Below are positions 1-64,000 of a stretch of 64,000 nucleotides of DNA, piece by piece. How positions within the stretch are numbered: the stretch's first letter is position 1; each line of letters opens with the position of its first letter. This stretch comes from an uncultured Chitinophagaceae bacterium. GTDB lineage: Bacteria > Bacteroidota > Ignavibacteria > UBA10030 > UBA8401. The DNA lies in assembly GCA_964371615.1 (NCBI GenBank), contig CAYJMS010000003.1, forward strand, positions 212 to 64,211, written 5' to 3'. The position numbers were made by a program, and so were the translations under genes. The notes under the pieces are model-generated. The model made no database searches, was not told the origin of the DNA, and saw only the letters and a program-made list of their open reading frames with translations.

Positions 1-28
1 AAAATCTGCCTCGAAAATAGCACAATCT

Positions 29-832
29 ATGGAACATGAAAATATTAGCCAACCCTCACTTACAGAAAGCGAGAGGATTCTATTCACGGAAAAAGCAATA
101 TCTGCCGGAACAATGCTTGGTGGTCCGTTAGTAGGTGCTTATTTAATTTCAGAAAATTATAAGGCATTAAATAAAAATGATGATGCAAAGAAAACATTAA
201 TATTTGGAATTACTGTTACTCTAGTATTTTTCCCAATATTGCTTTATGTACCTGAACACATCATGGATAGAATCCCTGAACAAGTATTTCACTTTTTTTG
301 GGCTGCAGTTGTATATTTTATCGTCAAAAAGTATCAAGGAGATTCAATCATTGAACATTTAGTAAATGGAGGTAAAAAAGGTTCAGGCTGGATAGTGTTT
401 TTTTCAGGTTTGATTGGAGCAGTAATAACATTTGGTTATATAATTGCATTTGCGTTCGCACTAACACCATACGAAACAGTTTCCCATATACCTTCTGACT
501 TATTGCCGTTGCAAATTGAAAATACTTCTGGTGTTCTCTATTATGATACACTAAATATTAAAGAACCAGATGCAAAAGTTGTTGGATTCTTCTTGACGCA
601 ATTAGGATATTTCAACAGAGAAAGTAACAATGAAGCAGCATATTATAAAAAAGATGAGATATACTATGTTGGAATGGGCATTCCCGAATTTGCTTGGCAA
701 AATGAAGGCATACAGCGGGGCGCTAAATTGTTAATACAACAATTGGCAGCATCTTATCCGAACCATAATTATCAAGTTGTTTTGAGTTCCATTGATTCTA
801 CCGGTGAAGCAAAAGAATTCATTATAAAATAA
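29..832 (+). CDS. Hypothetical membrane protein (cassette gene)
   Basis: 267-aa ORF with several TM segments; stop lies 7 bp before an attC R''. Confidence 0.75.
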   Translation: MEHENISQPSLTESERILFTEKAISAGTMLGGPLVGAYLISENYKALNKNDDAKKTLIFGITVTLVFFPILLYVPEHIMDRIPEQVFHFFWAAVVYFIVKKYQGDSIIEHLVNGGKKGSGWIVFFSGLIGAVITFGYIIAFAFALTPYETVSHIPSDLLPLQIENTSGVLYYDTLNIKEPDAKVVGFFLTQLGYFNRESNNEAAYYKKDEIYYVGMGIPEFAWQNEGIQRGAKLLIQQLAASYPNHNYQVVLSSIDSTGEAKEFIIK

Positions 833-839
833 ATTGGTT

Positions 840-1004
840 GCCTAACACGTCGCTCAAGCGGACGTTGTAACCGCGCCCGCACTTAATATTCGAGTGTTGA
901 GTAATAAACCAACGCCATACGATGCGGGGAAGAAACAAGCAAATCAATCAACAGTCGCGGCGCGCAAAAGCGTTACAACGCCGCTTAGTTCCCATCCGTT
1001 AAGT
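840..1004 (+). repeat. attC site 1 (intact, 165 bp)
   Basis: R'' GCCTAAC 840-846; R' GTTAAGT 998-1004; CTcAAGCGGaCGTTGTAAC pairs with GTTACAACGCCGCTTAG, leaving two extrahelical bases (G and T on the bottom strand). Confidence 0.92.
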
Positions 1005-1023
1005 CGACATTTGTCAGAATTAC

Positions 1024-1242
1024 TTAGAAGTCATACTGGAATACTTCCTCGACGGGTACGCCGAATACTCTTGCAATCCTGAATGCTAAAAGGAGTGATG
1101 GTGCATATTGGTTTGCCTCTAATGCAACGATCGTCTGACGCGTTGCTTCAACAAGATCGGCAAGGGCTTGCTGCGTCATTTCGTTTTGATTGAAGCGATG
1201 CCGTCGGATTTGGTTGTGAAGAACAGGTGTTTTCTTATTCAT
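1024..1242 (-). CDS. XRE/Cro HTH transcriptional regulator
   Basis: MTQQALADLVEATRQTIVALEANQYAPSLLLAFRIARVF is a typical HTH_3 pattern; start at MNKKT chosen. Confidence 0.9.
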   Translation of the reverse strand: MNKKTPVLHNQIRRHRFNQNEMTQQALADLVEATRQTIVALEANQYAPSLLLAFRIARVFGVPVEEVFQYDF

Positions 1243-1243
1243 G

Positions 1244-1654
1244 TTATACACTCTGTTTGTATTGAACAAGTATTGCTACGGAATGAACAATTGTGAATAA
1301 CAGCCATGCTATGAAAACTGAATCTGGGAGCACACTTACAGGAACAACATTCGTGTGATAAATATGCACGGCTATCCACCATGTGCTGACGCTTGCAATA
1401 ACATAAAACAGCCAGAATACCCGAAGCGCAATGAGCATAGCACGACTGTTTATGGCTTGATCGCGCTCATCCATCTGAATTTTGCCGGGTTCAGATTGAG
1501 AACGGGGGAAAGGCAAGAACCAAAGAATTGCGAGAATCGCGAAAGCACCCCAAGCGACGCTCAGATCGATAAGAAGAATTATTGATACAAATACAATAAC
1601 CGACAAAGTGCAAACTGCGAGACTCTGCCAAGCGATTTTTTGTAGCATTGTCAT
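1244..1654 (-). CDS. Small membrane protein (DUF2178-like) paired with XRE regulator
   Basis: 4 TM segments with DERD motif; ATG 1654 preceded by AGGAG. Confidence 0.7.
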   Translation of the reverse strand: MTMLQKIAWQSLAVCTLSVIVFVSIILLIDLSVAWGAFAILAILWFLPFPRSQSEPGKIQMDERDQAINSRAMLIALRVFWLFYVIASVSTWWIAVHIYHTNVVPVSVLPDSVFIAWLLFTIVHSVAILVQYKQSV

Positions 1655-1710
1655 GGTTGATCTCCTTTTCAGTGGCATATATTTATAAAAACGTATGATA
1701 TAACAGACCA

Positions 1711-1739
1711 AATGTAATATATAGCGGACACAATGTCAA
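1711..1739 (-). promoter_or_regulatory. Promoter of the reverse-oriented cassette
   Basis: TTGACA-17 bp-TACATT(TG) on minus strand; repeated ATATA..GGAC/AGAC motifs may be XRE operators. Confidence 0.65.
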
Positions 1740-1807
1740 ATATAAAAGGAATCTTTGCGTAAAATGGTAAAAACGAACAAAAACCCAGAACATGCGTTCC
1801 GCAAGCG

Positions 1808-1970
1808 GCCTAACACGTCGCTCAACCTGAGGTTACAATCGCGATCGTGTCAGAACTGAATTTATCGAGAAATCTAAACACAGATAGCTACACGAAACAG
1901 CATATTAAACTAAAAACGGACTGCAGCCCGCTAAAACATTGCATCGCAGGTTATCTCTAGTCCGTTCGGC
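1808..1970 (+). repeat. attC site 2 (163 bp)
   Basis: R'' GCCTAAC then ACGTCGCTCAA identical to site 1; AACCTG/CAGGTT L boxes; R' GTTCGGC 1964-1970. Confidence 0.85.
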
Positions 1971-2006
1971 GGTGCGAGTTTATATTATAGAAAAGGAAAT
2001 ACTGCT

Positions 2007-2354
2007 ATGAATGATACAACGAAACAACCAATGAACAAACGCGCTCTTACTTCTATGTTTATGTTTTTTGCATTCATTTTGCTGCCGCTTTCCGGAGTTC
2101 CATTGCATTATGCCAGAACGGATGCCGAACCGGGAGTTGTAGAGCATTTCTTAATGAGCATGCACAATATAAGTGCTTTGATTTTCCTTGTTGCGGTTTT
2201 TATTCATCTTGTTTTCAATTGGAATGCACTGACAAAATACATCGTGACTAAAACGGTTGAATATTTTCAATTCAGGAAAGAGATGATCATTGCATTATTT
2301 ACCGTTGTCGCAATAGTCGGTTTGTTTTCATCTCATGCCTTACATACACACTAA
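2007..2354 (+). CDS. DUF4405-like small membrane protein with conserved His
   Basis: 3 TM segments, SG..H and H...HLVFNW motif. Confidence 0.7.
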   Translation: MNDTTKQPMNKRALTSMFMFFAFILLPLSGVPLHYARTDAEPGVVEHFLMSMHNISALIFLVAVFIHLVFNWNALTKYIVTKTVEYFQFRKEMIIALFTVVAIVGLFSSHALHTH

Positions 2355-2368
2355 TCAAATAGGGCGCC

Positions 2369-2661
2369 GTCTCACCAGTCATTCAACCTGATGCTTCGCT
2401 GCGCTCAGCACAGGCTCTGCAAACCGCTCAACGAATCGCAGACCGACGTGCCTGGTGTTTTGAGTGTGGAGAAATTAACTAACACCATATGTCACGGGAC
2501 AGCATTTTTTATTTTAATCTTTTAATCCAGCGCACTGGAACGCCTGCCATGCCTTCGGCATGTAAACGGCAGGCGGGTTTGCACGCACACTACCTGTCCC
2601 CGCCCGCCTGTGGCGTTCGGGCGGGCGCCACGCTTCTTAGCGGAGTTCCAGTCCATTAGAC
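2369..2661 (+). repeat. Degenerate attC site 3 expanded by inserted hairpins
   Basis: GTCTCAC...ATTAGAC cores (GCCGTCTcAC / aTTAGACGGC); GC-rich hairpins at 2541-2575 and 2601-2627. Confidence 0.65.
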
Positions 2662-2684
2662 GGCAGCAGTAAGGAGATCGATCA

Positions 2685-2993
2685 TTGTTAGCAGTATTTT
2701 TACCATTAATTCTCTGGTTGTTCAAGTCGTACATATATTGGATCGTCTTTCGTATCCGTACAATTAAAGTTGCCACAGTAAGCTGTTTTATTATTGGAGG
2801 GGCGCCATATCTTTTAATGATTGTACCTATTCCACTTCCTGTTTTTCTGTCAGCTCCGATTGCAGTCGGACTGGCGGTATATTTAACAATGCACTATACA
2901 GGAGTACACCTTATTCCTAATGGGCTTTTCATTCCTTTGGGAGTCGAAATTTTCTTTGGCATCGGATTCTGGTTGATTCAACATTTGATTTAG
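2685..2993 (+). CDS. Hypothetical membrane protein (cassette gene)
   Basis: Hydrophobic ORF, AAGGAG RBS 8 nt upstream of TTG. Confidence 0.65.
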   Translation: MLAVFLPLILWLFKSYIYWIVFRIRTIKVATVSCFIIGGAPYLLMIVPIPLPVFLSAPIAVGLAVYLTMHYTGVHLIPNGLFIPLGVEIFFGIGFWLIQHLI

Positions 2994-3036
2994 TTCGTTT
3001 TATGTAAATTAAAGTATTTAATTTGTTAAGGTTGCC

Positions 3037-3091
3037 GCTTCACCGGTTACTCAAATTGCCGTGCAAACCGCTTAGCTCCAGTCCGGTATGG
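3037..3091 (+). repeat. Degenerate short attC site 4
   Basis: GCTTCAC-CGGTTACTCAA...CCGCTTAGCTCCAGTCC-GGTATGG resembles both ends of site 1. Confidence 0.6.
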
Positions 3092-3101
3092 CGCAAAAAG
3101 A

Positions 3102-3980
3102 ACGAAAAATATCACTTTAACAATAATTTTGGCATTGATTGTCGGGTGTCAAAAAGCAACATCAATAATAACTCCAAGTAATGATACAACCGGTAGTATT
3201 ATTATACTCAATAGTATAGCAATGAATATTTTTGGGATTGTAAATACCGATACGATTTATGCAGACCAATCCATTATTATGATTGACAGTATAAATGGAT
3301 ATTCGAATGGTTTGATAACACAAGGAGATGGACGATATTTATTACTTAATAAGTCCAAAGGAAAACATTATATCAATATTGAGCATCCCTTTTTTTATAT
3401 GTTTGACTCAGTTATGGATATTACATCTAAAACAATAAATATTAAATTAATTCCAAAAGTAGCGGACTTTCTTCCACTAAAAGTTGGAAACAACTGGATA
3501 TACCAATTTAAAACTAATTCATATGATCATGGGGTCCCTCCGAGGAGGCGCACATCCGGAGTAATTTCAGTTACAATCGATTCAGTATCTTCATCCCCCG
3601 GTCCATATTACATATATAAATACTGGTATGTAAAACAGGTGGAAATAGACACTCTTTATTATGTCGACAATCCCATTGTTCCCCCAGATTCTTTACGATA
3701 TACCAATGTTGAACGACATTATACAATAATTGAAGACTATAGACATGATACTCGATCAAGCATCTCAAATAATGTTTATGACCCATTTATTTTCTTTGAA
3801 AATTTGTATTACTATCCACGTTATAGAATACCGGATAATTCGGGGAATATCGTAGATCACGACAATAATAAATACACAAAAAATATTGGATTTATAGAAT
3901 CAAACATCACTTCGTCTGATCCCAATTATGGGACATATTATGAAAGACAGTATTGGTTAATTTCGTCAAATTTAAAATAA
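3102..3980 (+). CDS. Putative lipoprotein (start codon appears as ACG)
   Basis: In-frame ACG-KNITLTIILALIVG|C gives a complete lipoprotein signal; the ORF track starts later at TTG 3129. Confidence 0.7.
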   Translation, partial: TKNITLTIILALIVGCQKATSIITPSNDTTGSIIILNSIAMNIFGIVNTDTIYADQSIIMIDSINGYSNGLITQGDGRYLLLNKSKGKHYINIEHPFFYMFDSVMDITSKTINIKLIPKVADFLPLKVGNNWIYQFKTNSYDHGVPPRRRTSGVISVTIDSVSSSPGPYYIYKYWYVKQVEIDTLYYVDNPIVPPDSLRYTNVERHYTIIEDYRHDTRSSISNNVYDPFIFFENLYYYPRYRIPDNSGNIVDHDNNKYTKNIGFIESNITSSDPNYGTYYERQYWLISSNLK

Positions 3981-4057
3981 TATTTTGTGCCGTAACCAGG
4001 TACTGTGTAAAAAGTCAAGAATAAGAACGTAACTATTTCAAAGAACACGACAACAGA

Positions 4058-5068
4058 TTAGCGAAGACCAAAATCACGATCATAAGGGACGTTATTTTTC
4101 CAAAGAGTATAAATCAGCAGCAGTAATTTCCGAGCAACAGCAATCAGAGCCAGTTTTTTGTTTTTGCCTTTAGCAATCAATCGTTGATAGAGCGCCTTCA
4201 TTTGTGGATTATGCCGCACGGCAGACAGGGCAGGCATGAAGACGGCATGGCGTAAGAACCTATTCCCTTTTTTAGAGATGGAGGTTTTCCCTCTTTTTAG
4301 GCCCGAATCGTTAAAGACCACGTCATAGCCGGAATAACTGGCAAGTTGTTTTTGTTTAGTTACGAGTTTGAAGCACTGAGTCTCAGCCAGGACCGAGACG
4401 ACAGTCATAAAACCGATTCCTTTTGCCGTGCAGATGTTGGGAACCCGTTCACAAAGGATCGTATCAGTATCAATCAGTTCATGGAGTTCCTGTTCGATCT
4501 GAGCGAGTTGTTTCTCGAGCAAGGCGATAGTTTGCTGTTTGCGTTTAAGAGTTGACTTCAGAGGCTGAAAAGAGTATTTCAGGGCATGTCGCTGGTTTTT
4601 AATTTGGGTGATGGTCTCTTTCAAAGCGTGATATTCTCTGGTCAAGGCCTGCATGGATTTCATGGTTTCGGTAGGCGGAGTCCAGAGATTGAGTTCACGT
4701 TCCAACCCAAAGCGGGTGATCGCAGCAGAATCCAACGGATCGGTTTTGGATTTGGAAGTGAGGGATTTACAATAGTTTTTGATCTTATTCGGCAGAACAA
4801 CGGCAACAGAGCAATGATTTTCAACCAGGAAGTATGCAAGTTGCTGATAATAAATGCCGGTGGCTTCCATAACAAAGATGAGCGGGAGGTCGGGAGAAAT
4901 ACCCGCCGATCGGGTCCATTTCAATAGTTTTTTGAATCCTGACAATACATTATCGAACGATTGATCCGGTGTAAGAACAATGTGGTGCTTGGGATCAATG
5001 GTTCCGAACCGGACGTTGAATGTGTCCATGGCAATATCAATACCGACGATTTGTTTTAGGATACTCAT
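4058..5068 (-). CDS. IS110-family DEDD recombinase/transposase
   Basis: GIDIA, MEATG, KTDPLDS (DEDD RuvC-like); C-terminal SYSG...DSG...ISKKGNRFLR; AAGGAG RBS. Confidence 0.96.
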   Translation of the reverse strand: MSILKQIVGIDIAMDTFNVRFGTIDPKHHIVLTPDQSFDNVLSGFKKLLKWTRSAGISPDLPLIFVMEATGIYYQQLAYFLVENHCSVAVVLPNKIKNYCKSLTSKSKTDPLDSAAITRFGLERELNLWTPPTETMKSMQALTREYHALKETITQIKNQRHALKYSFQPLKSTLKRKQQTIALLEKQLAQIEQELHELIDTDTILCERVPNICTAKGIGFMTVVSVLAETQCFKLVTKQKQLASYSGYDVVFNDSGLKRGKTSISKKGNRFLRHAVFMPALSAVRHNPQMKALYQRLIAKGKNKKLALIAVARKLLLLIYTLWKNNVPYDRDFGLR

Positions 5069-5104
5069 AGAAAAACTCCTTATGTTTGGAGAGAAAATAA
5101 GGGT

Positions 5105-5343
5105 TCATTGGCACTTTCAGTGGTGATCTTGACTCGTCACATTATACAGGATTCCCGTTAATAGGATCCTAAAGTACTGTTCAGATTCTGCTGAAAATAC
5201 AAAGTCATAGGGAGGACGTCTTCTGGTTAACGATATTCTTTCCTGCTTGAAAGATATCTAGTCGCTCTTGCCTCTCCTATGACTTTGCCAATGTTTATTC
5301 GCCGATTCATTGGCGAAGACTTACAATACGGGGTTTTGATACT
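5105..5343 (-). ncRNA. Predicted bridge RNA of the IS110 element (ends approximate)
   Basis: 5' hairpin 5287-5314; target loop closed by 5200-5215/5271-5287 with guides at 5260-5267 and 5223-5229; donor loop with guides at 5172-5180 and 5133-5137. Confidence 0.85.
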
Positions 5344-5425
5344 TGGGTCAACATACGAGTCACTCACATTGACGTGACAACTTGGTTCCAGTCCGTTAGG
5401 CTGCACAGAAAGGAGTGCAATCGAT

Positions 5426-6097
5426 ATGAAAGACAAAATCATAATTGTATTTCTGCTTGTAATTGCGATTCTGCTTTCCTCATCGACAGGATGTAAGAAA
5501 AGTTCATCTTCACCTATCGAGCCTACTGATACCGATACAACCGGCGGCGGCCCTGTTGTTCGTAAGCCCAACATTTATTTATATCCGCAGACTAAAAGTA
5601 TTGTTACGGTAAAATTAGAGTTTCCGCTCGGCGGCAAAGTCATTGAATCAATACCTGCATATCAAGGTGAATGGGTTGTTGAAGTTGAACCATCCGGTAC
5701 AATAAGCGGTCAATACGATTATTTATTTTATGAGAGTCAAACTCCCGACGCATATCAGTATAATTCCGGCTGGATTATTGAGAAAGATAGTCTTGAATGG
5801 TTTTTCAGAGCCAATCTTTCTGCTGTCGGTTTTAATGAGCGTGAAATTACGCACTTTATTGACTATTGGATTCCACGACTCACGGTTTATTCACGCTATG
5901 TTATTTATCCACAATTTTCAAATGAAATTGAAAGAGTGATTAAACTACAAATCGATACAACGCCGGATAATTTATTGCGGCTTTTTTATGTCATTCAAGG
6001 TTCGGATACTATTACGCTGAACTTGTTTGAGCCGGTAATTCCGAAATTTGATAGAAGTGGTTTTGTAGCAACTGAGTGGGGTGTTATATTAAAATAA
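5426..6097 (+). CDS. Lipoprotein, KPxIYLYP-motif hypothetical family
   Basis: Signal peptide ...STG|C; RKPNIYLYP, YDYLFYE, FIDYWIPRL, EWG motifs; AAGGAG RBS. Confidence 0.8.
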   Translation: MKDKIIIVFLLVIAILLSSSTGCKKSSSSPIEPTDTDTTGGGPVVRKPNIYLYPQTKSIVTVKLEFPLGGKVIESIPAYQGEWVVEVEPSGTISGQYDYLFYESQTPDAYQYNSGWIIEKDSLEWFFRANLSAVGFNEREITHFIDYWIPRLTVYSRYVIYPQFSNEIERVIKLQIDTTPDNLLRLFYVIQGSDTITLNLFEPVIPKFDRSGFVATEWGVILK

Positions 6098-6111
6098 ATC
6101 ATTGGTTCAGC

Positions 6112-6228
6112 ACACGAGACAGCAAACGGTAATTGAAACAGTCTACCGCACGCGGCGTACCTGTCCCCGCCCGCCTGTGGCGTTCGGGCGGGCGTCGCGC
6201 TGTGTGGCGGGGTTCCAGCTCATTAGCC
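6112..6228 (+). repeat. Degenerate attC-derived repeat (site 6)
   Basis: Shares TCTACCGCACGCGG..TAC.TGTCC...GGCGG.GTTCCAG..CATTAG with sites 3, 7, 8, 9; R'' not recognisable. Confidence 0.55.
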
Positions 6229-6255
6229 GGCAAGAAAATGTAAGTAGAGGAATAA

Positions 6256-6528
6256 CTAAGCGGCGTGTTCGAGGTTTTGTTTGGCTGCGTATAGATCGCA
6301 CGCTACTTGCAGATTCATCCAGAATTCGGAAGAAGTTTTAAGGACGCGTGCAAGTAGCACAGCAGTTTCTGCAGTCATATTACGTTTGCCGTTGATAAGT
6401 GTATTCACTCTCTGCACAGGCACACCCATTCGGCGAGCCAATTCCAGTTGGCTCAGTTCCATCGGGCGTAAAAACTCTTCTATGAGAATTACGCCGGGAT
6501 GAGTCGGTTTTCTGTTTTTTGGTATCAT
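6256..6528 (-). CDS. higA: HigA-family antitoxin
   Basis: PTHPGVILIEEFL...SQLELARRMGV...EFWMNLQ. Confidence 0.93.
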   Translation of the reverse strand: MIPKNRKPTHPGVILIEEFLRPMELSQLELARRMGVPVQRVNTLINGKRNMTAETAVLLARVLKTSSEFWMNLQVACDLYAAKQNLEHAA

Positions 6529-6539
6529 TTTGAGGCCCT

Positions 6540-6830
6540 TTAATGATAATCAATAATTTGAACATCTTTTGCATTACCTTCAGACCATTCGAAGACAACT
6601 CTGTATTGATCATTGATTCGAATAGAATGCTTCCCTTTGTCATTGCCTTTGAGTGATTCCAATCGATTTGATGGCGGGATCCGAAGATCCATAAGATCGT
6701 GAGCCGCATTCAAAAGGTCGAGCTTTCTCACGGCGATTTTCCAAATGACAGAGGGTATTCGTCTGGCTTGTTTGGTGTCAAAACCATTGAAAATGTCTTC
6801 GGTAGTCCGGTCAAGGAAATTGATTATCAC
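6540..6830 (-). CDS. higB: HigB (RelE/ParE) toxin
   Basis: MIINF...RKLDLL...DLRIPPSNRLESLKG...HSIRINDQYRVVFEW...IIDYH; toxin upstream of antitoxin. Confidence 0.93.
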   Translation of the reverse strand: MIINFLDRTTEDIFNGFDTKQARRIPSVIWKIAVRKLDLLNAAHDLMDLRIPPSNRLESLKGNDKGKHSIRINDQYRVVFEWSEGNAKDVQIIDYH

Positions 6831-6835
6831 GACAC

Positions 6836-6864
6836 AATATACTACTTTAACGGCATACGTGCAA
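6836..6864 (-). promoter_or_regulatory. higBA promoter
   Basis: TTGCAC-17 bp-TATATT, ending 5 nt before the GTG start. Confidence 0.65.
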
Positions 6865-6882
6865 GTGGTATGTATTCTTGCC

Positions 6883-7028
6883 GACGAACAAGGTGCGGTG
6901 GAAAAAGTTGTGAATAATTCACTTACATTAATTCACCAGGACATCACGCGTGGCGGCGAAAGGAAACTAAATATTCTACTGCACACGGATTTCCTGTACG
7001 TCATCGGCGTAATTCCAGTCCTTTAGAT
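6883..7028 (+). repeat. Degenerate attC site 7
   Basis: TTCTTGCCGACGAAC (6875-6889) is complementary at 12/15 to the cassette start ATTAGCCGGCAAGAA (6222); ends TTCCAGTCC-TTTAGAT. Confidence 0.6.
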
Positions 7029-7051
7029 TGCAGTAATATTCATCCGCATAA

Positions 7052-7615
7052 ATGAAAAAATTAATACTCATATTTATTTTGTTTAATGCAAAAGTACATT
7101 CTCAAGAACTTAGACTATTTACTTTTTATGGTGAATTTGGATATGGCTACTCAAAGACTGCGTTTACAAGTGCCAATGGTGGAATCGCAATAAATTTAGC
7201 TATTACCGGCGGATACGATAACTGGTTAGTGAAGTACGCACGAAGGTTGAATAATGAATCTGCACTTATTGCTCCGCAAGAGAAAATAAATGCAAACTCA
7301 TTTTTGATTGGCCGCTCATTTATTTTGCACCAAAGTATCAATGATACTAATGATGTTACTTTAGAATGGAATTTGACAGGATATATCGGATATAGTTCAA
7401 TAGAAAATCAAAAGAGAGGAAAAGTATTACATTCGGATCGGTATACAACCACCTATGAGCATATAGTAGAACACGGTAATGGAGTTCCGATTGAACTTGA
7501 ATTGCAGTGCATATCACCCCACTTTCAGGCAGGTGCAATAAGCGTATTCTATAATGTAAATGAATTCAGGAATTATTACGGAATTAACTTAATGATTTTT
7601 GGGGGATATTTTTAA
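7052..7615 (+). CDS. Secreted/outer-membrane beta-barrel-like hypothetical protein
   Basis: Signal peptide, alternating aromatic/Gly strands, C-terminal Phe. Confidence 0.7.
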   Translation: MKKLILIFILFNAKVHSQELRLFTFYGEFGYGYSKTAFTSANGGIAINLAITGGYDNWLVKYARRLNNESALIAPQEKINANSFLIGRSFILHQSINDTNDVTLEWNLTGYIGYSSIENQKRGKVLHSDRYTTTYEHIVEHGNGVPIELELQCISPHFQAGAISVFYNVNEFRNYYGINLMIFGGYF

Positions 7616-7619
7616 CGCA

Positions 7620-7765
7620 ATCAAACCCAGTGAATTTTTAAAAGTCAATTATCACACACTATTGTAATTCACCAATTCGGCACGCACGACGGAAGACGGA
7701 AACTAAATTATTCTACCACGCACGGCTTACATGTCCGTTTCCAGCGGAGTTCTAATCCATTGCAC
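7620..7765 (+). repeat. Degenerate attC site 8
   Basis: GCAATCAAAC complementary at 8/10 to cassette start TTTAGATTGC; shared AAACTAAAT..TTCTACC..TGTCCG..GCGGAGTTC motif. Confidence 0.55.
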
Positions 7766-7782
7766 TTCAATTGAAAATATCT

Positions 7783-8448
7783 ATGAACCACTTGACATTT
7801 TGCATGTCGCTATTCGTTGTGAACGGGTTATTAAATTTATCTGTTGCTCAAGACCATCTTGAACCAGTTGAAGATTTATGGTCAGTCTACGATCTACGCG
7901 CGGTGGCTGAAGCACGAGATTCATTGCTCAAAGGATTTAAAATGCGACCTCTTGCCAGGGCGCTATCGATGCCGGAGGATGGTAATGCTTGGGCAGTGAG
8001 TCTTGAACAGAAATCCGATTCATCATTTATCGTGCATTCAGCAATTGCAAATGGTGGAATGGGCTTTCGTGCAATGGCCACCTCTGCTGAGAGACTTGCT
8101 ATGATTCGTAATACTACAGTACGTCGTTATAGCCAACCCATTGATAGCGGCAGGGCAAAAACAATAGCGCAAATATTTTATTCTCATATTTCGTCTGCAC
8201 GGTATCCTCGCTATGAATCCCGATACATTGATAACGCTATTGTATATTTCACAGCATCAAAGCCGGGTATTGCAGGCATACGTGAAGGAGTCATCTCGGC
8301 ACAAATATCCTTACCCGTGGAAGATAAAGTCCCAAAGAAATTTATATTATTTGCATTTACAATATTGGAGTACGGTATATCAAACAAACAAAATGCGCAA
8401 ATATATATGAGTAAATTGGATTCACTGTCTCGATTGCTGTCAAATTGA
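7783..8448 (+). CDS. Secreted hypothetical protein (cassette gene)
   Basis: Signal peptide ending SVA|QD; ATG 7783. Confidence 0.65.
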   Translation: MNHLTFCMSLFVVNGLLNLSVAQDHLEPVEDLWSVYDLRAVAEARDSLLKGFKMRPLARALSMPEDGNAWAVSLEQKSDSSFIVHSAIANGGMGFRAMATSAERLAMIRNTTVRRYSQPIDSGRAKTIAQIFYSHISSARYPRYESRYIDNAIVYFTASKPGIAGIREGVISAQISLPVEDKVPKKFILFAFTILEYGISNKQNAQIYMSKLDSLSRLLSN

Positions 8449-8449
8449 A

Positions 8450-8598
8450 ATCTCACAAGGTATTGTGTTAATATTCAAGAATATTTCACTAATTTTGCAA
8501 ACGCGGCGGCAGACGTAAACTGAAATATTCTACCGCACGCGGCTTACTTGTCCGCTCTACGAGTCGTAAACCTCCGGCGGAGATCCAGTCTGTGGACA
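8450..8598 (+). repeat. Degenerate attC site 9
   Basis: Same internal family motif (AAACTGAAATATTCTACCGCACGCGGCTTACTTGTCCG...GGCGGAGATCCAGTC); cores eroded. Confidence 0.5.
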
Positions 8599-8605
8599 AC
8601 GCATA

Positions 8606-9289
8606 ATGAAGTATTTACTAAAATATATTTTCATCGTTATCTCTTTAGTATTTTCACAACTCGACTTTATTTTGCATGCTCAACAGAGCGTCAGAAAAAA
8701 CATACGTGTGGGAATTGAATATGGCAGTTATTGTACTGCAAATAATGGAGGGTATACGTCTCAACCAGGTTTTTTGTTGGGCTATTTCACGGGTGTACCG
8801 TTATCCACCGATCCTAACAACTCAATGTATTTAGGCATTGAATTTAATTTTAAGAATACCATTTTATATAATCCCGGGGTGTCTCACATTATATGTGATC
8901 GATACAAATATCAAAATACGTACGACGAAAAATATAATATCTCGACCGTAGAGATTGGATTGCTGCCGGAGTATCGATTTGTCTTAAACAAAAACATTGT
9001 CGTTGGTATCTATGCCGGCGGAGCAGTTGGAATCGGAATGTATACACAACAACACAACCTGATCTCTCACATAAGGATTGATACTGTCCAGTATTCACAG
9101 TGGCTATTAGACGGTCCTTATGACGGCAATAATCTTCCTTTCATAGGAACGTACAATATTAATTGCGGAACAAATATTTATTATGACTGGCTGGTAATTG
9201 ATGTTCGATTTTCATTTCTCAATGATGTAATGAATCATAGCTCAAAAAGAATTAACCAGTTTTATATTTTATTTGGTGTTGTATTATAA
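8606..9289 (+). CDS. Outer-membrane beta-barrel-like protein
   Basis: Signal peptide; amphipathic strands (YLGIEFNF, PEYRF, GIYAGGAVGIG). Confidence 0.7.
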   Translation: MKYLLKYIFIVISLVFSQLDFILHAQQSVRKNIRVGIEYGSYCTANNGGYTSQPGFLLGYFTGVPLSTDPNNSMYLGIEFNFKNTILYNPGVSHIICDRYKYQNTYDEKYNISTVEIGLLPEYRFVLNKNIVVGIYAGGAVGIGMYTQQHNLISHIRIDTVQYSQWLLDGPYDGNNLPFIGTYNINCGTNIYYDWLVIDVRFSFLNDVMNHSSKRINQFYILFGVVL

Positions 9290-9419
9290 TCTTTGGATAC
9301 TTCAATTAGCATGATGGACGCTGCTGTGAAGTATTCTTTAATTATAGGTAGTCGATGATCTCGTGAAAGTATTTTTCGGTAATAGATAAGAGGCTGACCG
9401 TGTATGCGGTTTTAGCCAC
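9290..9419 (-). pseudogene. Truncated RelE/ParE toxin remnant
   Basis: GTG overlapping antitoxin end; MAKTAYTVSLLSITEKYFHEIIDYL* resembles a ParE N-terminus, then stop/truncation. Confidence 0.6.
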
Positions 9420-9671
9420 GAATCTTTTTCCTCATGTCTTTCATGATCTTTTCAAGAGATCGGCCTTTGTCACCGGCAACGCGTTGCGATTCGGCCGCCG
9501 CAAGTATAATTCGAGATTTTTCTACATATGGCTGTATTGAGCGATGGACATCACCACCATATCTCCTTCGCCATTCTTAGTGATGAAGACCGGCTCATTG
9601 GATGAGTGAACAAAATTTGATATTTCGTTCGACTTATTTCGCGGGTCGGAAATGGGTCTGATCGTCGGCAT
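9412..9671 (-). pseudogene. Phd/YefM antitoxin pseudogene
   Basis: MPTIRPISDPRNKSNEISNFVHSSNEPVFITKNGEGDMVVMSIAQYSHM* then frameshifted LAAAESQRVAGDKGRSLEKIMKDMRKKIRG; AAGGAG RBS; operator-like palindrome TATCATG-AA-CATGATA 9702-9717. Confidence 0.8.
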
Positions 9672-9827
9672 CTTGGGTGTCTCCTTATTGTATCAATAAA
9701 ATATCATGAACATGATAGGTCAATATTACTGCTTTTTTCATCGGACAACATCCATAGAGTTCTTCCAAGGAAAGCATAAATTCCTTCGGATCCGTTAATC
9801 GTACAATAGCCCGGACAAAAAGGTTTT

Positions 9828-10232
9828 ATGGCAAACACTCAAGATAATGCAACGTTCGAGTATCGCTTGGCGGTTCGCAATATCCTCTTGGTTCTATTTG
9901 CCGTCGCTTTATTCTTAATGAAGAGAGAGTACTCGGGTCCCTTCGAAGAAATGATACACTCCTACGGCGGAAATGTCACCGTCTCGTTCGCACTCTATTT
10001 TGTATTCTTGAAACTCTGTATGAAATCGCCGCAATTTGGGAGGCTCATTACAGCGGCAACAGTATTGGCGTGTGTTGAGACGTTCGAAGTGTTCGATGGT
10101 TTTGGATTCATGGCGAATACGTATGATCCATTTGATCTGCTTGCCAATGCCGTCGGCGTTGGAATCGCTCTGGGCATTGAACTATTGCTGAATAAGAATA
10201 ATTCACACCATTCGGAAATCAAGCCGTCATAA
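9828..10232 (+). CDS. Membrane protein, DUF2809/VanZ-like
   Basis: YGGN...E..E...TYDPFDLLANAVG; stop TAA sits within TCATAAC (R''-like). Confidence 0.65.
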   Translation: MANTQDNATFEYRLAVRNILLVLFAVALFLMKREYSGPFEEMIHSYGGNVTVSFALYFVFLKLCMKSPQFGRLITAATVLACVETFEVFDGFGFMANTYDPFDLLANAVGVGIALGIELLLNKNNSHHSEIKPS

Positions 10233-10273
10233 CTTATATTACGACCGTCGCTGCGCTAACAGCGCGTATTACT

Positions 10274-10990
10274 ATGCAACGAATGAACACGATTACATTA
10301 ATTAGTATTGCCGTTCTTATTGTCTGCAATTCTTTTTCTTGTACCAACGACAATCCCGTTTCACCGATACTGCCAACGCCATCTATCACCGAATTTAACG
10401 GGCGCATAGACAATTGGAATCTAGGAGATACGGTGGTGATACATTCCATCTCTACCTATATTGATTATCCCCTTTCGCACCGTGATTCGAATGATATTTA
10501 CGGCTCATCTTGGATACGTTCTACTGGCGAATTTTCAATGACACTAAAAGATCCGAAGGCTTTGGATTCCCTTGGCGGATATTCGTATAAATTGATTTTC
10601 CCGTACGAATTCTATTCCAGCTTTTTCAATAGTGATACAAGCGTACGGTTTCTATTTTCAAATTTTGTATTGTACAGCTACAATTGGACTGTTGTCCCAT
10701 ACAAATTAAGAAATGCGAGCAGAAATGTTTCAACAATAACAGACTCTCTTGTTACAGAGGGAGACTATCGCTGTAATACGGTGTTGTATTTTGTCGATCG
10801 CGATGTCACCATTCGATACGAAGAAGCAGGGATATATTCCGACACCATTTCAATAGACCATCTTTATGAATTTAAAAAGGGTTGGAATAAAATTGTGACC
10901 ACGGTGAAAGCCAGGCGCAATAAATTTATTCAATTGGAATCCCGTGTGAATAATTCATTCACAGGAAAATATTATATCTACCATCATTGA
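10274..10990 (+). CDS. Putative lipoprotein
   Basis: Signal ...SFS|CTNDNPVSP; KKGWN motif. Confidence 0.7.
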   Translation: MQRMNTITLISIAVLIVCNSFSCTNDNPVSPILPTPSITEFNGRIDNWNLGDTVVIHSISTYIDYPLSHRDSNDIYGSSWIRSTGEFSMTLKDPKALDSLGGYSYKLIFPYEFYSSFFNSDTSVRFLFSNFVLYSYNWTVVPYKLRNASRNVSTITDSLVTEGDYRCNTVLYFVDRDVTIRYEEAGIYSDTISIDHLYEFKKGWNKIVTTVKARRNKFIQLESRVNNSFTGKYYIYHH

Positions 10991-11033
10991 ATATGACATA
11001 CGCATCCCGATCTTTATAGCCGTAACGATCGGT

Positions 11034-11540
11034 TTGCTGCTGATCTCCCGGCGATCGATGATCGATACCCATTCGCATGGATTCTATCGATTCTTCGCCT
11101 GGGAGTCTATTCTGCTTTTGATACTGATCAATATTCCATTGTGGTTCACCGATCCGTTCTCGATCCGGCAAATACTCTCCTGGATATTGTTATTGATTTC
11201 TCTTCCTCTCTTGTGGCAAGGGGTTTCGCTTCTGCGGAAGGGACGTATTGCCGGCGGCCGTACAGACGCGGGATTGTATCCCTTTGAGCAGACCACGGAA
11301 TTGGTAACCAAAGGGATCTACCGGTACATTCGGCATCCGTTGTATTCCTCTTTATTGTTTCTCGCGTGCGGTGTTTTTCTGAAGGATATTACATGGACCA
11401 CCGGAATTCTGACACTCGTTGCGATCCTCTTTCTTATCGCCACTGCCGCGGCGGACGAGAGAGAATGCATCCGGTATTTCGGGCCGCAATATTCCTCATA
11501 TATATCCCGCACGAAGAGATTTATTCCTTTCATCTATTAA
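11034..11540 (+). CDS. Isoprenylcysteine carboxylmethyltransferase-family membrane protein
   Basis: LVTKGIYRYIRHPLYS...DE...FGPQY..Y..RTKRFIP; true start may be upstream. Confidence 0.88.
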   Translation: MLLISRRSMIDTHSHGFYRFFAWESILLLILINIPLWFTDPFSIRQILSWILLLISLPLLWQGVSLLRKGRIAGGRTDAGLYPFEQTTELVTKGIYRYIRHPLYSSLLFLACGVFLKDITWTTGILTLVAILFLIATAAADERECIRYFGPQYSSYISRTKRFIPFIY

Positions 11541-11633
11541 TTATTCTCACTGCACTATTTTTCGGCAGCTCAAATTGTGAATTGATTAATTGATGAATAC
11601 ATTATAATTGAGATATTTTTATAATATCATTTT

Positions 11634-12065
11634 GTCGGACAAGAATGTCCGACCTACCTCATTAGTAAAATGATATCATCTGCGTTAATCTGCGGGAAAT
11701 AATCTATATATACATTCATTCACCGACTATAAAGAATGTAATTAAAACACTATTATTATATACTTTTGTCGGACAAGAATGTCCGACCTACTTTGAATAT
11801 TCTATTCGAAATTTAATTCTATAAATAATCCCGTAGGACAGACATTCTTGTCTGTCATAATATATTTAACACCCATTGATATTAATTAGATAAACACTTT
11901 TGTCGGACAGGAATGTCCGACCTACCGTGAAATATATTTTAAACTGCTGTACTTGTATGGTGGATTTGCTCGTAGGACAGACATTCTTGTCTGTCAGAAT
12001 ATTTATCAACCGCCGGCGCGAATGATTGGAAAAACGCTTGCGTCGGACAAGAATGTCCGACCTAC
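11634..12065. repeat. GTAG-type REP cluster (6 copies, REPIN-like)
   Basis: 24-bp palindromic units at 11634, 11768, 11902, 12042 (GTCGGACA[A/G]GAATGTCCGACCTAC) and inverted variant at 11833, 11972 (GTAGGACAGACATTCTTGTCTGTC). Confidence 0.92.
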
Positions 12066-12227
12066 TTTGCTATTGTTTCATGGAATGTAATCTGTAAGAT
12101 AACGTCTGGCATATCTGCTCACCTGTCCGCCGCGCTTTTTGACGGAATATCTGTCGTTTCCCTTGACTACAGTCGGGATCGCCCCGGAGTAATTTTTTTC
12201 TTCCCTTCTTTTCCCTTACCTTGATCT

Positions 12228-13910
12228 ATGCTCTCCAATTATTTCACTTTTTATCACACGGCGCAATTGCTGAACGAGCGGTACGCCGGCGCGGTGATTG
12301 CCGAAGCATATTCGCAGGAAAAGAACACGCTGTCAATTGTGGTCTATCTGCCCGATCCGCATACGATTACCATCTCGTGCGCCGGGCGAAAGAATGCGAT
12401 CGTTGCCCGTGCGGGAAATCCGCGGTCACGGCATAATTCGGTCGACCTTTTCCCCGGCGTCATCGACGATCATGTTCAGTCCGTCTTTATGGACCGCTCC
12501 GACCGGATCGTCTATCTGCGGCTTCAGTCCGGGAAAGTGTTCTGCATGGAGATGTTCGGCGCACGGGCAAATGTGCTGTTGTGCGATCCGGAGGGAACAA
12601 TCGTCGATGCCTTTTTGGATAAGAAGAGTCTCGCCGGAGCGGTGAGGAATGTTCAATCCGGGCCGCAGGCGATTACGGCAGAGGAATTTTTGCCGCCGAA
12701 GGAGACATTTCTTGCATCATTCAATGAAAAAGATAAAAACGCATTTCAATTATTGAAATCGCTGGTACCGAAGCTCGGATCGACGCTCGCCCATGAGGTT
12801 CTGCACCGTGCGGGAATTCCGGAAACTGTCGTTGGTCTTTCCGGTGAGGACAAAGAGAGGATACACAACGAGACTGCGGCGATGTTCCGTTCGCTGATAG
12901 TTCCGACGGGGACACTCGAGCCTTCCGTATATTTTGAGGAGAATTCTCCGGTCGCCGTTTCGCTGGCGCCGCTTCATTATTATGAATCGCTGCAGCGGGA
13001 AACGTATCCCGATCTGTTTGTTGCATTGCAGAAATTCCTCAGTTACGAGAAATCCGAGCAGTCATACCAGCAGAAAAAGAAAGAGATTATTCACTGGCTC
13101 ACCAACGAGTCGAACCGGACGGAGCGGACGATTGCCGCCGTGGAAAAAGAGCACTCGGACTCTTCGCGTGCGGATCAGTATGAAAAGTTCGGGAAATTAT
13201 TGATGGGACAACTTCATCTGGTTGCTAAGGGAATGACAGGCGTCGGAATCGACGATCATTTCTCCGGCGCGGGAACGGTAACGATCCCCCTTGATCCCCT
13301 CCTCACCCCTGTCCGGAATGCCGAACGGTATTTCGAAAAGGCGAAACGTTCACGCTCGGCGTACGAGGAATCCGAAGGGCGGTTGCTGTCGCTGCGCAGC
13401 CGGAGCGGATCGCTGTCGGCGCTCCGCGATGAACTGACACATGTTTCCGACAGCATTTCATTGAAAAATTTTTTACGTTTACAAAGTTCCGAACTGAAAC
13501 GACTCGGTTTTATGACTAAGAAAGAAGAAGAAGACCTTCCCCCATTTAAAACCTTTGAGGTCGAAGGAGGATTTACCGTCTACGCGGGAAAAAGTTCCGA
13601 GAACAACGATCTGCTCACCGTGAAATGGGCGAAACCGAACGACCTGTGGTTTCACGCGCGCGGATCGAGCGGATCGCATGTCGTTCTGAAAATGGGCAGC
13701 GGCAGCGGAAATCCTTCAAAAAAAGCGATCGAACAAGCCGCCGCCATTGCGGCCTGGTACAGCAAAATGAAAAACGCCAAAAATGTTCCCGTTGCGATGA
13801 CAGAGAAAAAATACGTGCGCAAACCGAAAGGGGTACCGGCCGGAACCGTTGTTATTGAAAAAGAAAAGGTTATATTTGTACAACCACGGTTACCCCACAA
13901 CGAGGATTAA
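12228..13910 (+). CDS. rqcH: NFACT/RqcH (FbpA) ribosome quality-control protein
   Basis: DRIV..F, NAERYFEKAK, GKSSENNDLLT, DLWFHARGSSGSHV, AAWYSK. Confidence 0.9.
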   Translation: MLSNYFTFYHTAQLLNERYAGAVIAEAYSQEKNTLSIVVYLPDPHTITISCAGRKNAIVARAGNPRSRHNSVDLFPGVIDDHVQSVFMDRSDRIVYLRLQSGKVFCMEMFGARANVLLCDPEGTIVDAFLDKKSLAGAVRNVQSGPQAITAEEFLPPKETFLASFNEKDKNAFQLLKSLVPKLGSTLAHEVLHRAGIPETVVGLSGEDKERIHNETAAMFRSLIVPTGTLEPSVYFEENSPVAVSLAPLHYYESLQRETYPDLFVALQKFLSYEKSEQSYQQKKKEIIHWLTNESNRTERTIAAVEKEHSDSSRADQYEKFGKLLMGQLHLVAKGMTGVGIDDHFSGAGTVTIPLDPLLTPVRNAERYFEKAKRSRSAYEESEGRLLSLRSRSGSLSALRDELTHVSDSISLKNFLRLQSSELKRLGFMTKKEEEDLPPFKTFEVEGGFTVYAGKSSENNDLLTVKWAKPNDLWFHARGSSGSHVVLKMGSGSGNPSKKAIEQAAAIAAWYSKMKNAKNVPVAMTEKKYVRKPKGVPAGTVVIEKEKVIFVQPRLPHNED

Positions 13911-14579
13911 ATGGCGATAAGGATTCTTGTCGTTGATGACGACAGCTTTATCCGGTCGTTCCTGATGAAACGATTGACCGCGAATAATTACGAGGTACTT
14001 CTCGCGGAAAACGGCGAAGAGGGCCTTGCACTGGCAAGAGCGCAGCATCCCCATTTGATCATTTCGGACTGGATGATGCCGAAAATGGACGGCGTTGAAT
14101 TCTGCAAACTGGCGAAGAACGACGACGAACTGAAGTACACCTATTTCATTCTTCTGACGGCGCGCGACACGGCCGAAGACAAGATCGCCGGGATGGAACA
14201 CGGCGCCGACGATTTCATGACCAAGCCGTTCAACGACAAGGAATTGCTCGCGCGGATCAACGTCGGACTCCGCATCACCGCACTGCAGCAGGAACTTTCC
14301 CGTTTCCAGCATACCAAAGCGATCACGGAACTGGCGGTAACGATCGGACACGAGATCAACAATCCTCTCGGCATCATGATGCTGACGCTGCAGGTGATGA
14401 AAAAGAAAATCGGCACGCCGCGCGAAAGCGAGTTGGCGGCGGATATCGACAGCATTATGCTCAACGGCAACCGGGTCGCCGATATCGTTAAACGGCTCTG
14501 TTCTCTGGATGAGCTGCAGTTCAAACCGTATTTGAAGAACTCCGATCTCCAAATGCTCGACCTTACGGGCAAACCGTAA
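13911..14579 (+). CDS. Response regulator with C-terminal HisKA-like helix
   Basis: REC domain (VDDD, SDWMMP, TKPF) followed by GHEINNPL H-box, no HATPase. Confidence 0.85.
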   Translation: MAIRILVVDDDSFIRSFLMKRLTANNYEVLLAENGEEGLALARAQHPHLIISDWMMPKMDGVEFCKLAKNDDELKYTYFILLTARDTAEDKIAGMEHGADDFMTKPFNDKELLARINVGLRITALQQELSRFQHTKAITELAVTIGHEINNPLGIMMLTLQVMKKKIGTPRESELAADIDSIMLNGNRVADIVKRLCSLDELQFKPYLKNSDLQMLDLTGKP

Positions 14580-14594
14580 ATAGCGATCCACTCC

Positions 14595-15734
14595 ATGCAT
14601 ATGTCCGTTTCCCGTTCGATGAGATTTTCCGTACTGCGAATTATTGCACTCTTGTGTATTTATTATTCCGCTGTGCCGGCATTGCTCAACGCACAGGAGA
14701 AGTTCTATTTTTATAAAGGACGACCGTACGGCTCCGAATCGATGATCAATCCCGGATCCCTGCTGATCAACGCAGGATTCGACATCCTGCAATCGGCAAC
14801 ACACTCCCGCGTTCTTTCCACCATCCACGTCAGCGACGGCGTCACCAATGTGTGGCGAAACCTCAAAGACCCCTTCACGCAGATCGACAAATTCGGGTGG
14901 GGACGGTTTTTCGGTCAGGAGATCTTTCCGACCAGTCTGCAGCTGGAGAAAGCACAGTGGTTTCCCAATTACACGCTCCATTTTCTCGGCGGCGGAATGG
15001 ATGCGCGGATGATGTACGAGTGGTATGTGTATCATGATTTCCAGTATCCCACACTGATGGCGGGAGTGACCGTCGCGGCGTACCATTTGTTGAACGAAGC
15101 GGTTGAACATTACTCGTTCGACGGCCCCAATGTCGATCCGATCGCGGATATTTATTTTTTTAATCTGACCGGAGCGCTGTTCTTCACTTCCGATGCAGTG
15201 TCGGAATTCTTCAGCGAAACAATGAACATGACCGCCTGGCCGGGACAGCCGGCGTGGAATCCGACGTATAACACGCTGGAAAATAACGGACAATACTACA
15301 TCATGAAATACAAACTGCCGTGGTGGGAACGGACAAGTTTGTTTTATCATTTCGGCGACAACGGCATGCTGGGACTTTCCTACCGGCATACTAAGGAAGA
15401 AAGCATCACTATGAGCGGCGGATTTGCGACGCGTGAACTACGGACGGTGGATGTAACGAACGGCGCACGCACGGTCACCGTGTCGCTCGGATGGATTGCG
15501 GGGCTGTTCTACGACCGGAACAATTCCGTATTAGCGTCGCTGATGGCATCGAACCGGGTCAATGAAAAAGTACGATTGAATATTTATCCCGGGCTTTTCC
15601 GTTTACTGAACATCACTCCCGGGTTTTTCGCCAGCATCGGCCGGGGAGACCATTTCATCGCCGGTATTACGTTCCAATTTCTGCCGCTCGGCCTGGCGTA
15701 TCGCAGCAATACGCCACCGGCGCCGGCGTTGTGA
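14595..15734 (+). CDS. Secreted/outer-membrane hypothetical protein
   Basis: Signal peptide LNA|QE; beta-strand-rich C-terminus. Confidence 0.7.
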   Translation: MHMSVSRSMRFSVLRIIALLCIYYSAVPALLNAQEKFYFYKGRPYGSESMINPGSLLINAGFDILQSATHSRVLSTIHVSDGVTNVWRNLKDPFTQIDKFGWGRFFGQEIFPTSLQLEKAQWFPNYTLHFLGGGMDARMMYEWYVYHDFQYPTLMAGVTVAAYHLLNEAVEHYSFDGPNVDPIADIYFFNLTGALFFTSDAVSEFFSETMNMTAWPGQPAWNPTYNTLENNGQYYIMKYKLPWWERTSLFYHFGDNGMLGLSYRHTKEESITMSGGFATRELRTVDVTNGARTVTVSLGWIAGLFYDRNNSVLASLMASNRVNEKVRLNIYPGLFRLLNITPGFFASIGRGDHFIAGITFQFLPLGLAYRSNTPPAPAL

Positions 15735-15797
15735 TAACAACGGGTTCCGTCTTTTTCACTTTCCATTCTCACTAATGCTTCTTAACTTTTTATCATT

Positions 15798-16571
15798 ATG
15801 AAAACGCTCAAGAATACTATAGTCTTTATTACCGGCGCCTCATCCGGTATCGGAAAAGCGACTGCCGAAAAATTTGCCGAACTCGGCGCACACCTGCTTC
15901 TCTGCGCGCGCCGCGAAGACCGTCTGCGGGATATCTCGACGGCACTGACCAAAAAATATTCCGCAAAAGTCCATTCCTTCCAGCTCGATGTCCGGAATCA
16001 ATCCGGCGTGGAGCGCGCCATCGCCGCGCTTCCGGAAAAATGGAAAAAGATCGACATTCTGGTAAACAATGCGGGTCTCTCCCGCGGACTCGATCCCATT
16101 CAGTCCGGATCCGTTGCCGATTGGGATGAGATGATCGATACCAATGTAAAAGGTCTATTATACATTACCCGTGCCGTGCTGCCGGGAATGATCGACCGGA
16201 ACGCCGGACACATTATCAATCTTGGTTCAACAGCCGGTCGCTGGGTGTATCCGAAGGGGAATGTGTACAATGCGTCGAAGTTTGCCGTCCGCGCTCTGAA
16301 CGAAGGGATGAAAATGGATCTGCTCGGCACGCCGATCCGTGTCACGACGGTCGATCCGGGACTGGTGGAAACGGAATTCAGCATCGTCCGCTTTCACGGC
16401 GATGCGGAAAGAGCCTCCGGCGTGTATAAAGGAATGACGCCGCTCTCCCCCGCAGATATCGCCGATGCCATCGTTTGGTCGGCAACCCGGCCGGTGCATG
16501 TGAATATCAGTGAGATCGTGTTGATGCCGACCGATCAATCCTCACCGACCATGGTCCACCGAACTCAATAA
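15798..16571 (+). CDS. SDR oxidoreductase (YdfG-like)
   Basis: TGASSGIG, NNAG, YNASK, DPGLVETEFS. Confidence 0.92.
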   Translation: MKTLKNTIVFITGASSGIGKATAEKFAELGAHLLLCARREDRLRDISTALTKKYSAKVHSFQLDVRNQSGVERAIAALPEKWKKIDILVNNAGLSRGLDPIQSGSVADWDEMIDTNVKGLLYITRAVLPGMIDRNAGHIINLGSTAGRWVYPKGNVYNASKFAVRALNEGMKMDLLGTPIRVTTVDPGLVETEFSIVRFHGDAERASGVYKGMTPLSPADIADAIVWSATRPVHVNISEIVLMPTDQSSPTMVHRTQ

Positions 16572-16586
16572 TAATCCGGAGAATAC

Positions 16587-17894
16587 ATGAGATTCATGAT
16601 CCTTGCTGTCGTTGTTATGAGCGTTGTGTCCCTTTCTTCCGCGCAAAAGCAGAGAAAGCATTACACCGTTTCGCTGAACGAGATCGCCGAGCAGTATGTT
16701 AAGCTGGTGCTGGATATCGGCCGGCTCGACGCGGATTTTGTCGATGCATACTACGGGCCGCCGGAGTGGATGGAGGATTCAAAAAAGATGGAGTACCGTC
16801 CCACCGCATTGCGCGACCGTGCCGAAGCGCTGCTGTCTCGTTTAAAACGGGTGCGGGTCCCCTCAAAGGACAAATCGCTGACGCAGCGAAAAAATTATCT
16901 CACAAAGCAGCTCACCGCCGTCCGTGCACGGACCGATATGTTGAACGGAACCCTCTTCACGTTCGACGAGGAGGCGAAAAAATTGTACGATGGTACTCCG
17001 CCGAAATACGCCGAAGCGCATTTCAAAAAGACAGTGAGCGAGTTGAGTGCGCTGCTCCCACCGGGGAGCGGATCGGTGCAGGAACGGTATGAAGCGTTCC
17101 GGAAGGAGTTCGTTATTCCCGTCGATCGACTGGATACCGTTTTTACCGCTGCGATTCGTGAATGCCGGGAGAAAACGAAGAAACATATTAATCTTCCGGA
17201 GAATGAAAACTTTGTGGTGGAATATGTGACCGACAAGGCGTGGAGCGGGTATAACTGGTATAAAGGGAATGCCTACAGCGTTATTCAGGTGAACACCGAC
17301 TTTCCAATCTTTATCGACCGAGCGGTGGACCTTGCCGCACATGAAGGATATCCGGGACATCACGTCTATAACGTGCTGCTCGAAACGGAATTGATGAAAA
17401 AGAAGGGATGGATCGAATTTTCCGTTTATCCTCTCTTCAGTCCCCAATCGCTGATTGCCGAAGGGAGTGCAAACTACGGAATCGAAATCGCCTTCACGAA
17501 AGCGGAGCGGATGCAGTTTGAAAAAGAAGTGCTCTTTCCGTTGGCCGGGCTCGATCCGGCAAAAACGGAACAGTATTATGCGGTCCAGGCGATCGTCTCG
17601 CGGCTGGCATACGCCGGCAACGAAGCGGCACGGCTGTATCTGAACGGCACGATATCCAAAGAGAAGGCAATCGATTGGTTGGTCGCCTACGGATTATTCG
17701 AACCTGCCCGTGCGGAACAGCGATTACGATTTATCGAAAAGTACCGGAGCTACGTGATCAATTACAACTACGGTCAGGATCTGGTGAAATCGTATGTCGA
17801 GAAGAAAGCGGGAAAGAAATCGACGCCGGAAAAACGGTGGAATGTCTTTACGGAACTCCTATCCTCCCCGACAATGCCGGGTAGTTTGAAATAA
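16587..17894 (+). CDS. Secreted zincin-like protein (DUF885-related)
   Basis: Signal peptide; AHEGYPGHH and EG.A.Y motifs. Confidence 0.7.
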   Translation: MRFMILAVVVMSVVSLSSAQKQRKHYTVSLNEIAEQYVKLVLDIGRLDADFVDAYYGPPEWMEDSKKMEYRPTALRDRAEALLSRLKRVRVPSKDKSLTQRKNYLTKQLTAVRARTDMLNGTLFTFDEEAKKLYDGTPPKYAEAHFKKTVSELSALLPPGSGSVQERYEAFRKEFVIPVDRLDTVFTAAIRECREKTKKHINLPENENFVVEYVTDKAWSGYNWYKGNAYSVIQVNTDFPIFIDRAVDLAAHEGYPGHHVYNVLLETELMKKKGWIEFSVYPLFSPQSLIAEGSANYGIEIAFTKAERMQFEKEVLFPLAGLDPAKTEQYYAVQAIVSRLAYAGNEAARLYLNGTISKEKAIDWLVAYGLFEPARAEQRLRFIEKYRSYVINYNYGQDLVKSYVEKKAGKKSTPEKRWNVFTELLSSPTMPGSLK

Positions 17895-17901
17895 ATATCG
17901 A

Positions 17902-17936
17902 CAAACTTGACAAGTCTCGAAGACTTGTCAAGTTTG
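17902..17936. repeat. Perfect 16-bp-stem palindrome (REP-like/terminator)
   Basis: CAAACTTGACAAGTCT-CGA-AGACTTGTCAAGTTTG followed by T-rich tract. Confidence 0.75.
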
Positions 17937-17976
17937 CTTCTTTTTTGTACTCTGCACTAGCTTCTCTCACCTGCAA

Positions 17977-18981
17977 TTGATATATTCCGGAATGAAGTCC
18001 ATTCCATTTACAACCAATCCCTTTCTCTTTTTCAATCAGGACTGCATTTCCGGCTGCGAGGAGAATATTCCCGACAACTCCGTCGATCTCATTGTTACCG
18101 ATCCCCCGTACGGCATTGCCGGCGACACGCTCCATAAGCATTATCACCGCAACGAGCGGCATGTCATCGGCGGGTACGTGGAGGTGCCGCAGAGCGAGTA
18201 TGCGCAATTCAGCGTTGATTGGATTACACAGGCGGAGAGAATCCTCCGGCCCGGCGGTTCATTGTACATTATTTCCGGTTATACCAATCTCGCGCATATT
18301 CTCAACGCACTCAATAGTACGACGCTGAAAACGGTGAATCATCTCATTTGGAAATACAATTTCGGCGTGTACACAAAAAAGAAATACATCTCCTCCCATT
18401 ATCACATTCTGTACTGCGTGAAGAAGGGAAAGCCGACGACGTTCAATACCTACTGCCGGTTCGGTGCGAGAGAGAAAGACGTGAAGAACGGTTCGCTCAA
18501 TTACCTCGACCGCGAAGATGTCTGGACGATCAGCCGTGAATACAAGCACGGCAGGAAAAAAAACAAGAACGAACTTCCGTCCGCCCTGTTGACGAAGATC
18601 ATCCAATACAGCAGCAACGAAGGAGAAATTGTTTGCGATTTGTTTCTCGGTAGTTTTTCCGCCGCAAAAATCGCCATCGGGCTGAACAGAAAGGCCGTCG
18701 GATTTGAAATCAACCGGCGATCGTTCGTACATAACATGAAATCAGTCCAGACAATCATACCGGGATCTTTGCTACCACAACTCCGTCAACCCGATACCGC
18801 CATATATTCCAATCAGAGAAAACCGTGGACGGAGAGTGAAAAAAAATCACTGTTTAAACGCTATACATCGCTTCGTTCTGCCAGCCGCACAAAAAAAGAA
18901 ACGCTGATGCTTCTCTCCGACGAATTCGGGCGGGGATATTTTGCACTTCTCAACGTTATTCACACAATGAAAAATAAATAA
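17977..18981 (+). CDS. Orphan N4/N6 DNA methyltransferase (beta class)
   Basis: TDPPY precedes DLFLGSFS...GFEIN; start may be ATG 17992. Confidence 0.88.
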   Translation: MIYSGMKSIPFTTNPFLFFNQDCISGCEENIPDNSVDLIVTDPPYGIAGDTLHKHYHRNERHVIGGYVEVPQSEYAQFSVDWITQAERILRPGGSLYIISGYTNLAHILNALNSTTLKTVNHLIWKYNFGVYTKKKYISSHYHILYCVKKGKPTTFNTYCRFGAREKDVKNGSLNYLDREDVWTISREYKHGRKKNKNELPSALLTKIIQYSSNEGEIVCDLFLGSFSAAKIAIGLNRKAVGFEINRRSFVHNMKSVQTIIPGSLLPQLRQPDTAIYSNQRKPWTESEKKSLFKRYTSLRSASRTKKETLMLLSDEFGRGYFALLNVIHTMKNK

Positions 18982-19151
18982 TCGGATGAATCGCTCTTGT
19001 TTAAGAGGGATTTAATCATTTCCTCCTTGCTTCATCATCATTCTCCGCGTACTTTGAAACAGAAATAATTCACTACAAGACTTGGGGTCACCCGCTTTTC
19101 ATTCACTCTGCCGCAGATTGCATCGCGGAGAAGAACAATTGCGAGGTTCCC

Positions 19152-20456
19152 ATGAACGATCGATCTCTCCATCCCGAATCCCTCATGATGTCGTACGGGT
19201 ACAATCCCGAATGGTCCGAGGGTGCCGTCAAATGCCCGATTTTCCAAACATCCACATTCGTATTTAAATCCGCCGAACAGGGCAAAGCATTTTTTGAAGT
19301 GGCGTACGGCAAGCGCGAACAGCGACCGAACGAAAAACTCGGCCTCATCTACAGCCGATTGAACAATCCCGATCTGGAAATACTCGAGAACCGGTTGACG
19401 TTGTGGGACGATGCGGAAGATTGTGCGGTATTCGAAAGCGGTATGTCCGCCATCTCCACCGTGTTACTGGAATATCTAAAACCGGGAGACCTGTTAATTT
19501 ACAGCTCACCCTTGTACGGCGGATCGGAACATTTCATTCAACATATCTTGACAAAGTTTGGCATTCATATTCTCCGATTCAAAGCGGGCCGGTCACGAAA
19601 AGAGATCGAGCAAATTATACTGGAGAGCGGACATGCCGATCGGTTAAAAATGATATATATGGAAACGCCGGCCAATCCGACTAACGATCTGATTGATATT
19701 TCCTGCTGCCGCGAAATCGCCGACCGTTTTTCATCCATCGATCATCGCGTGATGGTCGCCGTGGACAACACATACTTCGGTCCGCTCTGGCAGCACCCGC
19801 TGAAACACGGCGCCGACATCGTTATCTATTCCGCCACTAAGTATATCGGCGGACACAGCGACGTCATCGCCGGCGCAGTTTTGGGCTCTTCGGGTACGAT
19901 CAAGCGCATCAAAGCACTCCGCACTTTTTTAGGAAACATGGCGGGACCGTGGACCGGATGGCTGCTGCTGCGGAGTCTGGAAACGTTGAAGCCGCGAATG
20001 GAAACGCAGGCGCGCAACGCCAGACATGTGGCGGAGTTCCTGGCCAAACACCCGAAAGTCGAACGGGTCAACTACCTTGGCTTCTTGGATGAGAGCAAAC
20101 CGGAACAATATGCGATCTTTAAGAGACAATGCCTCTCCGGCGGCGCCATGCTGTCGTTTGACATCAAAGGTGCCGAAAAAGAAGCGTTTACTTTCCTGAA
20201 TCATTTACGGCTCATTAAACTCGCCGTCAGCCTTGGAAGCACCGAAAGTTTGGCGCAGCATCCCGCGACCATGACGCACTGCGATCTCGACGAAGCGGAA
20301 CGGCTCGAACTTCACATTACCGAACAGATGGTTCGCATCTCCATCGGCGTGGAACATCACGAAGATATCATCAACGATATCTCGCAGGCACTGGATCACG
20401 TCGTGATCGAAAAAGACCATTACGACATAACATCCGAGGAGCTGGAAGCAGTCTAG
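19152..20456 (+). CDS. Cys/Met metabolism PLP enzyme (cystathionine gamma-synthase/methionine gamma-lyase family)
   Basis: YSRLNNP, SGMSAI, ETPANP, SATKYIGGHSD, AVSLG. Confidence 0.92.
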   Translation: MNDRSLHPESLMMSYGYNPEWSEGAVKCPIFQTSTFVFKSAEQGKAFFEVAYGKREQRPNEKLGLIYSRLNNPDLEILENRLTLWDDAEDCAVFESGMSAISTVLLEYLKPGDLLIYSSPLYGGSEHFIQHILTKFGIHILRFKAGRSRKEIEQIILESGHADRLKMIYMETPANPTNDLIDISCCREIADRFSSIDHRVMVAVDNTYFGPLWQHPLKHGADIVIYSATKYIGGHSDVIAGAVLGSSGTIKRIKALRTFLGNMAGPWTGWLLLRSLETLKPRMETQARNARHVAEFLAKHPKVERVNYLGFLDESKPEQYAIFKRQCLSGGAMLSFDIKGAEKEAFTFLNHLRLIKLAVSLGSTESLAQHPATMTHCDLDEAERLELHITEQMVRISIGVEHHEDIINDISQALDHVVIEKDHYDITSEELEAV

Positions 20457-20572
20457 AGCAAAGCGGCATTTTCTTCAGATCCCCGAGTGTCAACCGATCC
20501 TGCGAGACGGTAGGCGCCGGGGATTTCTTATTTATTGCACCACATCGTTCGCAGCACATTCTGAGGCGTACC

Positions 20573-21853
20573 ATGAAACGGTTCTTATTGATAATGTTGA
20601 TTTTCACTCTCCTGTTTCTGCCGCATTGCGTGAAGGAAAAGGATAATCCCGTCAATCCCGACAACGGAAATAACAATAATAACGGCGGAGGCGATAATAA
20701 TTTTTCTGAGGTTGTGATCAAAGGAAGGATCACCGGCCTGAAGAAAACAGGCGACAGTCTTTCCCTTGCCGATGCAAAGAAAGTGCTGGTCTACAGTCAG
20801 TTTTACTACACCTTGACGGAGATCTCTTCGGATACGTTCTCGGTTCCGGCAAATTTCGGCACCGGCGTTGCCCTCATCTTTTTAACTGGCGACAATCGGT
20901 ACATCGGCCATCTCTCATCCCGCGGATTAAACATGCTGCCGCTCGGCAATCTGGTCAACGGCGAACACAGTACGATCGATCTCTCGACGCTGACTCTTGT
21001 CGGCAATACGGTAATCCCTTCCCGCGATCCGTTCGGCAACGACATCGTCATCACCGAGCAGGAATTGCAGACGCTGAAGAGTGTCGACGGATATTTCGAA
21101 TCGATCGCAAAAAATCTGGATGCAGATAACGACGGAATTCCCGACGTTCTCTCTAACAAGCAACTGCTTCTCGCAACGCAATTCAATCTCTTTGGCGGAC
21201 ATTGGGGACATAACGATACGCTTCCGACGGTAATGGACACATCGCACTATTATGCGAATTACGGACTGGAAGTCGGCGGTGGATCCGCGTTGTCATTTTA
21301 CGCGGCGAATATCGTCCTATCGGGACCTCTGCAGGATCCGCAGAACGATATTATTTTATGGGGATTTATGAAGGCGCCGGCATGCGGCGGCGGAAGGGCG
21401 TTTATTGCCAGTTTTGCTCGTCTGGAAAATGCGCCGCCCGGTGCGCCGTGGGGAACGTCGTTCCTTCCGTTCAGAAAAGGAACGTACAGTCTGACGCTCG
21501 ACTGGGACAATGTCCATACGCTGGAGTATACTTGTCTGGAATTGAAAGAGAATCTTATTCATGTCATTCCGACGCTGCATACGGACAGCCTCGGACGCCT
21601 CACATCGATCACCTTTGAATACAAACTTCCGAATGGTGCAGCAGTCAATCCGGCGAGCATACTATCGAGCGTCATGATACAATTATCCAGCCGGTATACG
21701 CAGTTTTTGACGCTGCGGATGAATGACGCGAACGGAAAGCCGTACTTCTCCGAACTGGTGTTCGATGTTCCGGTGGACATTTCGACGCTGGAAAGCATTC
21801 TGATCGGGTATGACGATTACATCGGGAACCATTACGGCATAGGATGGAAGTAG
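20573..21853 (+). CDS. Putative lipoprotein
   Basis: Signal ...LPH|CVKEKDNPVNP, Asn/Gly linker, DADNDGIPD Ca-binding-like motif. Confidence 0.75.
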   Translation: MKRFLLIMLIFTLLFLPHCVKEKDNPVNPDNGNNNNNGGGDNNFSEVVIKGRITGLKKTGDSLSLADAKKVLVYSQFYYTLTEISSDTFSVPANFGTGVALIFLTGDNRYIGHLSSRGLNMLPLGNLVNGEHSTIDLSTLTLVGNTVIPSRDPFGNDIVITEQELQTLKSVDGYFESIAKNLDADNDGIPDVLSNKQLLLATQFNLFGGHWGHNDTLPTVMDTSHYYANYGLEVGGGSALSFYAANIVLSGPLQDPQNDIILWGFMKAPACGGGRAFIASFARLENAPPGAPWGTSFLPFRKGTYSLTLDWDNVHTLEYTCLELKENLIHVIPTLHTDSLGRLTSITFEYKLPNGAAVNPASILSSVMIQLSSRYTQFLTLRMNDANGKPYFSELVFDVPVDISTLESILIGYDDYIGNHYGIGWK

Positions 21854-21934
21854 CGGTATATTTTTACTGTTCAAGAAGTATTTCACGTCGATTTGCCATG
21901 AAATAATTTTGAGCGTGTCACATTATTTTATCCA

Positions 21935-21971
21935 AAGCCATCCGATTGTGGTCACCAATCGGATGGCTTTA
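21935..21971. terminator. Hairpin terminator between convergent genes
   Basis: AAGCCATCCGATTG...CAATCGGATGGCTT. Confidence 0.7.
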
Positions 21972-23285
21972 ATTTTTTTTCGGAATGGCGTGTTCCGCTT
22001 TCAATTTCTCTTCGAGTGAAACAATGATGATACATTCTGTGATATCATCCGATCCGATATATAAATTTCCCCGCGTATCGGTTTCCAAACCGACCGGCCT
22101 ACCCCACGCCGCTTTCGCGACGGAATCGGCGAGAAATCCCCGCGCAAAATCTGCGACAGAATTGGCAACCGTATCCCGCGCGCTGTCGAAATCAATATAG
22201 ACGACCTTGAATCCCGTTGCGTAGGTTCTGTTCCACGAACCGCGGTATGCGGTAAACAGTCCGTTGCGGAACTGCGGCGGAAATGACGGATTGGAGAATT
22301 CGATCGCCATCGGAGCGCTGTGCGCCTGCACCAAAACGGCAGGCTGAATCATCGATTGTACATTTGCGCTGTCCTTTGTCGTCAACGGTAGCAGCGAGCT
22401 GTATCCTCCCGGCTTTGAAAAATCGACCCAGATGCCGTCGCCGTAGGCGTAGGGATATCCGTAAAATCCTCCGTCGCGCACAATGTCGATCCACTCCGGC
22501 GGAATGTCGTCTCCCTGCCAGTCGAATCCGTTATTGTTTGCCCAGAGTTTCCCGTTATGCATCGTCATGCCGATCGCATTGCGGCAGCCGGTGGCATAGA
22601 TGCGGCGTCCCGTGCCGTCGTCGTTCCACTCTTCGATAATTGCGCGGGATTCCTCGCGGCAGGCATTGCAGAGCGAACCGATGGAGAGATACATTTTCTT
22701 CTTTACCGGATCGAAAACAATCGTACGTGTATCGTGCCCGCCGCCCCCCTGCTGACCTCCTTCCACCATCGTCACGAATGTGGATTTCGTTTCGTAAATT
22801 CCGTCGCCGTTCGTATCGATGCATTTCGTTACTTTTGTTTCTTCGGCAACAAACATTGCGCCGTTGTAGAATTTCACATCATGCGATTTGCGGAATCCCG
22901 TCGCGGCAACAATCATCGTATCCGCAACGCCGTCCCTGTTTCTGTCCGGCAGGGCGATAATCTGTCCGAGCGATTTATCCGCAACGTGCAGCACGCTATC
23001 GGGACTCCACGCGAAGAAGCGCGGCTTCGATAATCCGCCGACGTGAAAAATTTTTGCGCTGTATCCCGGCGGCACGGAGAGAGACAAATTATCGGCGATC
23101 TTCCCTTTATACTTTTCCGGAACGATCACTCTTCCGGATTGCAACGCGAGATCGCCGACGGGAGTCATCCGTACCGATGGCGTCTGCTGTGCCGAACAGT
23201 TGACGGAGATCAGCGCAAAAACGATAAATAATGAAGAATATTTATTCATCACACTCCTGTTGTTGAATGTCGAACTATCGGTCAT
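21969..23285 (-). CDS. PQQ-dependent sugar/sorbosone dehydrogenase-like beta-propeller
   Basis: GS.CNAC.E, GCRNAIG, FYGYPY, AHSAP, GSWNR, GRPVG; start probably 23249. Confidence 0.88.
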   Translation of the reverse strand: MTDSSTFNNRSVMNKYSSLFIVFALISVNCSAQQTPSVRMTPVGDLALQSGRVIVPEKYKGKIADNLSLSVPPGYSAKIFHVGGLSKPRFFAWSPDSVLHVADKSLGQIIALPDRNRDGVADTMIVAATGFRKSHDVKFYNGAMFVAEETKVTKCIDTNGDGIYETKSTFVTMVEGGQQGGGGHDTRTIVFDPVKKKMYLSIGSLCNACREESRAIIEEWNDDGTGRRIYATGCRNAIGMTMHNGKLWANNNGFDWQGDDIPPEWIDIVRDGGFYGYPYAYGDGIWVDFSKPGGYSSLLPLTTKDSANVQSMIQPAVLVQAHSAPMAIEFSNPSFPPQFRNGLFTAYRGSWNRTYATGFKVVYIDFDSARDTVANSVADFARGFLADSVAKAAWGRPVGLETDTRGNLYIGSDDITECIIIVSLEEKLKAEHAIPKKN

Positions 23286-24123
23286 TGGTATCGGACGGCA
23301 GCGGATACCGCATCAGTGTTTGAACCGTATCGGAGATCATCAATGCAAAGCGGGCATCACTGAGCAGATCGGAAAGCGCAATCTCTGCGCCGTTGATCGA
23401 TGCCATGCGGTGCACCAGCCGTATTCCGTGGCTGTAATCGGCGTACGTTTCGCCATGGCCGTTGTATGCCGGTTGTATCGGCACACTGTTTAGCCGATGC
23501 CAGCCGTAAATTACCACCGGCTTCGGGACTCTTTGTTTTAATTGGGAGCGGATTTTCTGATCGATCACCACATCTTTCTTTGTTCCCCCAACAAGCACGC
23601 CGAGAGGAAATGTTCCCAGCAGCGGCCGCCGGAGAGACCGGACGGAATCATTATGTTGAATGAATCTCGGCATTTTGTCCATCTCTGCATCCGGCGGAAT
23701 CGGCTGCGGCGGGAGTTTCACATCGGCAGCGGCATAGATCTGATCGACCATTGTCGCGGTGGGAAGCATACAGCCCGTCAGATCGGCGATTCGCTGCGCC
23801 AACAACGGCGTCATCGGCATCAAGACATGATCGCTGTCCGAACCAAGGGAGAGATAATCCGGCGTAACGAAGTACCGGAGCGAGTATATTGTTCCGTCGA
23901 TTGTGTCGATGATCGTCACCGGAACCAATGTGCGGAGAAATTCCGGCACGTTTCCTTCGGAGACCTGGCGGAATATCTCTTCCTCTCTCTCCTCCCGGAG
24001 AAGAGAAACAAGCATCGACGCGATGCGGCTTCCTTCCGGCGATGTCGATTGCCGCGGCGGAAGATCCAGCCATTGCGATTCCGCGCAAGAGATGATGATC
24101 AGGATGCAAAAAAGTATTTTCAT
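23275..24123 (-). CDS. Secreted hypothetical protein
   Basis: Signal MKILFCILII; PDYL..G, KKDVV, IYGWH, YADYSHG motifs. Confidence 0.75.
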   Translation of the reverse strand: MKILFCILIIISCAESQWLDLPPRQSTSPEGSRIASMLVSLLREEREEEIFRQVSEGNVPEFLRTLVPVTIIDTIDGTIYSLRYFVTPDYLSLGSDSDHVLMPMTPLLAQRIADLTGCMLPTATMVDQIYAAADVKLPPQPIPPDAEMDKMPRFIQHNDSVRSLRRPLLGTFPLGVLVGGTKKDVVIDQKIRSQLKQRVPKPVVIYGWHRLNSVPIQPAYNGHGETYADYSHGIRLVHRMASINGAEIALSDLLSDARFALMISDTVQTLMRYPLPSDTNDR

Positions 24124-24219
24124 GAAGACAAAATAAAAAAAGGCGGGGACATTTGCATGTTCCCGCCTTGTAATAAAACGTCTGCGTATCAACTGATTCG
24201 GCAGAGATCTATTTTTGAC

Positions 24220-24363
24220 TAGAACTCCGCTAAAAAGAATAAAAATTGTCACCCCGAGCGTAGACGAGGGGTGACAATTCAGGGGAAATCATGCCTCGAC
24301 GCAGTTTATCCGCCGAAGGCGGACTCGGCATGACATTGTTTAGTATTTTTGAGATGGTATCTA
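24220..24363. repeat. MITE-like palindromic repeat, copy 1
   Basis: TGTCACCCCGAGCGTAGACGAGGGGTGACA...CATGCCTCGAC...CTCGGCATGACA, also at 29123 and 49100. Confidence 0.85.
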
Positions 24364-24373
24364 ATTACAGTAA

Positions 24374-25273
24374 TCACGGTCTGCGATAGCCGCTGCCGAG
24401 ATCGCAGGTGAATTTCGGCCCGTTGCCGCCGAATGAGATGCTGCCATCACCGCCGCCAAGCGTTACGGTGAACGATCTGTCGATGGAACGTTCCCGGTAG
24501 AGATCGCCGTTCTGGAATGTGATGGTGGCTTTAAATGTTCCCTCCAGCGTTCCGCTGACAGCCTTGCTGAAATTGCCACGCCATGTCGCAAAATTCTCAC
24601 GGCCCAACCGGTATTTCGGACCCCGCACATTGGTCATCGATGTAATATTCAACGTATGGGTAAATGTCCGTTGCATATTCCTCGTGATAATGCTGTCGAT
24701 ACCACTACGAACGTATGTCGTGTCAGAATTGAGCGTTACGGTATCCTTATCCAAATCGGTCACCGTCCAGGCTCCTTTGAGATCGGTAAGATGATGTTTA
24801 ACCCTCGGTCCAATGAAATAACCCGAGCCGCTGACGATTTTGAACTTCATTGTATTTGCCGTGTCGGTTCCCTCGATGCGCGACTTCTGCACCGTGCCGT
24901 TTTTTTGGAATTGAAATTGATACACACGCTGGAACGAACCGCTCGTCATCATATTCGAGCGGGAACGGTCAACAGCCACCGTCCACCATCCGGTGGTTGA
25001 ATCATACGACGGAATTCCGGCCGTAACGATTTCCTCGCCGCCGGTTTTTGCCAGTGTCGCACTGAATCCGCCTCCGCCGGCAACGCTCATCACGTCGGCA
25101 TAATTATCAACCGCGCCGCCGCTTTCGTCTCCCATCGCCGCGGAAATCGATTCGGCCGCATCTTCGTACAACAGGCTCGAGTCGAGCGCCGAGACTGGAT
25201 CGTCATTCTTGCATCCGGCAAGAATGAAAAACGACAGCACGATGGGTGCTATGTATTTATGGAACTGTTTCAT
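24374..25273 (-). CDS. Putative lipoprotein
   Basis: Lipobox LAG|C; AAGGAG RBS. Confidence 0.8.
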   Translation of the reverse strand: MKQFHKYIAPIVLSFFILAGCKNDDPVSALDSSLLYEDAAESISAAMGDESGGAVDNYADVMSVAGGGGFSATLAKTGGEEIVTAGIPSYDSTTGWWTVAVDRSRSNMMTSGSFQRVYQFQFQKNGTVQKSRIEGTDTANTMKFKIVSGSGYFIGPRVKHHLTDLKGAWTVTDLDKDTVTLNSDTTYVRSGIDSIITRNMQRTFTHTLNITSMTNVRGPKYRLGRENFATWRGNFSKAVSGTLEGTFKATITFQNGDLYRERSIDRSFTVTLGGGDGSISFGGNGPKFTCDLGSGYRRP

Positions 25274-25567
25274 AATAACTCCTTATTGTTTGGTAGAGAA
25301 AAAATGGAAAAGTTGTCGTTCTTTCATTCTTTCTCATCTATCACAATTCTTATTGTCTTGGTACCGGAACAACCGCATGTGCCTTAATTCCATTGCGGAT
25401 GTTCATAGCATGATCTTGGGTAACTTAGCAATGTGAGTCTACCCGGTTATGACATGATATATACCGAAAGAGTTTAACAAAAACCGTGAGAAAACGCACA
25501 TATTGCGTGATGAAATTGAGACGAAAAAATCGTATTTTTTAGTCCGATTTAGCCAATTGTAAAGTCT

Positions 25568-26803
25568 ATGAAGAACAAAAAACAGCGATTAATCATCCTT
25601 GGAACCGGATTTGCATCGTTCAGTCTGGTCAAATCACTCGATACGGAATTGTACGACGTCGTGGTCGTCAGTCCCAGGAATCATTTTCTCTTTACGCCGT
25701 TGCTTCCCAGCACCACGGTCGGTACAATCGAATTCCGTTCGATCATCGAACCGATACGGACGGCGAAAGAGCATATCACGTTTTATCATGCCTATTGCAC
25801 TGAAGTCGATACGGTGCGAAAGATGGTGCAGTGCAAAAATGCGCTGGATGGAAATCCGTTTGCACTCGAGTTCGATTTGCTGGTGATCGGCGTCGGCGCC
25901 ATGAGCAACACGTTCGGCATTCCCGGTGTGGAACAATTCGCCCTTCCTTTGAAGGAACTTGCCGACGCCCGCGCCATCCGTCAGCGCATCATCGAAAATT
26001 TCGAACGCGCCAGCACGCCCGGATTGCAGTTTGAAGAGCGGAAACGATTGCTGCATTTTGTTGTCGTCGGCGGCGGCCCGACCGGAGTGGAATTTGCGGC
26101 AGAACTTCACGATTTTCTGACGGAAGACCTGGTTGATTCCTATCCCGCCATGGTGCCGGATGTGGATATTACGCTGCTGGAGGCAGGAGATGCCATTTTG
26201 AATTCGTTCGATGCGGCGCTGAGCGATTATACGGTCAGAAATTTTCAACGGCAAAAAATCTCCGTCCGTTTGCATTCTCAGGTCGCAACGGTAAAGGAAA
26301 AGGAGTTGGAACTGAAAGACGGCTCTCATGTTCCGTACGGATTACTCGTTTGGTCCACCGGCAATACACAGACTCCGTTTGTACGATCGCTGCCGTTCGA
26401 GAAAGACCTTGCCTCGCGGATCGTGACCGATGAATATTTTCATGTGAAAGGGCACACAAACATTTACGCATTCGGCGACTGCGCAACAATCGACGGACAG
26501 GCGCTTCCGGCAACGTCGCAGGTGGCGCAGCAGGAAGGCCGGTACCTTGCACGATCGTTCAATGCGATGGCGAAAGAAAAGACCCCCGGCAAATTCATTT
26601 ACAATCACTACGGCATGCTCGCTTATATCGGCAGCAACAAGGCGCTGGCGGATCTGCCACAGGTGAAGGGAAAAGGATTTTCCACCTGGATTTTCTGGCG
26701 GTCGGCGTATATTACCAAACTGGTCAGTTTTAAAAATAAAGTGCTCGTTATTTTCGATTGGATAAAAGCGTTCGTCTTTGGAAGAGATGCCAGCAGATTT
26801 TAA
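25568..26803 (+). CDS. ndh: Type II NADH:quinone oxidoreductase
   Basis: GTGFA, SPRNHFLFTPLLP, GGGPTGVEFAAEL, GD, SQVAQQEG. Confidence 0.92.
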   Translation: MKNKKQRLIILGTGFASFSLVKSLDTELYDVVVVSPRNHFLFTPLLPSTTVGTIEFRSIIEPIRTAKEHITFYHAYCTEVDTVRKMVQCKNALDGNPFALEFDLLVIGVGAMSNTFGIPGVEQFALPLKELADARAIRQRIIENFERASTPGLQFEERKRLLHFVVVGGGPTGVEFAAELHDFLTEDLVDSYPAMVPDVDITLLEAGDAILNSFDAALSDYTVRNFQRQKISVRLHSQVATVKEKELELKDGSHVPYGLLVWSTGNTQTPFVRSLPFEKDLASRIVTDEYFHVKGHTNIYAFGDCATIDGQALPATSQVAQQEGRYLARSFNAMAKEKTPGKFIYNHYGMLAYIGSNKALADLPQVKGKGFSTWIFWRSAYITKLVSFKNKVLVIFDWIKAFVFGRDASRF

Positions 26804-27362
26804 TCACATAGAATCCATTAAAAAGAGGATATCGGCGCACCGGCCGATGACGCTTCACGATGATTCGCACCGGCGGGCTTGTGTTCTTGTTCCGCTCGTA
26901 CTGCACAACGGAACGCTGCATCTGCTGCTCACCAAGCGGACCGACCGCGTGGAGCATCATAAAGGACAGATCTCGTTTCCCGGCGGTATGGTGGACGAAA
27001 CCGACAGATCGCCGGATCATACCGCACTGCGCGAATTGGAAGAGGAACTCGGCATCCCTCCTTCTTTCGTCGAACTGCTCGGCACGTTGAGCGACATACA
27101 GATACCGACCGGATTCATCGTTACACCGCTGGTGGGATATATCCGCTCTCTCGAGGCAATGACGATCAACAGTGCCGAAGTTGCCGAAGCACTGCTGGTA
27201 CCGTTCGAAAAATTCTTCGATCCCACCCTTTGCCATGAAGAAATACGGCTGCTCAAAGGGACGAACCGACGCATTCATGTGTACGATGTCTGGAAGGAAC
27301 CGGTCTGGGGTGCGACGGCGCATATCATCAAACAATTGACCGATATAATGGAACTATCGTGA
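26787..27362 (+). CDS. Nudix CoA pyrophosphatase
   Basis: LLTKR...HKGQISFPGG...TALRELEEELG, VWGATA. Confidence 0.9.
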   Translation: MPADFNHIESIKKRISAHRPMTLHDDSHRRACVLVPLVLHNGTLHLLLTKRTDRVEHHKGQISFPGGMVDETDRSPDHTALRELEEELGIPPSFVELLGTLSDIQIPTGFIVTPLVGYIRSLEAMTINSAEVAEALLVPFEKFFDPTLCHEEIRLLKGTNRRIHVYDVWKEPVWGATAHIIKQLTDIMELS

Positions 27363-28315
27363 ACCAATCCGCCATTTCCGTTAAAAATCTTGTGAAAGAA
27401 TATTCCGGCAAGGGATTGGCGCCGTTCCGCGCCGTGGACGGGATTTCGTTTGACGTAATAAAAGGAGAGATCTTCGGATTGCTCGGACCAAACGGCGCAG
27501 GGAAATCGACCACGATCAAGATTCTGACAACGTTGATTCCGCCGACATCCGGCATTGCGACAGTGAATGACTTTGATGTTGTGACACACTCGACCGACGT
27601 TCGCAAAAACATCTGCGTGGTGATACAGGAGAATGCCGTCGATACGTATCTGACCGTGAAGAATAATTTTCTGACATTCGGCAAATTTCACGGGCTCACG
27701 CGCAACGAGACGGAAATGCGGTCAGCACGCGTCATAGAACTATTCGGATTGAAAGAGATACTGCCGCAGCGCGCCATGGACTTGAGCGGCGGCATGAAAC
27801 GGCGGCTGCAGGTCGCCAAAATGTTCTTCATCGACAAACCAATTGTTTTTCTGGACGAGGCAACGACGGGAATGGATACGTTCAACAAGCGGGCTACCAT
27901 CGCCGCCATTAAGGAAGAATCCCGCCGCGGCAGGACGATTGTTTTAACGACACACATGCTGGACGAAGCGGAGGAACTGTGCGATTCCATCGCCATCATC
28001 AATCACGGCAGAATCATTGCCGGCGGGACCACCGGTGACGTAAAGAAGATGGGGTTGGCGATGTATTCCCTCTCACTGAAAGTAAAACAACTGACAAAAC
28101 CATTACGGAAATTTTTGGATGATCTGCATCCCTCCAAGATGGAAATCATCGGCAACGACATCGACATGACCGTGCGAAGTCATACCGAAGCAATGAAGGT
28201 GCTCTCTCTGTTTCAATCAAAAAGAATGCTGCTCAATTTCGAAATGTCTTCTGCCTCTCTGGAGGATGTCTTTGTCACACTTCTGGAACAGCGGCAACCG
28301 GAGGAAAGAGAATGA
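27359..28315 (+). CDS. ABC-2 exporter ATP-binding protein
   Basis: GPNGAGKS, LSGGMKRR, FLDE. Confidence 0.92.
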   Translation: MNQSAISVKNLVKEYSGKGLAPFRAVDGISFDVIKGEIFGLLGPNGAGKSTTIKILTTLIPPTSGIATVNDFDVVTHSTDVRKNICVVIQENAVDTYLTVKNNFLTFGKFHGLTRNETEMRSARVIELFGLKEILPQRAMDLSGGMKRRLQVAKMFFIDKPIVFLDEATTGMDTFNKRATIAAIKEESRRGRTIVLTTHMLDEAEELCDSIAIINHGRIIAGGTTGDVKKMGLAMYSLSLKVKQLTKPLRKFLDDLHPSKMEIIGNDIDMTVRSHTEAMKVLSLFQSKRMLLNFEMSSASLEDVFVTLLEQRQPEERE

Positions 28316-29073
28316 AGAACATTATTGCCGTCGTGTACCGGGATGCTCTCATTCGTCTCACCAGTCTCACATGGTTTTTCTTTGACCTTGCGGTTCCGCT
28401 CCTGTATTTATTGATGTTCGGCGTCGGTTTCGACAAGGCGGTCGGCATGGGGATGATGACCTCCGGCACCGCCGTCAGTTACAATCATTTCTTCCTTGCC
28501 GGCGTATTGTCGATGGCCTGTTTCGGCAGCGCGATCAATCAGGCGTACGGATTCTTTCATGACCGTGAGACGGGGATTTTTTATGAGTTCATGACCTACC
28601 CGATGACGCGGGGGGAATACCTGCTGGGGAAAGTTCTTTTTCAATGCCTGATGTCGGTGGTGCAGGCGGTGCTGACACTGGCAGCGGCGATTGTGCTGCT
28701 TGATATTCCCGTGCGAATCGATCTGCTCCCGTTCACGATCCTTGGAGTGATTATCGGCATTGCGGGGTGGTTTTTTGCACTGTCGATGTTTGCGTTCCGG
28801 ATCAAGCGGAACGACACGTTCAACACATTCATCAACGTTGCATATTTTGTTCTGATGTTCGTCAGCAGCATGTTCTATCCGCTCGATTCGGTTCCCGCAT
28901 GGCTGCGCTATGCAGCGTACGCCAATCCGCTGACCTGGCATACCGATGCATTGAGATATTTCACGATCGGTGTGGGGGATCTTTCTATGGTGGTCTTGGA
29001 GATGACCGGATTCACACTCTTTCTTGTTGCGGCATTCGCTGTTTCTGTGCGGACATTGAAGAGGGCTGCGTGA
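28312..29073 (+). CDS. ABC-2 permease
   Basis: 6 TM segments, SSMFYP, NPLTW..DALR. Confidence 0.9.
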   Translation: MKNIIAVVYRDALIRLTSLTWFFFDLAVPLLYLLMFGVGFDKAVGMGMMTSGTAVSYNHFFLAGVLSMACFGSAINQAYGFFHDRETGIFYEFMTYPMTRGEYLLGKVLFQCLMSVVQAVLTLAAAIVLLDIPVRIDLLPFTILGVIIGIAGWFFALSMFAFRIKRNDTFNTFINVAYFVLMFVSSMFYPLDSVPAWLRYAAYANPLTWHTDALRYFTIGVGDLSMVVLEMTGFTLFLVAAFAVSVRTLKRAA

Positions 29074-29109
29074 GGTCTGATCGGTGATATTGTGATTTGA
29101 GTGTATATC

Positions 29110-29226
29110 AAATACTAAAGATTGTCGCCCCGAGCGTAGACGAGGGGTGACAATTCGGAGAAAATCATGCCTCGACGCAGTTTATCCGCCGAAGGCGGAC
29201 TCGGCATGACATTGAACTTGTATTTT
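29110..29226. repeat. MITE-like palindromic repeat, copy 2
   Basis: Core 29123-29211 nearly identical to 24247-24335. Confidence 0.85.
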
Positions 29227-29256
29227 TGTGTTGACCTCTACGTAAATTCCAAAAAT

Positions 29257-29742
29257 TTATCCCCCGTACAATTCTCTCGAACCTACTTTCACTCCCATCA
29301 TTTTCAGATACATAAACAATTCCGCTTTGTGATTCAGGTGATGCGCCACGGTAAACAATGCGTACCGCCATTTCTCCTGCGAACCAAATTGCGGCGTGTC
29401 GACCGAGGCGGTGAGAAATTCATTTTCGCTCATCGTGCGAAAGACATTATAGAAATATTCCGCATTCTCTTTATAGAGAGCGATCGCCTGCTCCGTCGTT
29501 GCCGTCTCCACCCTCCGATTGGCGAGAAAGATATGCCGGAGCGACGGGAGCGCCCATTCGTTCTTCGCAATCCCGTCCGCATTAAACCGGAGCGCCTGCG
29601 CCATGTGCATCATCAATTGACCGCAGGAAAACGATTCCGGTGTCGGTTTCCATTCGATCTTGTCCGGCGGTACCAGAGCGAACAACGGTTCGGTCGGCCG
29701 AAGCATCTGCTCGGCATAGGAGATAAATTGTAATGGCGTCAT
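29257..29742 (-). CDS. DinB-family protein
   Basis: WKP...S.GQL..H, HHLNHKAELFMYL. Confidence 0.85.
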   Translation of the reverse strand: MTPLQFISYAEQMLRPTEPLFALVPPDKIEWKPTPESFSCGQLMMHMAQALRFNADGIAKNEWALPSLRHIFLANRRVETATTEQAIALYKENAEYFYNVFRTMSENEFLTASVDTPQFGSQEKWRYALFTVAHHLNHKAELFMYLKMMGVKVGSRELYGG

Positions 29743-29769
29743 TGTGATCCTTTTTGTTCAGTAAAAACG

Positions 29770-29952
29770 CTATCCTTCGAATTCCGCATCAATAACAATA
29801 TGCTCCCCCTCAATCCGGATTGTCAGCACATTCGGGCGGCAGCAGACCGCGCAATCCTCGGTCAAAACCTGATGCGTTCCCCCTTCCGGATCGACAAACA
29901 GGTCGTTTTCCTCCCCGCAAAAAGCGCACAAAAATGATTGCTGCAGTTCCAT
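29770..29952 (-). CDS. CPXCG-motif cysteine-rich small protein
   Basis: MELQQSFLCAFCGEE...EDCAVCCRP (60 aa). Confidence 0.85.
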   Translation of the reverse strand: MELQQSFLCAFCGEENDLFVDPEGGTHQVLTEDCAVCCRPNVLTIRIEGEHIVIDAEFEG

Positions 29953-30113
29953 GGAACAAAATAGTAATTGGGTCGTCGAAAAACCAGTCAAAGCGAACGC
30001 GGCGGGGGGTATTCGGAAATCGTTGCTTGTAACCCCTAATTTCATTATTTTTATACACTTACAACGATTTTTTTGGTCCGATTTGTTTAACAAACTATAG
30101 GGAGATTTTTTGT

Positions 30114-32201
30114 ATGCGTTTGATGAACTCAAAGACATTGTTGAACACCATTCCGTTTCTCCTTTTAACGGCGGGAATAATCGGTTGCAGCGGCGCCTAT
30201 GTGGCCGATGTTGCCGGTGAAAAGATCTCCGTTGCCGATTTTGAGCAAGTCTATGCGAAAAACAACGGCGGTTGGGATGCAGCGGCAAAGACATCGCTGG
30301 AAGAGAAACAAAAATTCCTCGATCTGTACGTGAAATTCCGATTAAAAGTGAAAGAAGCATACGCCAAAGGATACGATAAAGATCCGGAATTGCAACGCGA
30401 ACTTGCCGACTATCGGAAAAACCTCGGTATCTCGTACATGCTCGACCAGGAGATTACCGGACCGGCGATTGAGCAGATGTACAAGCGCCGTTCGGAAGAG
30501 CGTCGTGCCAGCCATATCCTTATCCGATTGGGCGAGAATCCTTCCCCCGAAGACACATTGAAAGCATACAACACGATTATTGCACTCCTCGATTCTATTA
30601 AAAAGGGAACCAGCTTCGAATCGGTCGCCCGAAACAATTCGCAGGATCCTTCCGCGCAGTACAACGGAGGCGATCTGTACTATTTCACCTCCGGAACGAT
30701 GGTGCCGGAATTTGAAGATGCGATCTTCACGCTGAAGGTCGGAGAATTAAGCTGGGTCCGCACGCAATTCGGATACCACGTCGTAAAAGTAACCGACATC
30801 CAGAAAAATCAGGGAAGCGTCCACGTCAGCCACATCATGAAGCGCCTCTCGCCGCAGCCGACACCGGAAGATTCGGCGAAAGCAGCGGAAGAATTGCTTG
30901 CAGTGCGCGATTCGATTTTAAAAGGGGGCGACTTCGCCGAATTCGCACGGACAATGTCCGACGATACATTCAGCGGACAGCGCGGCGGCGATCTGGGATT
31001 TGTCGATCGCGGACGGACCGTGCGGGAATTCGACGACGTGATGTTTAAGATGAAGGACGGAGAACTTTCCGGCATCGTGAAGACGCAGTTCGGCCTGCAT
31101 CTGGTGAAGCGTCATGAAACGCGCGGCGTTGCACCGTTCAACGAGATCGAACAATCGCTCCGGACCGAATATCAACGCAGCCGGTTCCAGTATGATTACG
31201 ACAGAATGATCCAGAAGATCAAAAACACCTATCAATTCGCACGGAATGAATCGGCATTGAATGCATTCGCCGTCGCGGTCGATACCACCAAGACTACTGC
31301 CGACGCGCAATGGGACAGCAGCATCACTGCCTCCGTCCGCGATCAAGTGCTCTTTACCTACGGCACCGTGAAAACAACCGTCGGCACCGTCATCGGTCAG
31401 GTAAACGAGATTTCCGAACTGCGGGCGCTGCCGCTGAAAAATCCACAATCAATCGAGACGATCGCCGACAAGATCGGAACGAATTTGATCGCGGAATATC
31501 ATGCGCGTCAGATGGAAGGAAAATTTCCCGACTTCGCCCGCACGATGAAAGAATATGAGGACGGTATCCTGTTGTTCAAAGCTGAGCAGGAGCATGTTTG
31601 GAACAAAGTGCAGCCGACCGATTCCGCATTGCGGTCGTATCATGCGGCACACAGTTCGATGTATACATGGCCGGACAGAATCAATATTCAGGAAATTCAT
31701 GTTAAAACCGACAGTGTGGCAAAACTGGTGCTGAAATCGCTGAACGGATACACGGTCGATTCGCTCGTGGCAAAAAAGAAACGGACCCGGTCGCGCACGC
31801 CGCAATTCGATACGCTGAAGATTGCCGTCGCACCGATCTCGTTCGATTCCGCCGCAGCGCTTTACAATACCCGCGGAACGACCAAAGACACCCGCGGCGT
31901 TTGGGGACTGGTCCCCGTCACGACCAACGATCTGACCAGCCGCGGCTGGCATTTGGCGGCGAGGGATTCCCTGCAGTATTTCCCGTTTGAGGGAGGATTC
32001 TCGTTTACAAAAGTGATCGAAAAAGATCCGGCCCGCGAAAAGACATTTGAAGAGGCGCAATCCGAAGTTTCCGGTGCATTTCAGGAATATGAAACTAAAC
32101 GGTTGAGCGACGGATGGTACGAAACATTGAAGGCGAAATATCCGGTGGTGCTCAACGCCGAGGGATTACAGAAAACATTTACATCGGCTCCGAAGCAGTG
32201 A
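30114..32201 (+). CDS. Parvulin-type peptidylprolyl isomerase (SurA/PrsA-like lipoprotein)
   Basis: ASHILI, SQD...GGDL, TQFGYH repeated rotamase domains. Confidence 0.9.
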   Translation: MRLMNSKTLLNTIPFLLLTAGIIGCSGAYVADVAGEKISVADFEQVYAKNNGGWDAAAKTSLEEKQKFLDLYVKFRLKVKEAYAKGYDKDPELQRELADYRKNLGISYMLDQEITGPAIEQMYKRRSEERRASHILIRLGENPSPEDTLKAYNTIIALLDSIKKGTSFESVARNNSQDPSAQYNGGDLYYFTSGTMVPEFEDAIFTLKVGELSWVRTQFGYHVVKVTDIQKNQGSVHVSHIMKRLSPQPTPEDSAKAAEELLAVRDSILKGGDFAEFARTMSDDTFSGQRGGDLGFVDRGRTVREFDDVMFKMKDGELSGIVKTQFGLHLVKRHETRGVAPFNEIEQSLRTEYQRSRFQYDYDRMIQKIKNTYQFARNESALNAFAVAVDTTKTTADAQWDSSITASVRDQVLFTYGTVKTTVGTVIGQVNEISELRALPLKNPQSIETIADKIGTNLIAEYHARQMEGKFPDFARTMKEYEDGILLFKAEQEHVWNKVQPTDSALRSYHAAHSSMYTWPDRINIQEIHVKTDSVAKLVLKSLNGYTVDSLVAKKKRTRSRTPQFDTLKIAVAPISFDSAAALYNTRGTTKDTRGVWGLVPVTTNDLTSRGWHLAARDSLQYFPFEGGFSFTKVIEKDPAREKTFEEAQSEVSGAFQEYETKRLSDGWYETLKAKYPVVLNAEGLQKTFTSAPKQ

Positions 32202-32222
32202 GGCAGAACGACTAACCGATCC

Positions 32223-33110
32223 ATGAAACATTCTCCCGACATCAAGGAAAGCGTTCACGGACGCTTTCCTTTCTTTTTTTTGCTGGCAGCGGTTCTGGCC
32301 CTATGGGGCTGCGAACAGAGCCAGCCGGCGGGCCGCGTGGTGGCGCGGGTAAACAACTCCGTGCTCACGATGGAAATGATTCGCGAGCGGGTCGATTCCA
32401 ACCGCGTTTTAAATGAGACCGATATCCGTCAGTTCGTCAACCGGTGGATCACCAACGAACTGCTCTACCAGGAATCGCTCCAGAAAGGGATCGAGAATAC
32501 CGACGTCATCGAACGCAAGGTCGAAGAGGCACGGAAGCAATTGTCGATCGCGGAACTATTGGAGCAGGAAGTCTATGCGGCGGCGGAGCGGTCGATCCAG
32601 AACAGCGAAGTGGCGGCGTATTACCAATCGCACAGCAGCGAGTATATGCTGAGCGACGATCTCGTCCGGCTGTCGGTCATCATCTTCAACACAAACGCGG
32701 CGGCATCTCGATTCCGTTCATCCGCGCTCGGCGAAACCGGATGGGATGAGAGCGTCAGAATATTCCACGAGGATAACGGTAACGGCGTCGTTTCGTATTC
32801 CGACTCGCTCTTCTTTACGCAGCCGTCGCTCTATCCCCCGGAACTCTGGAAAGTCGCAACGGCGCTCGGCATGTTCGAAGTGTCGTTCCCCGTCAACACG
32901 AGCATCGGATATGTGGTGATGCGTTCCCTGGGCCAGTATAAAAAGGGAACTCTTTCGCCGATCCATTACATACAAAACGATATCCGCCACCGCCTGACGA
33001 TGGAACGCCGGCAGCAGCGGTATCAGGAATATATTCAACGATTACGCACCAAACATACTGTCCAGTACATGTATACCGCGGCAGATTCCAACGCACAGGG
33101 AGGATTGTAG
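32223..33110 (+). CDS. SurA-N/PPIase-like lipoprotein
   Basis: LWG|C, VVARVN, ELLYQE; middle gene of PPIase cluster. Confidence 0.8.
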   Translation: MKHSPDIKESVHGRFPFFFLLAAVLALWGCEQSQPAGRVVARVNNSVLTMEMIRERVDSNRVLNETDIRQFVNRWITNELLYQESLQKGIENTDVIERKVEEARKQLSIAELLEQEVYAAAERSIQNSEVAAYYQSHSSEYMLSDDLVRLSVIIFNTNAAASRFRSSALGETGWDESVRIFHEDNGNGVVSYSDSLFFTQPSLYPPELWKVATALGMFEVSFPVNTSIGYVVMRSLGQYKKGTLSPIHYIQNDIRHRLTMERRQQRYQEYIQRLRTKHTVQYMYTAADSNAQGGL

Positions 33111-33113
33111 CGC

Positions 33114-34388
33114 ATGACCATCACTCGAAAAATTATTATCGTTGCCGGCATTATTGCCCTCACCGCACCGGCGCAGACAACGCTGGACAAAATTGTTGCG
33201 GTCGTGGACCGGGAGGCGATCATGCTCTCCGACCTCACCTTTACAGTGCAACAGGTCGCGCTGCAGAACCGGCTGGATCCCGCTTCGCCGGAACTGCGCG
33301 AACGGGTACTGGACGGGATGATCAACGATAAATTAGTGCTTGCGCAGGCGATTGAGGACAGTATTATCGTGACCGAAGAAGAAGTGACGGAGCGGCTCGA
33401 ACAGCAGATCACCCGGCTCACCTATCAGGCCGGCGGGCAGGATCAGCTGGAAAAGATCTACGGCATGTCGGTCAACAGGATGAAACGCGATTTTCAATTC
33501 CGCGACCTGATCCGGAAGCAGCTGCTGACGCAGAAGATCCAGCAGCAGCGACAGGCGGCGCTCTCCGTCTCCCGCCGCGAAGTGGAAGAATTCTTCGCGA
33601 CGTACAAGGACAGCATTCCGATGGTGCCGACAGAATTCGAACTGAGCCACATCTATCTTGAACCGAAACCCGATTCTTCCGTGCTGAACGCGCTGTACGC
33701 AAAGGCACAGGCGATTGCGGACAGTATTACCGGCGGCGGGGATTTCGCAGAATTTGCCAAGCGGTATTCGTCCGACGGCTCGGCGGAGAACGGCGGCGAT
33801 CTCGGTTTTGCCCGGCGCGGTTCGTTTGTGAAGGAATTCGAGGAAGTCGCATTTACGCTGCGCGAGAACGAAATATCAAAACCGGTAAAAACGCAGTTTG
33901 GGTATCATATTATTCAGCTGATGGAGCGTCGCGGCGACGCGGTGCGAACCCGTCATATTCTCTTTCCTGTCGCAACATCCCAGGCAAACGACGATTCTGC
34001 TATCGTGCGGTTGACCCGGATACGGGCGGAAGCATTGGCGGGAGAACCGTTCGGAGTGCTGGCGCGTAAATACTCCGAAGATACCGATTCCAAAGATGTC
34101 GGCGGCGAACTGGGAAAGGTCGCCGTAGACCAGTTGGAACCGTCCTATGCCGATTTTGTGAAAAATGCCAAGGCGGGAGAAATCAGCGAGCCGAGAAAGA
34201 TTACCGTGGAAAACCGCTACGGGTACCACATCATTCTCGTCCGATCGGTGACTCCGGAGCATATGATCAATCTGGACGACGATTACCGGCGTCTTGAACA
34301 ATTGGCGCTGCAGTTCAAATTGTCCAATAATTACCAGCAATGGGTCGAAGAGATGCGAAAGAACATCTATTGGGAAAAGAAATTGTAA
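33114..34388 (+). CDS. surA: Chaperone SurA
   Basis: LDKIVAVVD, two rotamase domains. Confidence 0.85.
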   Translation: MTITRKIIIVAGIIALTAPAQTTLDKIVAVVDREAIMLSDLTFTVQQVALQNRLDPASPELRERVLDGMINDKLVLAQAIEDSIIVTEEEVTERLEQQITRLTYQAGGQDQLEKIYGMSVNRMKRDFQFRDLIRKQLLTQKIQQQRQAALSVSRREVEEFFATYKDSIPMVPTEFELSHIYLEPKPDSSVLNALYAKAQAIADSITGGGDFAEFAKRYSSDGSAENGGDLGFARRGSFVKEFEEVAFTLRENEISKPVKTQFGYHIIQLMERRGDAVRTRHILFPVATSQANDDSAIVRLTRIRAEALAGEPFGVLARKYSEDTDSKDVGGELGKVAVDQLEPSYADFVKNAKAGEISEPRKITVENRYGYHIILVRSVTPEHMINLDDDYRRLEQLALQFKLSNNYQQWVEEMRKNIYWEKKL

Positions 34389-34449
34389 ATTCTTGAGATT
34401 TTTTTTATATTAACATACTGTCAGCACCACTATCAAGCGAAGGGATACA

Positions 34450-34704
34450 ATGGCACAACATAAATCTTCCGAAAAAAGGATCCGATCGACCGCAACCCGG
34501 AAAAAACGGAACGCCGAACAAAAGTCAGCAATGAAAACATTGTTGAAAAAAGTACGCGGTGAGAAGGACAAAACAAAAGCAGCATTGGTCTTGAAAGAGA
34601 CAGTATCGCTGCTGGATAAACTCGCCGGAAAACGCGTGATCCATCCGAATAAAGCGGCCAATCAGAAAGCAAAGCTGACGAAGGCCGTGAACAAATTGAT
34701 GTAA
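34450..34704 (+). CDS. rpsT: 30S ribosomal protein S20
   Basis: MAQHKSSEKRIR...IHPNKAANQKAKL. Confidence 0.97.
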   Translation: MAQHKSSEKRIRSTATRKKRNAEQKSAMKTLLKKVRGEKDKTKAALVLKETVSLLDKLAGKRVIHPNKAANQKAKLTKAVNKLM

Positions 34705-34724
34705 CTACAACGTCGGCATCAATG

Positions 34725-34753
34725 AAAAAGGCGGCTATGAGCCGCCTTTTTTT
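34725..34753. terminator. Bidirectional intrinsic terminator
   Basis: AAAAAGGCGGCT-ATG-AGCCGCCTTTTTTT. Confidence 0.9.
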
Positions 34754-34756
34754 GTT

Positions 34757-36013
34757 TTACATCGTTCCGTCTTTCTCCATCTGCAGACGCTGCAACTCCT
34801 TTACTCTCAGTTGAAACTCCGCCGTTTTTCCCGGCTGCGTAAACATCAGTATCTCGTACGCCTGTATGGCGGCGGTATATTCCCCCTGCGATGCGTAGAT
34901 TTCGGCAAGCGTCGGGGTGACCATTTCCGTTTCAAACGATTGAGACTCCGCTTCTTCGACCGGCGGCGGTTCGGCGGGACGGAAATTCTCCTTCGGTACG
35001 ATTCTATCCGCATTTTGAAGCCGCTCTGCGAGATCGTCGATGGTCGGCTCTGCCGGAGCCGGTGTTTCCTGGGCAGATGCCGTTTCTTCGGCAAACAATT
35101 GCGCCTGTTCCGGTGACGTAAAAACTATTTCCGGCTCATCGGCGGGCTGCGGGGTAATGACGTCGGTCTCCGGTTCGGACACGGGTTGTTCAAATACCGG
35201 TTCTTCAGTTACGGTAAGTACGGGCTCTTCATTCTGAACAACTTCCGGTGAAGCAATCGGTTCTTCAAATACCGTTGCTTCGGGAAGAGGTTGTTCAACC
35301 TCCATCGTCAATTCCGTCGCCGGTTCGAATTCGGAAAAGGATGTCTCTTCCGTCGTAACGGATCCGGCGCTCTGAAGCTGCTCCGCGTCGGTTTCTATAG
35401 CATCCTGCGGCGGTGCGGATGAGAGAGAAAGATATTCGTCCAGTGCCATAGCCGGAGAAGTGTCGATCCGGTCTTTGTTTTGTTCTGCATATTCATCGAA
35501 CGACGGAAATTGTCCCGGCGTAGAAGCCGGTGTGTACGACGGAGTTTGATCGAATGACGGTTCGGCGGAACGCGTGTATGACAATTCTTCATCGCTGACC
35601 ATCCCGATGGGAGTAGCGGCCTCCTGCTGAGGCAATTGTTCCTCCGTTGCCGGTGTCGGCGATGCAAAATAATTTTCATCCGTTGTCCGGTCGGATTCAT
35701 CCGGCGTGCTCGGCAGCGATCGCATCAACTGCACCGCCATTTGGTTAAACGGCGCCAGATGCTTTGCCGTTGCAAACGCTGTTCTCGCTTTTGAATACTC
35801 CTTGAGCGCAGTGTGCACCTTCCCCATCACGATATATCCCGCATAATATTCCGGAAAGTTTTCCAGTCCCTCTTTGCACAACGAAAGCGCTTCGACGGTC
35901 TGCTCCTTGTAAAGATAGAAATCAGCCAGCCGTGCAAACAACGGAGAGCGCGGATTTTCGGAAATCTTTTGCGTCAGAAATTCTATGTCAAATTCTATTG
36001 TTTCTTCGTTCAT
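34757..36013 (-). CDS. TPR-containing protein with acidic Pro/Glu linker
   Basis: N-terminal TPR, C-terminal TPTLAEIYASQG. Confidence 0.8.
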   Translation of the reverse strand: MNEETIEFDIEFLTQKISENPRSPLFARLADFYLYKEQTVEALSLCKEGLENFPEYYAGYIVMGKVHTALKEYSKARTAFATAKHLAPFNQMAVQLMRSLPSTPDESDRTTDENYFASPTPATEEQLPQQEAATPIGMVSDEELSYTRSAEPSFDQTPSYTPASTPGQFPSFDEYAEQNKDRIDTSPAMALDEYLSLSSAPPQDAIETDAEQLQSAGSVTTEETSFSEFEPATELTMEVEQPLPEATVFEEPIASPEVVQNEEPVLTVTEEPVFEQPVSEPETDVITPQPADEPEIVFTSPEQAQLFAEETASAQETPAPAEPTIDDLAERLQNADRIVPKENFRPAEPPPVEEAESQSFETEMVTPTLAEIYASQGEYTAAIQAYEILMFTQPGKTAEFQLRVKELQRLQMEKDGTM

Positions 36014-36104
36014 GCTTCAAAAATAGGTGAGTTAAAGATCAATTGCAAGAAAGGTTTGGTTTTCTTTGATTTGTTTTGTACCGTAAAAACAAAAAAAGGA
36101 TCGT

Positions 36105-37820
36105 ATGAGCTGGATCGTCGGTATGATCGGCGACGCTATTCCCGAAATCGAACAGAAAGCGATACTCTCCCGGTACAAACACTCCGGAACGACTGTCAGA
36201 ATACAGGGGACGTTCCTTGCGATCGCCGGCGGCAATCCCGACACGTCGGTTTCCCATGCGGATGATTCTCTTGCTATTCTTGTGGCCGGCATCGGTATTC
36301 TGCGTTCTTCTCCCTCCTCTTCGTCCATCCTTACGGCGCAAGACTGGGTGAAGCGACTGACGCCGGAGATTCCGGTGATCGGCGATCTCGACGGCCATTT
36401 TATTATCCTCCGTTATCGGAACGGTATTCTTGAATGTTTTTCTGATAGAGTGGGACTCCGGACACTGTATGCTGCCAAAACGCATTTTGGCTGGGTGTTC
36501 GGAACACGATTGGATGCGGTCTGCTCATTGCTCCCCTCAACATCGATTGATTGGAAGACATTCGGTTCGCGCTGGCTTTGCGTGCAGCAATGTTCGCACG
36601 AGAGCCCTGTCAATGGAATCCGTAAGATTCCGCCAAACGGCACATTCCGCATGTCCGTCAATGAAATCGCCGTCTCCTCAACGCCATGGTTGTCGTACAC
36701 CGCCGCCCCTTCTTCTCCGCGGCAGACGATTGAATTGCTTCGCTCATTCATAACGGTACACGATACAACAATGAGGCTGGGTTTATCCGGCGGACTCGAC
36801 TCGCGGGTCTTGCTTGCCCTGCTTGCTTCCTCCGGCCAGTCATACTCGACGTACGCGTTCGGCGGTTCGAATGAACCGGATGTTGCGTTGGCGGAACGAC
36901 TATGCCGCGCCGAAGGAATTCGATTTCGTCACATCGAGGAATCGTTTCCGTCTGCCGATCAATGTGTATCGATGATGCAGGAGTATGTGCGGCGGACACA
37001 TCTGGTGGAAGGCGCCGCCTCCTCCGTTCGGCTTCGGTATTATTCCGCACTGCATGAGCCGAACAGCATCATGATTGACGGCGGCAACGGGGAGATATTG
37101 CGGCGACAATTTCTACGGAGGATTTCATTTTACGCAAAGGACGATCTATTGCACCGCCGTACGGACCGATTGCTCCCCTATTTTCTGCTCCATCGGGCGG
37201 ATATTTTCAACAAGGATATTTCGGTGCGGATGCATGAAGGAGCGGCGGCCGATCTCGACCGGTCATTGCAGTCGCTTCCGTCGCCGCAGATAATCGGTGA
37301 GGAGAATTTTTTGGACGCGTGGACGATCACCACGCGGATTCCTATCGTTGCGTGCGACGAACAGGCCCGTATTGATGAATCGGCAATAAACTTTATGCCG
37401 TTCTCACAGCCGAGTGTGTTGCAAAGCGCTATATCGCTCCCATTGGCAAATCGGCGCAACAATCGGCTCTCCAAAAATATCATCCGCACATGCTCCCCAT
37501 CGTTATCGCGATATCCGTTGGTCAAGAACGGCATTGCCTATCCGTATGGTCTCACGACACTTCAGTCTCGGTTATGGACGGCAATCCGTTCGCGTCTCGA
37601 CAGAAGAGACCGTGAAGCCGACCTTCGACTCTTTCTGAATACGGTGAAGGAATACGCGCTCGATGCCGTCCATTCGGCCGACACGCGGAATTATGCACCG
37701 TATGATTATGCCAAGGTGCTTCGGATTGTCACGGGTTATTACAGCGGTAACCGACGGTATGCGCGGGAGGTACAGTGGTGGCTGGCGTTCGATGTGTGGA
37801 GACGCGCAGTGGAAAAATAA
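36105..37820 (+). CDS. Asparagine-synthase-related protein
   Basis: LDGHF, DRVGLRTLY, LSGGLDSR, G..GE. Confidence 0.8.
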   Translation: MSWIVGMIGDAIPEIEQKAILSRYKHSGTTVRIQGTFLAIAGGNPDTSVSHADDSLAILVAGIGILRSSPSSSSILTAQDWVKRLTPEIPVIGDLDGHFIILRYRNGILECFSDRVGLRTLYAAKTHFGWVFGTRLDAVCSLLPSTSIDWKTFGSRWLCVQQCSHESPVNGIRKIPPNGTFRMSVNEIAVSSTPWLSYTAAPSSPRQTIELLRSFITVHDTTMRLGLSGGLDSRVLLALLASSGQSYSTYAFGGSNEPDVALAERLCRAEGIRFRHIEESFPSADQCVSMMQEYVRRTHLVEGAASSVRLRYYSALHEPNSIMIDGGNGEILRRQFLRRISFYAKDDLLHRRTDRLLPYFLLHRADIFNKDISVRMHEGAAADLDRSLQSLPSPQIIGEENFLDAWTITTRIPIVACDEQARIDESAINFMPFSQPSVLQSAISLPLANRRNNRLSKNIIRTCSPSLSRYPLVKNGIAYPYGLTTLQSRLWTAIRSRLDRRDREADLRLFLNTVKEYALDAVHSADTRNYAPYDYAKVLRIVTGYYSGNRRYAREVQWWLAFDVWRRAVEK

Positions 37821-37851
37821 AAAAAACCGGCGCAATTCAGCCGGCTTTTCT
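37820..37851. terminator. Bidirectional terminator
   Basis: AAAAAAACCGGC...GCCGGCTTTTC between convergent genes. Confidence 0.65.
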
Positions 37852-37873
37852 TTACCATCACTTTCTCAAACGG

Positions 37874-39373
37874 TCAAATGGTGACCGGTTCAATCGACAG
37901 TTTCAGTTGCGCCATTTTCATGCGGCGTGCTTCGAGCGCCTGTTGAACGGAAAGATACGCGACAGAACCGTACCCGAGCGTGAAGAGCAGTTGGAACGGA
38001 ACGGCGGCAATTTCCATAAAATACAGCGATGCCATCACGCCGAGGAAGCAATAGACCGCCAGGCCGATTTCCAGAATCACCGTCCAACTGAACTTCACCG
38101 GAACATATTTCTTATCCTGCCACGACTGCTTCTTCCCTTCAATGCCGTATTTCGGCGTGCGGACAAACTCGCTCTTTCGTTTGAACAATCCCTCGATAAC
38201 GGCCTTGCTGTTATTAACGGCAAGACCCATGCTGCCGGCCATAAAAACCGGAAAGAGGAATATCCGGCGCCGCCAATCCGCGTAGACATCCTTCTGTGCG
38301 TAAAAGTAAAAGAGGAACGAGCCGATAAACGCCAGAACGAAGACCGACATGAAATTGAAGTACATGTCGAAATCGCCGCCATGTTTGATAAACGCCAGCG
38401 GGGCATTCAAAATGCTTGCCAGCACGATGAACGGAAAAACGATGTTGCTGGTCAGATGAAACGTGCTATGGAATTTTTTTCGGAACGGTATCGGCGCTTT
38501 CCAGACCATGGGGAGAAGTTTCCGTGCGGTTTCGATCGCTCCTTTGGTCCAGCGAAACTGCTGCGATTTCAGTGCGTTGATTTCCGCCGGCAATTCGGCG
38601 GGCGAGGTTACGTCGCGGAGAAATTTGAACTTCCATCCCCGCAGTTGCGCGCGGTAGCTCAGATCGAGATCTTCCGTCAGCGTATCGGAGTGCCAGTTGC
38701 CGGCATCGATAATGCAGGTCTTCCGCCAGACGCCGCCGGTGCCGTTGAATTGGATGAAGAATCCCGCCTTGTTCCGGACGTTTTGTTCGATCACGAAGTG
38801 GCCGTCGAGCGCCATCGCCTGGGTGCGCGTCATCAGCGAGTATTCGCCGTTGAGATGTTCCCAGCGCGTCTGCACCATGCCGATATGCTTATCGGTGTAA
38901 AAATACGGAATGGTCTTCTGCAAAAACTCCGACCGTGGAATAAAGTCCGCATCAAAGACCGCCACAAATTCTCCCTGTGCGGTTTTGAGGCCTTCCTTCA
39001 ACGCACCGGCTTTAAATCCGCTGCGGTTCGGGCGGCGGACGTGGTGGATGATGAATCCCTGCGCCTGTTTTTCCCGGACGATACTTGCGACAAGATCGAC
39101 TGTTTCGTCGGTCGAATCGTCGAGCACCTGTATTTCGAGTTTTTCTTTCGGATACTCTATGGAGCAGGAGGCTTCGATCAGCCGCCGGACAACATACATT
39201 TCGTTATAGAGCGGCAACTGGATCGTGACCATCGGCGTCTCCGTCAGCGGCAGTTCGCCGTCCGTTTCACTCCGATGCTTGAAATAGTGGTAGATCATGA
39301 CGAAACCGTGAGCGCCGAATATAAAAAGAATGCTCAGCGAGACGATATAGGCGGTGAGGATGAATTGTTCCAT
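37874..39373 (-). CDS. GT2 cellulose-synthase-like glycosyltransferase
   Basis: QVLDDSTD, KAGAL, FDADF, TEDLDLS, QQFRW. Confidence 0.92.
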   Translation of the reverse strand: MEQFILTAYIVSLSILFIFGAHGFVMIYHYFKHRSETDGELPLTETPMVTIQLPLYNEMYVVRRLIEASCSIEYPKEKLEIQVLDDSTDETVDLVASIVREKQAQGFIIHHVRRPNRSGFKAGALKEGLKTAQGEFVAVFDADFIPRSEFLQKTIPYFYTDKHIGMVQTRWEHLNGEYSLMTRTQAMALDGHFVIEQNVRNKAGFFIQFNGTGGVWRKTCIIDAGNWHSDTLTEDLDLSYRAQLRGWKFKFLRDVTSPAELPAEINALKSQQFRWTKGAIETARKLLPMVWKAPIPFRKKFHSTFHLTSNIVFPFIVLASILNAPLAFIKHGGDFDMYFNFMSVFVLAFIGSFLFYFYAQKDVYADWRRRIFLFPVFMAGSMGLAVNNSKAVIEGLFKRKSEFVRTPKYGIEGKKQSWQDKKYVPVKFSWTVILEIGLAVYCFLGVMASLYFMEIAAVPFQLLFTLGYGSVAYLSVQQALEARRMKMAQLKLSIEPVTI

Positions 39374-39413
39374 TGTCGTAATTGTTGAAATAGTGATGAG
39401 CGTCAGCGCTCTG

Positions 39414-39932
39414 TTACCAGCCCGAAACCGTTTCGAGCAGGATGTCTTCCGCGACCTTGTTGACAGCATCGGTCAGCGCAACGTCGCGTGTCTGCTGGCC
39501 CTGGGTGTATTCTCCCCAGTTTGAAAAATCTTTTTCCCACACCTTTTTCCGTAGTTTCATGTCGGTAAACGATGCCCGCACGGTGACGGTCACCCGCCGT
39601 GTCCGGACGATGTCGTTTCCACCGATGACCGACGGGGCATCGGTCACCAGGATGATCGATCCTTCGATAATGGAATCGGCCGTGAGCCGCTCGCCGATCT
39701 CGAGATTGTTGTCGGTGCGGAAATACTCCACCACTTTCTGCGTGAACCGCTCCCGCAATCCCGCTTCGCCGAATCCGCTCACATCTTCGAACAGCGGAAT
39801 GGCCACCGTCTTCAAGTGCGGCGGCACGGAGGCTCCGGTGAAAGAGTAACATCCGGTCACAAATGCAGCAGACACTGTAAAAGCGACGATGAAAAGAATG
39901 GTGCGGGGGTGTTTAATAGAATAATTAGTCAT
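39414..39932 (-). CDS. lptE: LPS assembly lipoprotein LptE-like
   Basis: VTG|CYSFTGASVPPHLKTVAIPLF; start uncertain. Confidence 0.8.
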   Translation of the reverse strand: MTNYSIKHPRTILFIVAFTVSAAFVTGCYSFTGASVPPHLKTVAIPLFEDVSGFGEAGLRERFTQKVVEYFRTDNNLEIGERLTADSIIEGSIILVTDAPSVIGGNDIVRTRRVTVTVRASFTDMKLRKKVWEKDFSNWGEYTQGQQTRDVALTDAVNKVAEDILLETVSGW

Positions 39933-39967
39933 TGGATATTGGTCATTAGTCATTGGTCAATTGACAT
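39923..39967. repeat. 7-bp tandem repeat (CATT[A/G]GT)n
   Basis: About 6 imperfect units. Confidence 0.75.
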
Positions 39968-39970
39968 ATT

Positions 39971-41080
39971 TTAAATTCCGTATTCTTTAATCTTTCGATA
40001 CAGTGTCCGTTCGGAGATTCTCAGTTCATCCGCTGCGAGGCGGCGGTTGCCGTGATATTTTTTGAGCGATGTTTCGATCATCCGGCGTTCCATTTCTTCC
40101 AGAGACAATGTTTCCGAGACCGACTGCGGCGGAATGACGGTCGAGCTCCCCGCGGAATGCGGCCCCGGAGATGAATTTTTCAGCATCTCTTTAATTTCCA
40201 GCAGATCATTCTTCAGTTCCAGCAACGCGCGGTAAAAGAGCTGACGTTCGTCGAACTCGCTCTGTTTGGGCATCAATACCGGCAGACTTCGTTCGTCGCC
40301 CGATGTGCGGAGATATTTTTTGACGTCGTCGATCTCCAGCCGTTTGCCCCGTTCGATCACCAGCATGCTCTCCACTACGTTCCGGAGTTCGCGCACATTG
40401 CCGTGCCAGTAGTATTGCTTCATGTATTCCATCGCATCCGGAGAAATGCCGCCGAATGTGATGCCGTTTTTTTCAGAAAGTTCTTTTACGAATTTCTCGA
40501 ATAACAGAGGAATATCTTCCCGACGGTTTCGCAATGCGGGGATACGGATATTGACCGAGCGGAGCCGGTAGAACAGATCCTGCCGGAAATTTCCGTTCCG
40601 CACTTCCTGTTCGAGATCCTTGTTGGTAGCGGCAATCACCCGCACATCCACTTTGCGAGCAACGGAAGAACCGACACGGAGAAACTCTCCGTTCTCGAGT
40701 ATGCGGAGAAACTTCACCTGTGTGGAGACCGGCAGCTCGCCGATCTCGTCCAGAAAAATTGTTCCGCCGTCCGCCAGTTCAAAATACCCTTTACGTTCGC
40801 TGCTGGCGCCGGTGAACGAACCTTTTTCATGTCCGAACAGTTCGGATTCGATGATCCCTTCGGGAATGGCGCCGCAGTTCACTGTCACCATCATCTTCTT
40901 CGCCCGGTTGCTGGCTCCGTGAATCGCCTGCGCGATTACTTCTTTTCCCGCACCGCTTTCGCCGGTGATCAGCACGGTAATATCCGTCGGCGCAACGTGT
41001 TGTATCACCTGCACCATTTCCTGCATCTCCAGCGATTCGCCGATGATGCCGTACCGATGTTGAAATTCTCTCCGTTCCAT
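39971..41080 (-). CDS. Sigma-54-interacting AAA+ / Fis-HTH regulator
   Basis: GESGAGKE, ESELFGHEKGSFTGA, FRQDLFYRL, GNVREL. Confidence 0.93.
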   Translation of the reverse strand: MERREFQHRYGIIGESLEMQEMVQVIQHVAPTDITVLITGESGAGKEVIAQAIHGASNRAKKMMVTVNCGAIPEGIIESELFGHEKGSFTGASSERKGYFELADGGTIFLDEIGELPVSTQVKFLRILENGEFLRVGSSVARKVDVRVIAATNKDLEQEVRNGNFRQDLFYRLRSVNIRIPALRNRREDIPLLFEKFVKELSEKNGITFGGISPDAMEYMKQYYWHGNVRELRNVVESMLVIERGKRLEIDDVKKYLRTSGDERSLPVLMPKQSEFDERQLFYRALLELKNDLLEIKEMLKNSSPGPHSAGSSTVIPPQSVSETLSLEEMERRMIETSLKKYHGNRRLAADELRISERTLYRKIKEYGI

Positions 41081-41092
41081 AGTTCTATCCGT

Positions 41093-41833
41093 TCACCGTT
41101 TTACGATGAACCATTCAAGATTGTGTTTTGATTTCAGCTCCGCTCCGAATGACCGTGCGGTTTGGTCGCTGGAAAATCCGTCGAACGCCACGGCATAAAC
41201 CGTCTTGCCGCCGCTTTGTTTCGGGAATACGATCGCCGGTCGACCGACTGTTGCGGTCATCTGCCGCGCCTGTTCCTGCGCAGCGGATTCCTTCGAATAT
41301 ACCCCCACCTGCACCGCGTACGGTCCCCCGGATGCCGGCGTGGTTACCGCGGCAGCGGGAGCAGCAGGCTCTTCCGTCACGGGCTGCCGGACGGGAGTTT
41401 CGGTACTGGTAGGCTCGGGAACGGGAATTCGTTCACCCGGATTCGACTCCTTTTTTGCATAGATGGACGTGGGATACTGTTCGTTCAACTGTTTCATCTT
41501 TACTTCGGCAGTCTTGTACAATCCCACCGCGTAATAGTATTGATAGACTTTATACAGCGCGTCATCCGCCCATTCGTTCTTCGGGAATTGATCGACGATC
41601 ACCTGATATTTTTTCAGCGCCTGATCTCCGTTTTCCGTCAGATAGGCGTCGAGATATTTTACTCCGGCATCGTTGGGATATTGGGACTGCAGCAACGGCA
41701 GTTCGTTGCGGACACCCTCAGCCCTTCCGGAATGAATCAGATCAAGCCGTGCGCGGACATCTTTTTCGCTCAATTGCGCGGCAACCGGCAATGATGCGGC
41801 GATGACAAGAAAACAAAATATAATTCTCTTCAT
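41093..41833 (-). CDS. TPR + SPOR domain protein
   Basis: ADDALYK; YAVQVGVYS. Confidence 0.85.
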   Translation of the reverse strand: MKRIIFCFLVIAASLPVAAQLSEKDVRARLDLIHSGRAEGVRNELPLLQSQYPNDAGVKYLDAYLTENGDQALKKYQVIVDQFPKNEWADDALYKVYQYYYAVGLYKTAEVKMKQLNEQYPTSIYAKKESNPGERIPVPEPTSTETPVRQPVTEEPAAPAAAVTTPASGGPYAVQVGVYSKESAAQEQARQMTATVGRPAIVFPKQSGGKTVYAVAFDGFSSDQTARSFGAELKSKHNLEWFIVKR

Positions 41834-43158
41834 GAGTTCACCCGTGGTTGTAATGTGCCGAATAATGTTTGTGCGTTTACCCGATCGATCTTCACCGTGC
41901 GATAGTCGCCGATGCGCGCATCTTCGCGAGGAAACAAAGTCTTTTTATTGGTGTCGGTCCGGCCAAGCAGATCGTCGGAAGAACGGGAACTGTCCCGTTC
42001 AATCAGTACTTCCACTTCCCGGCCGATAAGGGATTGATTGATATTAACGGAAATGCCGCCCTGCAGCTCTATTATCTCACTCAATCGTTCCACTTTCAGT
42101 TCTTCCGCAACATCGTCCCCCATCTCCCATGCTTTTGTGTTTTCGCGGGGCGAATACTTGAACATGTAAGCGCCGTCGTACTGCACCTGTTTCATGACCT
42201 CAAGCGTCATGCGATGGTCCGCATCGGTTTCAGTCGGAAACCCGGAAATGATGTCGGTGGAAAAACTGACTCCCGGCATGGTGCGCCGGATCTTCTCCAT
42301 CAAACCGAGATACTGTTCGATGGTGTACGTCCGGTTCATCAATTTCAATATACGGTTCGAACCGGATTGTACCGGCAGATGGACGTACTTACAGATGTTG
42401 CTGTGCGATGCCATCGTAGCAATCAGTTTATCGCTCATATCCTGCGGATGAGAGGTGGTGTACCGCACCCGCATCGACCGGTCGACTTCCGCTACGCGGG
42501 AAAGAAGATCGGGAAAGTCGTACACACCGTCGTGGTACGAGTTCACATTCTGTCCGAGCAGCGTCACTTCCTTGAATCCCTGCGCACTCAATTTGTGCAC
42601 TTCCTCAACGACGCTCTTCAAACTCCGGCTCCGTTCCCTGCCGCGGGTAAACGGAACAACACAAAACGTACAGAACTTATCGCATCCCCGCATAACAGAG
42701 ATCCAGGCGCTGATCCCCTCCGTTCGAAGCGGGGTAATATCGTCATAATTTTCCACCCGGGAGAGTTTTACCGCAATGCCGCGCTGACCGCCGTAGGCAT
42801 CTTCCACCAATTTCGGCAGTTTCCGGTATTCATCCGGGCCGATAACGAGATCGACAAGATTATTTTTTTCCACCAGTGTTGTCCGCAGCCGTTCCGCCAT
42901 GCAGCCAAGCACGCCGATCAACACTTCGGGATTACGCTTTTTATATTCCTTGAGCTCCGATACCCGTTGATGAGCCCGTTGCTCTGCATTATCCCTTACA
43001 CTGCAAGTATTTACAAGGATCAGATCCGCAACGGATGCATCGCCGGTCGGAGTGAATCCCACTCCGTTCAAAACGCTCAAAACGACCTCGGTATCTGCCA
43101 CATTCATCTGGCAGCCGTAGGTTTCTATGTATACATTTTTGTTTTTCTTCAAAATCAT
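41830..43158 (-). CDS. miaB: tRNA-2-methylthio-N6-dimethylallyladenosine synthase
   Basis: YGCQMN, NTCSVR, GCMAERL, CDKFCTFC, TRAM domain. Confidence 0.95.
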   Translation of the reverse strand: MILKKNKNVYIETYGCQMNVADTEVVLSVLNGVGFTPTGDASVADLILVNTCSVRDNAEQRAHQRVSELKEYKKRNPEVLIGVLGCMAERLRTTLVEKNNLVDLVIGPDEYRKLPKLVEDAYGGQRGIAVKLSRVENYDDITPLRTEGISAWISVMRGCDKFCTFCVVPFTRGRERSRSLKSVVEEVHKLSAQGFKEVTLLGQNVNSYHDGVYDFPDLLSRVAEVDRSMRVRYTTSHPQDMSDKLIATMASHSNICKYVHLPVQSGSNRILKLMNRTYTIEQYLGLMEKIRRTMPGVSFSTDIISGFPTETDADHRMTLEVMKQVQYDGAYMFKYSPRENTKAWEMGDDVAEELKVERLSEIIELQGGISVNINQSLIGREVEVLIERDSSRSSDDLLGRTDTNKKTLFPREDARIGDYRTVKIDRVNAQTLFGTLQPRVNS

Positions 43159-43391
43159 TGCATACAAATATACCTCACTGCTGACATTTGGACAATTGAT
43201 AATCCTTTCATTAATGAAAATTAATCCAAATTGATAAATTTTCGGCGATTCTCATATGGATCACATGTTGACATTTCGGCAGTCCGTCGGAAGCAGGATT
43301 GAATTCAGTGGAAAAAAACAGTATGTTGAAACACCGCAATTAAACGCAATCGATGCATAATTAAATGACCGCAATACAAGGAAAAATCATC

Positions 43392-44378
43392 ATGAATCCG
43401 CAAAATTTTATCGCCGAAACAAGAGAAAAAGCAAAACACCTGCATAAGACAATTGTTCTTCCCGACGCCACCGATCCACGAACCATTAAGGCCGCCAGAA
43501 TTTTGACCGATGAGAAGATTGCCGTACCGGTATTGATCGGCATTGAATCCGAGATCAAAGCAGTTGCCGCAAAAGAGAACGTATCTCTGCAGAATATCCT
43601 GATTATCGAACCGGAGAAATCGGAAATATATCCTGATTTCTCCAACAAATATTTTGAACTGCGAAAATCCAAAGGGATGGAATTGCCGGAGGCGCAGACA
43701 ACAATGAAAAAGCCGCTCTTCTTCGGAGCGATGATGGTGCGTGAAGGGTTGGCGGACGGAAGCGTTGCCGGTTCGCTCTCGACCACCGGTGATGTTCTCC
43801 GTGCGGCGATACAGATCATCGGCATGAAGGAAGGGATCAGCATCGTGTCGAGTTTCTTTGCGATGGTATTTCCCGACCGGGTGCTGACATTTGCCGACTG
43901 TGCCGTGGTGCCGGACCCGACAGCGGAACAGCTTGCGGATATCGCGCTGACATCGGCGGAGAATCACCGAAAAATCACCGGCGACGAACCGCTGGTGGCG
44001 ATGTTATCGTTTTCCACAAAAGGGAGCGCTGCTCATCCGCTGGTGGAGAAAGTACAAAAAGCAACGGAGATCGCGAAGAAGAAAAGTCCGGGATTAAAAC
44101 TGGACGGCGAATTGCAGCTCGATGCGGCAATCGTTCCGAAGGTGGGCGCCTCCAAAGCGCCGGGAAGCGTTGTAGCGGGAACAGCAAATGTACTGGTCTT
44201 TCCGGATTTGAACGCAGGAAATATCGGCTACAAACTTGCGCAGCGGTTGGCCGGTGCGGAAGCGATCGGTCCCGTTGTACAGGGATTGAAACGCCCGGCT
44301 TTCGACCTTTCGCGCGGCTGCAGCGTGGACGATATCGTCAGCACGACGGCGATTAATGCGGTGATAGGAGCAGTGTAG
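43392..44378 (+). CDS. pta: Phosphate acetyltransferase
   Basis: [42 protein letters not shown]. Confidence 0.95.
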
Positions 44379-44390
44379 AAAAACAATTAT

Positions 44391-44809
44391 GAATGATGAA
44401 TGATAAATGATGAATAAAAATACTTTATGAAAAATGAAAATATCATAAAGCAAAAGAGTTTTTCATTTGCGGTAAAGATTGTTAGTACTTACAAACATCT
44501 CAGCGAGAACAAAAAAGAATATGTATTGTGCAAACAATTGCTGCGCTCGGGAACATCCATAGGAGCAAATGTTCGTGAAGCAGATAACGCCGAAAGCAAA
44601 TCTGATTTTATCCATAAAATGAGTATTGCTCAAAAAGAAGCCGATGAAACATTATATTGGTTGGAATTATTAAAAGAATCAGATTATCTGTCGGAGAACG
44701 ATTTTAATGATCTTGCATCTGACGCTTCCGAAATACTAAAAATACTTCGCAGCATCATATTGTCAACAAAGAAAAACATTCATCATTCATAATTTATCAT
44801 TCATCATTC
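44391..44809. repeat. Inverted 7-mer arrays flanking the four-helix-bundle gene
   Basis: 44391-44415 and 44785-44809 are reverse complements at 24/25. Confidence 0.85.
44427..44792 (+). CDS. Four helix bundle protein (23S rRNA IVP family)
   Basis: KSFSFA, QLLRSGTSIGANVREA..AESKSDFIHK.SIAQKEADETLYWLELL. Confidence 0.93.
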   Translation: MKNENIIKQKSFSFAVKIVSTYKHLSENKKEYVLCKQLLRSGTSIGANVREADNAESKSDFIHKMSIAQKEADETLYWLELLKESDYLSENDFNDLASDASEILKILRSIILSTKKNIHHS

Positions 44810-44823
44810 TTCACACATCTATA

Positions 44824-45324
44824 ATGAACGCTGATTCTTGGAATAAAAGTTTAGGATTAATACCACATCCCGAGGGCGGATATTACCGCGAAATTTACCG
44901 TGCTGAGGGGATCATTGCACAGCCCAATCTTCCGATGCGGTACAGCGGAAGCAGGGCGTATGCCACAACGATCTATTATCTACTTAAAAGCGGCGATGTT
45001 TCGCATCTGCACCGCTTGAAGTCCGATGAGCAGTGGTTCCACATCGACGGCTCCGCGCTGACCATTCACTCCATCGATCCGGACGGAATATATTCACAGC
45101 AGCATATCGGAAAGGATCTGGAGAAGGGGGAACGTCCGCATGCCGTCGTTTCCCGCGGCTGCTGGTTCGGCGGAACGGTCGATACATCGGGATCGTTTGC
45201 GCTTGTGGGTTGTTTTGTGGCGCCGGGATTTGATTTCGATGATTTTGAACTGGCGAAGCGAGATTATTTATTACAGATGTTTCCGCAGCACAACGCTATC
45301 ATTACACGATTGGCAAAAAAATAG
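44824..45324 (+). CDS. Cupin_5 (DUF985) protein
   Basis: LIPHPEGGYY, HRLKSDE.W, VAPGFDFDDF. Confidence 0.92.
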   Translation: MNADSWNKSLGLIPHPEGGYYREIYRAEGIIAQPNLPMRYSGSRAYATTIYYLLKSGDVSHLHRLKSDEQWFHIDGSALTIHSIDPDGIYSQQHIGKDLEKGERPHAVVSRGCWFGGTVDTSGSFALVGCFVAPGFDFDDFELAKRDYLLQMFPQHNAIITRLAKK

Positions 45325-45359
45325 ACTTCCGCGGTCCGACAGACTCCGGTAGTCGTATA

Positions 45360-45773
45360 TTACTTTTTCTTCTTCCACTCCGTTTTTACCGTCATTGCAA
45401 TTCCACCCCGCACCGCATAGTCAGCCGTGACCGAGCATCGTCGCGGTTTCACCGCAGCGACAATATCATCCAGAATCACATTCACGACATGCTCGTAGAA
45501 CGATTCCTGATCGCGAAAGGTCTGCAAATACAGTTTCAGCGATTTGGACTCGAGAATGTTTTTATCGGGAACATATTCAATATACAGTGTCGCAAAATCG
45601 GGCTGGCGATTTACCGGGCCCAATGTGGTAAATTCGTCGGTAACGAGTGTAATGACATAGTCCCGATCGGCATGGTGATTCGGAAACACTTCCAACTTCT
45701 TTTGCGCCGATGCATTCTTCCCGAGAAGCGATATCGACGAAAGGTCTTTTTTTCGTGTGAGTTTGTTTGCCAT
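45360..45773 (-). CDS. queF: QueF (preQ0 reductase) homolog lacking the catalytic Cys
   Basis: EFTTLGPVNRQPDFA, ESKSLKLY, RGGI. Confidence 0.8.
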   Translation of the reverse strand: MANKLTRKKDLSSISLLGKNASAQKKLEVFPNHHADRDYVITLVTDEFTTLGPVNRQPDFATLYIEYVPDKNILESKSLKLYLQTFRDQESFYEHVVNVILDDIVAAVKPRRCSVTADYAVRGGIAMTVKTEWKKKK

Positions 45774-45774
45774 G

Positions 45775-46809
45775 TTATCGGATGTCCCTGTGATTATTGA
45801 TTGCATCATGCGTGCCGGAGTAGATGATATTCCGGATCGATTTCGCCGTCAGGAAACTGTACGGGAATCCCATTTCGACCGCGCTGACGTCATCCAGCCG
45901 TTTCAATTGATCGTCGGAGAGCGATATTTTCAAACATCCGAGATTGTCGGTGATCTGCGAAACTTTTGTTCCTCCAATGATCGGGATAATATTTCCGTTC
46001 TGGTTCCGCAGCCATGCCAGCGCAACCTGCGCCGGCGACGCGCCGATCTCTTTTGCCACACTCACGACTACGTCAGCGATACGCAAATTCTTTTCACTCA
46101 AGCGGCTGCTTCCCTCTTTGATTCTCGTCTTGTCCGGTGAGGTGCCGGAAAATTTTCCCGTCAGTACACCCGCACCGAGCGGAGACCAGGCAAGCACCGC
46201 CATATCGAATGCACGGGACAGCGGAAGCAGTTCCCGTTCAACCGTCCGTTCCACCAGGCTGTATTCGATTTGCAGACCGACAAACTGCGTCCATCCCCGC
46301 AGCTCCGCGATGGTGTTCATCTGTGAAACGATCCACGCCGGCGTATCGGAGATGCCGATGTAGAGAATTTTTCCCTGCCGCACCGCATCATCCAATGCCC
46401 TCAGCACTTCGTCGACCGGCGTGGTGTAATCCCACGCATGGAGCCAGTACACGTCGATGTAATCGGTTTTCAAGCGCTTCAGACTGTGATTGAGCGACTG
46501 CATCATGTTCTTGCGGTGGTTGCCGCTCCAGTTGGGATCGTTGTCCTTCATTTTCAGCGTGAACTTGGTTGCCAGCACGATGCTTTCCCGGTCGTGCGCG
46601 ATCAGTTCACCGACGATTTTTTCGGAACTCCCTTCGGTGTACCGGTTCGCCGTGTCGATAAAATTCCCTCCCGCAACGCGGTATGCTTCGTACATTTTTT
46701 TGCTTTCGTCGAACGAAGCGCCCCATCCCCATTCTTCACCGAATGTCATTGTACCAAGCGAAAGTTCCGAAACGCGGAGGCCTGATTTACCGAGAAGTTT
46801 GTAGTTCAT
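45775..46809 (-). CDS. Aldo/keto reductase
   Basis: LGTMTFG, IDTANRY, GKILYIGISD, WSPLG. Confidence 0.94.
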   Translation of the reverse strand: MNYKLLGKSGLRVSELSLGTMTFGEEWGWGASFDESKKMYEAYRVAGGNFIDTANRYTEGSSEKIVGELIAHDRESIVLATKFTLKMKDNDPNWSGNHRKNMMQSLNHSLKRLKTDYIDVYWLHAWDYTTPVDEVLRALDDAVRQGKILYIGISDTPAWIVSQMNTIAELRGWTQFVGLQIEYSLVERTVERELLPLSRAFDMAVLAWSPLGAGVLTGKFSGTSPDKTRIKEGSSRLSEKNLRIADVVVSVAKEIGASPAQVALAWLRNQNGNIIPIIGGTKVSQITDNLGCLKISLSDDQLKRLDDVSAVEMGFPYSFLTAKSIRNIIYSGTHDAINNHRDIR

Positions 46810-46810
46810 G

Positions 46811-46860
46811 GTGATTGGTAATTAGTAATTAGTAATTAGTAATTTGGAATTGGGAATTAG
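46811..46860. repeat. 7-bp tandem repeat (GTAATTA)n
   Basis: 7 imperfect units upstream of AKR start. Confidence 0.8.
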
Positions 46861-46880
46861 GTATTACATTAACAATAGTG

Positions 46881-47771
46881 CTACTGTTTATTGCGTAACC
46901 TACTGGTCGAAAGAAAATCGCGAAATTGGTTCTTTGTTGCAATGACGTCGTTGTGTGATAATTCCGTGTGAATAAATGTCACTCTATTTGTTCTGAGATC
47001 GCTTTGCGTTACGACGGTATCTTCGAACATCCGGTACGGAATCTTCCAGCCGTCGAGATCGCCCATCAGGTTCTCCGATTCATTTTTGGTCCCGCCGTCG
47101 TTTGTGTAGATGTTAATGAACCGGCCGTTGAAGCGATCGATCCAATATGAATATTTCTCCGTATGACCATACAGCGCATCAAACAGGATCACGTCGGAAA
47201 TGTTGGGCGTCAATCCACCCCGCATTAAACAGAATGCGATAACCCGGTATGCGCCGCTGTGTCCCGCAAGAATGATATTGCCGACGGTGCCGGAGGATAT
47301 CGTTTTTAGTCTCTTCAAATACTTCAATACGTCTGCAACGAGATTCTTCAGCCCATCCTTCTCCTCCATCCGACCGCCGTATGAATCCGGCGCGTCTTTT
47401 GGTCCCTCGGGAAAAACAAAGACGGCGTTCTTCCCCGACTCGGTGAATTGCTCGACCAGTCGGAATTGCATGCAGGCACTGTCGATAGAATTGTACCATC
47501 CATGAAAATAGAACACGAAATCGATCGTTTTTCGCGGAACGAATCCTTTGGGAATAAAGATCGCAACACTGCTGTCGTAATAATGCATCTCAGCCGGAAA
47601 AGTCCGGTCACCGTATGTATGTCCCGTTGCCCGTTTGGGATGCGGAAACGGGGATGAGGAAAACGACGGAACGTGCATTTCGCCGAGGTGGGTGTAGCGC
47701 TCCGAGAGGGATTGGGCGGAGACAGCGGTTGATATACCGATTATCAGAAGGAGAAATCTCGACAGTGTCAT
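46881..47771 (-). CDS. Secreted alpha/beta-hydrolase-like protein
   Basis: Signal peptide; FHGW, LAGHSGA, LFDALY, H motifs. Confidence 0.7.
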   Translation of the reverse strand: MTLSRFLLLIIGISTAVSAQSLSERYTHLGEMHVPSFSSSPFPHPKRATGHTYGDRTFPAEMHYYDSSVAIFIPKGFVPRKTIDFVFYFHGWYNSIDSACMQFRLVEQFTESGKNAVFVFPEGPKDAPDSYGGRMEEKDGLKNLVADVLKYLKRLKTISSGTVGNIILAGHSGAYRVIAFCLMRGGLTPNISDVILFDALYGHTEKYSYWIDRFNGRFINIYTNDGGTKNESENLMGDLDGWKIPYRMFEDTVVTQSDLRTNRVTFIHTELSHNDVIATKNQFRDFLSTSRLRNKQ

Positions 47772-47907
47772 AAGGAAATCCGAATATTGTCCCAACAATC
47801 TACGAAAAGGAAAGTGAAAAATCCCATGCAAGATATGGAACGGCCAATGGTTGAGGTCAAGAAGTGCGTGGGTAATGAAATAACTTTCCGGTGGGAAAAA
47901 TAGCGGA

Positions 47908-49026
47908 TTATTGCGCCTTTCGTGATTTCACCAATTGTTCCATCACCTCCATCGTTTTTTCGGCACCGATCTGCCAGTCGAATTCCTTCGAACGCTGTAA
48001 TGCGTTTGATGCAAGCCGGTCGCGCAGAGTGCCGTCACGCAGTACCAGGAGAATCTTCTCTGCCAATTTTTCACGGTCGCCATAGTCGTACAACAATCCG
48101 GTCTCGCCGTCGATCACCGCATCGCGCAGTCCCTGCACATTGCTGGAGACTGTCGTCGTGCCGCAGGCATTCGCTTCCGTTGCGGTGAGCCCCCATCCTT
48201 CTTTTGCCGATGTATTCACCGCGACGTGCATCTTGTTCAACCATTCCACCTTCTCCTGTTCGCTTACGAATCCGGTGAATGTGACACTGCCGTTCAACCC
48301 CAGAGCGGCTGTCAATTCCATTAAGCGCGGCTTATCGTCGCCGTCTCCGACGATGACCAATCGGGCATTCGGAATTTCTTTTTTGACGATGACAAACGCT
48401 TCAATAAGATGATCGAACGATTTATATTTTTTCAAGCGGCCGAGTGCACCGATCAGCGGCACCGGTGATTTTTCGATGCCGAGCGGCTGGAATAGTGCGT
48501 GATTGACGCCGTAATGGACGAGATGAGTTCTCTCGTTTGAAAATCCCTTTGCCAGCAATTCCGCGTGTGTGCTGGGGGAATGAACCATGAAATGGATTTT
48601 CCGGTACATCGGCAGCGACGCCAGTTCCGCAATATAGACATACGATGCCATTGGAAAGAGCGTCTCTTTAAAAACGCTCGTTCCGAGAAGATGATGAATT
48701 TCTCCCAACACCGGTTCTTTGACATACGCGGGGGTGTAGAACGGAATCTTATTAACGTCATCCACCACAAGATCGAATTTCTGATTCTTGAACGTGGTGA
48801 AATATTTTTTCATCACCACATAATTAAACAGGAATCTCCCCCCCTCGCGGATGACCGTCACACCGTTCATCTCTTCCGTCGGCTTGGCGCCGTCATAGGA
48901 GGAGCAAAAGAGCGTCACATCATGACCCATGGCCGCGATGCGCGAGTACGTTTCATGCAAATGTACTTCCGCACCGCCGGCCAGCGGATGGGAGAGATCC
49001 TGCCAATTAAAAATGAGAATCTTCAT
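47908..49026 (-). CDS. GT4 glycosyltransferase
   Basis: GGAEVH, GRLKKYK, EGWGLTATEANACG. Confidence 0.92.
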   Translation of the reverse strand: MKILIFNWQDLSHPLAGGAEVHLHETYSRIAAMGHDVTLFCSSYDGAKPTEEMNGVTVIREGGRFLFNYVVMKKYFTTFKNQKFDLVVDDVNKIPFYTPAYVKEPVLGEIHHLLGTSVFKETLFPMASYVYIAELASLPMYRKIHFMVHSPSTHAELLAKGFSNERTHLVHYGVNHALFQPLGIEKSPVPLIGALGRLKKYKSFDHLIEAFVIVKKEIPNARLVIVGDGDDKPRLMELTAALGLNGSVTFTGFVSEQEKVEWLNKMHVAVNTSAKEGWGLTATEANACGTTTVSSNVQGLRDAVIDGETGLLYDYGDREKLAEKILLVLRDGTLRDRLASNALQRSKEFDWQIGAEKTMEVMEQLVKSRKAQ

Positions 49027-49073
49027 TGTTACATTTTTAATTTATCGACGAATAGAAAATCGGCAATATATCT

Positions 49074-49226
49074 TAGAAGAGGTCTCAAAAATGAAAATTT
49101 GTCACCCCGAGCGAAGACGATGGGTGACAATTCATAAAGAATCATGCCTCGACTCCCTGCCCGACAATGTCGTTCAGGCGGGCGCTCGGCATGACAATAA
49201 TGAGGTATTTTTGAGACCGCTTCTTA
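49074..49226. repeat. MITE-like palindromic repeat, copy 3
   Basis: Ends AGAAGAGGTCTCAAAAAT / ATTTTTGAGACCGCTTCT; same core as 24247 and 29123 with a different inner hairpin. Confidence 0.85.
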
Positions 49227-49257
49227 ATAATATCACGTTAATTGGTGTATGCTTAAT

Positions 49258-50121
49258 GTCGGACAGGAATGTCCGACCTACCGTGAAATAATATTCAAAA
49301 CTGTTGTAATTGTATAATGGCTTCGCTCATAGGACAGACATTCTTGTCTGTCAAAATATTTATTAACCGCCGTCGTGAATAATTAAAAAAACACTTTTGT
49401 CGGACAAGAATGTCCGACCTACCGCGATATATATTTAAAACTGTTGTGCTTGGAAGATGGCTTTGCTCGTAGGACAGACATTCCTGTCTGTCATAATTTA
49501 CTTTATCCTTCATCGGTAAAATTTAGATGGGTACTTTCGTCGGACAGGAATGTCCGACCTACTTTACAAATACCTTATTCGTATTATACCACCAACCATG
49601 ATAATGCCATGGATCCTTTGTCAATCCTCGCTTGACCGGATTGTGTAACATGTAAAACAATTTTTCTTTCAATTCAACATCATCACGGATAATTCGGTCA
49701 AATGATTCTGCCTGCCATATACTCCCTTGACTCACACGTATGGTATTAATCTTACGGGCGCTGACTCCTTTGATCCCCCTTAAATTATCAATTAGTGAAT
49801 ATGGTTTTATTGGTTGCAATATCACATGAGCATGATCGTCCATAACGATTACTGCGGTGAGATCATAAAACTTTCCGTGTCCATCAACAATATGATCTCT
49901 TACAATTACTTGTTCATCAACCGACAATTTATCAGTTACCGATCGAAATGTTATAAAATAAGTTACTCCCTCCGCCTCCCAATGAGGTAAATGTCTTTTT
50001 CGAATGTTCAAATTCGTCAAATCCATCGAAAACGGGATAATATTCTTATTTGTCGATATATTTTTTAGGTATTGTGGAAATCTTATAAAAATTAAGCGTC
50101 GGACAAGAATGTCCGACTTAC
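49258..50121. mobile_element. REPtron: RAYT flanked by GTAG REPs
   Basis: REPs at 49258, 49329, 49399, 49469, 49539 and 50098 around a Y1 transposase. Confidence 0.9.
49559..50026 (-). CDS. REP-associated tyrosine transposase (RAYT, Y1 HUH)
   Basis: RHLPHW...YFITF, MDDHAH (HUH), WQAESFDRIIR, YMLHNPVK. Confidence 0.92.
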   Translation of the reverse strand: MDLTNLNIRKRHLPHWEAEGVTYFITFRSVTDKLSVDEQVIVRDHIVDGHGKFYDLTAVIVMDDHAHVILQPIKPYSLIDNLRGIKGVSARKINTIRVSQGSIWQAESFDRIIRDDVELKEKLFYMLHNPVKRGLTKDPWHYHGWWYNTNKVFVK

Positions 50122-50128
50122 CATGAAA

Positions 50129-50899
50129 TTATATTTTTTTTCCGATTACACCCATTGAGAGGGCGGTATAGTACGCAACGGGAGTATCCTTCAAAACATC
50201 CCGCACCGCTTTTCGAATGGAATACAGAGCCGGAATTTTCGGATACAGGGGCAATTTTATGCCGAATTTCAGCAACGCCTCGCGGCTTGCGCGATAGAAC
50301 AGTGACGGATACATCCATTCGCCGTAGATGTGGACGGTCTGCAGTCCGAGACGGTTCATCTCTTTGTTCAATTCGGGAACGGAGAAGGATCTCTCCCATC
50401 CCGCAAACCATTTATTGATGGCGATAAGAAAAGTTTTGATCACGGTATAGATGTGGTACCGTTGCGGAACATCCACGCACAGCAGTCCGCCCGTTTTTAA
50501 TACACGAATATTTTCCCGCAGCAGCGCTTCCGCTTTGGCGTGACGGAAATGTTCGAGCAATCCCTGATGGAAAATGACATCAAACGATTCATCTTTAAAC
50601 GGCAGTTGAAACGTGTCGCCGCCGATGATCGTCACATCCATCTTTTCTTCGGCGGCGATTTTTTTCATGATTTTCAGGGAATTCATCGAATAGTCGAGTT
50701 GATACACTTCCGCGCCGAGTTCGACCAGCGGAAAACTATCGCGCCCGGTTCCCGCGCCGATCTCGAGAATCTTCTTTCCTTTGACATCGATCACCTTCAC
50801 AAGATTCCGTACGACACGGTCGGAATTGGAGTAGACTTCCTTCATCTCTTTTTTTTCTTCCCAGAATGTATCCCAATGTTCGAGGCGTGATTCTTTCAT
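50129..50899 (-). CDS. Class I SAM-dependent methyltransferase
   Basis: LEIGAGTG, LPFKDESFDVI, GLLEHF. Confidence 0.9.
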   Translation of the reverse strand: MKESRLEHWDTFWEEKKEMKEVYSNSDRVVRNLVKVIDVKGKKILEIGAGTGRDSFPLVELGAEVYQLDYSMNSLKIMKKIAAEEKMDVTIIGGDTFQLPFKDESFDVIFHQGLLEHFRHAKAEALLRENIRVLKTGGLLCVDVPQRYHIYTVIKTFLIAINKWFAGWERSFSVPELNKEMNRLGLQTVHIYGEWMYPSLFYRASREALLKFGIKLPLYPKIPALYSIRKAVRDVLKDTPVAYYTALSMGVIGKKI

Positions 50900-51040
50900 A
50901 ATAATCGACAGTTAAATTTAGTGAACGAACGCTCTTCGACGTCCGGAGAGCGGAAGACAAAAAGCCGGATCAAATAAAACGTAAAAAGGATGAAGCGCGG
51001 GCTCCATCCTTTTTCGTTACGCTATTCGACATTTGCCGCA

Positions 51041-53803
51041 TCATTTCTTTGCGATGGTATCCCGTTCCGTCGATTTCTTCAAAGCCATGCGCGCCTGGGT
51101 TTGCGATTTTTGCATCTTCACCCATTCCGGAAGTCCCTGAACGCCGGCATAGGCGGCGCTGATACGATCCAGCACTTCGATCGCCTTATCGTACTCTTCC
51201 CTGTTCTGATACACGGTAAACAGCATATAGTACGGATGATACTGGCTTTGAAACGGCTCAATGACCGGCCGGGAGGTAATCTGCAAAAGTCGGTCGATTA
51301 AATGGCCGGAGACCGTTTTGTATTTCTCCATATCGCCGGCGAAATAGTAGAAATTGGTGAGGTCATATTCCACCCGGAAATCCATCGGCATGACGGAAGT
51401 CGGCAGGATGGACTGCATGGAATCGAGCACCGCTATCGCTTTGTCGTTCTCGCGGGTCGTGTTGAGATAATGCAGCGCAAGGCGCATGAATGCATTGCGG
51501 TAATTCATCACCAGCCGTGTCACATTCTCATCGTAAAACACGGATGTATCCTGCAAACCGCGGTACCGGTATCCTCGTTGGAACGATTTGTTCGGTTCAT
51601 CCGGCTGCATCAGCAGATTTGCCGACAGAATGGCCGGATCGATCACTCCTTCGTCGCTCGGTGCGGCGTACGGAATCATCTTCATCGCCAGTCCGTCCAT
51701 GCGGAAATACCGATCGAGGCCGATCTTCGAATCGGGGCTCGAGGTCACTGCCATATAGATGGGGCGTTCCCAATTATTGGTACGAATAATGTCGTACGCC
51801 ATAATATCCTGCGCACGGATCGCCTTGATATTTCCGAATTGTATGGTATTGGGAAGTATAAATTTTACCTGCCCCGGTTTTGCAGCGGTGTCGCCGGAGA
51901 TTGTCGGCTGTGTGGGACGGTCGCTGCTGAACTTTTCGTATTCCCTCATCACAGTGGCCGGAACGGGAATTGTCATTTCCCGCGGCTCCCACTGCATCGG
52001 CCCAATCTGCGCAATTTCTGCATCGCTGAGGCTGATCGGCACTTTCTTGGCGCCGTGCGGCATTTCGTGCTTCAATTGCATGATATACCAGGTAGTGTTG
52101 ACCAAGCTGAGATTGACGATCCGGATATCCCGGCGCACTCCTTCGACATCCTGCAGATACCAGAGCGGGAATGTATCGTTGTCGCCGTTGGTGAAAAGGA
52201 TCGCATCAGGTTCGCACGATTGCAGCAGGTTATACGAATAATCCCACGCCACATGATCGCCGCTGCGGTCCGACACCTTATAATTGGTGTACAGCATATT
52301 GAACGGAATGAAAACGATCAATACCGACAGCACGCCGTACGAGACAAGTTTTTGCAACTGTCCCGATTTGATTTTTTCGCGCACTGTATCCAGAATGCCG
52401 AGAGCACCGATGCCGATCCATGCCGAAAAAACAAAGAACGCACCGACATAAAAGTAGTCGCGCTCTCTCGGCTGCGGATTCTGCATGTTGAAGTAAAAGA
52501 CCATGATGAAACCCATCAGCAAGAAGAAATTAAAGAAGACCCACCACATCACCCGGTCTTTCTTCCAGTGATAATAGAATCCGAAAAGTCCGACGAGCAG
52601 CGGAATGGCCCAGAGTTGTTTCCAGTTCACTCCCGCTCCCTGCCAGTCGCCTTCGCGTCCGACGTACTGCCAGAGAAAATACCGGAGGAACATTTCGTCC
52701 ATCTGATACCGTGTGAAGTAATCCCAGTCGCTCTTATAGTTCGTATACATACCCTGATGCTGCGGTTCCTGACTCCATCGCCGGGTCATCAGCGGTGCGT
52801 CGCCGTACTGTTCGCGGTTGAGGTAGGAAACGAGTTTCTCCATCGTGCTCGGATCATTTTCGTTCATCGGAGGGCGCGCATTTGCGCGGATGATCACCAT
52901 CGTATAGGTCGAATATCCCATCAGAATCAGCAGGAAGGACATCGATGCCAGATGGAGCATCTCCTTTTTATATTTGATCGAATACCACACGCCGTAGATT
53001 GCCGCGCCGATCGCCACAAGCGGAATCAGCGTCCAGATAATGCTATGTACTTCGTTGCCGCTTCCGAATGAATATTTTCCGTCGAGCAAGCTTGGAAGTA
53101 TCTTGACGATGCCGGGATACACCACGGCAAAAATGGCAATTGCAATGCCGCCGAAAATGAGATAATTCCGGACCGAGAATTCGTAACGACGGAAGAAGAT
53201 GATAATCAGGAACGGAAAGATCACCAACAGCGAGAGCAGGTGAACGCCAAGAGATAACCCGATAAAATATGCGATCAGGAAGACATACTTTTGATGGGCA
53301 GGTGTATCCGCCCGTTCATTCCAGCGAAGGGAGAGCCATGTCACCACGGCAACAAAAAGCATGCTGATGCCGTACACTTCCGCTTCCACCGCGTTGAACC
53401 AGAATGTGGCGCTGAACGTCAGGGAGAACGCGCCGATTGCAGCGGCACCGTACAGCGAAATTTTATTCCACCAGTCATCGGTTCGCGGACGCCAGAGGAT
53501 GATCACCTTCACCAATGCCAGATACAAAAATAATACCGTCAATGCACTCGATAGAGCCGACACAAAATGAACCCGAACTGCCGGATCGGAATAAAACGGC
53601 GCCATAATTATCCCGAAGACGTTTCCCAGCAGCAGGAAGAGAGGGGATCCCGGGGGATGCGGTACTTGCAACAGATAGGAAGCGGCGATGAATTCACCGA
53701 CATCCCAAAAAACAACCGTATCGGCGAGCGTCAGCACATACACGATAAGTGAAACGGCAAAAACGAATCCCGCGACAATTTTATTCAGTTTGGTATGTTC
53801 CAT
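51041..53803 (-). CDS. DUF2723 membrane glycosyltransferase (GT-C, TMEM260-like)
   Basis: FWDVGEFI, HPPGSP, EAEVY, ERDYFY, GDNDTFPLWY. Confidence 0.9.
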   Translation of the reverse strand: MEHTKLNKIVAGFVFAVSLIVYVLTLADTVVFWDVGEFIAASYLLQVPHPPGSPLFLLLGNVFGIIMAPFYSDPAVRVHFVSALSSALTVLFLYLALVKVIILWRPRTDDWWNKISLYGAAAIGAFSLTFSATFWFNAVEAEVYGISMLFVAVVTWLSLRWNERADTPAHQKYVFLIAYFIGLSLGVHLLSLLVIFPFLIIIFFRRYEFSVRNYLIFGGIAIAIFAVVYPGIVKILPSLLDGKYSFGSGNEVHSIIWTLIPLVAIGAAIYGVWYSIKYKKEMLHLASMSFLLILMGYSTYTMVIIRANARPPMNENDPSTMEKLVSYLNREQYGDAPLMTRRWSQEPQHQGMYTNYKSDWDYFTRYQMDEMFLRYFLWQYVGREGDWQGAGVNWKQLWAIPLLVGLFGFYYHWKKDRVMWWVFFNFFLLMGFIMVFYFNMQNPQPRERDYFYVGAFFVFSAWIGIGALGILDTVREKIKSGQLQKLVSYGVLSVLIVFIPFNMLYTNYKVSDRSGDHVAWDYSYNLLQSCEPDAILFTNGDNDTFPLWYLQDVEGVRRDIRIVNLSLVNTTWYIMQLKHEMPHGAKKVPISLSDAEIAQIGPMQWEPREMTIPVPATVMREYEKFSSDRPTQPTISGDTAAKPGQVKFILPNTIQFGNIKAIRAQDIMAYDIIRTNNWERPIYMAVTSSPDSKIGLDRYFRMDGLAMKMIPYAAPSDEGVIDPAILSANLLMQPDEPNKSFQRGYRYRGLQDTSVFYDENVTRLVMNYRNAFMRLALHYLNTTRENDKAIAVLDSMQSILPTSVMPMDFRVEYDLTNFYYFAGDMEKYKTVSGHLIDRLLQITSRPVIEPFQSQYHPYYMLFTVYQNREEYDKAIEVLDRISAAYAGVQGLPEWVKMQKSQTQARMALKKSTERDTIAKK

Positions 53804-53886
53804 TAACAACCTCGTGGTGGATAGATCTGTTATAAAAGTAGATTAATATACTTTGAAAGTGCCGATTTTCAAAAGAAAATCCATGC

Positions 53887-55047
53887 TTATGCGCCCGGGA
53901 ATGCCTCGCCGATCAACTTTCCTGCAATCTCATCACAAATTGCATACCCTTTTGACGTTAATGATATCGCAGAATTTTGACGGTGCAGCAAACCTTCCTG
54001 TTCCATCGTTTTGATCCATTCTTCTGACGATTGCAGCGATTCGGTGCCATATAACCGTAACAGTTTCGCCGTGTCGATCCCCGTACTGCGTAATCCCAGA
54101 AAAATCTCTTCGTGGAAGAATTTCAGTCGATCGATCTCTTCGCTTCCCGTCAGAGGATATACGCCGCGCGAGAGCATATCGCGGTAACTCTGTATGCTGC
54201 GGACATTCCACCATCTCTTGCCTGTTGTTTCAGAATCTTTCCAGAACGAATGCGCCGAAGGGCCGAATCCGATATAGTTCGAATGATTCCAATAATTGAT
54301 GTTATGCCGGCATTCCTGTCCCGGCTGTGCAAAATTCGATACTTCATATTGTGCGTACCCATGCGAGGTAAGCGTGTCGATGGTGATCTCGTACAATTCC
54401 GCATCCTCTTCGGACGGAAGCGGCGCAACCAGTTTGTTTTTTACCATCGTTGCAAGCGGCGTCTCTTCTTCGACGATCAATGCATAAGCGGAAATATGAT
54501 CGGGCTGCAGCGCGATTGCCCGGCGAAGATTTTCCTTCCATCGGCCGGGGGTTTGTTTTGGCAGAGCAAAGATGAGATCGACATTGATATTGTCGAATCC
54601 CGCCCGACGCGCGTTTTTCACCGCCCGTTCCGCCTCTTCGGCAGAATGGATCCGCGTCAAGAATTTCAGGTCGTCGTCGTAGAACGATTGAATGCCGAAA
54701 CTTACGCGGTTAAAACCGACCGAACGAAATTCCCGCAACTTGTTCTGTTCCACTGTACCGGGATTCGATTCGCAGGTGATCTCCGCATTCCGTTCCACGC
54801 GAAAATTTTTGGCGATCAATGAAAATATTTTTTCAAACTGTGCCGACGAAAGAAGCGACGGCGTGCCTCCGCCGAAAAAGATCGTCTCCACCGGTTCGGA
54901 CGAAGAAAACTCCTCCGCACGCCGAACAATCTCGAGTTCCAGCGACACGAGAAATCCCTCCATCGACGTCATATTCTCAATGGAATAGAAATCGCAATAG
55001 ACGCATTTGTGTTCGCAATACGGGATATGGAAGTAGAGGGAAGACAA
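53887..55047 (-). CDS. hemW: Radical SAM heme chaperone HemW
   Basis: LYFHIPYCEHKCVYCDF, GGGTPS, YEVSNF, HNINYW. Confidence 0.9.
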   Translation of the reverse strand: MSSLYFHIPYCEHKCVYCDFYSIENMTSMEGFLVSLELEIVRRAEEFSSSEPVETIFFGGGTPSLLSSAQFEKIFSLIAKNFRVERNAEITCESNPGTVEQNKLREFRSVGFNRVSFGIQSFYDDDLKFLTRIHSAEEAERAVKNARRAGFDNINVDLIFALPKQTPGRWKENLRRAIALQPDHISAYALIVEEETPLATMVKNKLVAPLPSEEDAELYEITIDTLTSHGYAQYEVSNFAQPGQECRHNINYWNHSNYIGFGPSAHSFWKDSETTGKRWWNVRSIQSYRDMLSRGVYPLTGSEEIDRLKFFHEEIFLGLRSTGIDTAKLLRLYGTESLQSSEEWIKTMEQEGLLHRQNSAISLTSKGYAICDEIAGKLIGEAFPGA

Positions 55048-55056
55048 AGTAAGAAA

Positions 55057-55093
55057 TAATGATTAATGCGTAACGCGTAATGATTAATGATTG
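55057..55093. repeat. 7-bp tandem repeat (TAATGAT/TAACGCG)n
   Basis: 5 imperfect units. Confidence 0.65.
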
Positions 55094-55124
55094 ATCAACA
55101 TGGAATGGAAATATATAAAAATTC

Positions 55125-55868
55125 TTACCGGATGAATTTTCCGATTCTGTTCCAGCGAATGCCGTTTTCGTCTTTTGACCAGTAGATTATCGCCGCACGG
55201 CCGACGACATTCTCCACCGGCACGAAACCCCAGTGGCGGCTGTCGTAGCTGTTTCTGGCATTATCCCCGACAACGAAGCAATAGTCTTTTTTAACGGTGT
55301 ATACCGGCGATGCGACACCGTCGATCAATAGAGTGTCGTGCGCAATGTCCACTCGATGTCCCTCCCGCTGGATGAAAACGTTCCACTGCTTGAACGACGA
55401 CAGATCGAGCGGCACCTGCATGCCGAGGTACGGCACTATGGCAGAATACGAAACGGAATCGAATTGTGAAAACGACCGCGCCGTGCGAAATCCGTTCACG
55501 ATCAGATTGGCGTTGGAGATCTCGACCGTGTCCCCCGGGAGCGCCACGCAGCGCTTTACGACATACTGATGCCGCACCGGCAGGATCTCATCCGGTTCAC
55601 CGGGAAATTCGAAGACGATCACGTCGCCGCGAGAGACCGAAGCAATGGCCGGAAGAGAAAATTGCGGCAAAGGAATAAAGAGAAAGTGTGAAGGAGACCG
55701 CGCTCCGTAGATGAGTTTATTGACCAGTAAAAAATCTCCGCCGCGAAGCGTTTCGCTCATCGATTCGGTATGGATCTTATAGGCGTCAACGACACACGAT
55801 TTCAGTCCCGCCGCAAAGAGAATGGTAAAAAACAATACCAGCAGAATATCCCTGATCGAGCGCCGCAT
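55125..55868 (-). CDS. lepB: Signal peptidase I (second copy)
   Basis: TESMSETL, VKRCV, GDNARNSYDSRHWG. Confidence 0.9.
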   Translation of the reverse strand: MRRSIRDILLVLFFTILFAAGLKSCVVDAYKIHTESMSETLRGGDFLLVNKLIYGARSPSHFLFIPLPQFSLPAIASVSRGDVIVFEFPGEPDEILPVRHQYVVKRCVALPGDTVEISNANLIVNGFRTARSFSQFDSVSYSAIVPYLGMQVPLDLSSFKQWNVFIQREGHRVDIAHDTLLIDGVASPVYTVKKDYCFVVGDNARNSYDSRHWGFVPVENVVGRAAIIYWSKDENGIRWNRIGKFIR

Positions 55869-55883
55869 GCCCAAACCCTGCCG

Positions 55884-56888
55884 TTATCCGATCACGTTGC
55901 CGATGCGGCCAAAGCGGATCATTTCGGGATTGAAGACGACCAGGACGATCTTCGATGCGATATCCAGCAGCAGATTGTGTCCGGAGAATGTTGTATAGAT
56001 AAACTCCATCCGCATGCTTTCGCCCGCCATCGCCTTTCGTGCGACGTATTCATCCGTTCCCATCACGGAGAAATACACGAACATCGGCGTGCCGACCACG
56101 TTCTCCCGCGGAATGAATCCCCAGAAGCGGCTGTCGAGAGAGTTGTCGCGGTTGTCTCCCATACCGAACAGATAATCTTTTTCGACGACATAATTCTTTG
56201 CCGGAACGCCGTCGATCAGCACCGTCCCGTCGCTCAGCAGCACCGGCTGGTGGCCGTCGCGGCGGATGAATGTCTCCCATTGGTAGAAATTTTCGGCGGT
56301 AATCTCCATCGTCATTCCCTTTTTCGGGATCACGATAGGCCCGTAATTATCTTCATTGAACGGGGAGCCGGGAGGAAAAATGCGCTCTTCGATGTACATC
56401 GGAGGTTTCGGCGAATAATTGAACTTCATGTTCTTCGGCAGCGGTGCCGCTTCGCCGTTAATGTACACAACCCGATTCCTAATCTCGAGCGTATCGCCCG
56501 ACAGGGCAAGGCATCGTTTGAGATAAAAGGTAAACTCCGCCGGATTGACCTCTTCGCGGTATCCGGGAAATTCGAATACGATCACGTCTCCCCGCTCCAC
56601 ATCCTTGAATCCCGGCAGCATCGTCCACGGCAGGCGGACGTTGGTGAACATGATGTTGCGCGGCGTTGAGGCGCCGTACAGGAACTTGTTCACCATCAGA
56701 AAATCTCCCGTCATCACTTCGTTTTCCATCGATCCGGTGGGTACAAGGAATGATGCAATCACAAAATTGTTCAGCAGCAGGAATCCGCCGAAGACGAGGA
56801 TGAATTCCTTCACCTGATGTTTCAAGCGCTCCTTCAACGGCTTTTGCGCTGCCGGTGTTTCTTCCTTTTTTTCTTCGCTCTTTGCCAT
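55884..56888 (-). CDS. lepB: Signal peptidase I
   Basis: PTGSME, LKRCL, GDNRDNSLDSRFWG. Confidence 0.93.
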   Translation of the reverse strand: MAKSEEKKEETPAAQKPLKERLKHQVKEFILVFGGFLLLNNFVIASFLVPTGSMENEVMTGDFLMVNKFLYGASTPRNIMFTNVRLPWTMLPGFKDVERGDVIVFEFPGYREEVNPAEFTFYLKRCLALSGDTLEIRNRVVYINGEAAPLPKNMKFNYSPKPPMYIEERIFPPGSPFNEDNYGPIVIPKKGMTMEITAENFYQWETFIRRDGHQPVLLSDGTVLIDGVPAKNYVVEKDYLFGMGDNRDNSLDSRFWGFIPRENVVGTPMFVYFSVMGTDEYVARKAMAGESMRMEFIYTTFSGHNLLLDIASKIVLVVFNPEMIRFGRIGNVIG

Positions 56889-56939
56889 AGAATTATTGTC
56901 CGATCAAATGAATAATGGTAGTCTGGTGTGTATTACATT

Positions 56940-57357
56940 GGCCAATCAGGAATGATTGGCTCACAATGCTTTAAATTTCTTCTTCTAATTACAAAATCAG
57001 AAAATATTTTTATTGCTACTTATTATATTTCAAAACTGGCCAAGCAGGAATGCTCGGCCCACAAGGATTTATTTTTCACTTGTCAATCATAAAATCAGCA
57101 AATCACAAAATCATAAAATGGTGTTGTTCAATTTCTTCTTTTATGCTGGCCAATCAAGAATGATCGGCCTACAAAGGCCAATCAAGAATGATTGGCTCAC
57201 AATGCTTTAAATATCTTCTTCCAATTACAAAATCAGAAAATATTTTTATTGCTACTCATTTGTATTTCAAAATTGGCCAAGCAGGAATGCTCGGCCCACA
57301 AGGAATTATTTTTCACTTGTCAACCATAAAATCAGTAAATCACAAAATCATAAAATG
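56940..57357. repeat. ~180-bp direct duplication carrying 5 REP-variant hairpins
   Basis: 56940-57120 ~ 57176-57357; hairpins at 56941, 57039, 57149, 57177, 57276. Confidence 0.88.
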
Positions 57358-57360
57358 TTT

Positions 57361-59166
57361 TTATTCATCTCCCATTTGCAACACAGCTAAAAATGCTTCC
57401 TGAGGAAGTTCAACCCGTCCCACTTGTTTCATTCGCTTCTTTCCCTCTTTCTGCTTCTCGAGCAGTTTGCGCTTTCGGGAGATATCGCCGCCGTAACATT
57501 TTGCCAGCACGTTTTTCCGCATCGCGGAAACGGTGGTGCGTGCAATAACTTTGCTGCCAATCGCTGCCTGGATCGCCACTTCGAACATCTGCCGCGGTAT
57601 CAGTTCCTTCAGTTTTGAACAGAGTTTCTTCCCCATTTCGAACGATTTGTCACGATGGACAATTGTCGACAGCGCATCCACCGGTTCGGCATTCAACAGA
57701 ATGTCGAGTTTCACCAGATCGGATTCGCGGTAATCGAGATATTCATAATCCAGCGACGCATACCCGCGCGTAAGGGATTTCAGCTTATCGTAAAAATCAA
57801 AGATGATCTCCGATAGCGGAAATTCGTACGTCACATCCGCTCGGGTCGGATCCAGATAGCTGGTGTTCTTCCAAATGCCGCGGCGGTCGGTTGCCAGCTT
57901 CATGATGTTGCCGATGTATTCGGTCGGCGTAATGATCTGCGCCTTGATGAACGGTTCCTCGACACGATCGATCTTGGACGGATCGGGCATATCGGCGGGA
58001 TTATCGACTGTCAGCGTTTCGCCGCTGGTGAGAATTATCCGCAGTTCGACGTTCGGCACAGTGGTAATGAGCGATTGATTGAATTCACGCTCGAGCCGCT
58101 CCTGAATAATTTCCATGTGGAGTAAACCTAAAAACCCGCACCGGAAACCGAATCCCAATGCACCGGAGGATTCCGGCACATAGATAAGAGACGAGTCGTT
58201 CAGCGAGAGCTTCTCCAGCGATTCGCGCAGCTCCGCAAAATCATCCGCGTTGGTCGGGTACAATCCGCTGAAGACCATCGGTTTTACTACCTTGTATCCC
58301 GCCAGCGCTTCCGTAGCTCCGTGATACTGTGAGGTGATCGTATCCCCCACTTTCGTATCGCGCACATTCTTCAGACCGGCGATCACATATCCGACATTGC
58401 CGGCGGTCAGTTCTTTGGTCCGGCTCTTATTCATATAGAGCACACCGCATTCTTCCACTTCCGCCATAGTTTTGTTATTGATGAACCTGATTTTATCTTT
58501 CTCCCGCAAAACGCCGTCCACAACCCGCACGTATGCCACGGCGCCGCGATATGCGTCGAACTTTGAATCGAAGATCAACGCGCGGAGCGGTTTTGTCGGA
58601 TCCCCCTTGGGCGCAGGGACCCGGTGCACAATCGCTTCAAGAATATCTTCAATGCCGATTCCCGCTTTTGCGCTTGCGCGGATAATCTCTTCGTCTTTGC
58701 ACCCCAGCAATCCAATCACTTCGTCCCGCACTGTATCCATCATCGTTGCAGCGGAGGGAAGATCGATCTTATTCATGACCGGAATGATCTCCAAACCGGC
58801 CTCGATTGCCATGTACAGGTTGCTGATGGTTTGTGCTTCTACTCCTTGAGACGCATCAACGACCAAAATGGCGCCTTCGCAAGCTGCTAAAGAACGAGAA
58901 ACTTCATAGGTAAAATCGACATGGCCGGGGGTATCGATGAGGTTGAGCGTAAAGGTTTCGCCGCTTTTCGACTTGTACTCCATCTGAATGGCGTGCAATT
59001 TAATGGTAATTCCGCGTTCCTGCTCCAGATCCATATCGTCCAGCACCTGGTTGACGACGAGATCGCGTTGTGTTATGCGGCCGGTAAACTCCAACAGGCG
59101 GTCCGCCAGCGTCGATTTGCCGTGGTCAATATGAGCGATAATGCAGAAATTTCGGATGTCATTCAT
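57361..59166 (-). CDS. lepA: Elongation factor 4
   Basis: [39 protein letters not shown]. Confidence 0.98.
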
Positions 59167-59192
59167 TTTTTAAGGGCAGTCAGTTGCATGCA

Positions 59193-59277
59193 GTTGAGTC
59201 GTTGAGTATTTGAGTAGTTGAGTAGTTGAGTATAAGAAAACGACCAAACGAGGACTCAATGACTCTCATGCACTCAA
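59193..59277. repeat. 8-bp tandem repeat (TTGAGTAG)n with inverted copies
   Basis: 5 units at 59193-59232; ACTCAA copies at 59254-59277. Confidence 0.7.
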
Positions 59278-59365
59278 ACAAACAAAAATCCCCGCCGAAA
59301 AGCTTCAAAGGCAGGGTTTCTCTGGGACTAAAATACTAAAATAAGGAAGGAAGTGCAAGATACCG

Positions 59366-60340
59366 TTACCGGTTTGCGAATCCCGTCAGGAAATACATGA
59401 TTGTTAATGCGGCAAGTTTGGCGGTGCGACCGTCCACATCGTATTTCGGGTTCATTTCCACAATATCGATGATCTTTGTTTTCCGCCGTTTGCCGGCAAA
59501 AAGAGCGGCGGTGAGGAATTCCTCAGCAGATAATCCCGTGGGTAGCGAGGCGCTCACACCGGGAGCGTCGGAGCCGTGGATCGCATCAAGATCGAAACTA
59601 ATATAGAGCGAATCGTTTCCGGTGGTGGCAAGTTCATAAGAAAGTTCGAGAACTTTGGTGATGCCGTCTTCGCGAACGTCGCGCAGTGAAAAGACCGTCG
59701 CTCCCCGGTCGATCAATTCGGTGTAATGTTCCCGAGAATTGGCAAAGGACTGGATGCCTACTTCAACGAAGTTCATGGCATTTAACGGGCTGCGGTGATG
59801 GTCCAGCATCTGCCGAAACGATGTGCCGCTGTTTCTTTTGGGAACCGGTTTTTGGTAATCGAGATGGGTGTCAATATTGATCACGCCGACGGTCTTCCGT
59901 CCTTCGGAAAATCCGACAAAGTCCGGATAGGCGATATCGTGCCCACCGCCGAGCACAATCGGGACAATGTTTTGCGAACAGAGCGCCCGGATTGTTTCCG
60001 CCAGCCGGTCGTGCGTCTCTTCCAGTGTTTTGCCGATCTTAATATCCCCGAGATCGAAAATCGTCAGTTCTGCGGGGGATTTCTCCTTGCCGATAACAAA
60101 TGGTGTTCGTTTATACAGTTCCGTACGTATGGCGTCGGGACCATCCTTTGCGCCGGTACGGCCGCCGTTTCGCTTTACTCCTTCGTCGGTGGGAACGCCG
60201 AGCAGGCAGATTTTCACCTCATCGGAAAAATTCTGCTCTCCCCGCAGTACCGTATCTCCCAGACGAATATCCGTAGGATCGTTCCGGCTGTAAAACAGCG
60301 CAGCGGATGGGGGGGCGATATGTTTGAAGATCACATTCAC
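59366..60340 (-). CDS. hutG: Formimidoylglutamase (arginase family)
   Basis: DEGVKRNGGR.GA, GGGHD, DTHLD, SGTSF, DLDAI...APGVSA; start uncertain. Confidence 0.88.
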   Translation of the reverse strand: MNVIFKHIAPPSAALFYSRNDPTDIRLGDTVLRGEQNFSDEVKICLLGVPTDEGVKRNGGRTGAKDGPDAIRTELYKRTPFVIGKEKSPAELTIFDLGDIKIGKTLEETHDRLAETIRALCSQNIVPIVLGGGHDIAYPDFVGFSEGRKTVGVINIDTHLDYQKPVPKRNSGTSFRQMLDHHRSPLNAMNFVEVGIQSFANSREHYTELIDRGATVFSLRDVREDGITKVLELSYELATTGNDSLYISFDLDAIHGSDAPGVSASLPTGLSAEEFLTAALFAGKRRKTKIIDIVEMNPKYDVDGRTAKLAALTIMYFLTGFANR

Positions 60341-60486
60341 ACATCCAAAGTTATGAAACTTAGAGAGAGAAGCAAGAAAAAGATTTCCGCACTGCTTTTG
60401 ATTGATTCTTTTTTGAATATACACTACTTTCAAAGACAGAGGAGTCTTATTACCGCGCCGGTCACAATTCTGTCAGGTCCATTTCC

Positions 60487-60975
60487 ATGCCGACACACGT
60501 TCGATTATCCCTCATCACCGTACTGCTGATTACCGTGCAGACGACGGTCGTTTCGTTCACCTCGGTGTTCAACATCGTGCCGGATATCATGGTGATCTGG
60601 ATCGTGTACATCGCCGTCACGCGCGGACAGATACCCGCAACGATCTACGGCTTCGCGATCGGTTTAACGATCGATCTGATGAGCGGACAATTCCTCGGCC
60701 TTTCGGCGCTGTGCAAAACCGTGGCGGGATTTATCGCAGGATATTTTTATCACGAAAACAAAATTGAGATCACGATCAGCAATTACCGTTTTCTGGTAAT
60801 CGTGGCGGTGATCTCGTTTATTCACAACATCATTTACTTTATCGTCTTCACGCAGGGAAGCGACGTGCATATACTGACGGCGATTTTCCGGTTCGGCCTT
60901 TTTTCATCGCTGTACACCACGACGATCTCATCCATACCGATGTTCGTTGCGATGCGGAAGCCACAATTGCGATAG
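60487..60975 (+). CDS. mreD: Rod shape-determining protein MreD
   Basis: Hydrophobic, VPD, GFAIGL.ID; directly upstream of PBP2. Confidence 0.85.
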   Translation: MPTHVRLSLITVLLITVQTTVVSFTSVFNIVPDIMVIWIVYIAVTRGQIPATIYGFAIGLTIDLMSGQFLGLSALCKTVAGFIAGYFYHENKIEITISNYRFLVIVAVISFIHNIIYFIVFTQGSDVHILTAIFRFGLFSSLYTTTISSIPMFVAMRKPQLR

Positions 60976-60990
60976 GGATGTACGAGCGCC

Positions 60991-62802
60991 ATGACCGATG
61001 AATTCGGAACAATAGAACGACGACGTGTTTTCAAGTTGATCATCGCAACAGGGTTTATCCTGCTACTGGTGCGGCTGTTTCAATTGCAGTACGTCCACGG
61101 CGATGTCTACGGCAAAGAGGCGGAAGCCAATTCGATCCGTAATGTGCCGAAAGTACCGATCCGCGGATACATGTACGACCGGAAAGGTGTTCTGCTGGTC
61201 GACAATCGTCCCTCCTACACCGTCATGCTCACGCCGATCGATTTCGATCGCGGCAATATTCCCATTCTGTCGACGATTCTCTCCATGCCCGAAAGCGACA
61301 TCATCGCAAAAATCCGGCAAGCGCGTAAGTACAATCCTTTTGTCCCCGCCAGAATCAAACGCGACATCACCTTTGCGGAACTTTCGATGCTGGAAGAACA
61401 CCGCGCAAAACTGTACGGCGTTGAGATTCAAATGGAAGCCAAGCGTCATTATCCCACGATCATCCGCGGTAGCCATATGTTCGGCTATGCCAAGGAAATC
61501 ACCGACCAGCAGCTCGAACGGAACAAGGAATTTTATCAGCCGGGAGACCTGATCGGCAGCGCGGGACTCGAATCGAAGTACGAACAATTTCTCCGCGGCG
61601 CCAAAGGATGGGAATTCATCTCGCAGAATGCGAAGGGACAGATCATCGGCACGTTCAACAACGGCAAGCACGACATTCCGCCGGAAGACGGACTCGATCT
61701 GCGTTTATCGATCGATGCAGATGTGCAGGCAATGGCGGAAACGCTGCTGGCGGGAAAGCGAGGCGCGGTGGTAGCAATCGATCCGCGCAACGGCGGTGTC
61801 ATTGCCCTGGCGAGCAAACCGGATTACGATCTTTCGTTTTTCAGCGGCGTCACACCGCCCGATGTCTGGCGTGCGCTGAACAACGACGAAGAGAAACCGC
61901 TCTTCAACCGCGCTACGTTGACACGCTATCCGCCGGGATCGACATTTAAAATGCTGCTTGCCCTGACCGCGCTTGAGAATAATGTGATCGACGAAAATTG
62001 GACCATCACCTGCTACGGATCGTACCGGTACGGCAACAAGACATTCGCCTGCGAACATGTGCACGGGAAAGTAAACGTCGTCGATGCAATCCACCGCTCG
62101 TGCAACGTCTTTTTTTATCAATTGATGCTGAAGGTGGGAATCGACGACTGGAGCGCCATGGGATCGAAGTTCGGCTTCGGGCAAATGTCGAAGATCGACA
62201 TCACCGAAGAGAATTCCGGACTGCTGCCGACAAGAGAATATTACGACCGTGTGCACGGCAAAGGAAAATGGACGCAGGGCTACCTGATCTCACTCGGCAT
62301 CGGACAGGGTGAAGTGGGCGTCTCTCCGCTGCAAATGGCAAACTATGCCGCAATGCTGGCAAACAAAGGGAAACATTTTCAACCGCACATTGTCAATACC
62401 ATCTACCATCGCAAAACCAAGCGGTCGGAGAAAGTACCGATTGATGAGCATTCCTTTACATTGAAGGAACATTCGTGGGATGTCGTGCGCGAAGGAATGC
62501 GCCGCGCCGTAATGGCACCGGGAGGAACCGGCGCCGCATCGCGCGTTCCGGGAATTGAAGTGGCGGGAAAAACCGGCACGGCGCAGAATCCGCACGGAAA
62601 ATCGCACGCGTGGTACATCGGCTTTGCGCCGTTCGACGATCCGAAGATCGCCATCTGCGTGCTGGTGGAAAATGTCGGCTACGGCGGATCGTTCGCCGCG
62701 CCGATTGCAGGATTGTGTATGGAACAATATTTATACGGCGAAATCATTCGATACGGTGTGAAGAAACCGCGGACAACGGCACAATCTGTTGCGGTAAATT
62801 AA
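60991..62802 (+). CDS. mrdA: Penicillin-binding protein 2
   Basis: PIRG..YDR, PGSTFK, SCN, KTGTAQ. Confidence 0.95.
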   Translation: MTDEFGTIERRRVFKLIIATGFILLLVRLFQLQYVHGDVYGKEAEANSIRNVPKVPIRGYMYDRKGVLLVDNRPSYTVMLTPIDFDRGNIPILSTILSMPESDIIAKIRQARKYNPFVPARIKRDITFAELSMLEEHRAKLYGVEIQMEAKRHYPTIIRGSHMFGYAKEITDQQLERNKEFYQPGDLIGSAGLESKYEQFLRGAKGWEFISQNAKGQIIGTFNNGKHDIPPEDGLDLRLSIDADVQAMAETLLAGKRGAVVAIDPRNGGVIALASKPDYDLSFFSGVTPPDVWRALNNDEEKPLFNRATLTRYPPGSTFKMLLALTALENNVIDENWTITCYGSYRYGNKTFACEHVHGKVNVVDAIHRSCNVFFYQLMLKVGIDDWSAMGSKFGFGQMSKIDITEENSGLLPTREYYDRVHGKGKWTQGYLISLGIGQGEVGVSPLQMANYAAMLANKGKHFQPHIVNTIYHRKTKRSEKVPIDEHSFTLKEHSWDVVREGMRRAVMAPGGTGAASRVPGIEVAGKTGTAQNPHGKSHAWYIGFAPFDDPKIAICVLVENVGYGGSFAAPIAGLCMEQYLYGEIIRYGVKKPRTTAQSVAVN

Positions 62803-62829
62803 TTCAATCGAAATGGTTTTTTAAAATTC

Positions 62830-64000
62830 ATGAACACATTCTTCAAAGAATATTTCGACCGGACCATCTTCTTCAGCGTCATTGCGCTGGTAGGGGTGGG
62901 ATTGCTGTCGATCTACTCCGCAACATTCGATGCGTACGACGGACGGGATTTTTACCGCCAATTGTTGTGGGCGGGAATCGGACTCTTCTCCATGCTGACA
63001 ATGATGGTGCTCCCGATCCGCTGGCTGCAGCGCTCGGCGTTCAGCATATTTTTTGCTTCGCTCGGGCTTTTGGTGCTCGTGCTCTTTGTGGGAAAACGGG
63101 TGTACGGCTCGCAGAGCTGGCTGGGCGTTGCGGGACTCGGCATTCAGCCGTCGGAATTCATTAAAATTACCACGCTGCTCGCTCTCGCATCGTACCTGAG
63201 CCGCGGCGACGTGAAAGCGACCGATTTGAAGGATCTGGTCAAAACCAGCGTGATCGTGATCCTCCCCATTCTGCTGATCATCCAGCAGCCGGACTTCGGT
63301 ACTGCGATGACATACCTCGGCATGTTCGTACCGCTGCTGTACTGGGCGGGAGCGTCGAAGTTCCTGATCATCATCATCATCGCGCCGGCGATCGTCGCCG
63401 CCGCGTCGATTATCGGCACCACGCCGTTTTTGATCGTGCTCATACTGCTCGGGATCGGCTTGTGGATGCTGCGGCGCGAAAACCAGTTCTTTGCCGCACT
63501 GGTGTTCGGCGCGAATGTCGTCGTCGGATTCCTGGTGCAGATTGTGTACGGAAAACTTCCCGCGTATCAGCAAAACCGCATAGCAACGTTTCTCGATCCC
63601 AACAACGATCCGCTCGGCGCCGGGTACAACGTGATTCAGGCGAAAGTGGCGATCGGGTCCGGGGGATTGTTCGGCAAGGGATTTATGCGGGGGACGCAGA
63701 CACAATTGAGTTTCATTCCCAAGCAGTGGACCGATTTTATCTTCTGCGTGCCGGGGGAAGAGTTCGGATTCATCGGCAGTCTTGTGGTGCTCACACTTTT
63801 TGCCATCGTCTTGTATCGCGGAATTCATCTCGCATCGATATCGAAGAACCGGTTCGGTTCGCTCGTGGCGATCGGCATCTGCTCATTGTTTACATTCCAT
63901 ATCTTTGTCAACATCGGCATGTCGGTGGGACTGATGCCGGTGATCGGCATACCTCTCCCTTTCCTGAGTTACGGCGGATCGTCGCTCGTTTCGTATATGA
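62830..64000 (+). CDS. rodA: Rod shape-determining protein RodA (truncated by window end)
   Basis: Open frame from ATG 62830 with [32 protein letters not shown]...[15 protein letters not shown]; absent from ORF track. Confidence 0.93.

Follow-up and report, generated by a model that had tools for sequence, protein, structure and literature searches.

The IS621-like bridge recombinases now serve as genome-writing tools, and the target of IS621 itself is a REP-type repeat. Integron attC sites are targeted by elements of the IS1111 group (ISKpn4, ISPst6, ISPa25), which, according to PMC11187229, enter one end of attC in a fixed orientation, guided by a short RNA with pairing to each of the two strands of the target. 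In the literature consulted, the IS110 group has its long non-coding end upstream, and the IS1111 group carries subterminal inverted repeats of 7–17 bp. A seekRNA has been demonstrated experimentally for ISEc21 (IS110 family), in which the upstream non-coding region gives the guide RNA (PMC11187229, in part), and one IS110 element is reported, in a portion of a preprint, to need a target stem-loop besides pairing (bioRxiv 10.64898/2026.03.19.712850).

We describe here IS-A, an insertion sequence in the window (the whole stretch of DNA analysed, 64,000 nucleotides). Judging from its sequence, IS-A is very probably an IS621-like, RNA-guided element of the IS110 group whose guides match the R''/L'' junction of integron attC sites. 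In the literature searched, which took in passages of PMC11208160 and PMC11187229, attC targeting was reported for the IS1111 group only.

Layout of IS-A and its recombinase

IS-A occupies positions 4000–5357 on the minus strand, which makes 1358 bp between both core copies and 1360 bp with one core included. The core CT (AG on the plus strand) was read from the sequence at 3998–3999 for the right junction and at 5358–5359 for the left. On the plus strand, TAACC (3993–3997) precedes the first AG, and TCACTC (5360–5365) follows the second. Along the IS strand (minus), the element reads GAGTGA-CT/CGTATG...ACAGTAC-CT/GGTTA, with the left target GAGTGA at 5365–5360 and the right target GGTTA at 3997–3993. 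Every coordinate given for an IS110 element in the preliminary description of this DNA, junctions included, held on the sequence. Both junctions are CT in all 23 aligned relatives, and the ends, CGTATGTT... and ...ACAGTAC, are kept among relatives with protein identities as low as about 42%.

The recombinase gene (4058–5068, minus strand) encodes a protein of 336 aa (P0001) with an N-terminal DEDD/RuvC-like domain (PF01548; 8.5e-24, 84.5 bits, cut-off 29) and a C-terminal Tnp domain (PF02371; 8.3e-19, 68.2 bits, cut-off 21.3). Its best solved relatives (PDB) are ISCro4 (1.2e-26) and IS621 (3.3e-25), both over nearly full length, and the earlier call of an IS110-family recombinase is borne out by these domains and structures. 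Among 32 relatives, residues D11, E68, D110, D113, S265, and G268 either never vary or are conserved in at least 90%; all of them align with ISCro4. We take D11, E68, D110, and D113 to be the catalytic D, E, D, and D, and S265 to be the serine of the SG finger.

Upstream of the gene lies a left non-coding end of 289 nt (5069–5357, minus strand), the predicted source of a bridge RNA; the right end, downstream of the gene, has 58 nt (4000–4057, minus strand). No inverted word of at least 6 bp, terminal or subterminal, was found in the terminal 60 nt of the element. This layout agrees with the upstream non-coding RNA of the IS110 group that had been proposed. The right end carries the left-donor sequence ACAGTAC (4006–4000) and a −35-like TTGACT (4018–4013), which the circle junction of IS-A would put 17 nt from TATGTT (5355–5350). 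Inferring from the part of PMC11208160 that bears on this arrangement, the split pair may act as a promoter.

The predicted bridge RNA and its guides

The upstream end of IS-A is predicted to encode an IS621-style two-loop bridge RNA. Its core, delimited by alignment, RNAalifold, and pair counts, spans 5106–5293 on the minus strand (about 188 nt) and is closed by CATTGGCA and TGCCAATG. The minimum free energy (MFE) fold of the left end reaches −72.9 kcal/mol (z = −3.2), with 0 of 200 shuffles as good. Among the 23 aligned left ends, 96.4% of the cells in the stems are paired, compared with 42–56% when the partners are slid, and compensatory changes on both sides occur in 19 of the 29 stem pairs, compared with 6–9 when slid. 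None of 500 shuffles attained any of the five measures of stem covariation. Searches of Rfam returned no match at the gathering threshold across the whole window and none at E up to 10 on 3900–5500; no curated bridge-RNA family fits.

The target-binding loop (5200–5287, minus strand) has stem arms at 5287–5271 and 5215–5200 that pair in the MFE fold; across the relatives, pairing reaches 97.8% in helix 1 and 95.1% in helix 2, with 15 of 20 pairs compensatory. It holds a left target guide, GAGCGACT (5267–5260), an inner hairpin (5259–5231), and a right target guide, TTAACCAG (5230–5223), all on the minus strand; the guide that matches the bottom strand comes first (5') and the one that matches the top strand second (3'). 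At the window site the left guide agrees with the left flank GAGTGACT in 7 of 8 positions, and TAACCAG (5229–5223) is exactly complementary to CTGGTTA (7/7). The long stem, the 7/8 left guide, the inner hairpin, and the fully complementary TAACCAG had all been put forward from the sequence before, and each stood; the two-loop fold with its compensatory pairs in 23 relatives answers the RNAalifold-type check of the left end that had been suggested.

The donor-binding loop (5114–5197, minus strand) is formed by stems 5197–5193/5118–5114 and 5186–5183/5129–5126. Its left donor guide, ACAGTAC (5180–5174, minus strand), has the same sequence as the right IS end. On the side of the right donor guide (minus strand) lie GTATAA (5147–5142) and ACGAG (5137–5133); the latter is complementary to CTCGT, which is the core joined to the left end, and is invariant in 23 of 23 copies. 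Donor covariation was observed once, in L065, where T is changed to C in the right end and the guide alike. The preliminary description had overlooked this loop, and likewise two features described below: the further copy that spans the contig break, and the atypical nature (53 nt) of the occupied site. An RNA run (X22) gave three 151-nt contigs on the recombinase gene, which come from relatives because they differ from it at 4–16 positions; none lies over 5100–5300, and they are uninformative on the bridge RNA.

Target sites in the cassette array and among relatives

The integron integrase is encoded on the neighbouring contig C4 (435859–436800; TIGR02249, 444 bits, cut-off 265). A plus-strand array of long attC sites follows it, reaches the end of C4, and continues into contig C3 and the window. 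The window contains two intact sites, attC1 (840–1004, plus strand, 165 nt) and attC2 (1808–1970, plus strand, 163 nt). The site occupied by IS-A, attC3, lies at the end of the cassette array between the ORFs at 3129–3980 and 5426–6097 and is a short, atypical attC of 53 nt. Its left part (3989–3997, plus strand) consists of the R'' box GCCGTAAC, with one extra G, followed by C, and aligns with the R'' box GCCTAAC of the other attC sites of the array. The right part (5360–5401, plus strand) runs from L'' (TCACTCAC...) to the R' box GTTAGGC (5395–5401), and its 3' end, TTCCAGTCCGTTAGGC, equals the attC consensus of the array (family D5). The MFE fold of attC3 lacks R''–R' pairing and a canonical attC hairpin, and the L box scores only −7.1. 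The integrase at the head of the array, the R'' (RYYYAAC) and R' (GTTRRRY) boxes, and the array consensus support an integron attC as the target. It had also been stated that the sequence GTCGCTC, which agrees with the guide at the mismatched position, occurs in attC1 and attC2; the sequence is present, but the register differs (TAAC-AC-GTCGCTC), with no CT core in register.

A second copy of IS-A spans the break between C4 and C3, just ahead of the window, in a canonical attC of 164 nt. The last 55 bases of C4 equal window positions 3993–4047 and the first 55 bases of C3 equal 5307–5361, so the array crosses the contig break by way of this copy. Within these 55-base overlaps, which take in flank and core as well, the terminal 48–51 nt of IS-A at the ends of C4 and C3 do not differ from those of the window copy. 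The flanks of copy 2 read GAGCGA-CT-GGTTAGGG and match the guides at 8/8 and 7/7 positions. Its attC has the boxes CCCTAAC (R'') and GTTAGGC (R'), and the palindrome pairs (−19.4 kcal/mol), as it also does in L042 and L047. Contigs of run X1 display the flank pairs of both copies, and one zero-difference contig covers the interior of IS-A at about double depth. The assembled genome has one full copy only, along with a decayed copy at C1:~1280200, to which the sole contig joint (4143 to 4310, skipping 166) belongs. The contigs compared with IS-A held neither a circle junction nor an empty site, both of which contigs are poor at revealing. Scanning the genome for the exact 13-mer target gave no match. 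A looser pattern gave 21, of which 20 are attC-like and lie in arrays; none of the 21 has the required TG spacer, and four keep the CT core.

Relatives were gathered by an alignment-based metagenome scan (a single-protein search of genome contigs gave one locus), and runs X6–X21, with small word shares, were left out of the habitat reading. The sole named relative is a Bacteroidota MAG, which fits the FCB-like host suggested earlier. In the clade with at least 58% identity, the right flank is of the R'' type in 14 of the 17 insertions for which it is available; of the remaining three, one lies directly against another IS within an attC and two lie at a different repeat. A full attC partner was found for L042, L047, L052, L053, L057, and copy 2 (background 4.3%), as called by an ad hoc test of the R and L boxes, controlled on the genome, that looks at the sites alone. 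Under this test the L041 match (46 nt) is probably false, and the true R' of L056 escaped detection owing to its hybrid R box. L041 is a 97% identical copy of IS-A in another attC from another sample. A separate clade at 47–50% identity uses another attC family and has different guides, and two unrelated IS110-family lineages also strike the same part of attC; one of the two, IS-B (below), is IS1111-like and occurs in this genome.

Guides and flanks covary in these relatives. Left targets without the core match their own guide at 115 of 154 positions (22 loci; permuted mean 73), right targets without the core at 100 of 105 (21 loci; permuted mean 55.8), and the 18 distinct targets at 178 of 216 (99.5 when permuted). 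The observed match was attained in 0 of 20,000 re-pairings in each of the three tests, figures that overstate independence because the relatives are phylogenetically related. These guide statistics concern 23 alignable left ends and leave out most loci below 50% identity. Single-base changes in the guide go with single-base changes in the target: L047 has GAGCGCCT in flank and guide alike, and L057 has the flank CT/TGTTAG with the guide complement CTTGTTAG. Relatives at other targets have correspondingly different guides. L049 and L051, nested within the attC clade, are inserted at a repeat that is not attC and carry new guides that match it. The earlier proposal that the guides spell the R''–L'' junction of attC is supported, and the guide-flank covariation for which a check had been suggested was observed in relatives.

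Alternative readings, proposed mechanism, and comparison with described systems

That IS-A is merely a member of the described IS1111-attC group (ISKpn4, ISPst6, ISPa25, and kin) is very improbable. It shares with that group the kind of target (one attC end) and the fixed orientation, and the use of a seekRNA is known there from the pertinent part of PMC11187229. However, the long non-coding region of IS-A is upstream rather than downstream, subterminal inverted repeats are lacking, and the order of its guides is that of the IS110 group, as far as the source describes it. The same array offers a direct comparison in IS-B, an IS1111-like element with an 8-bp subterminal repeat. IS-B shares only 28% identity with IS-A across 151 aa, which upholds the independence from the IS1111 group that had been supposed. 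It matches IS621 and ISCro4 at 1.8e-7 and 1.8e-8, compared with about 1e-25 for IS-A, so that P0001 is nearer to them than IS-B is by 17–18 orders of magnitude in E-value. We consider it extremely improbable that the attC location is incidental (by chance or hitch-hiking) and the guide matches coincidental. Such a reading could point to the one full copy in the assembled genome and to the mismatch at the window site, but it is contradicted by the second copy in a perfectly matching attC, by the R''-type flanks of the close relatives, by the permutations, and by the re-matched guides of relatives with other targets.

The window copy might instead have begun as an RNA-guided element and since lost its activity, leaving a relic that is fixed in a degenerate, terminal attC. 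The site is atypically short and matches the left guide at 7/8 positions, no exact free target is left and none of the loose ones has the TG spacer, and a decayed copy exists on C1. We nevertheless regard a relic as unlikely, given the intact ORF with all conserved residues, the identical ends at the C4/C3 break, the zero-difference contig of about double depth in X1, and the 97% identical copy in another sample. It is quite unlikely that the target is chosen mainly by the folded attC structure or by the integron integrase, with RNA pairing as a minor contributor. Structured attC sites, the preprint's IS110 element with its stem-loop requirement (seen there in part), and three unrelated IS lineages striking the same region would suit this explanation; single-base target changes mirrored in the guides, and the move of L049 and L051 to a non-attC repeat with matching new guides, argue against it. 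RNA-guided insertion at the attC R''/L'' junction is the reading that we carry forward.

For this reading we propose a mechanism modelled on IS621 and ISEc21. IS-A would excise as a circle, whose abutted ends would bring TTGACT and TATGTT together as a promoter ahead of the left end, and transcription of the left end would yield a bridge RNA of about 190 nt. The donor loop would hold the RE-CT-LE junction and the target loop GAGCGA-CT-GGTTA, the attC R''/L'' junction, and the DEDD/Ser recombinase would swap strands at the CT core. The resulting insertion would have a fixed orientation, the recombinase gene running antisense to the cassettes, and would sever R'' from the remaining attC, which should disable the site for the integron integrase. 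Splitting R'' from attC is a plausible route to immobilised or fused cassettes and to assemblies broken at arrays.

These results indicate that RNA-guided attC targeting, so far reported for the IS1111 group, reaches into the IS621-like IS110 group, and show environmental chromosomal integron arrays in which several IS lineages invade one precise spot. With 18 or more distinct targets covered by a single alignment, the relatives form a natural orthologue series of readable guide-target pairs from which reprogramming rules could be learned. We tentatively suggest, at slightly less than even confidence, that the attC sites of environmental Bacteroidota-type integrons serve as a common landing pad to which three or more unrelated IS110-family lineages have come by convergence, among them IS621-like recombinases whose target loops were repeatedly re-written to follow different attC families. 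The two separate attC-targeting clades in one (quick) tree, and the lineage inside the attC clade that has moved to a non-attC repeat, are consistent with this. If true, the series would be a natural and ongoing reprogramming of guides in which the target might also be gated by its structure (a hairpin), and IS110-family insertions may freeze or fuse integron cassettes.

Among described systems, IS-A is most like IS621 and ISCro4 in its DEDD and Tnp-domain recombinase of about 330 aa, long upstream non-coding end, CT core, and −35/−10 pair divided between the ends, and in a predicted two-loop RNA in which each 5' guide has the sequence of the top strand and each 3' guide is complementary to it. 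It differs from them in targeting integron attC, in its Bacteroidota-like environmental host, and in a protein similarity that is distant. ISEc21, as presented in part of PMC11187229, likewise has the bottom-strand match 5' of the top-strand match in its guide RNA, and an ISEc21 relative shows a natural re-direction of the target, as seen among relatives of IS-A. ISEc21 differs in having a larger transposase (358 aa) and a linear target site, which lies within transposase genes of the IS3 family. Site- and orientation-specific insertion into attC is common to IS-A and the IS1111-attC group, but the downstream non-coding RNA region, subterminal inverted repeats, and opposite guide order of that group, as given in the part of the source that treats them, are all absent from IS-A. 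Group IIC-attC introns, according to a portion of PMC3001079, are another RNA-guided mobile lineage specialised on attC sites; unlike IS-A they are retro-elements, with a wholly different mechanism and no homology to it.

IS-A and its predicted bridge RNA

The IS110-group element IS-A (window 4000-5357, minus strand) is 1358 bp long with two CT cores as borders. On the IS strand, the left junction reads GAGTGA-CT|CGTATG... (5365-5358|5357) and the right junction ...ACAGTAC-CT|GGTTA (4006-3998|3997-3993), in exact agreement with the preliminary description when re-read on both strands. Its 336-aa recombinase, P0001 (4058-5068, minus; both strands read), carries the Pfam domains DEDD_Tnp_IS110 (8.5e-24) and Transposase_20 (8.3e-19). 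Its closest solved relatives are the bridge recombinases ISCro4 (1.2e-26) and IS621 (3.3e-25), aligned over residues 8-331, and these matches and domains bear out the earlier family assignment. The non-coding DNA of IS-A comprises 289 nt upstream of the gene versus 58 nt downstream.

Re-reading the left end on the IS (minus) strand recovered every claimed element at its position: the target-loop stem (5287-5271 with 5215-5200), the left target guide GAGCGACT (5267-5260), the inner hairpin (5259-5231), and the right target guide TAACCAG (5229-5223). A second internal loop on this strand (5197-5114) was absent from the preliminary description. It contains ACAGTAC, which repeats the right IS end, as well as ACGAG, which is complementary to the core and left end together (CTCGT); on these matches it is the predicted donor-binding loop. 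The left-end fold beat 200 of 200 shuffles (z = -3.2). RNAalifold was applied to 23 left ends from elements with at least 51% protein identity, only those whose left end matched the search pattern, and returned a conserved fold of four helices framing two internal loops, with compensatory changes in 19 of 29 stem pairs. Paired cells amounted to 96.4%, versus 42-56% after sliding partners by 1-3 columns, and double-changed pairs numbered 19 versus 6-9 in the slid controls; none of 500 covariation shuffles attained any of five measures. No Rfam family matched the IS-A left end.

Integron arrays of the source genome

The source genome encodes a single integron integrase (C4:435859-436800; PF00589 and PF13495) that scores 444 bits against TIGR02249 (cut-off 265), a cut-off exceeded in none of 14 control genomes. 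Divergent from this gene, plus-strand ORFs alternate with 163-195 nt repeats that start GCCTAAC-ACGTC-ACTCAAG and finish ...GCTTAGTTCCAGTCC-GTTAGGC. These repeats are attC sites and have both an R'' and an R' box. These lengths are unusually great, as in attC1 (window 840-1004, plus), attC2 (1808-1970, plus), and L011 3557-3745, and the sites comprise two or more sequence sub-families (D4, D6).

Contig C4 terminates within this array. Window 3993-4047 is repeated exactly in its final 55 bases, and window 5307-5361 in the opening 55 bases of C3, the contig holding the window. It follows that a second copy of IS-A bridges the break between these contigs, immediately ahead of window position 1. 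This repeated IS is where the assembly broke, and the first 5.4 kb of the window, with array members attC1 to attC3, are the distal end of the C4 array. The second copy lies within a canonical attC about 164 nt in length (C3 part C3:52-207, GTTAGGC at C3:201-207); its junction is CCCTAACC|AG|TCGCTCAAG... and its flanks match the guides at 8/8 and 7/7 positions. The site split by the window copy, attC3 (3989-3999 plus 5360-5401, plus strand), has 53 nt only, a 7/8 match to the left guide, and a non-canonical fold, and looks like a degenerate terminal attC. In run X1, which is probably the source sample, contigs show both flank pairs as loose ends (3983 and 5366).

The exact 13-bp target had no unoccupied match in the source genome. 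A loose pattern gave 21 matches, 20 of them attC-like array sites; none had the required spacer and four kept the CT core. This scarcity of exact free targets fits with the presence of only two copies.

Further features of these arrays were noted. A second array (C1:196800-206210) holds 12 attC-like sites of the same family with no integron-integrase match above the cut-off nearby, and is possibly an attC cluster without an integrase. Two isolated attC-like sites lie at C4:63515 and C4:67977. The cassette ORFs beside the window IS (3129-3980, 5426-6097, and 29-832) matched no Pfam family at E <= 0.01, their sole trace being a sub-threshold DUF6814; ORF 2007-2354 matched DUF4405. Outside the arrays, a decayed IS-A-like remnant (L014 ~2200-2480; C1:~1280200-1280480, minus) retains an intact right end, ..ACACAGTAC-CT|GGTTTGGC, and 3' recombinase fragments of 66-83% identity that bear an internal deletion.

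Targets and guides among relatives

Among 8000 candidates scored, 5511 proteins matched P0001 at E <= 1e-20. The best 120 (the window's own protein excepted) were 60-81% identical and mostly on 1.2-3 kb contigs. Of 401 genomes of the phylum, 13, the source genome included, had a match at E <= 1e-60, the best other being 53% identical. We compared one Bacteroidota MAG locus (78% identity), the best 80 of 528 confirmed metagenome stretches (593 candidates; 41-97% identity), and loci taken from a further 12 genomes of the phylum. Throughout these sets, the termini CT|CGTAT... and ...ACAG(T/C)AC-CT| recur.

The proposed attC targeting held among homologous insertions. A right flank was available for 17 insertions of at least 58% identity (the window copy, copy 2, L015, L041, L042, L044, L046, L047, and L049-L057), and 14 of these flanks start with the complement of the R'' box (G[G/T]TTA or TGTTAG); of the others, L054 adjoins another IS inside an attC, and L049 and L051 lie at a different repeat. 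When 45 loci with both flanks were scored for R-box complementarity (at least 5/7) plus L-box duplex energy, 16 had an R''-like box and nine of these reached <= -10 kcal/mol, the L041 match being doubtful; the background was 64 of 1500 random TAAC sites on C2 (4.3%). Whole-attC hairpins fold at L042 and L047.

Loop columns were then compared with each aligned copy's own flanks, leaving out the invariant core, over 20,000 re-pairings. The left guide matched the left flank at 115 of 154 positions (22 loci; permuted mean 73), the complement of the right guide matched the right flank at 100 of 105 (21 loci; 55.8), and one row per distinct target gave 178 of 216 (18 rows; 99.5). No re-pairing attained the observed value in any of the three comparisons, in line with the guide-target covariation anticipated earlier, although kinship among copies inflates such tests. 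Changes of a single base are informative despite this kinship: GAGCGCCT occurs in both flank and guide of L047, L053 and L057 share GAGGCGC between flank and guide, and L057 combines a right flank of TGTTAG with a guide that matches it. The donor loop and IS ends are nearly invariant, and in L065 a T to C change occurs in both. The poorest rows matched at 3/9 positions; those of L063 and L065 reflect a one-column register shift, and that of L052 a degenerate guide. L052 also has a 22-nt insertion (TCCCGAAGGGATACCTTTGTGA) in the attC L'' region beside the IS; it could be a dead copy, or the product of a secondary event.

Non-attC insertions exist at L049 and L051, where a very different target (..GTCACT|CGTCAC) is matched by the guides. 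We conclude that this change is natural retargeting away from attC. Both loci are nested inside the attC-targeting clade, and their surroundings consist of AGTGACN heptamer-like repeats.

A second group of six loci (47-50% identity) has different guides, CTAAGCCT and TAACAAAG, and a different attC family, ...CCTAACAA|AG|GCTTAGAGCTGAC...; one member, L073, combines R' GTTAGGG with a strong L box (-16.2). In a maximum-likelihood tree of 80 recombinases built by a quick search, the first group forms one clade of 19 rows (SH-aLRT 100; 16 attC, two retargeted, one with unassigned target) and the second a separate clade (support 93), with other-target lineages between them. We regard the finding as real and its original interpretation as supported.

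Convergence on attC and comparison with known systems

A second IS110-family element, IS-B (C4:~442090-443470, L011 ~8090-9470, minus; 335-aa recombinase), occupies the same array at GAGTGACTG|...|GTTAGG, 1-3 bp from the position of IS-A and in the same orientation. It shares 28% identity with P0001 across 151 aa and is much more distant than P0001 from IS621 (1.8e-7) and ISCro4 (1.8e-8). Its non-coding region of about 300 nt downstream and 8-bp subterminal inverted repeat indicate an IS1111 layout. The best match among 72,556 plasmids was 36%, so IS-B is not close kin of the clinical attC-targeting IS. Metagenome locus L054 (1-3987) has one attC occupied by a tandem row of three different IS110-family elements, in the order third lineage (30% identity with P0001 across 143 aa), 12 nt of attC, IS-A relative, CT+G, and a relative 73% identical to IS-B. 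The third lineage ends ..TTGACTTTTTACATAAC; in L055 this end recurs, 12-14 nt upstream of the IS-A relative there. The finding owes its moderate interest to the convergence of several IS110-family lineages on one attC spot and to the natural series of reprogrammed guides.

By homology with IS621 and ISEc21 (PMC11208160, PMC11187229), IS-A would excise as a circle, placing TTGACT (4018-4013) 17 nt from TATGTT (5355-5350) and creating a promoter that would drive bridge RNA expression. The donor loop would pair with the RE-CT-LE junction and the target loop with both strands of GAGCGA-CT-GGTTA, with recombination at CT. Insertion parts R'' from L''-R', which would leave the attC inactive for the integrase. 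Since a target stem-loop is reported to add specificity in another IS110 element (bioRxiv 10.64898/2026.03.19.712850), a structural contribution of attC is worth considering for IS-A.

In the literature searched in full text, attC targeting is attributed only to IS1111-group elements (PMC11208160, PMC11187229, PMC11089894), no IS110-group attC element was found in the main text of PMC11208160 or PMC11187229, and bioRxiv 10.64898/2026.08.14.744561 holds no mention of integrons or attC. Within this literature only, IS110-group attC targeting is not described. IS-A is an IS621-like bridge-RNA element with a new natural target class, and its mechanism is not new. Its guides run 5' to 3' from the bottom-strand match to the top-strand match, as in the IS110-type ISEc21, whereas the order in IS1111 seekRNAs is the opposite (PMC11187229).

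Follow-up and report, generated by a model that had tools for sequence, protein, structure and literature searches.

The window analysed here is the whole stretch of 64,000 nucleotides (C3:212-64211 of a 9-contig, 3.84-Mb assembly), in which an insertion sequence of the IS110 type interrupts an integron attC site. The question raised by this locus is whether the two ends of the element, once joined in an excised circle, create a promoter for its bridge RNA and recombinase gene, and whether the element depends on that promoter for its expression.

The element, its boundaries and its attC target

The element, its gene and the interrupted site are composed of the following features:

3998..5357, minus strand: intact insertion sequence of the IS110 type, 1360 bp when one CT core copy is counted in
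4058..5068, minus strand: recombinase/transposase ORF, 336 aa, DEDD type (ORF list and Pfam)
5076..5081, minus strand: ribosome-binding site AAGGAG, 7 nt ahead of the ATG (read from the sequence)
3998..3999, minus strand: CT core copy of the right end, ag on the plus strand (sequence and flank comparison)
5358..5359, minus strand: CT core copy adjoining the left end on its target side, ag on the plus strand (sequence and flank comparison)
3989..3997, plus strand: 5' (R'') part of the interrupted attC, gccgtaac-c (sequence, flank comparison and consensus)
5360..5401, plus strand: rest of the interrupted attC, with R' gttaggc at its end (5395-5401)

The recombinase ORF matched PF01548 (DEDD_Tnp_IS110; 8.5e-24, 84.5 bits, cut-off 29) and PF02371 (Transposase_20; 8.3e-19, 68.2 bits, cut-off 21.3). 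The gene is flanked by 289 nt of non-coding sequence upstream (left end) and 58 nt downstream (right end), and an end-to-end inverted repeat of 3998-4030 with 5325-5357 was absent among the matches listed (25 of 37 pairs). A long non-coding region upstream of the recombinase gene is given as the mark of the IS110 type in the seekRNA paper (PMC11187229), in which the IS1111 type has its guide RNA region downstream of the gene and subterminal inverted repeats. Based on both domains, the upstream non-coding region, the guides and the lack of end-to-end repeats among the pairs listed, the element belongs to the IS110-type bridge-RNA subgroup.

The boundaries at 3998 and 5357, proposed in the preliminary description, were confirmed on four grounds: the other copies, the insertion motif, the attC identity of the sites, and the left-end RNA guides, which covary with the flanks and ends. 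In a second copy in the same genome, element positions 1-50 were 100% identical to the last 50 nt of C4 and positions 1310-1360 to the first 51 nt of C3; these matches stop exactly at element positions 1 and 1360, and the flanks of the two copies differ outside the matched ends, save for short attC motifs. A third insertion, found in metagenome run X5, was ~96% identical, had other flanks and was also located in an attC. All three insertions share the arrangement TAACC-AG-[element]-AG-TC(A/G)CTCA, a 14-nt attC motif in which an AG borders the element at either end.

On the minus strand, C4:435859-436800 holds an integron integrase gene (TIGR02249, 444 bits, cut-off 265), and the attC array beside it fits the pattern of imperfect palindromes with RYYYAAC ... 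GTTRRRY ends. The cassette array begins with an attC-like site at C4:437559 and continues past the end of C4 into the start of C3 and the window. It runs on the plus strand, away from intI, so that the insertion sequence gene, on the minus strand, is antisense to it. The insertion point lies 2 nt past the R''-like box (4 nt with the core). The left flank, one AG and the right flank together form TAAC-NN-GTC-RCTCA, the local attC consensus, which has 19 exact sites in the genome and a longer list at up to two mismatches; both perfect target sites of this genome are occupied and none is empty. That excision would restore the attC scarlessly, as claimed at the outset, follows from this sequence arrangement. 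The restored attC was predicted to fold with its ends paired (-11.0 kcal/mol, bottom strand); judging from its position beside R'', the insertion should break up the attC hairpin, which should re-form on excision. The suggestion in the preliminary description that the element could act as a reversible lock on cassette mobility follows this logic of the sequence.

Bridge RNA and guides in the left end

The non-coding left end contains a predicted bridge RNA with four guides:

5106..5293, minus strand: bridge RNA core with closing stem CAUUGGC/GCCAAUG and target-binding and donor-binding stem-loops
5260..5267, minus strand: left target guide, GAGCGACU, corresponding to the left flank plus core
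5223..5229, minus strand: right target guide, UAACCAG, reverse complement of CTGGTTA (core plus right flank)
5173..5180, minus strand: left donor guide, ACAGUACU, the same as the final 7 nt of the right end
5133..5138, minus strand: right donor guide, (G)ACGAG, complementary to the core and the three left-end nucleotides that follow it

The predicted fold of the RNA had a free energy of -71.1 kcal/mol (z -3.26), and the inverted repeats I2 and I5 match the core at 5106..5293. The MAFFT alignment of 12 left ends was poor outside the donor loop; consensus folding predicted seven pairs in the inner stem of this loop, every one of them with compensatory changes. A search of the whole window against Rfam at gathering thresholds yielded no hit, and the bridge-RNA family may be absent from that library.

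The left target guide GAGCGACU is identical to the left flank plus core of copy 2, L008 and L007 and has one mismatch to copy 1. In an exact-substring search the left target guides were weak for several elements, and the match length of the window copy was reached in 141 of 200 shuffles, since a single mismatch or wobble breaks such a match. The right target guide was clearer in this search and covaries with the flank in the relatives. In 8 of the 12 elements, a 7-nt right target guide whose last two bases are AG, complementary to the CT core, was located at 90-147 nt within the left end. On the donor side, the left donor guide covaries with the right-end tip in the relatives, and the right donor guide tracks the 2 nt after the core (CG with ACGAG, CA with AUGAG, CC with AGGAG).

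Proposed promoter halves at the element ends

Two promoter-like sites, one assembled from both ends and one resident in the left end, are described by the following features:

4013..4018 (read 4018-4013), minus strand: right-end -35 half, TTGACT, separated from the CT core by 13 nt; agtcaa on the plus strand
5350..5355 (read 5355-5350), minus strand: left-end -10 half, TATGTT, separated from the CT core by 2 nt; aacata on the plus strand
5343..5344, minus strand: predicted transcript start of the junction promoter, placed 6-7 nt past the -10 half
5323..5351, minus strand: resident promoter-like site, TTGACC (5351-5346)-17-TATTGT (5328-5323), 9/12, in both the integrated and circular forms

When the ends were joined in silico through a single CT, the spacer amounted to 13 + 2 + 2 = 17 nt, and the hexamers pointed to 5343, then to 5069 and the ORF at 5068..4058. 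The two hexamers, the CT core, the exact 17-nt spacing and the direction into the bridge RNA and recombinase gene, all noted in the preliminary description, were reproduced from the sequence. In the chromosome the halves are separated by 1.3 kb and directed away from one another, so the junction promoter does not exist there. The hexamers match the Escherichia coli consensus at 5/6 (TTGACT) and 4/6 (TATGTT) positions, 9/12 in total. Five sites of the same quality were found in 3800-5600, compared with 4.2 +/- 1.7 in 50 shuffles; the chance rate was ~0.0012 per start position and strand, and a correctly oriented site across the junction is expected in about 2-3 of 100 cases. The hexamer match alone is mildly unusual and constitutes weak evidence; it is the conservation of the pair at fixed offsets in the relatives, not the match score alone, that makes it convincing.

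The junction site fits the promoter type of the host, as read from the regions upstream of its tRNA genes. Sigma-70-like sites were present upstream of 11 of 42 host tRNA genes, compared with 4.1 +/- 1.7 in shuffles, which reached 10 at most. TATATT was the hexamer seen most often there (14/42), in many cases with CG before it, and one tRNA-Met gene has the promoter TTGACT-17-TATATT. The host hexamer TATATT is matched at 5/6 positions by TATGTT and at 4/6 by TATTGT. The Bacteroidetes-type promoter (TTG-N18-22-TAnnTTTG) was also considered as the host type and dropped, being found in 0 of 43 tRNA upstream regions.

Relatives of the element were collected from three sources: a genome collection (one locus with 78% protein identity in a Bacteroidota MAG, the closest named relative), metagenomes (97% and 75%, plus one weak partial match), and 401 genomes of the same phylum, 19 of which (G000 included) had a match at E <= 1e-40. 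Among the relatives compared for the hexamers, protein identities of 31-53% were recorded, and the flanks were unrelated. Plasmid-borne relatives, at most 46% identical, were observed in Hymenobacter and other Bacteroidota, where they are annotated plainly as IS110 family transposases. Right ends were anchored solely on the donor-end motif, with no hexamer required; the motif was present in 19 of 24 distinct elements, the unanchored ones being L015 (without sequence), L020, L022, L027, and L028. In the G108 elements (L020 group) the right end is very short and the layout does not fit.

The conservation of both promoter halves at fixed offsets was borne out, with counts that overstate independence because the elements are kin: TTG was located 19-21 nt before the core in 19/19 anchored right ends, and CT-NN-TATGTT occupied the tip of the left end in 12 of 15 relatives for which this end could be seen. 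Sequence farther upstream of TTG in the right end was unconserved, and the tip beside it was conserved as well. TATGTT was absent from the three remaining left ends (L016, the L018 group, and the L028 group). Neither G240 (L018 group) nor G123 (L028 group) has a -10 at the fixed offset, and their boundaries, taken from copy comparison, are possibly blurred by a conserved target. A junction site reached the scan threshold at the same place in 8 of 12 in-silico circles; the other four retained TTG and TATGTT with weaker -35 hexamers (TTG only) and remained below it. In the linear state, 8 of the 12 elements had no site at the scan threshold. The right donor guide follows the 2 variable nt that separate the core from TATGTT, which is itself invariant; guide pairing therefore does not explain its conservation.

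The resident site bears on the claim that the element has a promoter only on circularisation, and this part of the preliminary description is not supported: the resident TTGACC-17-TATTGT exists in the integrated state with the same score of 9/12, and the four closest elements retain it, namely the window copy, L008, and L007 as such and L009 as the equivalent TTGCTA-18-TATACT, with a varying spacer sequence. At the scan threshold it was absent from the eight more distant relatives, of which L012, L013, L023, and L029 retain the junction site at threshold and L014, L019, L024, and L033 keep just the TTG and TATGTT halves below it. In L007 and L008 the resident -10 ends 6-7 nt ahead of CATTGGC, the conserved stem that closes the bridge RNA. 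A higB/higA cassette (6256-6830, minus strand; PF05015 7.8e-22, PF01381 1.4e-10) lies upstream of the left end, and no terminator-like site was found on the minus strand between the two, so read-through from this cassette is possible. Basal expression of the integrated element probably comes from the resident left-end site and/or read-through, and expression is then probably boosted by circularisation, not strictly dependent on it.

That the junction hexamers are a functionless chance match would agree with the occurrence of such sites in the region at the chance rate. This is very improbable, as the hexamers keep their offsets even in relatives of ~31% protein identity whose flanks are unrelated, identities of 31-53% argue against recent copies of one element, and junction promoters have precedent in the family (PMC11208160, PMC11187229, PMC13626964). 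A second reading takes TTG and TATGTT as kept for recombination, through recombinase or guide contacts on the donor, with an incidental likeness to a promoter; it draws on the position of TATGTT 2 nt from the core, within the region of donor-guide and recombinase contact, and on the conserved tip adjoining TTG. We consider it quite unlikely, since the guide-paired nucleotides vary and covary, unlike the two motifs, the spacing is the exact promoter optimum, and the hexamers match host promoters. Moreover, TTG stands 19-21 nt before the core, and a 22-bp donor of IS621 without the -35 box still recombined when the bridge RNA was supplied from another promoter, according to PMC11208160. With the guide-paired bases varying, the two motifs constant and TTG outside the short IS621 donor, transcription is the simplest reason for the constancy, although conservation of TATGTT may partly serve recombination, given its overlap with the donor sequence.

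The resident site, which can coexist with a junction promoter, could also be the main driver of the bridge RNA and recombinase gene, circle or not, with the junction hexamers adding little. Its equal score, its retention despite a varying spacer, a CG before its -10 that recurs in several host tRNA promoters, and a distance to the closing stem that would give a neatly started RNA speak for this, as does the need of an integrated element for some expression before any excision (PMC13626964). Its absence at threshold from the distant elements, four of which have the junction site and four its sub-threshold halves, the poorer match of TATTGT to the host TATATT, and the invariant right-end TTG that it leaves unexplained speak against it. 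We regard it as a possibility of some substance with a less than even chance of being correct.

A sigma-70-type junction promoter, formed by the right and left ends on circularisation and directed into the bridge RNA and recombinase gene, is probably the correct reading of these ends. Excision as a circle would join the right end to the left end through one CT core, and TTGACT would thereby be set 17 nt upstream of TATGTT, giving a promoter like those of the host. It would fire from about 5343 into the bridge RNA and then the recombinase gene, and rare excision would lead to strong expression and re-insertion, in line with the junction-promoter logic of the IS110 and IS1111 families. In the assembled contigs of runs X3, X4, X5, and X22, which drop rare forms, neither a circle joint nor an empty-site joint was found; the loose contig ends in X3 and X4 correspond to the flanks of copy 2. 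Two RNA contigs of 151 nt from X22 are located inside the ORF with 4-6 differences and have no bearing on the transcript start.

Comparison with known systems and significance

Junction promoters of the IS3, IS30, and IS21 types likewise have the -35 and -10 at opposite ends and are active only when the ends abut, and the transposase chemistry of these elements differs from that of the IS110 type. For IS110/IS1111 elements, a promoter rebuilt by circularisation has already been described (PMC11208160, PMC11187229, and PMC13626964), and the mechanism proposed earlier for the window copy is the published one. The seekRNA paper states that the circle generates a promoter in both families, as shown for ISEc11 and ISEc21 (PMC11187229). 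Integrated IS621 has weak read-through expression, and its junction promoter boosts expression after rare excision (PMC13626964, 2026).

With IS621 and the IS110 type (Durrant et al. 2024, PMC11208160; PMC13626964), the element shares a DEDD recombinase with both Pfam domains, a long non-coding left end upstream of the gene, an RNA with target and donor loops, and a CT core with a rebuilt junction promoter whose -35 lies in the right end. It differs in its target, an integron attC instead of the REP-like repeat of IS621, in its host, an uncultured sediment bacterium, in a left end of 289 nt with a possible second, resident promoter, and in being known from sequence alone. ISEc21 of the IS110 family targets a conserved stretch of IS3-family transposase genes instead of attC (PMC11187229). 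Compared at the DNA ends, ISEc21 (NZ_LT903847.1, our own reading) has the same junction layout, in which a 17-nt spacer separates TTGACT, 14 nt from the tip of the right end, from the -10-like AATAAT, 3 nt inside the left end. The Pjunc of ISEc11 also has its -35 at one end and its -10 at the other. The junction promoter is a known family trait, a textbook mechanism for IS110/IS1111, and represents no new mechanism.

The IS1111-attC group (ISPa21, ISPst6, and ISKpn4) was reportedly studied by Tetu and Holmes in 2008 and by Post and Hall in 2009. Its members, which form circles, share a DEDD superfamily with the element described here. They insert near the 5' end of attC and antisense to cassette transcription, according to PMC3001079, and the element has both properties in common with them. 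It differs in that its long non-coding region is upstream of the gene (289 vs 58 nt) and in having no end-to-end repeat among the pairs listed; by this layout it is outside the group, though similar in target behaviour. A literature search for IS110-type elements aimed at attC returned only IS1111-type papers or general surveys.

The split of R'' from the hairpin by insertion, together with scarless, self-amplifying excision, led us to a tentative and rather doubtful proposal. In it, an IS110-type lineage would have set its target loop to the R''-proximal attC of a chromosomal integron, in convergence with the IS1111-attC group of unrelated layout, and cassettes would be toggled between fixed and mobile states through scarless excision amplified by the junction promoter.

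The junction promoter itself adds nothing new to IS110 biology, and the locus provides a clean, well-bounded natural example of it. The targeting of attC by an IS110-type, not an IS1111-type, element is a mildly novel point; if the guide reading is true, insertion would occur into the TAACCAGTC-type attC and not into the commoner TAACACGTC-type. The element represents a natural bridge RNA directed at attC, known from three independent insertion sites, and, together with the host integron, a defined case for testing whether occupancy by an insertion sequence freezes cassettes. About 20 related elements from one phylum make it possible to separate the junction positions held by transcription (TTG and TATGTT) from the guide-paired ones, and this set of constrained positions helps to annotate bridge-RNA elements and to predict their transcript starts.

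Integron context and neighbouring cassettes

The genome G000 harbours a complete chromosomal integron, extending over C4:435859-445637 and C3:1-about 6300, the latter corresponding to positions 1-about 6100 of the window. The integron integrase gene (TIGR02249 match, 444 bits) is followed by the attC array, which spans the break between contigs C4 and C3; this break arose because the second copy of the IS110-type element is located there. Additional attC clusters, with no integrase match nearby, were observed at C1:196.8-206.8 kb, C1:1270-1279 kb, and C5:27-30 kb. The cassettes around the window copy of the IS include the following:

3129-3980, cassette ORF on one side of the IS (283 aa)
5426-6097, cassette ORF on the other side of the IS (223 aa)
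6256-6830, minus strand, HigB-like toxin/HTH antitoxin pair, an integron cassette with transcription heading to the IS left end

No Pfam match at E <= 0.01 was obtained for either flanking ORF (3129-3980 and 5426-6097); the N-terminus of the 223-aa product is lipoprotein-like.

Target-site occupancy and remnants

The perfect bridge-RNA target (TAACCAGTC[AG]CTC) was found at two sites in the whole G000 genome, both occupied, and no empty perfect-match site was detected in it. The majority attC type, TAAC-AC-GTC, which is devoid of the AG core, accounted for 11 of the 19 exact sites in G000. The same genome carries two decayed right-end remnants of a related element (C1:1280208-1280463 and C2:185807-185896; 78-83% identical), both of which retain the right-end tip and the TTGACT (-35) motif, and the C1 remnant adjoins an attC-like gccaaacc sequence.

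Left end and bridge RNA

Relative to the related loci L007 and L008, the left end of the window copy contains a 24-nt insertion (5296-5319), which duplicates GCCAATGAA from the 3' half of the bridge RNA's closing stem and makes a small hairpin (CUUCGCC...GGCGAA). In the donor-binding loop, the 3' side (…GAGUCAAGA, 5127-5141) is complementary to the right-end stretch bearing the -35 motif (4006-4020) over 8 contiguous nt and at 12 of 15 positions overall, forming the inverted repeat I6. This complementarity is kept in the closest relatives only, and the pairing may be due to chance.

Related elements in other genomes

On the metagenome contig L009 (597-740), a 75%-identical relative is nested within an incomplete duplicate of its own left end: the initial 131 nt of that end occur twice, and the full element begins after the 3' stem of the target-binding loop, CCCCATGA-CT. 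This arrangement looks like an off-target self-insertion into a GACT-type site. A more distant relative (37% identity) is present in four copies in G240, a genome from the same phylum. In the three copies compared (L018, L030, and L037), the left-end tip lacks TATGTT (the -10 motif), and the element is followed in each case by the same 18-20 nt, the complement of which begins with GCCTAAC. The G240 lineage may also aim at an attC-like repeat, with a different offset.

Follow-up and report, generated by a model that had tools for sequence, protein, structure and literature searches.

The donor-binding loop of a predicted bridge RNA in the left end of an IS110-group insertion sequence from an uncultured Ignavibacteria bacterium

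Upstream of the recombinase gene of an insertion sequence in an uncultured Chitinophagaceae bacterium (GTDB class Ignavibacteria) lies a non-coding region in which two short segments match the two ends of the element itself, and the question raised by this locus is whether these segments are the donor guides of a bridge RNA. The window, by which we mean the whole stretch of 64,000 nucleotides that was analysed, covers positions 212 to 64,211 of contig CAYJMS010000003.1 (assembly GCA_964371615.1). An original prediction, made from the letters of the window, had read the region as a donor-binding loop matching the circle junction of the element. The family of the recombinase, the matches of the guides, the covariation of the stems, and the way in which guides track element ends all support this reading, and we conclude with high confidence that 5115..5196 is the loop by which a bridge RNA, encoded in the left end of an IS110-group insertion sequence, binds the donor.

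Bridge RNAs are known from IS621 (Durrant et al. 2024, PMC11208160; Hiraizumi et al. 2024, PMC11208158). In IS621 the first loop of the RNA serves the target and the second the donor. In each loop the 5' side base-pairs with 8-9 nt of the bottom strand and the 3' side with 4-7 nt of the top strand, all four guides take in the core, and the stems carry bulged A residues (PMC11208160, PMC11208158). The right donor guide is discontiguous, with two bases flipped out and one G:T pair, and each 3' guide is followed by two handshake bases that pair, once strands have been exchanged, with the other DNA (PMC11208158). Because bridge RNAs have been predicted in 85.7% of IS110-group elements (PMC11208160), that of the window is an expected member of the class rather than a new kind, and its donor loop is an ordinary new example of the mechanism described in 2024.

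The element, its borders and its recombinase

The insertion sequence occupies 4000-5357 of the window on the minus strand and measures 1360 bp counting one CT core. Its parts are as follows.

3998..5359, minus strand: whole element with a CT core at each border, delimited by a second copy at contig ends, two relics, multi-copy relatives, and branching contigs of public runs
4000..4057, minus strand: right end, 58 nt; its last 7 nt, ACAGTAC (4006..4000), are the left donor, and the end motif is kept in relatives
4058..5068, minus strand (read 5068..4058): recombinase gene, 336 aa, with DEDD_Tnp_IS110 and Transposase_20 domains; the sole long ORF near the donor loop
5069..5357, minus strand: left end, 289 nt, non-coding; it begins with CGTAT (5357..5353), the right donor
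5081..5076, minus strand: ribosome-binding site AAGGAG within the left end

Comparison of flanks places the border cores, CT on the minus strand, at 3998-3999 and 5358-5359. A second copy of the element in the same genome (9 contigs) is split across the tail of contig C4 (445573-445637) and the head of C3 (1-76), the contig that carries the window, and its flanks part from those of the window immediately beyond 3998 and 5359, which fixes the ends independently. Further support comes from assembled public runs: two of these, possibly from the source sample, have an inner contig (4087-5361) that connects at either side to two alternative flank contigs, and in a run of another study a copy 95-99% alike has flanks departing at 3989 and 5366. 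Multi-copy relatives (5 and 4 copies) show the same type of border. The element accordingly ends in ACAGTAC + CT on the right and begins with CT + CGTAT on the left, so the junction ACAGTAC-CT-CGTAT of the original prediction is reproduced by ends fixed from the second copy and the branching contigs. CT at both borders, a long left end and a short right end make up the layout of the IS110 group, and no long terminal inverted repeat was present among the repeat pairs listed for the element. In one relative (L016; G229:C207, first 40 nt) the border carries a tandem duplication of the left end's first 16 nt, core included.

The protein carries both domains of the family (PF01548, 8.5e-24; PF02371, 8.3e-19) and the motifs GIDIA (D11), MEATG (E68), DPLD (D110, D113), and SKKGN (S265), that is, a DEDD (RuvC-like) domain together with a Tnp domain holding a catalytic serine. 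Its nearest solved relatives are the transposases of ISCro4 (1.2e-26) and IS621 (3.3e-25), both aligned over residues 8-331. Catalytic residues were assigned from the motifs and from alignment to the ISCro4 transposase (PDB 9t56), whose GID, MEAT, DxxD, and SK.G motifs align with those of the window protein, a comparison that concerns the protein alone. By its domains and motifs, the gene is an IS110-family recombinase.

The most durable alternative accepts the anatomy of the RNA as genuine and takes the window copy for a resting or dead element, which we consider unlikely. Two degraded relics do lie in the same genome (C1:1280204-1280463 and C2:185803-185896), the target of the window copy differs from its left target guide at one position, and neither a circle junction nor an empty site occurs among the assembled contigs of four runs, a kind of data that cannot show rare junctions. 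Set against this, the reading frame is intact with all catalytic motifs present, at least two copies with identical ends exist in one genome, and the closely similar copy in the run of the other study sits between other flanks.

The donor-binding loop and its conservation

With the ends fixed, the predicted RNA can be compared with them position by position. Its features bearing on the donor are given below.

5111..5289, minus strand (read 5289..5111): bridge RNA core of about 180 nt, target loop and donor loop; 130.6 bits by the covariance model built here, of which it is itself a seed
5115..5196, minus strand: donor-binding loop; outer stem UUUCAG (5196..5191) with CUGAAA (5120..5115), middle stem AUCU (5186..5183) with AGAU (5129..5126)
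5172..5180, minus strand: left donor guide (LDG), ACAGUACUU; identical to the right end's final 7 nt and the core but for one G:U wobble
5148..5170, minus strand: inner hairpin of the donor loop, AGGAUCC with GGA-A-UCCU and one bulged A; helix 4 of the model, 7/7 pairs changed on both sides and 98.1% of cells paired
5131..5147, minus strand: 3' side of the donor loop; conserved GUAUAA, bulge, right donor guide (RDG) ACGAG, then UC
5106..5113 and 5293..5286, minus strand: putative basal helix enclosing both loops, formed by pairing of a 3' arm, UGCCAAUG, with a 5' arm, CAUUGGCA

Read along the RNA strand, the loop consists of UUUCAG, AUCU with a GA linker, ACAGUACUU, AGGAUCC with GGAAUCCU, then GUAUAAUGUG, ACGAG with UC, AGAU, and CUGAAA. 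Reverse-complemented, 5172-5180 gives ACAGTACTT and 5133-5137 gives ACGAG; between the donor guides the DNA letters are AGGATCC (5170..5164) and GGAATCCT (5155..5148). Since the LDG has the same sense as the right end and core, it would pair with the bottom strand; it carries U for C at the first core base, and this U opposite the core G is a wobble. The RDG (5137..5133) is complementary to the core CT and the first 3 nt of the left end (CGT). The donor is therefore matched at 8/9 positions plus one wobble on the 5' side and at 5/5 on the 3' side, to which a candidate AU may be added, as the AU of the conserved GUAUAA probably pairs with A13-T14 of the donor across the bulge. The UC that follows the RDG (5132..5131) could be a handshake guide: in the target of the window element the two bases ahead of the core, GA, are complementary to it. 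Among relatives this pairing is complete in only 4/14.

On re-reading of the sequence, the coordinates and strings given for the donor loop in the original prediction proved exact. The 9-mer at 5180-5172 does match right end plus core at 8/9 with a G:U mismatch, ACGAG is complementary to CTCGT, TTTCAG/CTGAAA closes the loop, and all four segments follow one another in the order left target guide (LTG), right target guide (RTG), LDG, RDG. One stem needs trimming: of the proposed ATCTGA/TCAAGAT, AUCU/AGAU is kept in relatives, the GA is a conserved linker, and the UC is better accommodated as a handshake guide.

How readily such matches arise was gauged by shuffling the 289-nt left end 20000 times with its dinucleotide composition preserved. 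A 9-mer agreeing with right end plus core in at least 8/9 positions turned up in 545/20000 shuffles and ACGAG in 4467/20000, for which reason ACGAG is weak evidence by itself. Both donor guides in order and 20-90 nt apart were found in 22/20000, both target guides under the same restriction in 45/20000, and all four segments together in 0/20000.

Folding of the single sequence gave -72.9 kcal/mol for the left end, more stable than its own shuffles (z -3.2). This minimum-energy fold pairs the GUAC of the LDG with an upstream GUAU in an alternative hairpin, so that 4/9 guide nucleotides are paired, and the probability of that GUAC being unpaired is 0.07-0.16. Enforcing the comparative helices gave -72.1 kcal/mol, a cost of only 0.8 kcal/mol, and for this reason the single-sequence fold does not decide between them. 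On the point, raised by the original prediction, of whether folding buries the guide segments, the comparative structure keeps them in the internal loop, within this same small margin of the fold that pairs GUAC. Searching 3800-5600 against Rfam 15 at E up to 10 returned no family match, the one hit being a chance snoRNA match (E 0.94) outside the RNA.

Relatives were gathered by protein search from 401 genomes of the class (16 matching at 1e-40), 401 genomes of the phylum (29 at 1e-30), and one public MAG contig, and yielded a comparative set of 27 related RNAs from other genomes with 8 donor variants. RNAalifold, given 14 left ends, recovered both helices of the first loop, outer and inner, together with the hairpin inside the second; 18/25 pairs had changed on both sides. 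A covariance model of 169 positions and 38 pairs, in which the two closing stems of the second loop were added by eye, recovered its 13 seeds as well as three unseen RNAs (L021, 128.9 bits; L018, 118.4; L022, 31.5); it matched 11/26 further loci at 113.5 to 29 bits and left 15 without a match. It found no second full copy of the bridge RNA in the assembled genome of the window. A 16-row alignment was then made at a stricter threshold, leaving out three weak opposite-strand matches and including two rows (L014, L025) from an unpublished genome (G367) on which no result rests alone. In it, 92.9% of cells were paired, a figure that is favoured because the alignment was fitted to the model, vs 73.2% with shuffled partners and 37.9-47.3% with slid partners; 29/38 pairs had changed on both sides, under the same fitting. 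Two pairs proposed between the outer and middle stems of the donor loop were dropped, as 13 and 10 of the 16 rows were unpaired there. Covariation shows an RNA fold, shared by orthologues, of two internal loops that are each enclosed by a stem and contain an inner hairpin. The putative basal helix recurs at the same place with different letters in 14/14 relatives at a length of at least 5 bp, and of at least 6 bp in 11. A stem-loop in the 5' part of the left end (5317..5298; loop region 5312-5308) holds another GCCAAUG, the same sequence as the 3' arm of the putative basal helix; this hairpin is wholly absent from the closest relative, L008.

The relatives also bear on the other point on which the original prediction had staked itself, namely whether homologs with different ends lack compensating changes: their guides change together with their ends. 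In a first set, the first seven bases of the LDG are identical to the final 7 nt of the right end in 13/14 elements; L011, the exception, departs at 2/7 positions, with a wobble at one of the two. Where the right end closes with T rather than C, as it does in two elements, the guide has U. For a second set, the guide 7-mer was taken from the model alignment and sought downstream of the gene over 460 nt. An exact copy, 27-335 nt past the gene, was present in 10/10 elements with an intact gene and downstream DNA, an eleventh element (L054) being left out as truncated; chance would give about 0.03 per locus. The 7-mer is followed by CT in 8 of these, GA in 1, and TT in 1. In all, there are 8 distinct right-end 7-mers, each matched by its own guide.

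On the other side of the core, a left end CGT corresponds to ACGAG, with GCGAG in L013 and L043 amounting to a G:T wobble (G opposite T12); GGT corresponds to ACCAG (one element, 5 copies), TGT to ACAAG (one element, 4 copies), and CAT to AUGAG (4 elements). Among the relatives, the guides follow right ends of 8 kinds and left ends of 4-6 kinds. It is important to note that this covariation rests on few variable positions (2, possibly 3, 5, 7, 10, and 11) because the donor is highly conserved. Covariation of the guides with donor and target holds across orthologues, with the exceptions of L011, L018, and L040. In L018 (G357:C1, about 916-930) the left border has the core followed by GGT and the RNA keeps ACGAG, the gene match lacking the first ~110 residues. 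The three odd bases at that border equal the right side of the target, as if strand exchange had been resolved 3 nt further on. Two further elements (L041 and L048, in G483 and G494) fit only after the alignment was shifted by eye; their cores seem to be GA and TT in place of CT, with both donor guides altered to suit.

These data also bear on whether the segments act as DNA. Subterminal repeats, that is, protein-binding copies of the ends rather than RNA guides, would account for the fact that the right end is repeated directly in one segment and the left end in inverted form in the other, and covariation with the ends is also expected of protein-binding sites. The segments, however, sit in an internal loop whose stems keep their pairing through the two-sided changes counted above; the non-identities are mostly RNA-DNA wobbles, with T for C at core position 8 in 11/13 elements and G opposite T12 in two; and the same layout has been shown experimentally to act as RNA in IS621. 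The retention of U opposite G at core position 8 in those 11/13 elements fits RNA-DNA pairing better than a DNA repeat, and we regard DNA-level repeats as very improbable. The weakest alternative, that the left end is only a structured 5' leader controlling translation of the recombinase mRNA and that its matches to the ends are coincidental, draws on the frequency of ACGAG alone among the shuffles and on a hairpin formed by the ribosome-binding site region in the minimum-energy fold, and can be dismissed almost entirely, given the rarity of the donor pair, the failure of all four segments to occur together in any shuffle, and the contradicting covariation of the guides with both ends.

The target-binding loop and attC-like sites

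If the RNA is a bridge RNA, its first loop should match the DNA flanking the element, and it does so in the manner of the donor loop. The features concerned, in the RNA and in the flanking DNA, are as follows.

5204..5283, minus strand: target-binding loop; outer stem 5283..5272 with 5214..5204, inner hairpin 5258..5232
5267..5260, minus strand: LTG, GAGCGACU; 8/8 against the flank of the second copy, 7/8 against that of the window
5229..5223, minus strand: RTG, UAACCAG; complementary to CTGGTTA at both copies, 7/7
3989..3999, plus strand: left part of the interrupted attC-like target; imperfect R'' box, then C and the AG core
5358..5403, plus strand: right part of the interrupted attC-like target; ends in the R' box GTTAGGC (5395..5401), 24 nt before a cassette ORF (5426)
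6256-6528, minus strand: HigA-like antitoxin (HTH_3, 1.4e-10), within the array on the strand opposite the cassettes
6540-6830, minus strand: HigB-like toxin (7.8e-22), within the array on the strand opposite the cassettes
Window 1-7100; C4:435859-445637; C1:196.8-207 kb; C1:1269.6-1279.2 kb; C2:180.3-187.7 kb; C5:26.3-30.2 kb: attC-like clusters, several without a nearby integrase

Near-matches to the target in the genome share a much longer context. A 16-mer ending in GTTAGGC has 43 copies at up to 2 mismatches, in six clusters, and a profile built from 12 sites gave 32 matches, nearly all of them 120-215 nt upstream of small same-strand ORFs with signal-peptide-like starts. The units measure about 55-190 nt, full units about 160-190 nt, and run from GCCTAAC to GTTAGGC. 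Intact sites fold with their end boxes paired around a bulged stem; the site of the window itself is short, its first box is imperfect, and its boxes are unpaired in the minimum-energy fold. The boxes of integron attC sites follow the consensus RYYYAAC / GTTRRRY and form the ends of an imperfect hairpin. An integron integrase is encoded at C4:435859-436800 (444.2 bits on TIGR02249, cut-off 265; 0/14 control genomes pass), and one cluster begins ~750 nt from it and runs to the tail of C4, the site of the second copy. As this array reaches the C4 tail and continues at the C3 head, 211 nt before the window, the first 7 kb of the window lie in a chromosomal integron cassette array, composed there of ORFs without Pfam matches and the HigB/HigA pair. 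The sites combine boxes of this kind, arrays between small same-strand ORFs, and an adjoining integrase. Two other identities for the repeated motif, an ECF-type promoter and the 3' end of a gene family, were set aside, as the full 160-190-nt units with paired boxes and the neighbouring integrase pointed to attC sites.

The two copies and the two relics all lie within attC sites, at a point between the first box and the stem arm that follows, and all are oriented against the cassettes; three relatives (L008, L018, L054) have the same kind of attC-like flank. On balance we lean towards the view that this is an IS110-type bridge RNA naturally programmed to the R''-to-L'' part of attC, and that the element and its close relatives are specific parasites of the chromosomal integron arrays of the lineage. 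In the clades of the L010, L024, and L020 group another repeated target was seen, with CACAAAG / CTTTGTG-like arms and a REP-like hairpin, and the first-loop guides there are changed to match.

In the portions of the literature searched, no mention of attC targeting by IS110-type elements was found, such targeting being described there for the IS1111 type alone, and IS110 is not mentioned in the main text of Cury et al. 2016; this absence is weak evidence of novelty. The attC-directed first loop is nonetheless a less expected point than the donor loop.

Proposed mechanism, known systems and significance

On excision, the two ends would abut and form the donor (ACAGTAC, CT, CGTAT). The same event would set two candidate promoter boxes 17 nt apart, from which the left end may be transcribed.

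About 20 nt inside the right end, minus strand: candidate -35 box TTGACT, kept in relatives
5355..5350, minus strand: candidate -10 box TATGTT, kept in relatives

Together, TTGACT, 17 nt, and TATGTT form a candidate promoter that spans the computed junction, in the manner of the junction promoter described for IS621. The sole RNA run with related sequence gave two 151-nt contigs inside the recombinase gene and none on the left end, and is silent on expression of the bridge RNA. In the folded RNA, ACGAG would pair with CT + CGT, a step modelled on IS621 for which complementarity and covariation are the observations, and the first loop would pair likewise with the target, an attC site. The RNA-bound DEDD/Ser recombinase would then exchange strands at the CT cores, as the IS621 structures suggest, and after exchange of the top strand the UC following ACGAG may pair, as a handshake guide, with the GA of the target.

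The window element resembles IS621 in having its RNA in a long left end upstream of a DEDD/Ser recombinase; two loops enclosed by stems with bulged A residues, an inner hairpin lying in each loop; the guide order LTG-RTG-LDG-RDG with 5' sides for the bottom strand and 3' sides for the top strand, in matching polarity; a CT core within the guides and a discontiguous right donor guide; two candidate handshake nucleotides after that guide, complementary to the target bases adjoining the core; and a candidate promoter split between a -35 box in the right end and a -10 box in the left end. It differs from IS621 in several respects. The protein is distant (by phmmer, at the value and over the residues given above), the loops measure about 80 and 82 nt vs 65 and 68 nt, the bulge of the right donor guide is 3-6 nt vs 2, the LDG has U and not C at the first core position, the handshake positions of the target loop (AA) mismatch the donor (AC), and the target is attC vs a REP element. 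A putative basal helix encloses both loops in the window element.

Two other systems invite comparison. For the IS110-type ISEc21, the upstream non-coding region encodes a short seekRNA matching both target strands (Siddiquee et al. 2024, PMC11187229); seekRNA and bridge RNA name one phenomenon, the difference being that the work on ISEc21 stresses the target-recognising part and the present one the donor loop. The IS1111-attC group (ISPst6, ISKpn4; described via PMC11187229) comprises DEDD-transposase elements that insert at one end of attC in a fixed orientation. The window element shares this fixed orientation in attC, but the group is of the IS1111 type, in which the non-coding region with the RNA follows the gene and the subterminal inverted repeats are long, whereas the window element is IS110-type with a 289-nt left end and a 58-nt right end.

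The locus offers a clean natural example, from a lineage far from E. coli, of a bridge RNA whose donor loop tracks the ends of its own element, and the comparative set reproduces the published rule without use of a published model. The natural variants found, which include the core U:G, longer RDG bulges, apparent non-CT cores in two relatives, and the putative basal helix, may help the engineering of bridge recombinases. A bridge RNA aimed at attC links two recombination systems and may shape cassette arrays: if the attC reading is true, insertion splits the first box from the rest of the site and should freeze the neighbouring cassettes, and such insertions could seed attC clusters that lack an integrase.
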